Assembly: GCF_902459465.1 (NCBI RefSeq)
Contig: NC_047074.1
Coordinates: 9,982,001 to 10,046,000 of the forward strand
Length of the DNA: 64,000 nt
From: Asterias rubens
Taxonomy: Eukaryota
Direction: 5' to 3'
Part shown: piece after piece, positions 1 to 64,000 of the stretch
How positions within the stretch are numbered: the first letter of the stretch is position 1
Layout of the letters: the number at the start of each line of letters is the position of its first letter
Made by a program: the position numbers and the translations under genes
The notes under the pieces: model-generated
The model's input: the letters and a program-made list of their open reading frames with translations, nothing else
What the model was told of the DNA's origin: nothing
Databases searched by the model: none

Positions 1-1123
1 TAAATTTGTTTAATAAATATTACTTTTTCTACCTGATTATAACTTATATTTATAAGAAGCTAAAATTCTGTCTAGTTTGTACACACCAAAATGACCATGG
101 TCCATGGATTTTTGAATTAAAATGAAATAAATATATTAATATTATTTTAAAATTAAGGTAGGTACGTGACAATCCGGGGATCCCGTGCGTAGCTCCGTGC
201 ACCCCCGAACTGATCGTTCATTGACCGGCCGCGTAGTAAATCGCGTCATCAGTTTGAGGGTAGTAGTCGTATTTTAAGAGCATACTTACTGCACATGTGT
301 TGATGACGTAGTACACATGTTCCTGTCTATCAGCGTCTTCGAATTTTTTCGATCCGAGTTGTAAAAGTGGAAAAAAAAATCCGTGAAAGTTTTGGGTCGT
401 CAAAGTCATCGATTCGTTATCCGAAGGTAAGCTTTGTTTGTTTTAAAACCTATACTCATTGTTTGTTCATATGTTCGTCTATACTTACTGTGAATTTGAA
501 GTGATTCTGATAACCCCCACTTTAATTTTTACCGGCCGCAAAATGTTGTGTCGGTGGCGAAATTTTTTAAAATGGCCGGATTTCATACTGCCGGATGCTT
601 GTTGTAAAATACTGTCACTTCCTTTTAAACTACTTTTAGGCTCTAAAATCATTCTTAAATGAGACTTAGGGATGTTTCCCATTGACTTTACGAAAAAAAA
701 GTGTAAATTATGCCTCACAGACACCGATGATTATGGATTTGTAAGGGTGGTTTTTCAGTAGAGAAAAATGACATAAGCGATCCTGACGTCACGTGACCAA
801 ATCTCGGCAATGTGATTGGTCAGTGCCAATGTTTACAAACACAGGCTGCCTTTTTTTTCGACGGTGTATTGCTTAACCTTCATGTTGTGTGGTTTTAAGG
901 TCATTTCGCGTTTTTTTTTTAGATTGTTTTTAATTTTAATTAGTGTTTTAATAAACAGGTTATGAAATAATTGATTTAATTAAAGAAAAATTCCACTTCC
1001 TCGCCGCAAAAAATATAAAGTATTGACTCTTGTGTAAATGCCAGTCCTTATAAATTTATATAATTTATCATTTTTACATTCTGCTTTTTATTTTGTTTAT
1101 AGGGTTTGTGATAGGCGACAATA

Positions 1124-4100
1124 ATGCCACCAAAGAAAAGGAAACTGGCATTGCCAGCAAAGGTTGGCAAGATACGCCAATACTTGACAGATAATTTTAG
1201 CATCTTCCCTGAAGAACTGAAGAATTTCAAGAATGGCCATGTACTTCTTCAGTACATCATAAATGACAGCTCTAGGACAATGACTATAAAGGCAGTGATG
1301 AAAAAACTTCCATCATGTGTCATTAATCTCAGCCAGCTTCAATCTCTTCTGACCCAAGCAAAGAAGTTCAAGAATTTAAGGCGTGATTCTGAAATGGAGA
1401 AATACGCATCCCTTTGCAACCAATTGTTCAATCCTGTCAATGAAGATCCTGAGCCAGAGACCTCCAAGCTAGAACATTTTGACAGTAAGTGTCTTTCTAA
1501 CTTGTTTTGCGAACGACGTGAAATAATAAAATCATTGAGAATCTTAAATGTTTTATACATAGGCCTACCATGGAAATTAACAAAACAAAATTAAATTGTG
1601 ACAATGCACACACAAGTGATTTTTTATTATTTGTTCTCTTTGTCCTACTGAGTTTTCCTTTGTGGTGATTATCTGTATATTATAATAATATTGACATCAC
1701 ATGTTTTCTGACTTGCACTGTGGTGAGTTTATTTTTGAATCTTTTCAATTGTCAAGCCCAAACTTAAATCTTCAAACTTTCAACCCAAATGTCATTTTAT
1801 TATACATTGTAGTAACAAAGGTTTGTAAATTATTCAAATTTCAGGTCCAAAGGAGGTTCAGCCTCAGCCTGGAACATCACAACAGCTTGACCCCCAGCCT
1901 GGAATATCACAACAGCTTGATCCCCAGCCTGGAACATCACAACAGCTTGACCCCCAGCCTGGAACATCACAACAGCTTGACCCCCAGCCTGGAACATCAC
2001 AACAGCTTGACCCCCAGCCTGGAACATCACAACAGCTTGACCCCCAGCCTGGAACTTCAGCACAGCTTGAGCCCCGCCCCCAGCCTGGAACTTCAGAACA
2101 GTCTATTGATCCCCAGCTGCCAAAGACACCAAGATCATCTTCGTCTAATCGCTCCTCTCCACGTCAAGGGCTTCTTACTCCCAGGAAATTGAAGCTGAAA
2201 AAAAGATTGGAGTATCTTTCCCAGACAAGGAGTACCATGAAGCTTAAGTACAAAAATAAGATTGCAAAATTGCGACATGAAATCAACTACCAAAGTCTGC
2301 ATAAAGTAAAATATCTAAACCAGGTAATAACCCGCAAAGACCTTTCACTAAAAAAGAAGGACAACAAAATAAAACGCCTCAGAGTACAGTTTTCAAAGAC
2401 GGTGTTGGCAAAGGAGCTGGCTGAAACAAAGAAAAAACTAAAAAATTCAAGGCGAAACAACAAACGACTACAAAATGTGAACAAGAAGAGATGCTCCTCT
2501 GAAGCTACTGATGATGTCGAATTCCAGAAACTGCAGGATGAAGTCAATGTGAAAACTTCAACTATAATAGCCTTGGAGAATGAAAACCTTTGTTTACAAG
2601 AGACAGTCGAGTCATTGCAGCTTGGGGAAAGTAAATTACAGAAGGAAGGCAAAGTGTATTCCCCAGAAATGAGGATGTTGGTGTATGATGCAGTAGTTAA
2701 TCATGTTCCAACAAAAAACGTACCAACTCTGATTCAACAGTTTGCGAGACGGTCTGGAGTTATTCTTGACAAAGTTCCACACCGAAACACTGTAGAGATG
2801 ATGACCAGGGAGTTGGGAGTCATTTCTGATTTTCAAGCTGCTGAAATTCTTCTTCAAAATCAAAATATCACTCTTGGTTTTGATGCAACGACTCAAGAAG
2901 GTGTCCACGTCAATAGTGTTCATATCACTACCCAGACAACCTGCCACATACTTGATATTGACCAATTGGCTGGTGGTACATCAGAGGATTACGCACTACA
3001 CATCGAAGCAAGTATTCAACGCATCAACGATGTTTACTGCCAGTTCTACTCAACCAACTTCTCAGAAAATCGGAAAAAAATACTAAATAACATATCAAAT
3101 ACTATGTCTGACAGAGCTGTAGTTAACCATGCTACAATACAACGACTTGAACTGTCCTGGAGAAAATCCCTTAACGAGCTCAACTGTCACCTCCATCCCT
3201 TAGATACCATCGCCAGTAAGACAAGATCAACGCTAAAAATTATGGAGCCTGCTGATGTTGGTAAAAAGTTATGGGGGACTGAATCCTTGAGTCACCAACT
3301 TGTTCTCGCAGTCAACAAACTACGTTATAAAGACGGTCGCGGGGACCCAAAAGGTTTTAAAACCTACTTGGATAATGCTGGACTTCCAAGAGGACTCATT
3401 CCAAGATACAGGGGTAACCGCCTCCACATAATGTTTCACATCTGTGGCAAACTTCATTCACATTGTGATTTTTTTCTGAAGATGTTTGAAGAAGGAACTG
3501 TTACTTGCGGTGGTCTTCTGGGGGGGATAAGGCAAGATTTCTTGAATCCTTGTTCCCAAGTTGAAATTCAAATTCTGGGGCTGATCGGAAAATTACTCTC
3601 AGGACCATGGATGGCCACGTTTTACACATCCAGTGAGTCTCCAATCAGTCACATCGATGGCATCACCATTGTCAAGGAAGTTGTTGCTCTTATGAAGAAG
3701 TTTTCCCTCACCCCACTTGACACGCTGTCCACTACAACAGATTTCTTCGGCAATGAACTCAAGTCTACTGATGAAACTCTCGGCAAACTCCAACAGAAGC
3801 CAGCAGATGATCCATTATTTGAGACAATGATGGGGGCCTGTCTCTCTGCAAGTGTTAGTGTACTAGAAAAACAATATGAGCGGTACTTCGGCACCGACTT
3901 GACCGACAAATTAAGAACAGAAACTGAGTCTGCAAGATGCCACAACATAGATGCCGAGGAAATAATGGGGATGTTTAGTGCCTCTAAAGAACGTGCCCCC
4001 AATGCAACGATGTGTTATTTGTCGTCAAGGATCCGGGCGCAGAAGAATAAGGTGGTTGATTTTCTCGACAATCTGGAAGAAGAAAAGAGAGCAAAGCTGA

Positions 4101-4570
4101 TTGAGGTGGCAATAACATTAGGAAGAAAGCACAGACAAGAGAGACGGAAGAAAAGTAGAGAAATCCAAGTAGAGATTCGTAAACGGCTGGCTAATAAACT
4201 CCAGAAACAGAAAACAAAAGACAGGCAGAAGCTGGATCGATTACTCAGATCCTGTGACACAGGGTCACTGGATTTAAGCAAACAAAATGAATTTGGGGAT
4301 TTGGGAGAAGACAGACTTCAAACCGTTAAGGACATCATTGCTGGGAAGATTGTGGGTCACAAACTTTCACACATTTGGTATGATGAAGACACTCAGGAGA
4401 AAACCGTGTACTTCGGGAAGGTAGAAAAATTGTTGAAGAGAAATGGGGGAACTTACCGGATCGGGTACTGGAAAGAGGATCAGCTGTATGACGATGATGC
4501 AGAAGACTTTGACCTTTCGAAATACACACTGGCAGTTGACTTCATCTGTGAAGACTTGATACTTTCATAA
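1124..4570 (+). CDS. DDE transposase, 2 coding exons (1124-1484, 1845-4570), ~1028 aa
   Basis: ATG 1124 (MPPKKRK, NLS-like). Donor GACA|gtaagt at 1485 and acceptor tttcag|GT at 1845 join in phase 1, giving an open frame through the 30-bp repeat into ORF 2189-4570. Motifs GFDATT (D, 2882), MSDRA (D, 3110), NCHLH (C(2)H) and HNIDAEE (E, 3956) follow the D..D..C(2)H..E order of hAT/P/MULE/Kolobok-type transposases. Confidence 0.85.
1862..2100 (+). repeat. 30-bp coding minisatellite (PQPGTSQQLD decapeptide, ~7-8 units) in the transposase
   Basis: Tandem CCCCAGCCTGGAACATCACAACAGCTTGAC units, in frame with transposase exon 2. Confidence 0.95.
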
Positions 4571-5689
4571 AGATACATGTACATGTTACTCAATTGTAAG
4601 TGGGTAAAATGTTGTTCAAAACAAAATCCTCAAGTCGCATGACTTTGTATTTTTTGTTTTTGTTCGTTAAGAAAATTATCCCTTTTTTTAATGTCAGTAA
4701 CTAAAATTAAGGAACCCATCTTTTATAGTAAGTAAAAAGAGTTGCAAAGTGTTCTGTGTTAGTAAGGCTTTCTTTACTGAAAGTTTTATTAAAATCTGTG
4801 GGATATTACAAAAGTTATGACAATTTTTGGTTCAGAACTCTCCGAAAAGTCCCAAAAAGGTCACACGTTTTCTTTGTTTTCTATTATAAAACAATACAAA
4901 ATTAAGCCCGTCAATTAAATCTTAAAATATTCATAACTTTTTTAATAATTGACCCATGACCAAACAATTTATATCATTGTAATGCTTACTGTGAGCTCTT
5001 TCCAATGGTATTAAAACTAAGCCAAAATGTTGAATTTGAATTTTTTTGTCACATACCTAATTAAGGAGTTAAAACTTTTTTATTAAAAAAGAAATATATT
5101 TAGTATAGGGTAGGGCCTATTTTATTAATTATTATAATAAATAACATAATTATATTATTTTCCCCGAAAATAAATAACTGATTCGTGGCGCATAAAAAAA
5201 GAGGTTTTTAATCAACAAACATACTGTCCTGGGAAAAGTTTCCGTATCACGCCACCACTTGTTCATTCAATATGATAGTCCAGTATCTATATTGGAAAAG
5301 TTTCTGTCTGGCACCACCCCTTTTTCATTTGATGTGAACTAATAAATAGTATCTAATTTACCTCACGGAGATATTCCTTTTTGTAAAAATGAGTGAAAAA
5401 GTGGTGGCGCCATATGGAAAGTTATCCATTTAATTTATCTCAATGATGAGATATCCCTTTTTGTAAAAAGTGGTGGCAGGATACGGAAAGTTATCCATAC
5501 TTTTAAAATAGGAGTCAAACATTTTGAGCCTTCGTAATGCTAATTTTTAAAATGATTATTGACAGGAGAGTACGTCAATGCCCATGTCGATGTGCATTAC
5601 TATTGCTAGTCTGTCCTGTCGTTGACCAAGATGTCTTTTTTACCATGACGACATGTTTTATATATTGTCTCATAATTTGACAATTTCAG

Positions 5690-8600
5690 GTTATTATCCG
5701 GTGCCTGCCCCCTACCCTGTCTGAAGCAGACTTCCTGGAACAGGTTTCACCCCTTGCAGATAACAACTACTTGTACTATGTCAAAGCAGACAGAAGGTGA
5801 GTTGCATTAAGGGCCAGTGGTTAGACTGCCGCCGTCGATTTCACCAAACTCTCCCTAACCTTCGGATTAATCTTAGGACTGATGTAGTAGGATGAGTTAA
5901 GTTCCGTATCCATAGACATTAGGACGCATTGAACCCATCCTAAATTAGGATGGGTTTATACTCGTCCTAACTCGAGATAGGACTTCTCCGAGCATTTCGT
6001 GAAATCGGCTGCTGGACTTGTAATTACATGGTTGTGGGTTTGAATCTTTCAAAATACATAGTAGCCGCAGCACAATGGCTAGAATAAGTTGATACTTGAT
6101 ACTTGATGAAGCTGGTGAAAGCTAAACTGGGATGATGTGCTGTGCATGACGCCGTGACCAGTGGTGCACACTTGCGGGCCCATTACCCGGATCTCCGGAA
6201 GGGCTGCAAGCCTAAATGCTTGGATGGAGGGTGCACTGACGACAGTAGAAGATAATCTATTCCAGATCCTGATGGTGCGACGATAGAATGAATATTTGTA
6301 GCAGTCCAGGGAGAAAGAGGGTACGCCATATTTGTTTAGGTGATGATCATGTCTCAACTGTTTGGGTCTAGTGACTGAATCACAATGTCTTGATTTGTGC
6401 AATTCACAATAAGAGGTGATAAACCACTGTTTCTTTTGAGAGAGATTGGCTGTTGCCAGCTTGGCATTTATATCCCGTTGTGTGAGTTTGCTTCTAAAAA
6501 ATGCAGTTTTTTGTTTGTCTTGTAGCCTTGGACCCAATGCGTTTTCAAGAGCCTACATCAACTTCATCAATCCAGAGGAGATACTCTCATTCCGAGACCG
6601 ATGGGACGGCTACCTCTTTACTGATACAAGAGGTAATCACTGACCAATTCTAATGTTAAAGCACTGTACACGTTTGCCAATTACTCAAACTATATACTAG
6701 TATAAAACTTGGTAACGAGCAATAGAGAGCTGTTGAAAGTACATGTATAAAACATTGTGAGAAACAGCTCCCTCTGAAGTAATGTAGTTTTCATAAAAGA
6801 AGTAATTTTCCACTAAAATATTTGAATTTGATTTCGAGACCTCAGAATTAGATTTTGAGGTTCCAAAATCAAGCAACTGAAAGTGCAAAACTTTGACCGT
6901 GTGACAAGGGTGGTTTTTCTGCCATTAATTTATATTATCTCGCAACTTCGATGACCAATTGAGTTCAAATTTTCACATGTTTGTTAGTTTCTGCATATAA
7001 TGTTGAGATACACCAAGTGAGAGTACTGGTCTTGTACAATTACCAAAGGTGTCCATCGTCTTTAAGCTAGCCAGCAAATGTTTGTATTTTTACATAAATA
7101 TCCAGGACTCAATATCCAGGAAATAAAATTTCAGGAAATCTCCGGGGTTTGGGGTTTGAATTTTGTGTTTTTCCACTGCTCCCTGTATTCATTCCGCCTG
7201 TGATCTATCTTCCTGCAATTTTTTAATCTTCTTTCCCATAAAAGCAAACTGACAATGAAAAGTTGCCTTCTTATAGAGTTCCACAGCCAGTGCCGCGATG
7301 CCCTGTGCTGTTGCTGTGGTGCCCTGTGCAAGGTTCCAATACAAATTTAAATTTTCCTCATAGAGGTCTACCCCACAGAGGGAAATTGCCCTGCCGTCGA
7401 TTTCACAAAACTCTTCCTAACTTAAGATTAATCTTAGGACTTAGGACGGGTCCCAACCCTGCACTGTAGCATGCGGACCTTAAGAATAATCTTAAGTTAG
7501 GACGAGTTACTCATCCTAACTCGAGATAAGACGAGTCCTAACTCTTTGTGAAATCGACGACTGCCACTTTAAGAGCAAAGTTCAAGGCTTGTGTTTGATA
7601 ACAAATCCGGAACTATTCCTTCTGTAGGTACAGAATATCCAGCCGTTGTGGAGTTCTCTCCGTACCAGAAAGTCCCCAAGAAACTAGGAAGGAAAGCCGA
7701 CCCTCGCTGTGGAACAGTTGAGACTGGTAAGTTGGGACAAGTTAAAAAGTTGGAGCTATTAAAGGAACACATTGCCTTGGATCGGACGAGTTGGTCTATA
7801 AAAAGCGTTTAAAACCGTTTGTTATGAAATATATATGGTTAGAAAGATGTTGTATAAGTAGAATATAATGATCCACACAAGTATCACTCAAAATTGAACG
7901 GTTTTCTTTTTACGTCGCAAACTATCACGGTCGGCCATTTGACTCCTATAAATGGCCGATCGTGTTATTGGACGAAGCAAAAAGAAAACCACGCAATTTC
8001 GAGGCATATTTTGTGTAGATCATTGTATTCTACTTTTACATCATCTTTCTATATGCATTTTATAACAAACGGTCACAAAACGCATTTCAAAGACCAACTC
8101 GACCGATCCAAGGCAACATGTTCCTTTAATGGTCATAGATTGGTTTTTGCAACAGAATGATGGTTGTTTTTTCTACAAGGTATATAGAGCTACGTTTTGA
8201 AGTATGAGACCTGTTTTTTTTATAGCACCATGTAATGGTTTACAAGGTGCTGTGGCGCAATATACTGCCAATCAGACCAGGAACACGTAGACGAATCCCC
8301 TCTTTTTACGATAAGTGCACTGGGTTCTTTTAAATGTGCATCAGATAACACATGGTAAATAATTAAGTCCCATCCTAATGACACAGCAATAATGGTTTAA
8401 AAGTGTTTTTCTTAAAGGCAGTGGACACTATTGGTAATTACTCAAAATAATTATTAGCATAAAACCTTACTTGGTAATGAGTAATGGGGAGAGGTTGATA
8501 GTATAAAACATTGTGAGAAACGGCTCCCTCTGAAGTAATTTAGTTTTTCGAGAAAGAAGTAATTTTCCACAAATTTGATTTCAAGACCTCAGATTTAGAA

Positions 8601-11600
8601 TTTGAGGTCTCAAAATCAAGCATCTGAAAGCACACAGCTTCGTGTGACAAGGGTGTTTTTTCTTTCATTATTATCTCGCAACTTTGACGACCGATTAAGC
8701 TCAAATTTGCACAGGTTTTTTATTTCATGTATATGTTGAGATACACCAACTGTGAAGGCTAGTCTTTGACAATTACCAATTGTGTCCAGTGTCTTTAAAG
8801 ACACAAGTGTCATGACCCGAATTAAAACCCACATTCTTCTGATCAGCACCACCAGAGCTTAAGTCCGATGTTCTTATCCACTTGGCCAGGACACACCACT
8901 AACGAAGGAGGACTTATACCTTGGTTGTTTCTTATTTCAATAGATGAGGACTTCTTGGCCTTTGTGGAAGCCTTCCAGGCTGAAGTAGAACGTCTTCCCA
9001 GTGCAGAGACCTATCTGGAGGAGCTAGAGGCAAAACTAAGTGAAAAGGAAGGTAAACAAACAGAATGGAGTGGTCTTTATTTTTTTTGTGTAATGTTCTT
9101 TTTTTATTTCCTCATTACATTCAAATATTGCTACTCGTACACTTTGAGCTGATGAGAAACACTTTTTGCATTCATTTCTATTTGTGTCATTAGAAACTTC
9201 CGTATTTAGCGCTCTATAAAATGTTGTAATTATTATTATTATTTATATGTTGGCAAAAAGACTCTACTTTTATGCATTTTGGTGTAAAGGACGTATATTT
9301 GTGTGTGCAGTTCTTGAAAACATTTGTTTCTTATGGAAATTGAAGGCCATTTTGTCACAGTTTCACTGGTTTCCAACTTGATATTTGTCTATATTCTGTT
9401 TATATTTACATATTCATGTGTAGTCTTTTTCTTTTTGTTTTATATTATATTTTGCATTTTATCGTGTACTTTGATTGTGTATGTTTGTTGTTGATGTACC
9501 ATACATAATGTTTTATTTTTGGTGTAAACAATGTATGAGTTGCTGTGTTTTCATCTTAAGCCTCAAACATGTCAGAGATACCAGACCTACATGGTAGAAA
9601 CCTCGTAACCACGGTATTCCGTGACATCACATGTTTACCAACAAAGAACCACAGAGCCTGGACTTCCTGATTTGTTGACAGCTCAAAGGAAGAAAATGAA
9701 ATCTGATTTTTTTGTTGAGATTGCACCAACTTTTCATAGAAAGGTGGCACATCTTTTAAGCTTAACATGTTGTGCTGACACACACTGCTATTTTTATAAT
9801 TCTTGAATTTATCCCAAAATCATGATACAAAATGTAAAAATTGTCCATTCGAGTCTGTGTAGTATCTCGCTTGAAAGGTCCATATTATTCTGAAACCAAA
9901 CAGCACTTCTAGTTTTTGTCTTTTTTTCCAAACCCCTGTTTCCCAGAAAAGCTGTGTCCAATAAATAAAGAATATACTAGCCATGTCTGTTTGGTATTGG
10001 CATACTGTATGATGATGATTGTACAGAAATGAATTGTCACTACAGTCAGTTACAGTTAATGTTTGTTTAGAATTGACTAATCCGCTTGTTAAAAAGTGTA
10101 TTTCCAATATTCTATTGTTTTTTACTGCACAGTCAGGTGCTGAAGATCTGGCTTAGGGTGGCCTGGTAATCTCTCCCCTATTGTTGATCCTTTTCTTCTA
10201 TGTGTTTTATGTAACTTATTCTATTTTATTCGCCTTTTCTACTTTCTATTCCCCCTTGTTCTGTTTTTATCCCGTTTCAACCTTTCATGTATTTTTATTT
10301 TCTATGTTTTTTTTTATGCAACTGATTTTATAGATAATTGTAGGTAGTTTTAATATTGATGTCTAATCACCATTTGCTTTTTGCCTTAAATTTGCCAATT
10401 ACAATTAAATTTTTATCTTGAGTTTCTACTTATTATAGGCTTATACATTATGTATATTAAAGGTAGGCCTACTCTATAAATCCATTTTTTATTACTATTA
10501 CTATAATTAATATATTGCCACATGTTTACTTTGCCAAATGTTTGAATGATTGATGCATTGACTCTCGATTGTTCCTCTTTTTTACAGCTAGAGCAATTAC
10601 GCCCTTGCTCACCTTCATCAAAAACAAAAAGTTGGAAAGAATTGTAAGTAACTGAAACTCCTCAACTCTCGTAATAAATTCTTATATAATTTTACATAAC
10701 CACAATACTTTGAAGTGCAAAGTTTTTTAAAATGCTTTATACGATCGAAAGCTGCTGTAAGCTTCTGAAACCAAAAGTTTTGAATCCAAACCTTTCCTTT
10801 AAATGTCCAAACTGTGCAGAAGGTCCGCCAGGAGGCCAAAGATGAGCGACGACGGAAGGAGAGAGAGCAGAAGAAGAGAGATGACGAGAGACGTCAAAAG
10901 AGGGACGACGAAAGAAGACGTCAACGTGAGAGGCAGAGACAGAAAGAAAAAGAGTCAAAGGAATCTGACAAATCAGAACCACAAAAGATTAAGGTATTGT
11001 TTGGTCCTTCCATGGCAAAGCAGCCAAGCTCAACAATATTGTTTTATTTATTTGAGATCGCTTCTCGGTAAACTGAGGGTGTTTGTTTTTTAAATTTCAA
11101 AGTTTCAAAGGCATGGTATGTATTAAAGGCACTGGACACTATTGGTAATTATCAAAGGCCAGTCTTCTCACTTGCTGTATCTCAACTTGCATAAAATAAC
11201 AAACCTGTGAAAATTTGAGCTCAAGTGGTCATCGTAGTTGGGAGATAATGAAAGAAAAAACACCTTTGTAACACGGAGCTGTGTGCTTTCAGATGCTTGA
11301 TTTCGAGACCTCTAATGCTTGATTTCTCGAAAACCGTGCACTTTAGAGGGAGCCGTTTCTCACAATGTTTTATACTATTATCAACCTCTCCCCAATACTC
11401 GTTACCAAGTAAGGTTTTATGCTAATAATTATTTTAATTAATTACCAATAGTGTCCACTGCCTTTAAGCCTTGGTGACTAGTGTGATTAATGTTGAAGTC
11501 GTGACTATTAATTGCTTAGTCGAGTTGCGGCTACTGCTTTTTCAACTAGTTGGTTATTTGTGCCACCACAACTTCCACAAAAAATAGTTGCGACTACCTG

Positions 11601-14600
11601 CTTGTTGAACCAATTGTGTTGTTGAGGGCTATTCCTGACAACATAATTAACTTACGAAACACAATCAGACATCAGTGACACAATCCTTCAATCCTTTGAG
11701 CTTGAATGTTACTATATTACGCTAGCGACACACAATGTCTTAAGAATCTTGAGAATGAAAAATTTGTCACGAATGGTGTGTATTTGCAACTATTTGAGGT
11801 ACGACTAGTCAAGATGCAATGCATCTTGAGAATTAGAAATTAGTTGCGACTAGTGTGCTAGTCACAACTATTTGAGGCGCGACTAGTCAAGATCAATGCA
11901 TCTTGAGAATTAGAAATTAGTTGCGACTAGTGTGCTAGTCACAACTATTTGAGGCGCGACTAGTCGAATAGTAAATTTCAGTAATAGCCCAGGCCTAGTT
12001 GCTCCCATTTTTAACTTTCAAACACTCCATAATGACAGTGGATGATGATTTTCTCCTGAAATGATGATCAAACTAAACAATTTCTTTGTTTTTTGTTTTC
12101 TCCTAATGTAGCTGCTGAAGAAACCAGAGGGAGACAAGTCTAACAGAAGGAGAGATGAACCCACAGCTAGTTCCAAGATGGATGACAGGGGGAAGGAGAG
12201 AGACCGAAGGGGAAGAGTTGATGCTGTCCAGAATAAAGGGCGGTCCGATGATAGGTAAAGAGCTAAAGCGTTAAAGACAGTGTACACTATTGGTAATTGT
12301 CCAAGACTAGTCTTCTCACTTGGTGTATCTCAACATATGCATAAAATAACAAACCTGTGAAAATTTGAGCTCAATTGATCATCGAAATTGCGAGATAACG
12401 GTGAAAGAAAAAAGCACCCTTGTCACACGAAAATGTGTGCTTTCAGATGCAAGTCGATTTCGAGACCTCATCTATTTTCTGAGGTCTTGAAATCAAATTC
12501 GTGGAAAACTACTTCTTTCTCAAAAACTACGTAACTTTAGAGGGAGCCGTTTCTCACAATGTTTTTTACTATCAACCTCTCTCCATTACTCGTTACCAAG
12601 TAAGGTTTAGTGCTAATAAATATTATGAGTAATTACCAATAGTGTCCACTGCCTTTAAGATATAACAAATAGATCTTCTCCAATGTGATATGTAAATTGC
12701 ACATAGCGCTTGAGCTCTAACATTTTGGTTGGCAAAATGAGGAAACGCCGCACTGTTTTGTAAATAGCTAATGGCTGCGTGACGCGATCGTGCATCTGCT
12801 GAATGCACATCTCTACTCCGTAAGCCAACCAATAGGGTCTGTATTCATGAGTGAATGTATTGGCAATATTTCTTCAGAAAGGTCTATTGTTGGGAAGGGT
12901 TGCAATTGAAAAACTCATTTCAACTTGACCTTTTTTCAACTACAGTTTTACCTTTTTTTCACACTTTTCAACAAAGAGGATATTTTTAGATGGAAATAAA
13001 AGAGTATTGACTATTGACTTACTTGGCTGTTAATAACCTTGCGATAAAGGACGTCGTCTTTAGTTCGTTTCTGCATCCCAAGGACATGAACCTGCTACTT
13101 TTAAAAGGCCTGTAAGACCTTGTTGCCAATTTATTACTCCCTAATAAACTAGCAATTAAAGACCGTGTCGTACTGAGCTGACAAAATTAATGTTCCTTTG
13201 ATTTTTTGTCTGCATTCTCAGAAAAGAAAGAGACTTCAAGTCAACATCCAAAGATTCCCGCACAGGGTCTCAGAGGGATGCTGAGGAGAGAGATAAGTCC
13301 AGACAGAAAGATCGGGACTGGGAACACGAACGGCGAGACAGAGATCAACACAGAGACAAAGAACGGGAGAGGAACAAAGATAGAGATAGACAGCGCGATA
13401 GAGACAGAGACAGACATGCTGACAGAGGGGCTGACAAACACCGTGACAAAAGGCACGATCAGGAGACCAAAGTAGCCCCTGAGAGACGCAATAAAGGTAG
13501 GTGGCCCTCAACTAATAAGAGGCTGATGAGACCAAAAGAAAGTGTTTTTGAGAAGATACCAATTAAGGACCTCCACAGCTGCCAATTTTGATTGCCACAC
13601 TCGAAACTAACCCTGATTTAAGTGTGTGTGAAAAAAAAAAAACCTTAAAAGTAACCAACTAAAACCAGACAAACGATAAAATGTTTGCACCTAGATCTAG
13701 AGTCTACACAATAGCTTACTAGCCCAGGGGTCGATTTCACAAAGAGTTAGGACCTAGGAGATATACAAAACGTGTGGCTGGTCCTAAGTTTGGACGAGTA
13801 ACTTGTCCTAACTCGAGATAAGACTAGTCTTAACTCTTTGTGAAATCCACCCCTGGGCTTAAATCTCTGGCATGTGGTCAAGTGATTATTTCGTTCTCTG
13901 CTACATGCATTCATCAGAAGTGTTTGTTTAACTTGACCTAGATTCCGACTCAAGGGGACAATCCCAGCGAGAGGATCGACGTGACGGCGGCCGCCGAGAC
14001 TCGTACAAAGAGAAGCCTCCGAGGCAATCTCAGGGGAAGGAAGGCGAACGTGACAGGAGAGATGTCGAGTCATCTCGCAGGAACAGCACCAGCGACAAAA
14101 GACCCGACAGGAGCGAGGGCCAGTCGAGGACAACCGGGCAGGGCAGTAGAGAGGGGCCTAGTAAGAAGGAAGAGAGGGACATGGGGGCTAGGGCCGACAG
14201 GAAACCAAGAAGTGACTCTCATGAGGAGCACTCGGAGAGGTCGGCAAAATCTGGCCGTGGGAGGGACAGGTCTGACCGTGAGCGTGACCGTGTCCGCAAT
14301 AAGGTAAAACTTCCCTTTAGGAATGTATGAAAATACAGGCACATTATTTTGTTGTAAGTTTAAACCAATGTCTTGTAAATATTGTATTTTTGTTTTTTTC
14401 ATTTAAGACTCTTAGCTTTTATTACAATACTGATTGTATACTAATTTAGGGTTTTACCCTTAAATCGATGTGTGTTAGCACTGTATACTCAGTACTTTCC
14501 TGAGTAGAGCTCTGTGAACAAAATCACAGGTGTATTAATGTAGGATTCAAACTGCCGCCAGCTATCGAGCAATCTCGGTGGTCTACTTGGTAAGACATCT

Positions 14601-15564
14601 GCTCTAGAATTGCAAAGGTCGTGGGTTCGAATCCCACCTGAGTGATATGCCTGTGATTTTTCACTGAACTCGGGATAGTACTGTGTATATAGTGCTAACA
14701 CACATCGGTGTATTATGGGTAAACCAAAGTTAATATTCTTGTAATATTCATGATGAAAATTTGACATCTATTTGTTGATCTTGATATCTGTTTACTTGAT
14801 AGGACCGACCAGCCATGGCCCTCTATCAACCAGGCAACAGGGGAGTAGGTTCTAAGGAGCAAGACGACAAGGAGGTCGGAAGCAAGTCAAAAGATGAAAG
14901 GTCAAGCCCTGTCGACTCCCTGCCTGAGAAGCCAAAGTCAGGGGAGGACAGACGAGAAGGGCGAAGAGATAGTAAAGACTCCAGTCAGGGGAAAGGTGGC
15001 TCAACTCCAAGACCTTCCCAAGGAGGAAAAGATGATCAACGCAGCAATGATAGAAATAGAAAAGACGGGCGTGGGCCTAAGGATGGCGACCACAAAGGCT
15101 CGAGGCAACATGGAGGGAGGGACGACCGGCCAAGAGAGGGCGACAGACGGGGAGACAGAGGGGGTGATAAACCCAGGAGTAGTGGAAGCAATGATTCGTC
15201 GCGCAGCGGAACCAGCGAGAGACAACGAGGGGGTCAAACTCCCCGAGACAGACCCGGCGATAGACCCAAGGGAAGTGATGGACGAGGAACTACACCGAGG
15301 GATGTTAATAGGCGATCCTATGATAGGCCTAGAGACAGGGGAGGTGATAGACCGAGGGGTGGTACTAACGATAGACCGCGTGACAGGGGTGCTACCAAAG
15401 GGCCTACTAGGCAGCCGGAGAGGGATCAGGGTAGGGGTAAGCCCGGGGTACACTCTGGAGGAGATAAGACTGGGAGTGATAAGGGGAAAGAGAAAGGCAG
15501 CGACAGACCGGGAGATAAAGGAAGTAGTGATGGGAAGAGTGGGGCAGCAGACAGCTCAAAGTAG
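5690..15564 (+). CDS. UPF3: Regulator of nonsense transcripts 3 (UPF3), 5'-partial. Exons 5690-5796, 6526-6632, 7628-7726, 8944-9051, 10588-10643, 10820-10993, 12112-12254, 13222-13496, 13942-14303, 14803-15564
   Basis: The spliced translation gives VIIRCLPPTLSE...FSRAYINF...FRDRWDGYLF...EYPAVVEFSPYQKVP (UPF3 RRM-like domain), TPLLTFIKNK, a charged coiled coil, KLLKKPEG and RNKDRPAMALYQPG (EJC-binding motif). All junctions are GT-AG with consistent phases. The start exon lies upstream of the window. Confidence 0.95.
5828..6012. mobile_element. Palindromic MITE-like repeat, GTCGATTTCAC...GTGAAATCG family (also ~7392-7562, 13727-13857, ~26405-26540)
   Basis: Inverted termini and a shared TTAGGA/TCCTAA-rich core recur in four places. 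Confidence 0.7.
6075..6450 (-). mobile_element. 3' fragment of a non-LTR retrotransposon (CR1/L2-like ORF2 end)
   Basis: Minus-strand YKYSFYRRTIRIWNRL resembles the LINE ORF2 C-terminal SFF.RT...WN.L motif. It is followed by a short (TCAAGTA)n tail. Confidence 0.65.
7763..8125. mobile_element. Kolobok-like MITE family 2 (second copy 21704-22076)
   Basis: TTAA|AGGAACACATTGCCTTGGATCGG...CCGATCCAAGGCAACATGTTCCT|TTAA. TTAA TSD with RR termini. Confidence 0.75.
8416..8794. mobile_element. Kolobok-like MITE family 1 (~350-380 bp), the most abundant repeat in the window
   Basis: TTAA|AGGCAGTGGACAC...GTGTCCA(C/G)TG(C/T)CT|TTAA with a shared body. Other full or partial copies at ~6659-7063, 11127-11463, 12275-12654, ~15640-15995, 16205-16303, 16308-16656, ~18790-19185, 20319-20679, 23347-23721, ~28955-29325, ~30880-31150, ~31470-31775, and fragments at ~43330-43575, ~55110-55352, ~59415-59660. 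Confidence 0.85.
8800..8900 (-). mobile_element. tRNA-derived SINE 5' fragment
   Basis: The reverse complement GGCCAAGTGGATAAGAACATCGGAC...GTGGGTTTTAATTCGGGTCATGACACTTGTGTC has degenerate A and B boxes and a deuterostome-SINE-like head. Confidence 0.55.
9555..10400 (+). mobile_element. Possible decayed L1/Tx1-like LINE 3' end
   Basis: A stop-riddled + frame contains CKNCPFES and ends ...VLKIW, then a T-rich tract, as in Tx1/L1 ORF2 C-termini. Very degenerate. Confidence 0.3.
11789..11965. repeat. ~76-bp tandem duplication (about 2.3 units) in a UPF3 intron
   Basis: ACTATTTGAGG(T/C)(A/G)CGACTAGTCAAGAT...GTGCTAGTCACA is repeated. Confidence 0.85.
14444..14740 (+). mobile_element. tRNA-core SINE-like element with an inverted copy of its own tail at the 5' side
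   Basis: tRNA-like core (~14573-14645: CTCGGTGGTCTACTTGGTAAGAC...GTGGGTTCGAATCCCAC) bracketed by the tail GTGCTAACACACATCGGTGTA and its reverse complement. Confidence 0.75.
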
Positions 15565-17412
15565 ATTGATATGTAGTATAGAGAGGTTTAAGTTTCAAGT
15601 CTTTTAAGTATTATTTGGTTTATGGAACCGTTCGATTGTTTTAAAGACGCTGAACATTTTTGAAAATTGTCAAAGACCAGTCTTCTCACTTGGTGTATCT
15701 GAGCATATACCAAAAACAGCAACCTGTGAAAATTTGAACTCAATTGGTCGTTGAAGTTGCGAGATAATAATTTCTAACTAAAGTATTGAATTGATTTCCG
15801 CTGAAGTGTAGAAATCAAGCATCTGAAAGCACACAGCTTGTGCGACAAGGGTTTTTTTTTTTCTTTCATTATTCTCTCGCAATTTCGACGACCAAATGAT
15901 TTAAAATGTTCACAGGTTTGTTATTTTATGCATATGTTGAGATACACTTAGTGAGAAGACTGGTCCTTGAGAATTACCAAAGGTGTCCAGTGCCTTTCAG
16001 ATGGCTCAGATTTTGAATTTATTTATACCAATATTTGATTGGTAACCCTCCTACCCTTGATAATAAATTTAATGAACCATTTGAAACCATTCATTTGCAA
16101 GAGTTGCGTATGGTTGCAGTCCGTGACACAACTGTGCACTGTACTAAACTGTGCACATTTATTATGTGCTCTGTGGAGATGCAACCACCTCATGACATCT
16201 TTAAGGGCAGTGGACACTACTGGTAATTACTCAAAATAATTAAAATAATTATTAGAGAGAAGACTGGTCTTTGACAATTACCAATAGTGTCCTGCCAGTG
16301 TCTTTAAAGGCAGTGGACACTATTGGTAATCACTCAAAATAATTATTAACATAAAACCTTTCTTGGTGATTAGTAATGGGGAGAGGTTGATGGTATAAAA
16401 CATGGTGAGAAATGGCTCCCTCTGAAGTGCCATAGTTTTCGAGAGAGAAGTAATTTTCCACAAATTTGATTTTGAAATCAACTATCTAAACGCACACAAC
16501 TTCGTGTGCCAACGGTATTTTTGTTTTCATTATTATCTCGGAAGTTTGATGACCGATTGAGCTAAAATTTTCACAGGTTTGTTATTTTATGCATATGTTG
16601 AGATACAACAAGTGAAAAGACTGGTCTTTGACAATTACCAATAGTGTCCACTGCCTTTAACTTGTTACTTTGTACATTTTAGTTGAATACTGCTGCTAGA
16701 TTGCATTGACTAGTAATTTTAAAAAGACAGATTGACTTCACAATATTTTATCAACTCATTTCCCATCCAACTTGTTAAACTCTCTGACAGTCAAAGTTTA
16801 TTCATTTGGGAAAGTTTGAAAGAAACGTTTTTTAAAAAATAAAGGTTAAAACCCCCCAAATGTTCACTCAGTGTGCGAGTTCTTGCAGCTTGTTTGTAAA
16901 TTTTTGTTGAATAGATTTGTTCTTATTTTAAGATGTCTTTGTTTTTTAATTGTAAGACGATTTTTCTTTGTTTTACCTTAACATTTTGCATTTTTTTCCT
17001 GTTTAAAAAATCTAGAAGCAAATACAGTGGTAAAAGTACATGGTTTGTCAACCAAAAATGGCAACAGAAGCAATTATGCAACAAATTAACTGCCATGTAG
17101 CAATTCTTTTGTTTTTGTTTTTACTTTATATAATCAGTGATTTCATTGGATAAGTGTTTTGATTGGTGTGAGGTCACCTTTGGCAGCTGCACTTCCCGGT
17201 CGTCTGCATATCAATGTAGGTGAAAGGTGAAGATGGACGGGGATTGACCATGGATTGACCTAATAGAGGCCACTCTCTGACGTAATTCACGAACCTCGAA
17301 GTGTGACGTCAATGAGCGGCGCTTTTGTTTGTGTATAAGACAGCCGTATATAGACAGCGCAGTGTAGAATGAATCGGAGGGACTGGGCCAGTCTACCAAG
17401 CTGGATAAATCT

Positions 17413-17684
17413 GGGTGCGTTCGATTAGCTTCCCTGGGTTTACCCCGCGGTGCTCACTCGGGTGAGCCCCTGACAAGGTGAGCCCCTGACAAGAGCTAAA
17501 CGAACGATCACTCACCGCTCTCGTAATGACATCGTGCACCTGGGGCCAGCCCCTAAAGTGACCCACTCTACAAGCATGCCGTGCACTTGGGGCTGACCCG
17601 GATGAGCCATTGGAATGACGTCAAAGCTACTCGAACGCACCGGGCAGACCGGGGTCGACCCAGGAAAGCTAGACGTACGCACCC
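17413..17684. mobile_element. GC-rich MITE-like element with ~28-bp TIRs
   Basis: GGGTGCGTTCGATTAGCTTCCCTGGGT...GACCCAGGAAAGCTAGACGTACGCACCC are imperfect inverted repeats. Confidence 0.7.
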
Positions 17685-17784
17685 GTTATCACTATGCATC
17701 AACCTTGTTCCCAGTGGCGAACGATCGCGTCGCGCCCTTTTTTCTTTCTTAGAATTCCTGTGGTGGTCGTATGAGTTATATTAA

Positions 17785-17826
17785 ACAAAACAAAACAAAA
17801 CAAAACAAAACAAAACAAAACAAAAC
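17785..17826. repeat. (AAAAC)n pentanucleotide microsatellite
   Basis: About 8 units, seen directly. Confidence 0.95.
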
Positions 17827-18644
17827 GAAAGCAAAATTTAACTAAAATCGAAGTGTAATCTTTTATTTACCAATTACATGTGATATCACTAATGTACTAC
17901 ACTCGTTTTAATAACTACTGCAGAATACAAACCATTATCGGTAGACTTTACTAATGATCCGTTAACTGCACACTCGGCCCTTTTGAGAGCAATGTAGTCA
18001 AAGGTCCCTTGATAAATTGTAGCAAAGTTGTACTTCACAAAATGCACCTCGGTCGTTAATAGAAGAGACAACAATGTTGTATAAGGTCCCTAGTAACATA
18101 TTTTCCAACATTGCTACCAGACCTGTTTTGACCACTTCGGCAGTTATTTTTGCAGATAGGTTATTCAAAACACAACTATATAGCATTTGAAGTTGTGGTT
18201 TGTGCTTAATAACACATATTTGTGTTGTTAAAGGCTTGGGCAGGGGTACTCGCGAAGTGTTTCACCCCTTTTTCAACTGAAAGTCCTCGTGTTATATGGA
18301 ACCGAAAACACTTTACACAATTTTAACCATTGTCAGCATAGCGACGTAAAGCATTATTTAAAAACTTGGGGACCCCCCCCCCCCGCTTTCTCACCCCTGA
18401 ATGTAGTGTACTCTGGTCTATACCTACACAATTTCGGAAACTTGTTTATTGTGACAACATACATTTTAGGTGAAACTTCTCGACATCTTAATAGCGGATC
18501 AAACCCTTATAATGTCCAAAGCCTTTGGCTTGGAAAGCTTCATGGAAGGAGAGACCACACCCCGAGTGTGGCGCAGGCTTCGCCGCTCGACTCGCGCACG
18601 TAGTCTCACCTTCCAGTCGCTTGGGATCGCGGCTTTTCATACTC

Positions 18645-29463
<10,819 letters not shown>

Positions 29464-31988
29464 CTTTGGTGAAAATTGTTTTAGACGTGGAAAGCTGGAA
29501 ACGCTTTCAGAACTCTGACTGGTCTAAAGGGTGTTGTTCTGTCCGAGTGACAAGAGCTCAATAATGAGCGTTGTATTGATATACGCCTGGTGTTGGTTTT
29601 AAAGGGGAGGTTGTGTATGCATAAGTATGGATAAATGAACTTAGAAAATATAGAGGCATTGCTTCGCAACAGACATGCAGCACTGGGCCCAATTTCATAG
29701 ACCTAATAAGCGAACATGCTTAACATTTTTTTTCCTAAGCAGAAATGAGTAGGATACCAGTCATAAATTATGCACATGACAGTTTGGCTGGTAACCTTAA
29801 TCTAGTAAGCACAATTATTTTGTTGTGCTTAGATACTTTTTGTGCCTAAACAGCTTTTTGAAATTGGGCCTAATTTAGAGTGAAAAGGATAAGTGGTGAT
29901 GAGGCTTTCCTACTGCAGACGAGTAAAATAGGCTGATATGTTAATCACTCGTAAAATGAATGACACGAAACATTTTTAGGCCAGAAGCCTAAACACCAGC
30001 TTTCGATAATATCCTAAAGAGTTGAGAACAAAAACCCACTTCACTCCGAAGAAATAAGGTTACTAGTAAAAAAATTAGCTTTTTAAGGTCAACAATTTAA
30101 ATCTGAGAAACTGTAGTAATAATGCTTCTCATGTTTTGTATTCCCTTTTTAGGAATTATTTGTCCTGTGATGTCAATGTGGGAACTTTTGGAGGGGGCAC
30201 CAAGTGGTCTTTGCCTTGGTGCCGATTCTGAAGTTCCACATTGACAATAATATTTTGAAAATGGCCTTGCTCCTTAAAAGCATCCGCACAATATTGGTAA
30301 ACACTTTTGTCCATAGGCCCACACTTCGTGTATCACAACTTATGTATAAAATAACAAACCTGTGAAAATTTAGGCTCAATCGGGCATCGGAGTTGGGATA
30401 ATACAACGGGAAAACCCTACCTTGTTTCCGCTCGTTTTCTCAAAAAATAAAGCATTTCATGGAATTATATTTTAAGGGAAGTCTTATACCATGACCTTTT
30501 ATAAACCCTGTGATGTGTAAATCTGTGAATTTTAATTTTTGTTCTGTTCAGAATGTGTCCAATGGCTTTAAAGATGAAATTTCAGGTCTGCAGTTTCATC
30601 CAAAAACCACCTTCTCTTTAATGCACTGTGATTGCGCACAAAATACATTGTATTGTGCATGGCGTGTATTCAATTTGCACCGTCATGGTAAATGCTGACC
30701 TGTATTATGCACTTGGTTGGTAGTTGTTGACCCTGGTATGAAGTCCGTTTTGATAGAACACCGAGTGTTTGGCCCGCCGATTTGTGTGATTACTGGAACC
30801 CCATTGAGATTTTTAATCTAAAAACTATCTGGGGCCCAATTTCATGGCTCTGCTTAGATACCAGCGAATTCGTTTAAAAGGCAGCGGACACTATTGATAA
30901 TTACTCAAAACAACTGTTGGCATAGAAGCTTACTTGGTTACAAGCAATGGAGAGCTGTTGATAGTATAAAACATTGTGAGAAACGGCTCCCTCTGAAGTA
31001 ACGTAGTTTTCGAGAAAGAAGTATTTTTCAACGAATTTGATTTCGAGACCTCAGAATTAGACTTTGAGGTCCCGAAATCAAGCATCTGAATTAAAACACA
31101 ACCTTCGTGTGACATGGTTGTTTTTCTTTCATTATTATCTCGCTAATAGTAACAACAGTGAGTAGAAACGACTCCCTCTGAAGTTATGTAGTTTTTTTTA
31201 GAGTGAGGTGTTTACCAATAACACAATATTTGAATCTGACAAAAACTTCAGGCCTGAAGCTTATTCTAAGAAAGCTAGCTGAAAGCACACTAATTTGTGC
31301 AACAAGTTTTTTTTGTCTTTCTTCTCGAAACTTCGATGAACAATAATTTAGCATTTTTTGTTCACAGAGTTGTTATGTTAAACATAATTATGTCGGGATA
31401 CACCAAACGAGAACACTGCATGGTATTTGACAATTAACAAACATCTCCAGGGGTGGATTTCACATCCTGTCAAAGCCAGTGTACACTATTGGTAAATGTC
31501 AAAGACCAGTCTTCTCACTTGGTGTACCTCCACATATGCATAAAATAACAAACCTGTGAAAATTTGAGCTCGATTGGTCATCGGAGTTGCGAGATAACTA
31601 TGAAAGAAAAAAACACCATTGTCACACGAAGTTGTGTTCGTTTAGATGGTTGATTTCGAAACCTCAAATTCTAAACTTGACGTCTCGAAATCAAATTCGT
31701 GAAAAGTTACTCCTTTCTCGAAAACTATTCCACTTCAGAGGGAGCCGTTTCTCACAATGTTACCAACCTCTCCCCATTACTTATTACTCAGGAGGAGGGG
31801 GTGGGGTGGTGATGCTTTGATTGTTTTGCTCCGAAATCCATATTATGCTGTTTCAACTTACAGTGTTCGGCAATCTTCACAAGTTCACACCTTGCTCGTA
31901 GTCATCAGTGATAAGTTAAATACACAAGACGATAATTATTATAAGTGTCACCGTACTTTTACAAGATCCATGTGAAATCGAAATAGTA

Positions 31989-33085
31989 AACTGCTCACAA
32001 AAAGTAAGGAAACTTTTTTCAATCCAGTATATTTGTTATTATTTAAGAATCTCTTTGTATATGGTATATATCAATACAAAGCTGAACTGTTCCTCTTTAA
32101 AATAATACCACATTTGCAATGACTACATGTTGCTGAACTTGGCTACACGAATAACAATGAGGCAAAGTCACAAATCAAATGTGCCAAAATTACCGTTGTC
32201 TGTGCTAAATGGTCAATAGGTAATGCTCAATAATCAAACCGATCAAGCTTTTCAGAACCATTAATGGTTTACACAAAGATTTGCACCAGTGAGCTCATCA
32301 GACACAATTAACCCTCATCTCTTAAAAAACACCTTGTTTGATTGGTATTTGCAAGACGATATTCTACAGCCGATTACAGTCCCATACTTGCAGACTCTTG
32401 GACCAAAATGCCATCTTTCGAGATGACAACGCTCGCCCCCATCGAGCCCGACTGGTGACTGACTACCTGAACAATGTTGGGGTGCACCGGATGGATTGGC
32501 CCGCTACCAGTCAAGACCTGAATCCCATGGAACATCTGTGGGACCAGCTTGGCCTCGCTGTCCGCGCCAGAACCACCAACACATCAACTGTGGCTGACCT
32601 ACCAGGTTCCTTAATGCAGAATGGAACGCCATCCCCCATCATCAGCGCATCACAAGACTTGTGTGCAGCATGAGAAGAAGGTGCCATGCTTTCATCAACG
32701 CCTTCGGATCATCCACTCGTTACTGAACTTTTTGTATCAAAAAAGTGCATTAAGATCAGTAAGTTGTCTTGCTCTACACCAAACTTCTTGTCTCAATAAA
32801 GTGGATTAAGATCAGTAAGTTGTCTTGCTTGTTTGAATTACAGTGTCAATTTGATTGTTCACACGGTAACACAAAATTGCTAATTTTTGGCACATTTGAT
32901 TTGTGACTTTGTCTCATTCTCATTAACGTGGTCAAGTCCAGCAACATGTAATCATTGCAATTGTGGTATCATTTTGAAGAGGAACAGTTCAGCTTTGCAA
33001 TGATATATACCATATACAAAGAGAGTATTAAATAATAACAAATATACTGGATTGAAAAAAGTTTCCTTACTTTTTGTGAGCAGTT
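31989..33085 (+). mobile_element. Internally deleted Tc1/mariner element with ~200-bp TIRs
   Basis: TA|AACTGCTCACAAAAAGTAAGG...CCTTACTTTTTGTGAGCAGTT|TA. The remnant ORF 32338-32673 has DDNARPH...WPATSQDLNPMEHLWD (Tc1 DDE C-terminal motifs). The paralogous empty site is visible at ~46050. Confidence 0.92.
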
Positions 33086-33269
33086 TAATAGCCAACTCCG
33101 CTTGATGTTTAATGAGAGACGGGTTTGGCGCTCCATACTTCGTTGTCTGCAGGCGGCTACTGTGTCTGTTGGATATCTGTCCAGGGTGTGGCCGAAGAGA
33201 CAGCGAGATACGAAGTGACCAGTAGACTCATCTACTGTCAGGCCACAGACGTTACACAATCATAGTGGA

Positions 33270-33757
33270 TTAGCCACATGTGGCTTGACGAGGACGCTCA
33301 CAGACGACGAACATCCTGATTTGTGAATGCACATCACCCCAACAGCCAAGTACGTCTGGATTCTTACTCGCACTGTATAAACGGGTTATCATGAAGCCGC
33401 AATCATCATCACTTGGCCACTTCTCATCATCTGGTTGGTCTGGCTCCCACTTCCGATATTCAGTCGGATGTTTACCGTCCTCGTTGCAGTTCCATTTACC
33501 TTCAACTTCAGCATCATTACAATTGATCCAAACACGGAAAGAATCTCCATGGTGCTGAAATGAAGTAAATATGAATATATGAATTTATTCTCCCAATCTG
33601 AGCTCGGGGCCATTAAAGATGCGTTGTTACGATCACACTGCATCACGGCAGTAGACCAGTCGCCCTCAATGGATCCATCCAGACCCAAGTAGCAAGACAC
33701 ACCCTTGATTACCATGATGATAACAGATATAGCAACAACTGCTGTAGAAATCATCAT
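33270..33757 (-). pseudogene. C-type lectin copy 1 (A-type), pseudogene
   Basis: Lacks the FAARGCPYGWVPYAE segment (~45-48 bp deletion) and has an 8-bp duplication (ATGAATATATGAAT) that shifts the frame. The downstream frame still reads VWINCND...WEPDQPDD...VCERPRQATCG*. Confidence 0.9.
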
Positions 33758-36425
33758 CAGATGCAATAACCACTCTAAATCATTTAACAGTTTCAGGTTT
33801 CTTGAAGGTATTTTGTGATTTAAGTGATCTTAGATAGGGTGCGGTGCGAGCAATCGTCAGCAGTAATGCAAATGATTCAGTCAAAACGGATACTCATCTT
33901 AAAAAGTGTCGACAATTAATTGAGGAGAAATTGAATTAAAACGACATGCATTGTTGCGTGAAGCAGAATTGTTGGTTCATTTGGTCGTTACCTGGTTACG
34001 GTCAAACCTCTGATATATTTCGTAAGGAAAGTGAGACCATATTTAAACAATTATCACGATACTTAGTCTTGCAGTAACCAAAACCACTAAGGTTATACGC
34101 GATCTTTTTAGATTTGATGAAGAATACACAATTTTATACGTTGTCAAAGAAACTGTGGCGTAGGCAATTTACTCTACGAAGTGACCCGTGGTTTGCCGCC
34201 ATGATTGTTGACACAGTTTGCTCTGGTTTTAGAACGACAATTCCTGAAGGTCTAACAGTTTTTCACCGATAAAACATCAACATTACAATTTAAATCATTC
34301 GAAATGACTATACTACGCCTATGTAGCGCTTAGCTGCTGCTGTTTCAAAAAAGGCAAAAATAATAATAAGGTTCATCTTGTTAAACAAACAATGATAAAG
34401 TAGTCGCGACTCTATCCGCTCCCATGAGTGTCAAGATATTCACTACAACTCAAAAACAATTAACACAAATTACACAGTCTATGTTAACATTATTTTTTTT
34501 CTTTTCTTTTTTCGTGTGAATCTTCTGAATTACAGTGTAATAAAGGTTGTCAACATTTACATGATTTCAAAGTGCATTGATAGAACAGGCCAAGTCTCGC
34601 GGACATTCAACAAATTTTCGAGAACCGTGTGTTCCCACTTAATTACGGCCCTTTTCGAAACCACACCTGCCATCGGCTTTGGATTCGGCTCATTGGGCTA
34701 GCTTGGCCCTGCGGTTGTTTTGACAATTGCGCGTGCTTTGCGTATGTGCTTAGGGCTTCAGACGAGAGGACGGAGCCTGAAGCCGAATCCAAAGCCGAAG
34801 CCGTTGTCTCGAAAAGGGCAAACGTTGCCTATACGTGTAAAGGAAAAACAAACATCGCGCACCTTGGTGCAACCCAGCTCTTGAAAACACGAGAGATCTG
34901 CATTTTCTGTTATAATAAATAGGATATCGGTGAGTTCACATAGTGTTTTTACCATATTTTTATATTCACAAATACCTCAGACAGTTTCTCTACTCCTATT
35001 GGTGGAGAGCGCGTCACGTGGGGGTGTTTAAACGGTTGATAATGACCTGTGTTTATAACCGGCTGGCTTCCGCGTGTCAGGCGCGCAAGATGATCACGCC
35101 GAACGCGCAATTCATAGATATAAAACAGCACGTAATATATTTATAAGCGCGCGCGCGCAATCTATTTCTAAGCGCGCGCGCGCATACACACAACCCACGC
35201 GCAACATACTGTTCACAAAAAAATAATTTCAAACCGCGAACTTTCAACTTTCAAAGTGTCTGTAATTGTATTTTTCGTTTTTTAACAAAAGGGCATTTAT
35301 GAATGGGAATAAAAGAGACCTTGTCGGGTCGTTGCCGTAATCAAGTTCTACCCTGCCGGCTTTAAACGGCCGTGTAAAAACTCGTCGCTACCCTTTTATT
35401 TCCTTTATTCAAAACATTCGGTGTCGTTATTCTCCATCAAATTGCACATGTGATTTTCCGGCGCGAAATTTTCTTGGTAAAAAGTACACAATTATAGATA
35501 GAGTTTAAACATTCTAGTTAGCAATATATTGCATTTTTGTCAAGTTTGAGGCTCATGTGGTAAGCCAACAAACCCCGCCCTCCTTTTCTCTTAGTTTGAG
35601 CAGCAAAGGAGAACAAAATAATTATATCCTTTTCCACTTTTCGGCTGAGTTTGATGAATAAGGAACACACAAATCAATGATGCAATACTAGTTTGTAGAA
35701 CAACATGTAGTCTTGCTAGTTAAATGTCTAAATCTATAGACTTTTAAATTTATTTTTCAAAAGTGCGCGCGATCTTTACTTTGTTCCTCTAGCAGTTTTT
35801 TTTTATGAAGAATTAATTTTCGTTCACAGCTCCATGAAAAGATGATTTGTTTTTTCTAACGAACAAAAAAAGGTAAATTTAAAAGTTTAGTTAAAACTGA
35901 AACTGTAAATAATTAGATAATACTTGTTTCGTTATTTTCCGTGCATTAACGCATGCACACTATTTCTTGAATGGCTTAGACAAAAGTCATAATGAAACCA
36001 GCGTGTTGGTCTTTAAAAATAAAAAATAAATGCTCCATCTGGCGCGAAGTTGAAATGTTCAAGGCGAGCAAAGTTGATGCTTCACCACAGTCTGTACTTG
36101 CAACAGGTCTGTTCGCTTACCCTTTAGTTCTTCTCACGTAGAAAGACGGGCATTAACTTTTCGTTAACTGTAACTATAGATAGTTCTTTCTGGAGGGGGG
36201 GGGGGTGATGCTTTGATTGTTACTTGGCTTTCCATTTTATGTTGTGTCAACTTCCGTGTCGGGCGATCTTGAAAAGTTCACATCTTGCTCGTTTTCATCA
36301 GTGATAAGTTGTAAACACAAACAAGATAATATTGTCACAGTACTTTTTTAAAGAGAATTTTAAATACAAAAAGTAGCAGCCAACCTCGCTCTATCAGGCC
36401 TTAGACGCTACACGATCGTAGTGGA

Positions 36426-36941
36426 TTAACCACATCTGGCTTGACGGCGACGCTCACAGATGATATACTTCTTAGTTGTTGCCTCCCCATCACCCCAATA
36501 GCCAAGTACGTCAGGATTCTTCCCATAGTAAGCACGGGTTATCATGAAGCCATAATCCTGGTCACTTGGCCACTTCTCGTCATATGGTTGGTCTGGCTCC
36601 CACTTCCGATATTCAGTCGGTTTACCATCCTCGTAGCAGCTCCATTCACCTTCAAATTCAGCATCATTACAATTGATCCAAACACCGACTGGATCTCCAT
36701 GGTGCTCAAACGAAGTAAGTATGAATTTATTTTCCCAATCTGAGCTTGGGAGCATTATAGATGCGTTGTTACGATTACACTGCATCACGGCAGTGATCCA
36801 GTTGCCCTCCATGGATCCATCCAGACCCAAGTAGCAAGACTCAGCATAAGGCACCCATCCATAAGGGCACCCTCTCGCTGCAAACACACCCTTTACCATG
36901 ATAATGATAACAAATTGAGTCAAAACTGCAGCTGAAATCAT
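36426..36941 (-). CDS. Secreted single-domain C-type lectin, copy 2 (B-type), 171 aa, intronless
   Basis: Hydrophobic signal peptide, then CPYGW..CY, C, WINCND..EG.W.C, WEPDQPY, WGD, ICE: a CTLD-like pattern. Confidence 0.9.
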   Translation of the reverse strand: MISAAVLTQFVIIIMVKGVFAARGCPYGWVPYAESCYLGLDGSMEGNWITAVMQCNRNNASIMLPSSDWENKFILTSFEHHGDPVGVWINCNDAEFEGEWSCYEDGKPTEYRKWEPDQPYDEKWPSDQDYGFMITRAYYGKNPDVLGYWGDGEATTKKYIICERRRQARCG

Positions 36942-39247
36942 GACATCAGATGCAATGAACTCCTTGTAACTTTGAAATCTTTGTCTGTAAAAATGTCTTT
37001 GTAAGTTGAGGGATCTATGAGATGGAGTGGTGCGAGCATATTAAAGTCAGTAATGAGCATATTTTGGGAAGCAGCGCAATAAATATCGACGTATTATTGC
37101 ATTAAGCTGAATGTTTATTGTTTAGTCGTTACCGGGATACGGTCAAACAATCATGGTTATTGTTATTAATCATTCATTCGCCCATGATGATAACAGTCAG
37201 TGAGTCCATCAAAATGACAATTTTCACCCAAAGGAGAAATCAATCAAACCTATTAAATCACACAAAAACAGCCACTTATGCAAATTGGTTATTTTCCAGA
37301 TGAAACATACGAAGCAATTAGATAAACAGTTTCAAAGTAGGAAACTACTTCAGGGAGATAAATTGACTCATTTGTCGTATGTTGCCATTTACTCTGTTTG
37401 ACACAATGTATAAACAGTTCATCAACCTCCCCTAGATAAAACACTAGAGTTCGCATTTGAAACTACTACGATACGCCTACATGGTTTGAACGACGGTATC
37501 CGCCATTTTGAACCGTTGATTTTGGAAGGTTTTAAGGCAAACACACCCAACTGGTAACCAAACTAATTAAAGCCAGACATATTATTACGTGAGTGTACTT
37601 CGGATGGAATAAGAACTAAACCACCGATCGGCGAGGTGATGTGTTCTTTTCAGATGGAGTGAAGCATGGACAATTTGATACATTTTCAAAGAAACTGTGG
37701 CGTAGGAAACTAATCCAGTGAGACAAAGTGACCTATGTTTTTCTTTAGCAACTTGTTTGACTTAACCCTGAATTTAGAACTCAGCATTTCCCGAAGGTCT
37801 AACATATTAAATTTGCCATCTAAATCGTCGATAAAACTGCGTAGTTTTCAGCTCATACAATTCATTTGAAAGACTACAATAACAGCCTTCACAGTCTAAA
37901 CGAAATGACGGACCCGCCATTTTGATCGTTTATTGTGGTTGGTTCGTAAGCAATCACACCACAGCTGGTAACCGCGCTAAATCAAGTCAGAAATTGTAGG
38001 TATTCGTGAGTGTCACGTACATCATGGTCGCCTGCCATTGTTCATCACGATCCCACGGTCGTTTTACGGCGTGCGCAGGTATTAGCGCCAATTATTACTT
38101 GAGTGTTCGTTTGCATCCAGCACGCTGTGCGGATGATCTTTTATTAGTAAATTGGTGCGCCCTCTGTAGTTTGTCGAGTAGAAAACGCTGGAATGTTGAT
38201 TGAGTCGCCTCGCAGCGTACGAACTGCATATTTTGCGTTGGTAACGGCGACGTTTTTATGTGGCTGGTGAAAGCTGTTTTGAATTTCATGTCAGTTATTG
38301 CAAGGTGCCAAATCACACGTGTGTTACTGAGTTGTGAGTTCTATTGTCCTTATCAGTTGACCACTTTTGGATATTTGCCTCTCGGGAGAACTGTAGAGGG
38401 CGCAATGCTTTGAGTATCACCTAATTGGAAAGGAAAAATGCTCTGAGTGAAAAGAAAAGAAACTAGAGGGGAAAAAAAGCCTAAACAGAATTGTGCATCT
38501 ATTTTTTATAATGTTTTAACACCAGCAAAACGCACAGGACCAGCCTAAACAATACACCGCTCATCTTGGGAAACAAACAATGGTAAAGTAGTCGCGACTC
38601 CATCCGCTCCCATGAGTGTCAAGACACATTACAACTCAGAAACATTGGACACGAAAATACAAAATCTTTGTTAACACTAATTTTTTTTTATTTCTTTCGT
38701 GCGAATCTCATGAATTACACATTGATACTGATTTTACAGTGCATAATAGATCATGCCAAGTCTTGCGGGTATTCACCAAGTTTTCGAGAACCGTGTGTTC
38801 CCACTTCCAGCCCTTTTCGAAACCACGGCTTCGGCTTTTGACTCGACTCGGGCTTGCTTGGCCTCGCGGTTGTTTTGCCAGTCGTGTGGTCTTGCGTACT
38901 TTCTCATGGCTTCACACGAGAGGACGGAGCCTGAAGCCGAATCCAAAGCCGATGCCGTGGTCTCGAAAGGGGCCTACGTTGCATTAACGTGTAAAGGAAA
39001 AACATCGCGCACCTTGATGCAACCCAACTTTTAAAAACACGCGAGAATTGCATTTTCTGTTGTAATAAATAGAATATCGGTGATTTCACATACTATAGTG
39101 TTTTCACAATGTTTTCTTTTTTTCTACAACATTCGGTCTCGTTATTCTTTATCAAATTGATCGAACATGGGGTTTTTCCGGCGCGACATTTTCTTAAAAG
39201 TACACAACTATTGCTAAAACTAAAAAGTTCTAGCTAGCAATATATTA

Positions 39248-39625
39248 TAGATGTTAAATTTGCATCGGGGATAAAGAATGTTAATTTTGGTTTTTACCCA
39301 TACACCGATGTGTGTTAGCACTGTATACTCAGTACTTCCCGAGTCCTGCTGAGTATACAGTGCTAACACACATCGGTGTATGGGTAAAAACCAAAATTAT
39401 ATCGTTGCGGTACCCGCTGCCAAAACAAAGGATTCGAACTAACTCTAGCTGCCGGGCAACCTCGGTAGTCTAGTTGGTGAGACGCTGCTCTAGAATTGCA
39501 AGGGTCGTGGGTTCGAGTCCCACCCGAGTAACATGCCTGTGATATTTTTTTTCACAGGACTCGGGAAGGTGCTGAGTAAGCAGTGCTAACACACATCGGT
39601 GTATGTGTAAAAACCAAAATTAATA
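39248..39625 (+). mobile_element. tRNA-core SINE-like element with an inverted/hairpin tail duplication (duplicated at 52268-52647)
   Basis: Core 39459-39530 has D-loop AGTTGGT and T-loop GGTTCGAGTCC. The tail is present 3' of the core and as an inverted pair 5' of it. Confidence 0.8.
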
Positions 39626-40802
39626 GCAATATATTGCAAATATTATTTGTTAAGTTTGAGGTTCATGTGATATCCCGTCCTCCTTTTCTCTTGGTTTGAG
39701 CAGCAAAGGGAAACAAACGAATATCCTTTTCCACTTTTCGGCTAGGTTTGAGCAACAAAGTATATCAAAGTTGAACCCCTCCATTTTTGGAGTTAGAGGA
39801 ACAAGAGATACCAAAATATATTCCCCTTTCATTTAGGCTGGGTATGATGAATAAGGAATACTAAAATCTACAATATTTACTTAAAATTATGACCACTTGA
39901 ACCACAATTTAACTCTTCTTTATGTCAGCTTTCCAAACAATGCAGCATACATTGTAAACAAAAAAGGTGTGCGTAACTATGCGGAACTATGATGCAATAA
40001 TAGTTTGTATAACAACATGTAGTCTTGCGAACAAAAAATGTCCAAATCAAAAGACTTTAAAATATATTTTTAAAAAGTGCACGCGATCTTTACTTTGTTC
40101 CTCCAGCAGTATTTCATGAAGAAAACTTTTGTGTACACCGCTCCTTGAAAAACGCTGTATATTACACCCACCAATGAAAAGTGTAGTTAAAGTTGAACCT
40201 GTTTGTAAGAATAAATGGTGTTTCGTTGTTTTTGTTAAAAAAAAAAAAAAAGCAAGAACGAAATACTCCATCTGGCGCGAAGTTGAAATGTTCAGGGCGA
40301 CCAAAGTTGAAGTTTCACCACATTCTGCACATGCAACAGGTTTGTTCGCCGTTCCTTTATTTCTTCTCTCTTGCAAAGAAGTACCACGATATGTTTAGTG
40401 TTTCATTATAGATGTAGTTCTTTCATGATGTGGGGTGGGGGTGATTCTTTGATTGCTGCTTGGCTTTCCATTATGCTGTATCAACTTACAGTGTTCGGCG
40501 ATCTTGAAAAACTCACAACTTGCTCGTAGTCATTAGTGATAAGTTAAAAACACAAAGACGACAGTTATTCTAAGTGTCACGGTAATTTTTATAGAAACAT
40601 GTGAAATCAAAATAATAGCAACCAACTCCGCTCGATGTTGAATGAAAGACAGTTTTGGCGCTCCATACATCGTCGTCTGCAGGCGTCTATACTGTGTCTG
40701 TTGGATATCTGTCCAGGGTGTGGCCGAAGAGACAGCGAGACACGAAGTGACCAGTAGACTCATCTACTGTCAGGCCATTGACGTAATACGATGGTAGTGG
40801 CA

Positions 40803-41315
40803 TTACCCACATCTATCTTGACGGCGACGCTCACAGACGATGAACATCGCAGCTCTTGGCTCACTTTCACCCCAATAACCAAGTATACCTGGGTTACTCT
40901 TGAAATCACGGGTTATCATGAAGCCAGAATCCTGATCATGATGCCACCCCTCACTATCTGGTTGGTCTGGCTCCCACTTCCGATATTCAGTCGGATCTTT
41001 ACCATCCTCGTTGCAATTCCATTCACCTTCAACTTCAGCATCATTACAATTGATCCAAACGCCGTCTAATTGGTTTCCATTGAGCTGAAATGAAGTAAAT
41101 ATGAATTTATTCTCCCAATCTGAGCTTGGGAGCATTATAGATGCGTTGTTACGATCACACTGCATCACGGCAGTGATCCAGTTGCCCTCCATGGATCCAT
41201 CCAGACCCAAGTAGCAAGACTCAGCATAAGGCACCCATCCATAAGGGCACCCTCTCGCTGCAAAGACACCCCTGGTTACCATGATGATAACAGTAAGAAC
41301 TCTCGCAGAAATCAT
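40803..41315 (-). CDS. Secreted C-type lectin, copy 3 (C-type), 170 aa from the first ATG
   Basis: Same CTLD-like pattern with WEPDQPDS and WGE. The ORF-track start at 41345 is TTG; the first ATG is at 41315. Confidence 0.9.
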   Translation of the reverse strand: MISARVLTVIIMVTRGVFAARGCPYGWVPYAESCYLGLDGSMEGNWITAVMQCDRNNASIMLPSSDWENKFIFTSFQLNGNQLDGVWINCNDAEVEGEWNCNEDGKDPTEYRKWEPDQPDSEGWHHDQDSGFMITRDFKSNPGILGYWGESEPRAAMFIVCERRRQDRCG

Positions 41316-41399
41316 GACGTCATATGCTACGATCTCTTTTAACAATTAAAAACTGTCGAATTCTTGAAGGATTTTTCTGGGTCGAACAAAGAGTTGACT

Positions 41400-41466
41400 A
41401 GGGTGGGAGTGAACAAAGAATTGACAAGAGTGGGATTCGAACCAACGACCTCCGGATTAACGTGCC
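41400..41466 (-). mobile_element. tRNA-derived SINE fragment just upstream of C-type lectin starts (also ~54280-54350, ~58590-58655)
   Basis: The reverse complement GGAGGTCGTTGGTTCGAATCCCACTCTTGTCAA contains a B box. Confidence 0.6.
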
Positions 41467-41830
41467 AAATTTCTTGAAGGTGATTTAAAGGTATGGTGCA
41501 GTGCGGGTAGTCGTCAGAAGTGATGCACATTTTGTGACGCAGCACCGACTTAAAATTGTGTTCTGCGGTGCCGCATGATTATGGTCCGAGATACAGGATT
41601 GCATTTTGGTGCAAGTAATCCATGCATTGTAACGGAAAGAGGAGATTTTGGCTCATTTGGTCGTTGCTGGGATACATTCAAACCTTATTGTTATCATTTC
41701 GTCCAGCCAAGATGATAGCAGACAGTGAGACCAAATATAATATTAATACCAAAATACAACCTTCCTCACAGTTCACTTGTGTTCATTCTGACTGCGTCTT
41801 CAGATTGTTAAGGTGTAGCAAACCATATCA

Positions 41831-42928
41831 CAGAGATACCAACATACACGATTTGGGCGTAGCAAATACGATTTCGAGCCATGACTACGACGCTACGATA
41901 ATACTCAATAAAACACGCTAAACAAGCCGCCCAATATAATTTTATTAAATCGTACAATACATGCAAACAACGAATGAACTATTAAGTGGAAATACAAATT
42001 AAGAAAAATATCAAAACAATTGTAACAGAAAAGAAAACACACTTTTTATTTTAGAACGCAGTGTTGAATAATAGCGGCGAATTCACTCGAACAATGTACG
42101 TGTCTCGACGTAATGATTGTTGCGTGCCCTCCCCCGCTGGCTGGCCGGCTGAGTGTGCATTTTTTACGCTAGTGATTGCTGCTAGATCGTACCCATTGAT
42201 CTCTATTACACGATGGGGAATAGTGCACACGTGCGTGGGGAATGAGGTTGTGTGTGAGCTAAACGTGTCACAGTAACCTCATTCCTCATGTACATGTATC
42301 CACTATTAATGTGCCCACGCTGTCTGTACATGTACTTCATCGAAGCTTGGCAAAAAAAGTACGAAATAATGGCGACAAAAAAAGGAGACCTTTTGAACAA
42401 AAATACCTTCAACTGAGTGGCCTGTGAGGTCTTAGCTAGACAGTTTCCATGTTTTCCTACCAGTAATTGTAGCGCCGATGTCCAGACAATGCCCAAAATA
42501 CGGACACGTATTTTTTGCCCAAAATCCGGACACGTTTTTTTTTTTTTTTTTTTTTTCTTTCTCTCTCCCAATAGCTTGTTGTTGCATTTCTGATCATTAA
42601 AACAAAAACATTTAAGTAAGGCCACCCTTTTTTATGTTACATTTAAGTAAGGCCACCCTTTTTTATGTTACATTTATTTTTGAAACATAGTCAGAAGATG
42701 AGGGAAATCAGTTTTTTTTTTCAAGTTTCTTTTCACTGGCCATTATAAACATTTGTAGCTGTTCTGTTGATGCATACAGGTAATTGTTATTTCACAACAA
42801 TGCCTGAAAATGAGCTAATTAGCATTGTAGAGAGTAATAGAAAGATCGGTTTCGGGAGCCCAAGCTGCGCTCGCCCTTAACATTTGGGAGATGCTACTCT
42901 TTTTTAAAATTCAATGTTGGCATCTCTG
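41831..42928. mobile_element. Non-autonomous DNA transposon, 1098 bp, 15-bp TIRs, 6-bp TSD (hAT-like CAG termini)
   Basis: ATATCA|CAGAGATACCAACAT...ATGTTGGCATCTCTG|ATATCA. The paralogous sites at ~54706 and ~59014 are empty and carry a single ATATCA. Confidence 0.92.
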
Positions 42929-43983
42929 ATATCATTGTAATTCACACCAACGAATTATTTTAGTCAGGCCTAATAAACCGGGAGATAACCAAACCACTGA
43001 GGCGATCGGTCTTCTTTTCAGGTTTTATGAAGCATGCACAATTGAGTGGTCGAAGAAACCGGTGGCATAGGAAACTACTCAAGGGAGATAAATTGACCTG
43101 TGTTTTGTATCCAGCCAGTTGATTTGACTTAATATAGTTGTACCTGTATTGAGAGCGGCTATTTCCAAAGGCTATACAGTTTCCCATTGAAACTCAATGT
43201 AAAACACATACTACCAAATACGGATCCGCCATTTTGACTGTTGATCTCGTTACTACCCAAGGTTCGAAGGCAATCACGCCAAGCTAGGACCGAGCTAAGT
43301 GAAAGATCATACGTTAGTGTAGTGCATCCACGAATTTTTCACGAATTTGACTTCGATACCTCAGACTTAGAATTTGAGGTCTCGATCAAGCCTCTGAAAG
43401 CACACAACTTCGTTTGGCAAGAGTGTATTTTCTTTCATTACATATTATCTCGCAACTTTGACTACCAATTGAGCTCAAACTTTCACAGTTTTGTTATGAG
43501 CACATAAGTTGAGATACAGCAAGTGATGAGGAGACTGGTCTATGACAATTACTAATAGTGTCCAGTGTCTTTCACTTAAATATTGCCCCTGCATTTAGAA
43601 CACAGTCTTTCCCGAAGGTCTAACATATTGAATTTGCCATTCAAACCGTTGATAAAACAGCATAGTTTCAGCAAATACAACTCATTTGAAGTGCTGCCAA
43701 TAAACACCTTCACAGTCTGAACGGAATGACGGACCCGCCATTTTGATCGTTTATTGCGATGTGGTTGGTTCGTAAGCAATCACACCACAGCTGGTAACCG
43801 AGTTAATTGAAGTCAGAAATTGTAGTTATTCGTGATTGTCATATATCATGGTCGCCTGCCAATGTCCACCACAATCCCAATGTTAGTTTAACGGCATGCG
43901 CCCTCTATTGCTATTTATAGCTTGAGTGTTCGTTTGCATCCAGCATGTGGTGCGGATGATCTATTAAAATGATAATGAGCAAA

Positions 43984-44337
43984 TAGTCTGGTTCCAAGAC
44001 CCCAAAATCTCCGACTAGGCGCGTCGAATTTAGGGTCCGGTATCACCCAAAATCACGTTACCAAAAAGGAGGAATTCCTCCTTTTTTTAGAAGTTATCCG
44101 AAATGATCCGAACGTGTTGTCGTCATCATTCGGACAGTATCGTTGATGGTCGGTATGGAATCATAATGTCAGTCCTGTCGCCGTAGATCCAGGAGTTTTT
44201 ATGCCAGCTATTGTTATTTAAAGCCATGCAGGCGTTGTGCCTAAATAAGTCATGCTCTATTTTTAACCGTGGGTGATACCTGACCTAAGATTTGTAACAA
44301 GAGACGTCAAGGAATCTTTGGTCATGGGACCAGACTA
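43984..44337. mobile_element. Non-autonomous element with TAG...CTA termini and a 9-bp TSD (AcademH- or MULE-like); copies at ~55764-56117 and ~60083-60767
   Basis: ATGAGCAAA|TAGTCTGGTTCCAAGACC...GGTCATGGGACCAGACTA|ATGAGCAAA. It is absent from the homologous B-unit spacer (~38140). Confidence 0.8.
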
Positions 44338-46213
44338 ATGAGCAAATTGGTGCGCCCTCTACAGTTTGTCGAGTAGAGGCAGTTTTGACAGTGCATCATG
44401 GGAAAACGCCAGAATATTAATTGAATCGCCTATTAGCGTACGAACTGCGTATTATTTGGTTATGGCGACATTTTCTAGGCTGGTGAAAGCTTTTGTGAAT
44501 TCCATGTCAAGATTTGAAAGGTCCCACACCACACGTGTGTTGCTGAGTTGTGAGTGCGATCGCTTTTGGATATTTGCCTCTCGGGAGAACGGTAGAGGGC
44601 GCAATGTGTGGGTATCACCTGATTGGAGTTGAAAAATGCGCTGAGTGAAAACAAAACAAACTAGAGGGGAAATGCTTAACCAGAATTGTGCATCTATTTA
44701 AAAAATTTTAACACCAGCAAAACGCACAGGACCAGCCTTAACAATACACCGCTCATCTTGTGACACAAACAACGGTATAAAGTAGTCGCAACTCTATCCG
44801 CTCCCGTGAATGTCAAAATATTCATTACAACTCAGAAACATACTGAACACAAAACAAACAGTCTATGTTAACATTACATTTTTTTATTTCTTTTGTGCGA
44901 ATTTCGTGAACTACAGTGCAATAAGATTGTCAACATTGATTTCAAAGTGCGTTGATAGACCATGCCAAGTCTCGCGGGCACCCAACAAGTTTTTGAGAAC
45001 CGTGTGTTCCCACTTACGGCCCTTTTCGAAACAACGGCTTCGGATTTGGATTTGGCCCAGGCTAGCTTGGCCCCGTGGTTTTTTTGACAATTGCACGTGC
45101 TTTGCGTATTAGTGCTCAAGGCTTCAGACGAGAGAACGGAGCCTGAGGCCGAATCCAAAGCCGAAGCCGTGGTCTCGAAAGGGGCCTACTTATACGTTGC
45201 CTTTACGTGTAAAGGAAAAACCTCGCGCACGTTGGTGTAACCCAACTTTTTAAAACACGCGATAATTGCATTGTCTAGTGTAATAGATATGATTTTTGGG
45301 GGATTTCACATAATGTTTTTATCATAATAAAATTATTTTCTATTTACAACATTCGGTATCGTTATTCTCTATCAAATTGAACGTGTGGTTTTCCGGCGCG
45401 AAATTTTCTTGGTAAAAGTATAGGCCTACACAACTGTTGATAACATTTAAAATTTCTAGGTTGAGGTTCATGTGATCAAAAAATGTATCCCGTCCTCCTT
45501 TTCTCTTGGTTTGAGCAACAAAGGATACCAAAATTGAACCCTCCTATATTCGGCTGAGTTTGAGGAACAAGAGATACCAAAATTAATCCCCATTATTTCG
45601 GCTTGGGTGGATGAATACGGAATACAAAAATCTACAACACTTACTTAAAATGTTCACAACTCGAGCCACAGTCTTTATGAAACTAACGTGAAGATCTTTA
45701 AAAAACAAAACAAAAAAGTTGATGTTTCACCACAGTCTGTACTCGCAACAAGTTCGATTTTCCTTTATTTCTTCTCACGTAGAAAGGCAGGACATTAACT
45801 TTTGCAAAGAAGCAACACGTTTTCGTTAAATGTTTCATTACAGATGTTTAGTTCTTTCAGGAGGGGGGTTGGGGATGGTGATGCTTTGATTATTGCTTGG
45901 CTTTCCATATTATGTTGTATCAACTTACAGTGTTCGGTGATCTTGAAAAGTTCACATCTTGCTCGTCGTCATTAGTGATAAGTTAAATACACAAAGACGA
46001 TAATTATTTTAAGTGTCACCGTACTTTTTAAAGAAACAAGTGTAAAATCAAAAAAGTAGTAGCCAACTCCGCTCGATGTTGAATAAGAGACAGTCTTGGT
46101 GCTCCATACATCGTCGTCTGTGTGTCCAGGGTGTGGCCGAAGAGACAACCGAAGTGACCAGTAGACTCATCTACTGTCAGGCCATGGTATAGACGTTACA
46201 CATTCGTAGTGGA

Positions 46214-46738
46214 TTAACCACATCTGGCTTGGCGGCGACGCTCACAGACGATAAACTTATCAGGATGTGTTGCATCCGCATCACCCCAATAGCCAAGTAC
46301 CTCTGGATTCTTCCCATGGTAAGTACGGGTTATCATGAAGCCATAATCATCATCAGCTGGCCACTTCTCGTCATCTGGTTGGTCTGGCTCCCACTTCCGA
46401 TATTCAGTCGGATATTTACCGTCCTCGTAGCAGTTCCATTCACCTTCAACTTTAGCATCATTGCAATCAATCCAAACACCTTTGAGACTGCCGTGGTGCT
46501 GAAATGAAGTGAGTATGTATTTATTTTCCCAATCTGAGCTTGGGACCATTATAGATGCGTTGTTACGATCACACTGCATCACGGCAGTGGACCAGTCGCC
46601 CTCCATGGATCCATCCAGACCCAAGTAGCAAGACTCAGCATAAGGCACCCATCCATAAGGGCACCCTCTCGCTGCAAACACACCCTTTGTTACCATGATG
46701 ATAACAGATAGAGCAACAACTGCTGTAGAAATCATCAT
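46214..46738 (-). CDS. Secreted C-type lectin, copy 4 (A-type), ~174 aa from the first ATG
   Basis: CTLD-like pattern with WIDCND, WEPDQPDD and WGD. The ORF-track start at 46747 is TTG. Confidence 0.9.
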   Translation of the reverse strand: MMISTAVVALSVIIMVTKGVFAARGCPYGWVPYAESCYLGLDGSMEGDWSTAVMQCDRNNASIMVPSSDWENKYILTSFQHHGSLKGVWIDCNDAKVEGEWNCYEDGKYPTEYRKWEPDQPDDEKWPADDDYGFMITRTYHGKNPEVLGYWGDADATHPDKFIVCERRRQARCG

Positions 46739-49431
46739 CAAATGCAATGATCACTCTAAATAATTTAACAGATTCAGGTTTCTCGAAGGTATTTGGTGAC
46801 TTGAGTGATCTTAGATATATGGTGCGGTGCGAGCAATCGTCAGCAGTACACAAGTGACGCAGTATAAACGGATATTCGTCTTTAAAAAGTGCCGACAATT
46901 AACTAAGGAGAAACTGAATTAGTACACGAATTGTTGCGTGAAGTAGAATTGTTGGTTCATTTAGCCGTTACCTGGTTACGTTCAAACCTGCGTTGTTATT
47001 TCGTACTGCCATGTCGATACGAGCAGTAAAAACTTCGATTAAAATGTTGCACGAGCAACGTTTGTCTTGCAGTAACCAAAGCCACCAAGGTTATACGCGA
47101 TCTTTTTATTAGATTTGATGAAGCATACACAATTTGATACGTTGTCAAAGAAACTGTGGCGTAGGCAATTTACTCTACGAAGTGACTAGTGGTTTGCCGC
47201 CATGATTGTAGACACAGTTTGCTCTGGTTTTAGAACGACAATTCCTGAAGGTCTAACAGTTTTTCTTCACCGATAAAACATCAACATTACAATTAAATCA
47301 TTCGAAATGACTATACTACGCCTAAGTAGCGCTTAGCTGCTGCTGTTTCAAAAAAGGCAAAAATAATAATAAGGTTCATCTTGGGAAACAAACAATGATA
47401 AAGTAGTCGCGACTCTATCCGCTCCCATGAGTGTCAAGATATTCACTACAACTCAAAAACAATTAACACAAAATACACAGTCTATGTTAACATTATTTTT
47501 TTTCTTTTCTTTTTTCGTGTGAATCTTCTGAATTACAGTGTAATAAAGGTTGTCAACATTTACATGATTTCAAAGTGCATTGATAGAACAGGCCAAGTCT
47601 CGCGGACATTCAACAAATTTTCGAGAACCGTGTGTTCCCACTTAATTACGGCCCTTTTCGAAACCACACCTGCCATCGGCTTTGGATTCGGCTCATTGGG
47701 CTAGCTTGGCCCTGCGGTTGTTTTGACAATTGCGCGTGCTTTGCGTATGGGCTTAGGGCTTCAGACGAGAGGACGGAGCCTGAAGCCGAATCCAAAGCCG
47801 AAGCCGTTGTCTCGAAAAGGGCAAACGTTGCCTATACGTGTAAAGGAAAAACAAACATCGCGCACCTTGGTGCAACCCAGCTTTTGAAAACACGAGAGAT
47901 CTGCATTGTCTGTTATAATAAATAGGATATCAGTGAGTTCACATAGTGTTTTTACCATATTTTAATATTCATAAATACCTCAGACAGTTTCTCTACTCCT
48001 ATTGGTGGAGAGCGCGTCACGTGGGGGTGTTTAAACGGTTGATAATGACCTGTGTTTATAACCGGCTGGCTTCCGCGTGTCAGGCGCGCAAGATGATCAC
48101 GCCGAACGCGCAATTCATAGATATAAAACAGCACGTAACATATTTATAAGCGCGCGCGCGCAATCTATTTCTAAGCGCGCGCGCGCATACACACAACCCA
48201 CGCGCAACATACTGTTCACAAAAAATAATTTCAAACCGCGAACTTTCAACTTTCAAAGTGTCTGTAATTGTATTTTTCGTTTTTTAACAAAAGGGCATTT
48301 ATGAATGAGAATAAAAGAGACCTTGTCGGGTCGTTGCCGTAATCAAGTTCTACCCTGCCGGCTTTAAAATGCCGTGTAAAAACTCGTCGCTACCCTTTTA
48401 TTTCCTTTATTCAAAACATTCGGTGTCGTTATTCTCCATCAAATTGCACATGTGATTTTCCGGCGCGAAATTTTCTTGGTAAAAAGTACACAATTATAGA
48501 TAGAGTTTAAACATTCTAGTTAGCAATATATGCATTTTTGTCAAGTTTGAGGCTCATGTGGTAAGCCAACAAACCCCGCCCTCCTGTTCTCTTAGTTTGA
48601 GCAGCAAAGGAGAACAAAATAATTATATCCTTTTCCACTTTTCGGCTGAGTTTGATGAATAAGGAACACACAAATCAATGATGCAATACTAGTTTGCAGA
48701 ACAACATGTAGTCTTGCTAGTTAAATGTCTAAATCTATAGACTTTTAAATTTATTTTTCAAAAGTGCGCGCGATCTTTACTTTGTTCCTCTAGCAGTTTT
48801 TTTTATGAAGAATTAATTTTCGTTCACAGCTCCATGAAAAGATGATTTGTTTTTCTAACGAACAAAAAAAGGTAAATTTAAAAGTTTAGTTAAAACTGAA
48901 ACTGTAAATAATTAGATAATACTTGTTTCGTTATTTTCCGTGCATTAACGCATGCACACTATTTCTTGAATGGGTTAGATAAAAGTCATAATGAAACCAG
49001 CGTGTTGGTCTTTAAAAATAAAAAATAAATGCTCCATCTGGCGCGAAGTTGAAATGTTCAAGGCGAGCAAAGTTGATGTTTCACCACAGTCTGTACTTGC
49101 AACAGGTCTGTTCGCTTACCCTTTATTTCTTCTCACGTAGAAAGACGGGCATTACCTTTTCGTTAACTGTAACTATAGATAGTTCTTTCTGGAGGAGGGG
49201 GGGGGGGTTGATGCTTTGATTGTTACTTGGCTTTCCATTTTATGTTGTGTCAACTTCCGTGTTGGGCGATCTTGAAAAGTTCACATCTTGCTCGTTTTCA
49301 TCAGTGATAAGTTGTAAACACAAACAAGATAATATTGTCACAGTACTTTTTTAAAGAGAATTTAAACTACAAAAAGTAGCAGCCAACCTCGCTCTACTGT
49401 CGGGCCTTAGACGCTACACGATCGTAGTGGA

Positions 49432-49947
49432 TTAACCACATCTGGCTTGACGGCGACGCTCACAGATGATATACTTCTTAGTTGTTGCCTCTCCATCACC
49501 CCAATAGCCAAGTACGTCAGGATTCTTCCCATAGTAAGCACGGGTTATCATGAAGCCATAATCCTGGTCACTTTGCCACTTCTCGTCATCTGGTTGGTCT
49601 GGCTCCCACTTCCGATATTCAGTCGGTTTACCATCCTCGTAGCAGCTCCATTCACCTTCAAATTCAGCATCATTACAATTGATCCAAACACCGACTAGAT
49701 CTCCATGGTGCTCAAACGAAGTAAATATGAATTTATTCTCCCAATCTGAGCTTGGGAGCATTATAGATGCGTTGTTACGATTACACTGCATCACGGCAGT
49801 GATCCAGTTGCCCTCCATGGATCCATCCAGACCCAAGTAGCAAGACTCAGCATAAGGCACCCACCCATAAGGGCACCCTCTCGCTGCAAACACACCCTTT
49901 ACCATGATAATGATAACAAATTGAGTCAAAACTGCAGCTGAAATCAT
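49432..49947 (-). CDS. Secreted C-type lectin, copy 5 (B-type), 171 aa
   Basis: Near-identical to copy 2 (7 nt differences by manual count, 4 non-synonymous). Confidence 0.9.
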   Translation of the reverse strand: MISAAVLTQFVIIIMVKGVFAARGCPYGWVPYAESCYLGLDGSMEGNWITAVMQCNRNNASIMLPSSDWENKFIFTSFEHHGDLVGVWINCNDAEFEGEWSCYEDGKPTEYRKWEPDQPDDEKWQSDQDYGFMITRAYYGKNPDVLGYWGDGEATTKKYIICERRRQARCG

Positions 49948-52900
49948 GACATCAGATGCAATGAACTCCTTGTAACTTTGAAATCTTTGTCTGTAAAAAT
50001 GTCTTTGTAAGTTGAGGGATCTATGAGATGGAGTGGTGCGAGCATATTAAAGTCAGTAATGAGCTTATTTTGGGAAGCGGCGCAATAAATATCGACGTAT
50101 TATTGCATTAAGCTGAATGTTTATTGTTTAGTCGTTACCGGGATACGGTCAAACAATCATGGTTATTGTTATTAATCATTCATTCGCCCATGATGATAAC
50201 AGTCAGTGAGTCCATCAAAATGACAATTTTCACCCAAAGGAGAAATCAATCAAACCTATTAAATCACACAAAAACAGCCACTTATGCAAATTGGTTATTT
50301 TCCAGATGAAACATACGAAGCAATTAGATAAACAGTTTCAAAGTAGGAAACTACTTCAGGGAGATAAATTGACTCATTTGTCGTATGTTGCCATTTACTC
50401 TGTTTGACACAATGTATAAACAGTTCATCAACCTCCCCTAGATAAAACACTAGAGTTCGCAATATACAATTCATTTGAAACTACTACGATACGCCTACAT
50501 GGTTTGAACGACGGTATCCGCCATTTTGAACCGTTGATTTTGGAAGGTTTTAAGGCAAACACACCCAACTGGTAACCAAACTAATTAAAGCCAGACATAT
50601 TATTACGTGAGTGTACTTCGGATGGAATAAGAACTAAACCACCGATCGGCGAGGTGATGTGTTCTTTTCAGATGGAGTGAAGCATGGACAATTTGATACA
50701 TTTTCAAAGAAACTGTGGCGTAGGAAACTAATCCAGTGAGACAAAGTGACCTATGTTTTTCTTTAGCAACTTGTTTTACTTAACCCTGAATTTAGAACTC
50801 AGCATTTCCCGAAGGTCTAACATATTAAATTTGCCATCTAAATCGTCGATAAAACTGCGTCGTTTTCAGCTCATACAATTCATTTGAAAGACTACAATAA
50901 CAGCCTTCACAGTCTAAACGAAATGACGGACCCGCCATTTTGATCGTTTATTGTGGTTGTTTCGTAAGCAATCACACCACAGCTGGTAACCGCGCTAAAT
51001 CAAGTCAGAAATTGTAGGTATTCGTGAGTGTCACGTACATCATGGTCGCCTGCCATTGTTCATCACGATCCCACGGTCGTTTTACGGCGTGCGCAGGTGT
51101 TAGCGCCAATTATTACTTGAGTGTTCGTTTGCATCCAGCACGCTGTGCGGATGATCTTTTATTAGTAAATTGGTGCGCCCTCTGTAGTTTGTCGAGTAGA
51201 AAACGCTGGAATGTTGATTGAGTCGCCTCGCAGCGTACGAACTGCATATTTTGCGTTGGTAACGGCGACGTTTTTTTTTGTGGCTGGTGAAAGCTGTTTT
51301 GAATTTCATGTCAGTTATTGCAAGGTGCCAAATCACACGTGTGTTACTGAGTTGTGAGTTCTATTGTCCTTATCAGTTGACCACTTTTGGATATTTGCCT
51401 CTCGGGAGAACTGTAGAGGGCGCAATGCTTTGAGTATCACCTAATTGGAAAGGAAAAATGCTCTGAGTGAAAAGAAAAGAAACTAGAGGGGAAAAAAAGC
51501 CTAAACAGAATTGTGCATCTATTTTTTATAATGTTTTAACACCAGCAAAACGCACAGGACCAGCCTAAACAATACACCGCTCATCTTGGGAAACAAACAA
51601 TGGTAAAGTAGTCGCGACTCCATCCGCTCCCATGAGTGTCAAGACACATTACAACTCAGAAACATTGGACACGAAAATACAAAACCTTTGTTAACACTAA
51701 TTTTTTTTATTTCTTTCGTGCGAATCTCATGAATTACACATTGATACTGATTTTACAGTGCATAATAGATCATGCCAAGTCTCGCGGGTACTCACCAAGT
51801 TTTCGAGAACCGTGTGTTCCCACTTCCAACCCTTTTCGAAACCACGGCTTCGGCTTTTGACTCGACTCGGGCTTGCTTGGCCTCGCGGTTGTTTTGCCAG
51901 TCGTGTGGTCTTGCATACGTTCTCATGGCTTCACACGAGAGGACGGAGCCTGAAGCCGAATCCAAAGCCGATGCCGTGGTCTCGAAAGGGGTCTACGTTG
52001 CATTAACGTGTAAAGGAAAAACATCGCGCACCTTGATGCAACCCAACTTTTAAAAACACGCGAGAATTGCATTTTCTGTTGTAATAAATAGAATATCGGT
52101 GATTTCACATACTATAGTGTTTTCACAATGTTTTCTTTTTTTCTACAACATTCGGTCTCGTTATTCTTTATCAAATTGATCGAACATGGGGTTTTTCCGG
52201 CGCGACATTTTCTTGGTAAAAGTACACAACTATTGCTAAAACTAAAAAGTTCTAGCTAGCAATATATTATAGATGTTAAATTTGCATCGGGGATAAAGAA
52301 TATTAATTTTGGTTTTGACCCATACACCGATGTGTGTTAGCACTGTATACTCAGCACTTTCCCGAGTCCTGCTGAGTATACAGTGCTAACACACATCGGT
52401 GTATGGTAAAAACCAAAATTATATCGTTGCGGTACCCGCTGCCAAAACAAAGGATTCGAACTAACTCTAGCTGCCGGGCAACCTCGGTAGTCTAGTTGGT
52501 GAGACGCTGCTCTGGAATTGCAAGGGTCGTGGGTTCGAGTCCCACCCGAGTAACATGCCTGTGATATTTTTTTTCACAGGACTCGGGAAGGTGCTGAGTA
52601 AGCAGTGCTAACACACATCGGTGTATGGGTAAAAACCAAAATTAATAGCAATATATTGCAAATATTTGTTAAGTTTGAGGTTCATGTGATATCCCGTCCT
52701 CCTTTTCTCTTGGTTTGAGCAGCAAAGGGAAACAAACGAATATCCTTTTCCACTTTCGGCTAGGTTTGAGCAACAAAGTATATCAAAGTTGAACCCCTCC
52801 ATTTTTGGAGTTAGAGGAACAAGAGATACCAAAATATATTCCCCTTCCATTTAGGCTGGGTATGATGAATAAGGAATACTAAAATCTACAATATTTACTT

Positions 52901-53685
52901 AAAATTATCACCACTTGAACCACAATTTAACTCTTCTTTATGTCAGCTTTCCAAACAATGCAGCATACATTGTAAACAAAAAAGGTGTGCGTAACTATGC
53001 GGAACTATGATGCAATAATAGTTTGTATAACAACATGTAGTCTTGCGAACAAAAAATGTCCAAATCAAAAGACTTTAAAATATATTATTTTCAAAAAGTG
53101 CACGCGATCTTTACTTTGTTCCTCCAGCAGTATCTCATGAAAAAAACAAGAACGAAATACTCCATCTGGCGCGAAGTTGAAATGTTCAGGGCGACCAAAG
53201 TTGAAGTTTCACCACATTCTGCACATGCAACAGGTTTGTTCGCCGTTCCTTTATTTCTTCTCTCTTGCAAAGAAGCACCACGATATGTTTAGTGTTTCAT
53301 TAGTTCTTTCATGATGTGGGGTGGGGGTGATTCTTTGATTGCTGCTTGGCTTTCCATTATGCTGTATCAACTTACAGTGTTCGGCGATCTTGAAAAACTC
53401 ACAACTTGCTCGTAGTCATTAGTGATAAGTTAAAAACCATAGACGACAGTTATTCTAAGTGTCACGGTAATTTTTATAGAAACATGTGAAATCAAAATAA
53501 TAGCAACCAACTCCGCTCGATGTTGAATGAAAGACAGTTTTGGCGCTCCATACATCGTCGTCTGCAGGCGTCTACTGTGTCTGTTGGATATCTGTCCAGG
53601 GTGTGGCCGAAGAGACAGCGAGACACGAAGTGACCAGTAGACTCATCTACTGTCAGGCCATTGACGTAATACGATCGTAGTGGCA

Positions 53686-54198
53686 TTACCCACATCTATC
53701 TTGACGGCGACGCTCACAGACGATGAACATCGCAGCTCTTGGCTCACTTTCACCCCAATAACCAAGTATACCTGGGTTACTCTTGAAATCACGGGTTATC
53801 ATGAAGCCAGAATCCTGATCATGATGCCACCCCTCACTATCTGGTTGGTCTGGCTCCCACTTCCGATATTCAGTCGGATCTTTACCATCCTCGTTGCAAT
53901 TCCATTCACCTTCAACTTCAGCATCATTACAATTGATCCAAACGCCGTCTAATTGGTTTCCATTGTGCTGAAATGAAGTAAATATGAATTTATTCTCCCA
54001 ATCTGAGCTTGGGAGCATTATAGATGCGTTGTTACGATTACACTTCATCACGGCAGTGGACCAGTCGCCCTCCATGGATCCATCCAGACCCAAGTAGCAA
54101 GACTCAGCATAAGGCACCCATCCATAAGGGCACCCTCTCGCTGCAAAGACACCCCTGGTTACCATGATGATAACAGTAAGAACTCTCGTAGAAATCAT
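53686..54198 (-). CDS. Secreted C-type lectin, copy 6 (C-type), 170 aa from the first ATG
   Basis: Paralog of copy 3 with a different internal patch (DWSTAVMKCNRN). Confidence 0.9.
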   Translation of the reverse strand: MISTRVLTVIIMVTRGVFAARGCPYGWVPYAESCYLGLDGSMEGDWSTAVMKCNRNNASIMLPSSDWENKFIFTSFQHNGNQLDGVWINCNDAEVEGEWNCNEDGKDPTEYRKWEPDQPDSEGWHHDQDSGFMITRDFKSNPGILGYWGESEPRAAMFIVCERRRQDRCG

Positions 54199-57100
54199 GA
54201 CGTCAGATGCTACGATCTCTTTTAACAATTAAAAACTGTCGAATTCTTGAAGGATTTTTCTGGGTCGAACAAAGAGTTGACTAGGGTGGGAGTGAACAAA
54301 GAATTGACAAGAGTGGGATTCGAACCAACGACCTCCGGATTAACGTGCCAAATTTCTTGAAGGTGATTGAAAGGTATGGTGCAGTGCGGGTAATCGTCAG
54401 AAGTGATGCACATTTTGTGACGCAGCACCGACTTAAAATTTTGTTCTGCGGTGCCGCATGATTATGGTCCGAGATACAGGATTGCATTTTGGTGCAAGTA
54501 ATCCATGCATTGTAACGGAAAGAGGAGATTTTGGCTCATTTGGTCGTTGCTGGGATACATTCAAACCTTATTGTTATCATTTCGTCCAGCCAAGATGATA
54601 GCAGACAGTGAGACCAAATATAATATTAATACCAAAATACAACCTTCCTCACAGTTCACTTGTGTTCATTCTGACTGCGTCTTTAGATTGTTAAGGTGTA
54701 GCAAACCATATCATTGTAATTCACACCAACGAATTATTTTAGTCAGGCCTAATAAACCGGGAGATAACCAAACCACTGAGGCGATCGGTCTTCTTTTCAG
54801 GTTTTATGAAGCATACACAATTGAGTGGTCGAAGAAACCGGTGGCATAGGAAACTACTCAAGGGAGATAAATTGACCTGTGTTTTGTATCCAGCCAGTTG
54901 ATTTGACTTAATATATTTGTACCTGTATTGAGAGCGGCTATTTCCAAAGGCTATACAGTTTCCCATTGAAACTCAATGTAAAACACATACTACCAAATAT
55001 GGATCCGCCATTTTGACTGTTGATCTCGTTACTACCCAAGGTTCGAAGGCAATCACGCCAAGCTAGGACCGAGCTAAGTGAAAGATCATACGTTAGTGTA
55101 GTGCATCCACGAATTTTCCACGAATTTGACTTCGATACCTCAGACTTAGAATTTGAGGTCTCGATCAAGCCTCTGAAAGCACACAACTTCGTTTGGCAAG
55201 AGTGTATTTTCTTTCATTACATATTATCTCGCAACTTTGACTACCAATTGAGCTCAAACTTTCACAGTTTTGTTATGAGCACATAAGTTGAGATACAGCA
55301 AGTGATGAGGAGACTGGTCTATGACAATTACTAATAGTGTCCAGTGTCTTTCACTTAAATATTGCCCCTGCATTTAGAACACAGTCTTTCCCGAAGGTCT
55401 AACATATTGAATTTGCCATTCAAACCGTTGATAAAACAGCATAGTTTCAGCAAATACAACTCATTTGAAGTGCTGCCAATAAACACCTTCACAGTCTGAA
55501 CGGAATGACGGACCCGCCATTTTGATCGTTTATTGCGATGTGGTTGGTTCGTAAGCAATCACACCACAGCTGGTAACCGAGTTAATTGAAGTCAGAAATT
55601 GTAGTTATTCGTGATTGTCATATATCATGGTCGCCTGCCAATGTCCACCACAATCCCAATGTTAGTTTAACGGCATGCGCCCTCTATTGCTATTTATAGC
55701 TTGAGTGTTCGTTTGCATCCAGCATGTGGTGCGGATGATCTATTAAAATGATAATGAGCAAATAGTCTGGTTCCAAGACCCCAAAATCTCCGACTAGGCG
55801 CGTCGAATTTAGGGTCCGGTATCACCCAAAATCACGTTACCAAAAAGGAGGAATTCCTCCTTTTTTTTAGAAGTTATCCGAAATGATCCGAACGTGTTGT
55901 CGTCATCATTCGGACAGTATCGTTGATGGTCGGTATGGAATCATAATGTCAGTCCTGTCGCCGTAGATCCAGGAGTTTTTATGCCAGCTATTGTTATTTA
56001 AAGCCATGCAGGCGTTGTGCCTAAATAAGTCATGCTCTATTTTTAACCGTGGGTGATACCTGACCTAAGATTTGTAACAAGAGACGTCAAGGAATCTTTG
56101 GTCATGGGACCAGACTAATGAGCAAATTGGTGCGCCCTCTACAGTTTGTCGAGTAGAGGCAGTTTTGACAGTGCATCATGGGAAAACGCCAGAATATTAA
56201 TTGAATCGCCTATTAGCGTACGAACTGCGTATTATTTGGTTATGGCGACATTTTCTAGGCTGGTGAAAGCTTTTGTGAATTCCATGTCAAGATTTGAAAG
56301 GTCCCACACCACACGTGTGTTGCTGAGTTGTGAGTGCGATCGCTTTTGGATATTTGCCTCTCGGGAGAACGGTAGAGGGCGCAATGTGTGGGTATCACCT
56401 GATTGGAGTTGAAAAATGCGCTGAGTGAAAACAAAACAAACTAGAGGGGAAATGCTTAACCAGAATTGTGCATCTATTTTAAAAATTTTAGAACCAGCAA
56501 AACGCACAGGACCAGCCTTAACAATACACCGCTCATCTTGTGACACAAACAACGGTATAAAGTAGTCGCAACTCTATCCGCTCCCGTGAATGTCAAGATA
56601 TTCATTACAACTCAGAAACATATTGAACACAAAACAAACAGTCTATGTTAACATTACATTTTTTTATTTCTTTTGTGCGAATTTCGTGAACTACAGTGCA
56701 ATAAGATTGTCAACATTGATTTCAAAGTGCGTTGATAGACCATGCCAAGTCTCGCGGGCACCCAACAAGTTTTTGAGAACCGTGTGTTCCCACTTACGGC
56801 CCTTTTCGAAACAACGGCTTCGGATTTGGATTTGGCCCAGGCTAGCTTGGCCCCGTGGTTTTTTTGACAATTGCACGTGCTTTGCGTATTAGTGCTCAAG
56901 GCTTCAGACGAGAGAACGGAGCCTGAGGCCGAATCCAAAGCCGAAGCCGTGGTCTCGAAAGGGGCCTACTTATACGTTGCCTTTACGTGTAAAGGAAAAA
57001 CCTCGCGCACGTTGGTGTAACCCAACTTTTTAAAACACGCGATAATTGCATTGTCTAGTGTAATAGATATGATTTTTGGGGGATTTCACATAATGTTTTT

Positions 57101-57990
57101 ATCATAATAAAATTATTTTCTATTTACAACATTCGGTATCGTTATTCTCTATCAAATTGAACGTGTGGTTTTCCGGCGCGAAATTTTCTTGGTAAAAGTA
57201 GGCCTACACAACTGTTGATAACATTTAAAATTTCTAGGTTGAGGTTCATGTGATCAAAAAATGTATCCCGTCCTCCTTTTCTCTTGGTTTGAGCAACAAA
57301 GGATACCAAAATTGAACCCTCCTATATTCGGCTGAGTTTGAGGAACAAGAGATACCAAAATTAATCCCCATTATTTCGGCTTGGGTGGATGAATACGGAA
57401 TACAAAAATCTACAACACTTACTTAAAATGTTCACAACTCGAGCCACAGTCTTTATGAAACTAACGTGAAGATCTTTAAAAAACAAAACAAAAAAGTTGA
57501 TGATTCACCACAGTCTGTACTCGCAACAAGTTCGATTTTCCTTTATTTCTTCTCACGTAGAAAGGCAGGACATTAACTTATGCAAAGAAGCAACACGTTT
57601 TCGTTAAATGTTTCATTATAGATGTTTAGTTCTTTCAGGAGGGGGGTTGGGGATGGTGATGCTTTGATTATTGCTTGGCTTTCCATATTATGTTGTATCA
57701 ACTTACAGTGTTCGGTGATCTTGAAAGTTCACATCTTGCTCGTCGTCATTAGTGATAAGTTAAATACACAAAGACGATAATTATTTTAAGTGTCACCGTA
57801 CTTTTTAAAGAAACAAGTGTAAAATCAAAAAAGTAGTAGCCAACTCCGCTCGATGTTGAATAAGAGACAGTCTTGGCGCTCCATACATCGTCGTCTGTGT
57901 GTCCAGGGTGTGGCCGAAGAGACAACCGAAGTGACCAGTAGACTCATCTACTGTCAGGCCATGGTATAGACGCTACACGTTCGTAGTGGA

Positions 57991-58506
57991 TTAACCACAT
58001 CTGGCGTGGCGGCGACGCTCACAGACGATAAACTTATCAGTATGTGTTGCATCCGCATCACCCCAATAGCCAAGTACCTCTGGATTCTTCCCATGGTAAG
58101 CACGGGTTATCATGAAGCCATAATCATCATCAGCTGGCCACTTCTCGTCATCTGGTTGGTCTGGCTCCCACTTCCGATATTCAGTCGGATATTTACCGTC
58201 CTCGTAGCAGTTCCATTCACCTTCAACTTTAGCATCATTGCAATCAATCCAAACACCTTTGAGACTGCCGTGGTGCTGAAATGAAGTGAGTATGTATTTA
58301 TTTTCCCAATCTGAGCTTGGGACCATTATAGATGCGTTGTTACGATCACACTGCATCACGGCAGTGGACCAGTCGCCCTCCATGGATCCATCCAGACCCA
58401 AGTAGCAAGACTCAGCATAAGGCACCCATCCATAAGGGCACCCTCTCGCTGCAAAGACACCCTTTGTTACCATGATTAAAACAGTAAGAACTCTTGTAGA
58501 AATCAT
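57991..58506 (-). CDS. Secreted C-type lectin, copy 7, chimeric (C-type promoter and signal peptide, A-type lectin domain), 171 aa
   Basis: The mature domain is nearly identical to copy 4. The signal peptide MISTRVLTVLIM and the upstream 2.4 kb match copies 3 and 6. Confidence 0.9.
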   Translation of the reverse strand: MISTRVLTVLIMVTKGVFAARGCPYGWVPYAESCYLGLDGSMEGDWSTAVMQCDRNNASIMVPSSDWENKYILTSFQHHGSLKGVWIDCNDAKVEGEWNCYEDGKYPTEYRKWEPDQPDDEKWPADDDYGFMITRAYHGKNPEVLGYWGDADATHTDKFIVCERRRHARCG

Positions 58507-61045
58507 GACGTCAGATGCTACGATCTCTTTTAACAATTAAAAACTGTCGAATTCTTGAAGGATTTTTCTGGGTTGAACAAAGAGTTGACTAGGGTGGGAG
58601 TGAACAAAGAATTGACAAGAGTGGGATTCGAACCAACGACCTCCGGATTAACGTGCCAAATTTCTTGAAGGTGATTTAAAGGTATGGTGCAGTGCGGGTA
58701 GTCGTCAGAAGTGATGCACATTTTGTGACGCAGCACCGACTTAAAATTGTGTTCTGCGGTGCCGCATGATTATGGTCCGAGATACAGGATTGCATTTTGG
58801 TGCAAGTAATCCATGCATTGTAACGGAAAGAGGAGATTTTGGCTCATTTGGTCGTTGCTGGGATACATTCAAACCTTATTGTTATCATTTCGTCCAGCCA
58901 AGATGATAGCAGACAGTGAGACCAAATATAATATTAATACCAAAATACAACCTTCCTCACAGTTCACTTGTGTTCATTCTGACTGCGTCTTTAGATTGTT
59001 AAGGTGTAGCAAACCATATCATTGTAATTCACACCAACGAATTATTTTAGTCAGGCCTAATAAACCGGGAGATAACCAAACCACTGAGGCGATCGGTCTT
59101 CTTTTCAGGTTTTATGAAGCATACACAATTGAGTGGTCGAAGAAACCGGTGGCATAGGAAACTACTCAAGGGAGATAAATTGACCTGTGTTTTGTATCCA
59201 GCCAGTTGATTTGACTTAATATATTTGTACCTGTATTGAGAGCGGCTATTTCCAAAGGCTATACAGTTTCCCATTGAAACTCAATGTAAAACACATACTA
59301 CCAAATACGGATCCGCCATTTTGACTGTTGATTTCGTTACTACCCAAGGTTCGAAGGCAATCACGCCAAGCTAGGACCGAGCTAAGTGAAAGATCATACG
59401 TTAGTGTAGTGCATCCACGAATTTTCCACGAATTTGACTTCGATACCTCAGACTTAGAATTTGAGGTCTCGATCAAGCCTCTGAAAGCACACAACTTCGT
59501 TTGGCAAGAGTGTATTTTCTTTCATTACATATTACCTCGCAACTTTGACTACCAATTGAGCTCAAACTTTCACAGTTTTGTTATGAGCACATAAGTTGAG
59601 ATACAGCAAGTGATGAGGAGACTGGTCTATGACAATTACCAATAGTGTCCAGTGTCTTTCACTTAAATATTGCCCCTGCATTTAGAACACAGTCTTTCCC
59701 GAAGGTCTAACATATTGAATTTGCCATTCAAACCATTGATAAAACAGCATAGTTTCAGCAAATACAACTCATTTGAAGTGCTACCAATAAACACCTTCAC
59801 AGTCTGAACGGAATGACGGACCCGCCATTTTGATCGTTTATTGCGATGTGGTTGGTTCGTAAGCAATCACACCACAGCTGGTAACCGAGTTAATTGAAGT
59901 CAGAAATTGTAGTTATTCGTGATTGTCATATATCATGGTCGCCTGCCAATGTCCACCACAATCCCAATGTTAGTTTAACGGCATGCGCTGGTATATGAGC
60001 GCCCTCTATTGCTATTTATAGCTTGAGTGTTCGTTTGCATCCAGCATGTGGTGCGGATGATCTATTAAATGATAATGAGCAAATAGTCTGGTTCCAAGAC
60101 CCATAAATCTCCGACTAGGCGCGTCGAATTTAGGGTCCGGTATCACCCAAAATCACGTTACCAAAAAGGAGGAATTCCTCCTTTTTTAGAAGTTATCCGA
60201 AATGATCCGAACGTGTTGTCGTCATCATTCGGACAGTATCATTGATGGTCGGTATGGGATCATAATGTCAGTCCTGTCGCCGTAGATCCAGGAGTTTTTA
60301 TGCCAGCTATTGTTATTTAAAGCCATGCAGGCGTTGTGCCTAAATAAAACGTGTGCAAAGCGATGCGACAAGTCCAAAATATATAAACCTGGGAAATCGC
60401 TCCGGGATCTGGTAAGTTTTTGTCCTTTTTCTTCAAAAATATTTTTTCAAAGGTGTTTTGAATTAAGTTTCATGATTTTTTAAAGTGGTAAAAATGGGGC
60501 AAATCTGGTGACTAGCTGTCGAAATTATACGTGTTGAACCAGACTGCCATTAAAATAATTGCCGATCAAAATAATCTCGTAACCCTCCGGCCTGGCGGCC
60601 GTCGGGAGGAGGGATACTTTATCGCAACTAGTGCAGACATGGTTCCCCTGGAGATGACCCCCGACCCTGTCAAGTTGCGTCATGCTCTATTTTTAACCGT
60701 GGGTGATACCTGACCTAAGATTTGTAACAAGAGACGTCAAGGAATCTTTGGTCATGGGACCAGACTAATGAGCAAATTGGTGCGCCCTCTACAGTTTGTC
60801 GAGTAGAGGCAGTTTTGACAGTGCATCATGGGAAAACGCCAGAATATTAATTGAATCGCCTATTAGCGTATGAACTGCGTATTATTTGGTTATGGCGACA
60901 TTTTCTAGGCTGGTGAAAGCTTTTCTGAATTGTGTTTCTCATGTGTTTTGGAGACATAAAACGATACTTTGTTTTGTGAGGCTGATGAATGTTTTTAAAT
61001 TCTATTATTTTAGCAGTAAGGGTCCGAAATTGAGCGACTGCTGAT

Positions 61046-61258
61046 TTCCAAAAAGATTGATTTTGTAAACCACTTTTTCGAAATGTGTTTCTCCGAAGTA
61101 AGCATCAATTGCAATGCGCCTAAACTTTCTATTATTTCAACAACTATCGGTCCACAATTGGCCGTATGCATGATTTTCAAAAAGATTGATTTTGTAAACC
61201 ACTTTTTCGAAATGTGTTTCTCCGAAGTAAGCATACAATGCAATGCGCCTAAACTTTT
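61046..61258. repeat. Direct duplication of ~85 bp, period 129
   Basis: AAAAAGATTGATTTTGTAAACCACTTTTTCGAAATGTGTTTCTCCGAAGTAAGCAT...GCAATGCGCCTAAACTTT occurs twice. Confidence 0.9.
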
Positions 61259-61431
61259 TTTCGAAAATTGAAAACCGTAAGATTTTTAGAAAGTCTTTTT
61301 AAAAGTTTACATGTCCTTGATATGGTGCGGTGCAGTAAGCAGTAAGTTGGGACGCCTGCGTAAAATATGTTGACAACAAAATGAGAAATCCATGTTGAGT
61401 AGTTACTGCGGTAACGTACAAGCATGGTTAT

Positions 61432-61817
61432 TATAGATGTTAAATTTGCATCGGGGATAAAGAATATTAATTTTGGTTTTCACCCATACACCGATGTGTG
61501 TCAGCACTGCATACTCAGTACGTTCCCGAGTCCTGTGAAATATCACAGGCATGTTACTCGAGGTGGGATTCGAACCCACGACCCTTGCAATTCTAGAGCA
61601 GTGTCTTACCAACTAGACTACCGAGATTGCCCGGCAGCTAGAGGCAGTTCAAATCCTATGTTTTTGGCAGCGGGTACCGCAACGATATAATAGATGTTAA
61701 ATTTGCATCGGGGATAAAGAATATTAATTTTGGTTTTTTACCCATACAACGATGTGTGTTAGCACTGTATACCTAGTACTTTCCCGAGTCCTGTGAAATA
61801 TCACAGGCGTGTTACTC
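61432..61817 (-). mobile_element. tRNA-core SINE-like element with a partial direct-tandem tail copy at its 5' side
   Basis: Full unit ~61432-61690. A second tail-only copy at 61691-61817 is in the same orientation. Confidence 0.8.
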
Positions 61818-61949
61818 AATTTCATACGTCCAGGACGATAACAGACAGTGAGCCAATCAAATGAGAGTACTGTTTTGCACCAGCGAATCAATAAATAAAA
61901 CCTTATTAATTTTAACATGCCAGAAAACAACCACCAAAGGCAATTGTTC

Positions 61950-62180
61950 TTTTCAGATTAAATGAGGCGCAACACATTCAGTACGTTTTTCATTGTCTGT
62001 TTCAGACAATGTATAACAGTACACCAACCTCCCCTGTATAAATTAATGTAGATAGCAATTACAATTCTTTTTAACCACACGCTAACTGTATCCAGGTCAG
62101 CATTGAGACCAGTTTCGATTTCAGCTGAATTCGTACTGCTGTACATAATTATACTGTCGTCAGCATACATCATTTTTTGA
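61950..62180 (-). mobile_element. LINE reverse transcriptase fragment (CR1/L2-like)
   Basis: MYADDSIIMYS...LNADLDTVSVWL contains the YADD RT motif and the typical downstream L..DL....W segment. Confidence 0.75.
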
Positions 62181-62204
62181 CCTGTAGTTACAGAATTGGG
62201 AGGA

Positions 62205-63190
62205 TCGGTTTCACCTGGGTACGAGTTGACTTGGGAACGAGTTCACTTAGGGTAGGGTTGACTTGGGGAAGAGTTCACTTGGGTGCAAATTGAGTAGGGG
62301 ACGAGTTGACTTGAGTACCATATGATCCGAATTCCCAAGAGGTCAACTCGTGCCACATTAAACTCGTACTCATGCCAAGAGTACGAGTTGTCTGTGGCAC
62401 CTTCATCATGAAGCCCAAGTTTTGCATTGTGTAAGACGAAACCCTGTGTCCCTATATATGGGCATTAATCCTGTGGGCAAAGGATGACACAATATCCACG
62501 TCAAAGTTGGCCCTATATTTCATCACAGGGCATCTAAAACGCCAAATTTTCCCCGGCCCTTAATCGGGCCCGCACCTCGAGCCGTAAAGGCTTCTCACAC
62601 GCATGCTCCATCGTTGACAGATTTGCACCTCCCCCTTGAAAGAGTGGAAGGGAGGGGTACCCCACCCCACCCCACCCCATTTTCGAAGGGTGGGGGACAC
62701 AGTATCAATGTTCCCCGTGTCGTTTGACCACCTTTATCATGAAAATCGTGTTTTGCACTGTGGAACTGTGGAGCACTGGAACACAATATTCACACAGCTC
62801 ATTGTTCTGTTTTGTTTGCCATTTGGCCGCTATATGGCCTAAAGATTGCACCTCAGAGCATCTAAAAAATACAAAATTTTCCCGGGCCCTTGAGCGGGCC
62901 CGATTCCATGCCGTAAAGGTTTCACACTCACGTGCTCACTATTTCCCCCCAAAACTTGGCATTAAATTCCAACATCTGAGAGGGGGGAACATCACCCCTC
63001 AGATTCACTAGATTGCACCAGAGAGCATCTACGGGCTTAACAAAATTCCGGGGCCCTAAAGCGGGCCCCGGACCCACGCCGTAAACGTTATGTCCCCCCA
63101 CCTTTCAAGACGGATTGACGCCCCTGCCTGACGGAAGAATTCGGATCATATGGTACTCGAATCAACTCGTCCCCTACTCAATTTGTACTA
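62205..63190. repeat. Nested MITE-like complex: short GGGTACGAGTTGACTT-type subrepeats, a ~55-bp inverted pair (62281-62335 / 63137-63190), and three GGGCCCT..AGCGGGCCC hairpin repeats
   Basis: Direct comparison. A CAGGGGCGTC-like end lies on the minus strand at ~63126. Confidence 0.6.
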
Positions 63191-64000
63191 AGACTATAAC
63201 CAGGGCCCAATCATAAAACATGTGAGCAGCCGTTTTGTGCTTATACGGGTCGTCCCTTAGCAGCATTTCTATTTCATAAAGGTATTTACCGTAATCATGG
63301 GTAAATGCTGGCTAAAACCCGCGGTAAGCTCATGAGTGACGTAATGCAAATGCCAATCAATGGTAAACGTACATATTTTTTGTGCGCCTAGAAATGTTCT
63401 GCTAACTTGAGAAATCATGGTGAAACACGTTTATGCTTTTACGCACAGTTTCTGCTACAGTACGTAGCCCTATATGACTCTTTCACTGTGCTGTATAGAC
63501 GATGTGACCTATACAAAACACTGCATACGTCATGTTTCGCCGGGCAAAAAGGCGCGTAGTCGTGGTAAGATTGTATACACTTTCTAGCTGGCTGCCAAAA
63601 ACACAAAGGTTTTGCCCGGCGGTATGCGCGCAAATCATGTTAATGGTTTTCGAGTGACGTCAGAGGTCACATCGTCTATAATACGAAAGTGCAAGGCCAC
63701 CAGAGCTACTACTGTAAAAGCACAACAACTTGCTAACTGGTAAACAAGCTTTATGAAACTGGGTCCAGTTCACGGCCGGGACACACAAGCAATCTTATTG
63801 ACCTGCTTTTTGGGGCCCTGCTATTGTGGTTCTATTATTATTCCCCCTACTGGGAAACATGTCAATACTTCAACGCCGTGTAGTTCAAACATAGAGCAAA
63901 TAAAAGTCCTTTGATCACAAATTTATTTTGTTTTACCCATCACAAAATAGCCATGGCTTTTTTGTGCATTTAATAGCTAAACGCATACATAGTGTACCTC

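Follow-up and report, generated by a model that had tools for sequence, protein, structure and literature searches.

A hAT-like DNA transposon of Asterias with a candidate Spindlin-type Tudor domain at the C terminus of its transposase

The transposon at the 5′ part of UPF3

The window, meaning the whole 64,000-nucleotide stretch of Asterias rubens DNA that was analyzed, contains a complete DNA transposon and, on the same strand, exons of UPF3, a nonsense-mediated decay factor, in the 5′ part of which the transposon sits (Table 1). The element is bounded by 14-bp terminal inverted repeats (TAGGTAYGTGACAA), which were found by reading its ends, and is flanked by a perfect 7-bp target-site duplication; an inverted-repeat finder run on positions 1 to 6000 did not list repeats as short as these. 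The transposon ends 625 bp upstream of the first exon of the UPF3 domain, the UPF3 start-codon exon lying outside the window, and this position agrees with the sequence-only reading, which had placed the copy in the 5′ part of a housekeeping gene. Between the transposon and the UPF3 exon, at 5232 to 5496, nested short inverted repeats with 38-nt arms of 80 to 84% complementarity resemble small MITE-type elements, and the contig of one run changes flank at 5230. Inside a UPF3 intron, the minus strand carries a 152-aa open reading frame (ORF; 6079 to 6537) whose C-terminal tail looks to us like the terminus of a LINE reverse-transcriptase protein from an invertebrate. UPF3 sequence was followed over positions 5684 to 15600 of the plus strand, with long Arg/Asp/Glu-rich open stretches from about 13200 to 15600 that end in a DRPAMALYQPG motif.

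The transposase gene within the element is intact and consists of two exons encoding 1,028 amino acids (1,029 codons including the stop). Exon 1 encodes an N-terminal region that is conserved in the family and has no known domain, and the ORF that makes up the larger part of exon 2 ends with the peptide flagged in the sequence-only reading. Moreover, a second GT..AG joint (424>1101) upstream of the start codon, seen in one run, skips 676 nt and suggests that the transposase transcript has a 5′-UTR intron. The product is 99% identical to annotated "uncharacterized" proteins of Asterias amurensis and A. rubens, and more than 170 homologues were found in cnidarians, priapulids, molluscs, echinoderms, a sea spider, and fishes. 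The copy number of the coding tandem repeat in exon 2 may explain both the range of Asterias element lengths (4.9 to 5.15 kb) and the existence of 1028-aa and 1088-aa products.

Comparison of copies indicated recent mobility. At the DNA level, the window element shares 99.8% identity with an A. rubens copy at another locus and about 98% with three A. amurensis copies, also at other loci; these three are 99.5 to 99.7% identical among themselves. Either shared descent of the congeners or recent transfer could account for the values of 99.8% and about 98%. All four of these copies have ends identical to those of the window element, the ends of family copies reading TAGGTAYGTGAC, and each lies at a different locus within its own 7-bp duplication (CATAATT, GCCAAGA, CATTATG, and one imperfect, at locus L001). 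Contigs of other runs switch to different flanks exactly at positions 159 and 5059. Terminal inverted repeats, a target duplication, an intact ORF, near-identical copies elsewhere, and transcripts were all found, as in an active autonomous element. We conclude that the transposon family is young and probably still active.

The same type of border, a TAGGTAYGT end with a 7-bp duplication, was seen in relatives from Patella vulgata, Hydra vulgaris, and Anneissia, a crinoid. Besides the window copy, those at L002 to L006, L009, and L010 have perfect 7-bp duplications, and since the length is kept in limpet, Hydra, and crinoid, the atypical 7-bp stagger is a stable trait of this hAT-like clade. 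A search for inverted repeats and target duplications at L007 and L008 found neither, such that these are probably older copies. The Hydra element at L006 is, at 7.4 kb, far longer than the others and may hold extra sequence.

Table 1. Features of the transposon, its host gene, and sampled family copies. Catalytic residues and the C..H motif are numbered within the 2189-4570 ORF; pocket candidates are numbered within the C-terminal domain.
Feature	Sequence	Position	Strand	Remark
Left copy of 7-bp target-site duplication, ATTAAGG	window	152-158	.	identical 7-mer at 5060-5066
hAT-like DNA transposon, complete, 4901 bp	window	159-5059	+	bounded by inverted repeats and target duplication
Left terminal inverted repeat, TAGGTACGTGACAA, 14 bp	window	159-172	+	inspection of ends
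Transposase exon 1	window	1124-1484	+	ORF; matches N terminus of annotated 1028-aa proteins; spliced joint 1484>1845
Intron, GTAAGT...TTTCAG	window	1485-1844	+	360 nt missing at a GT..AG joint in contigs from two public runs; splice-site sequence checked
Transposase exon 2, stop codon included	window	1845-4570	+	open frame
Coding tandem repeat, seven 30-bp copies	window	1865-2075	+	PQPGTSQQLD units, in exon 2
ORF, 793 codons	window	2189-4570	+	larger part of exon 2
hAT-like catalytic core, RNase H fold and all-helical insertion domain	window	2651-4138	+	AF2 model, Foldseek, VIA
Candidate catalytic D232	window	2882-2884	+	codon checked
Candidate catalytic D308	window	3110-3112	+	codon checked
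C333/H336 motif	window	3185-3196	+	
Candidate catalytic E590	window	3956-3958	+	codon checked
Charged, mostly helical linker, 59 aa	window	4139-4315	+	18 K/R and 11 D/E; between core and Tudor domain
C-terminal Spindlin-type Tudor domain, 84 aa	window	4316-4567	+	residues 945-1028 of the protein, N-terminal cap helix included
Pocket candidate H19 (Spindlin-1 His139)	window	4370-4372	+	86/87 conserved; HMM alignment
Pocket candidate W21 (Phe141)	window	4376-4378	+	86/87 conserved; HMM alignment
Pocket candidate Y32 (Trp151)	window	4409-4411	+	86/87 aromatic; HMM alignment
Pocket candidate Y51 (Tyr170)	window	4466-4468	+	87/87 conserved; HMM alignment
Pocket candidate Y58 (alternative for Tyr177)	window	4487-4489	+	68/87 aromatic; from strand register
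Pocket candidate F65 (likely Tyr177)	window	4508-4510	+	82/87 aromatic; from strand register
Pocket candidate D75 (putative Asp184)	window	4538-4540	+	87/87 conserved
Pocket candidate D80	window	4553-4555	+	
Right terminal inverted repeat, TAGGTATGTGACAA	window	5046-5059	-	inspection of ends
UPF3 exon, start of Smg4_UPF3 domain	window	5684-5791	+	Pfam PF03467, E 7.5e-8, profile positions 4-43
Later UPF3 exons	window	6530-6640, about 7624-7740	+	Pfam-confirmed
Copy in ribosomal L30-like gene, A. amurensis	L001	383 bp downstream of ATG	same as host	
Copy in UCH protease gene, A. amurensis	L002	788 bp downstream of ATG	opposite to host	
Copy in RRM protein gene, A. amurensis	L003	532 bp downstream of ATG	opposite to host	
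Copy in ribosomal protein S13 gene, A. rubens	L004	568 bp downstream of ATG	same as host	
Copy in CSN8/eIF3k-type gene, Patella vulgata	L005	9064-13422; 516 bp downstream of ATG	same as host	TAGGTAYGT ends, perfect 7-bp duplication
Copy in gene for unnamed 192-aa protein, Hydra vulgaris	L006	7000-14448; 96 bp downstream of ATG	opposite to host	TAGGTAYGT ends, perfect 7-bp duplication
Family element	L009	8695-14522		TAGGTAYGT ends, perfect 7-bp duplication
Family element	L010	7737-14111		TAGGTAYGT ends, perfect 7-bp duplication

The transposase core and its C-terminal domain

To the Pfam collection, the transposase is invisible: searches with 39 full-length family members matched no transposase, BED, or hAT dimerization (PF05699) family, and a full-length profile run against PDB sequences returned coiled-coil noise from the N-terminal region and no transposase. 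An AlphaFold model of the core (ORF residues 155 to 650, built from 39 sequences) reached a pLDDT of 90.8 and matched Hermes in Foldseek with an E value of 7.7e-7. In VIA, the model superposed on Hermes with a Z of 19.1 and an rmsd of 3.5 Å over 342 residues, up to residue 609 and covering the C-terminal region of Hermes, and the next best class was that of integrase cores at a Z of 10.9 or below. The candidate catalytic residues D232 on strand 1, D308 after strand 4, and E590 on the helix past the insertion domain are invariant in 39 sequences, and E590 and the charged helical linker behind it correspond to the catalytic Glu and helical region noticed earlier. The enzyme thus shares with Hermes its catalytic core and insertion domain, the DDE triad, the C..H motif, and inverted repeats that begin with TAGG. 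Unlike Hermes, it has no Pfam hAT dimerization or BED domain, makes a 7-bp duplication rather than the 8-bp duplication expected of hAT elements, and adds an N-terminal coiled coil and C-terminal linker and Tudor regions. We conclude that the transposase is, on the evidence of the predicted structure, hAT-like but atypical, both in its 7-bp duplication and in having no recognizable BED or hAT dimerization domain.

Of the 120 listed homologues, 86, from Cnidaria to fish, conserve the C-terminal stretch and carry it at their end. A resemblance of the last ~75 residues to the Spin/Ssty repeat had been noticed by eye, and a profile of 87 homologues upheld it for a slightly larger domain of 84 residues: when the profile was compared with 177,635 PDB sequences, the top 17 entries were all Spindlins (Spindlin-1, -2B, -3, and -4), aligned to repeats 1 and 2 in matches that were marginal (best E value, 0.002) but specific. 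Searches with individual sequences gave little. Single-sequence phmmer against the PDB found nothing, Pfam on the ORF and on its last 79 residues returned noise only (z-alpha, E 0.36; DUF1481, E 0.1), and the Pfam Spin-Ssty family (PF02513) left the window protein unmatched and touched one of the 87 family members at an E value of 0.11. Weak Pfam matches of individual members were to the BAHCC1, PTM/DIR17, Agenet, Tudor_5, SMN, LBR, and Spin-Ssty Tudor families. We conclude that the similarity to Spin/Ssty, as judged at the sequence level, is real but remote.

Structure prediction pointed to the same family. The AlphaFold model of the domain (pLDDT, 97; pTM, 0.84) begins with a cap helix and has five strands, at residues 16 to 23, 28 to 40, 46 to 52, 63 to 68, and 81 to 83, the last two of them separated by a helix. 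Foldseek returned mostly Spindlins at the top of its list, with a probability of about 1.0, a TM score of up to 0.64, and, for the Spindlin matches, an rmsd of 2.0 Å over 72 to 73 columns. VIA superposed the domain on residues 123/128 to 193 of Spindlin-1, which form Tudor 2 with its H3K4me3 pocket, at an rmsd of 1.8 to 3.0 Å over 66 to 71 residues. The first 24 VIA entries were all Spindlins, with a Z of 8.3 to 8.7 for the Spindlin-1 match and 7.1 for the next family, other Tudors and unrelated barrels coming behind them at 7.1 or lower, and a scan of 48,161 chains that was independent of Foldseek had only Tudor/SH3-like barrels on top, among them the H3K4me1-binding RDM15 Tudor at 7.1 and Spindlin-4 at 7.0; Z values of 7 to 9 are only modestly above chance level for small barrels. 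The model has the five-strand barrel of the Tudor "royal family," with Spindlins, RDM15, BAHCC1, SETDB1, and SMN as top matches. The fold prediction that the sequence-only reading had named as a test gave a confident barrel, best matched by Spindlin-1, -2B, -3, and -4 and specifically by Tudor 2 of Spindlin-1. We conclude that the modeled domain is confirmed as a Tudor/SH3-like barrel and that its specific kinship with Spindlins has support from two signals, the sequence profile and the structure match, each independent of the other but modest.

SH3-like barrels can also bind nucleic acids, as in the C-terminal domain of retroviral integrase and the N-terminal barrel of TnsB, and the transposase domain might by analogy bind transposon ends or target DNA. 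TnsB (Z, 6.8), TraI (Z, 7.1), and CarD/UvrD-type barrels were among the structural matches, but identity to these alternatives was 4 to 13%, versus about 20% for Spindlins, and matches at the sequence level went only to Spindlins and Tudor families. Moreover, family members as a whole are strongly acidic in this domain (median charge, -4; pI, 4.9), the window copy having a charge of -7. Such acidity speaks against DNA binding and fits the binding of a basic histone tail. We rejected a DNA-binding SH3-like barrel on account of this acidity and consider a nucleic-acid-binding role highly improbable.

Tudor-like domain 2 of Spindlin-1 is a reader of H3K4me3 and H4K20me3. The transposase domain shares with it a five-strand barrel in which a short helix precedes the last strand (Z, 8.7; about 20% identity), the pattern IVG..I.H.W ... 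G.V ... Y.I.Y, and counterparts of His139, Phe141, Trp151, and Tyr170, as well as, probably, of Tyr177 and Asp184. It differs from Spindlin-1 in being fused to a transposase, in falling below the Pfam Spin-Ssty threshold, and in carrying an insertion of about 10 residues between strands 3 and 4 and a longer helix. It also consists of one Spin/Ssty repeat, versus three in tandem that make up a single globule in Spindlin proteins, and the transposase is therefore not a Spindlin protein.

The second domain of Spindlin-1 binds trimethyl-lysine in a pocket formed by His139, Phe141, Trp151, Tyr170, Tyr177, Tyr179, and Asp184 (PMC8213585). Of these, Phe141, Trp151, Tyr170, and Tyr177 are the four aromatics of the cage, with Asp184 as its acidic residue. 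The positions of H19, W21, Y32, and Y51 in the transposase domain are 99 to 100% conserved from Hydra to fish, and three positions of a putative aromatic cage (W21, the aromatic at 32, and Y51) could be mapped directly. The roughly 10 extra residues that the family carries past Y51 mean that the alignment does not fix the fourth cage residue, which could be Y58 or F/Y65. Position 65 is aromatic in 94% and the Y58 position in 78% of 87 sequences, and the aromatic at position 65, on strand 4, is the likely counterpart of Tyr177, with Y58 as the alternative. D75, which is invariant, and a D/E at position 80 lie within an LAAD.I..DL motif, which presumably resembles the Spindlin-1 segment around Asp184, consistent with the residue numbers of the published pocket.

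A Tudor-type barrel need not read histones. The domain could bind a non-histone ligand, such as a host protein that may or may not be methylated, or it could serve oligomerization or regulation, in which case the 5′ clustering of copies described below would have another cause. Fold matches do not reveal the ligand, and structures of Spindlins bound to SPINDOC or HBx peptides are among the entries matched, SPINDOC being a ligand of Spindlin Tudor 3. The structure match obtained here, however, is to Tudor 2 and not to Tudor 3, and it is the methyl-lysine pocket whose positions are conserved. Oligomerization is required of hAT transposases, and this family has no recognizable hAT dimerization domain, but the core already superposes on Hermes through the Hermes C-terminal region. 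We regard a non-histone ligand or a role in oligomerization or regulation as unlikely.

Insertion sites relative to host genes

Insertion sites were compared for 12 loci, and 6 of the 12 fetched copies, including all four Asterias copies, lie 96 to 788 bp downstream of the host start codon, in a small sample that was fetched entirely through annotated family members and may favor copies near active promoters. Host ranges were counted from the ATG. When the length of the transposon was removed, the six genic copies fell within the first 2.6 to 8.1% of the host span, an outcome with a probability of about 3e-7 by our own arithmetic if placement within genes were uniform. For the other six copies (Priapulus, Patella caerulea, a second Hydra copy, Anneissia, Liolophura, and Biomphalaria), no annotated gene was close by, the nearest gene start being 3.6 kb away, in Anneissia. 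Insertion at random relative to promoters, which the sequence-only reading had named as a refuting result, was not what the sample showed.

Hosts of the genic copies are of the housekeeping type, namely, genes for ribosomal proteins, a UCH protease, an RRM protein, and a CSN8/eIF3k-type protein. Copies lie in both orientations relative to the host and their duplicated 7-mers have no sequence consensus, and the bias is thus positional rather than sequence driven. The stretch that it affects is one in which H3K4me3 would be expected.

One way in which such a bias could arise is through the ordinary preference of hAT elements for open, nucleosome-poor promoters, through selection, or through biased annotation, with little contribution from the Tudor domain. 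Both hAT elements and P elements that have no reader also favor 5′ ends or open chromatin, with Hermes, Ac/Ds, Tol2, and P elements as examples of a preference for 5′ regions. Consistent with that explanation, the target duplications are without consensus, half of the sampled loci have no annotated gene nearby, and every sampled copy was found through an annotated gene model. All six genic copies, however, lie past the ATG at the very beginning of the host, in the zone of the H3K4me3 peak rather than in the nucleosome-free promoter, and copies far from genes were annotated too, such that a host promoter was not required for a copy to enter the sample. We consider it rather improbable, somewhat more so than a non-histone role for the domain, that ordinary preference, selection, or annotation accounts for the clustering. 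The combination of a Spindlin-type fold with a location of most sampled young copies just inside the starts of housekeeping genes makes reader-guided insertion plausible.

A candidate targeting mechanism and its relation to known systems

We favor, with moderate confidence, an interpretation in which this hAT-like cut-and-paste transposon, intact and recently active, has a Tudor domain that binds a methylated histone tail and thereby tethers insertion to the 5′ ends of genes. Three parts make up the transposase, a DDE core like that of Hermes, a charged and flexible linker, and one Tudor barrel of the Spindlin type, and the acidic Tudor domain would hold a methylated, basic histone tail in an aromatic pocket. 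As for the mark, we would guess at H3K4me3 or one related to it, on nucleosomes near promoters. Binding by the Tudor domain would, by way of the flexible linker, tether the complex of transposon and transposase near the 5′ ends of genes that are active in the germ line, and integration with a 7-bp staggered cut would then take place a few hundred base pairs inside the gene, typically in the first intron. An insertion there would be tolerated, and the open chromatin would keep expression of the element itself possible. The analysis itself established the fold, the remote kinship in sequence to Spindlin, the conserved pocket positions, the hAT-like core, recent activity and splicing, and the clustering of sampled copies at 5′ ends; ligand binding, the mark that is read, and a causal part of the Tudor domain in that clustering are what we infer.

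Histone readers are known to steer DDE recombinases to active chromatin: the PHD finger of RAG2 binds H3K4me3, and the PWWP domain of LEDGF/p75 tethers HIV integrase. The sea star transposase would act by the same principle, but in those systems the reader is of a different fold and resides on a separate subunit or host factor. Closer in architecture are the chromodomain integrases of chromoviruses (Ty3/gypsy, e.g., MAGGY), which, as cited in one survey, direct integration to H3K9me chromatin and share the logic of a royal-family methyl-lysine reader that acts as a tether at the C terminus of a DDE recombinase (10.1101/2021.11.30.470311). They differ in that a retrotransposon with a chromodomain is sent to heterochromatin, whereas the sea star element is a DNA transposon with a Tudor domain and copies at the 5′ ends of active genes. 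The same survey recorded Chromo and PHD fusions to transposable-element recombinases, including a hAT-Chromo fusion in one sponge (10.1101/2021.11.30.470311). Those fusions likewise join a hAT-kind DNA transposase to a histone reader, but they occur in one or a few species and are detected by Pfam, whereas the Tudor fusion is invisible to Pfam and conserved in at least five phyla. Finally, Gypsy-10_Ec32 of Ectocarpus is an LTR retrotransposon with a C-terminal Tudor domain that its authors described as, to their knowledge, the first transposable element with such a domain (PMC12477816). It shares with the present family the carriage of a Tudor domain by a transposable element and differs in being a brown algal LTR retrotransposon, with a Spindlin type not stated, rather than a metazoan DNA transposon.

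A literature search found no paper describing a Spindlin-type Tudor domain in a DNA transposase. New here are an intact and transcribed element, the structural assignment of its core, the conservation of its ends and 7-bp duplication across phyla, and a first sample of insertion sites. We offer more tentatively, as a proposal that could well be wrong, that this is the first DNA transposase from nature to carry its own Tudor-type reader of histone methylation, one that recognizes H3K4me3 or a neighboring mark on the +1 to +3 nucleosomes, steers insertion into the first introns of germ line-active housekeeping genes, and represents a strategy that animals from cnidarians to vertebrates have kept for hundreds of millions of years.

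Reader-steered integration is established for retrotransposons, through chromodomains, and for retroviruses, through host factors, and it is barely documented for eukaryotic cut-and-paste transposons. An element that is intact, transcribed, recently mobile, and equipped with a candidate reader offers a direct experimental handle on targeting, and a modular targeting domain in a natural transposase is of interest for vector design. As both the domain and the entire transposase escape Pfam, Pfam-based surveys such as that of Grau-Bové et al. would have overlooked the family, which is metazoan-wide. Reader-guided insertion would show how a DNA transposon picks "safe," transcriptionally open sites and, if true, would raise the question of whether the Spin/Ssty repeats of animals and the transposon module share an origin.
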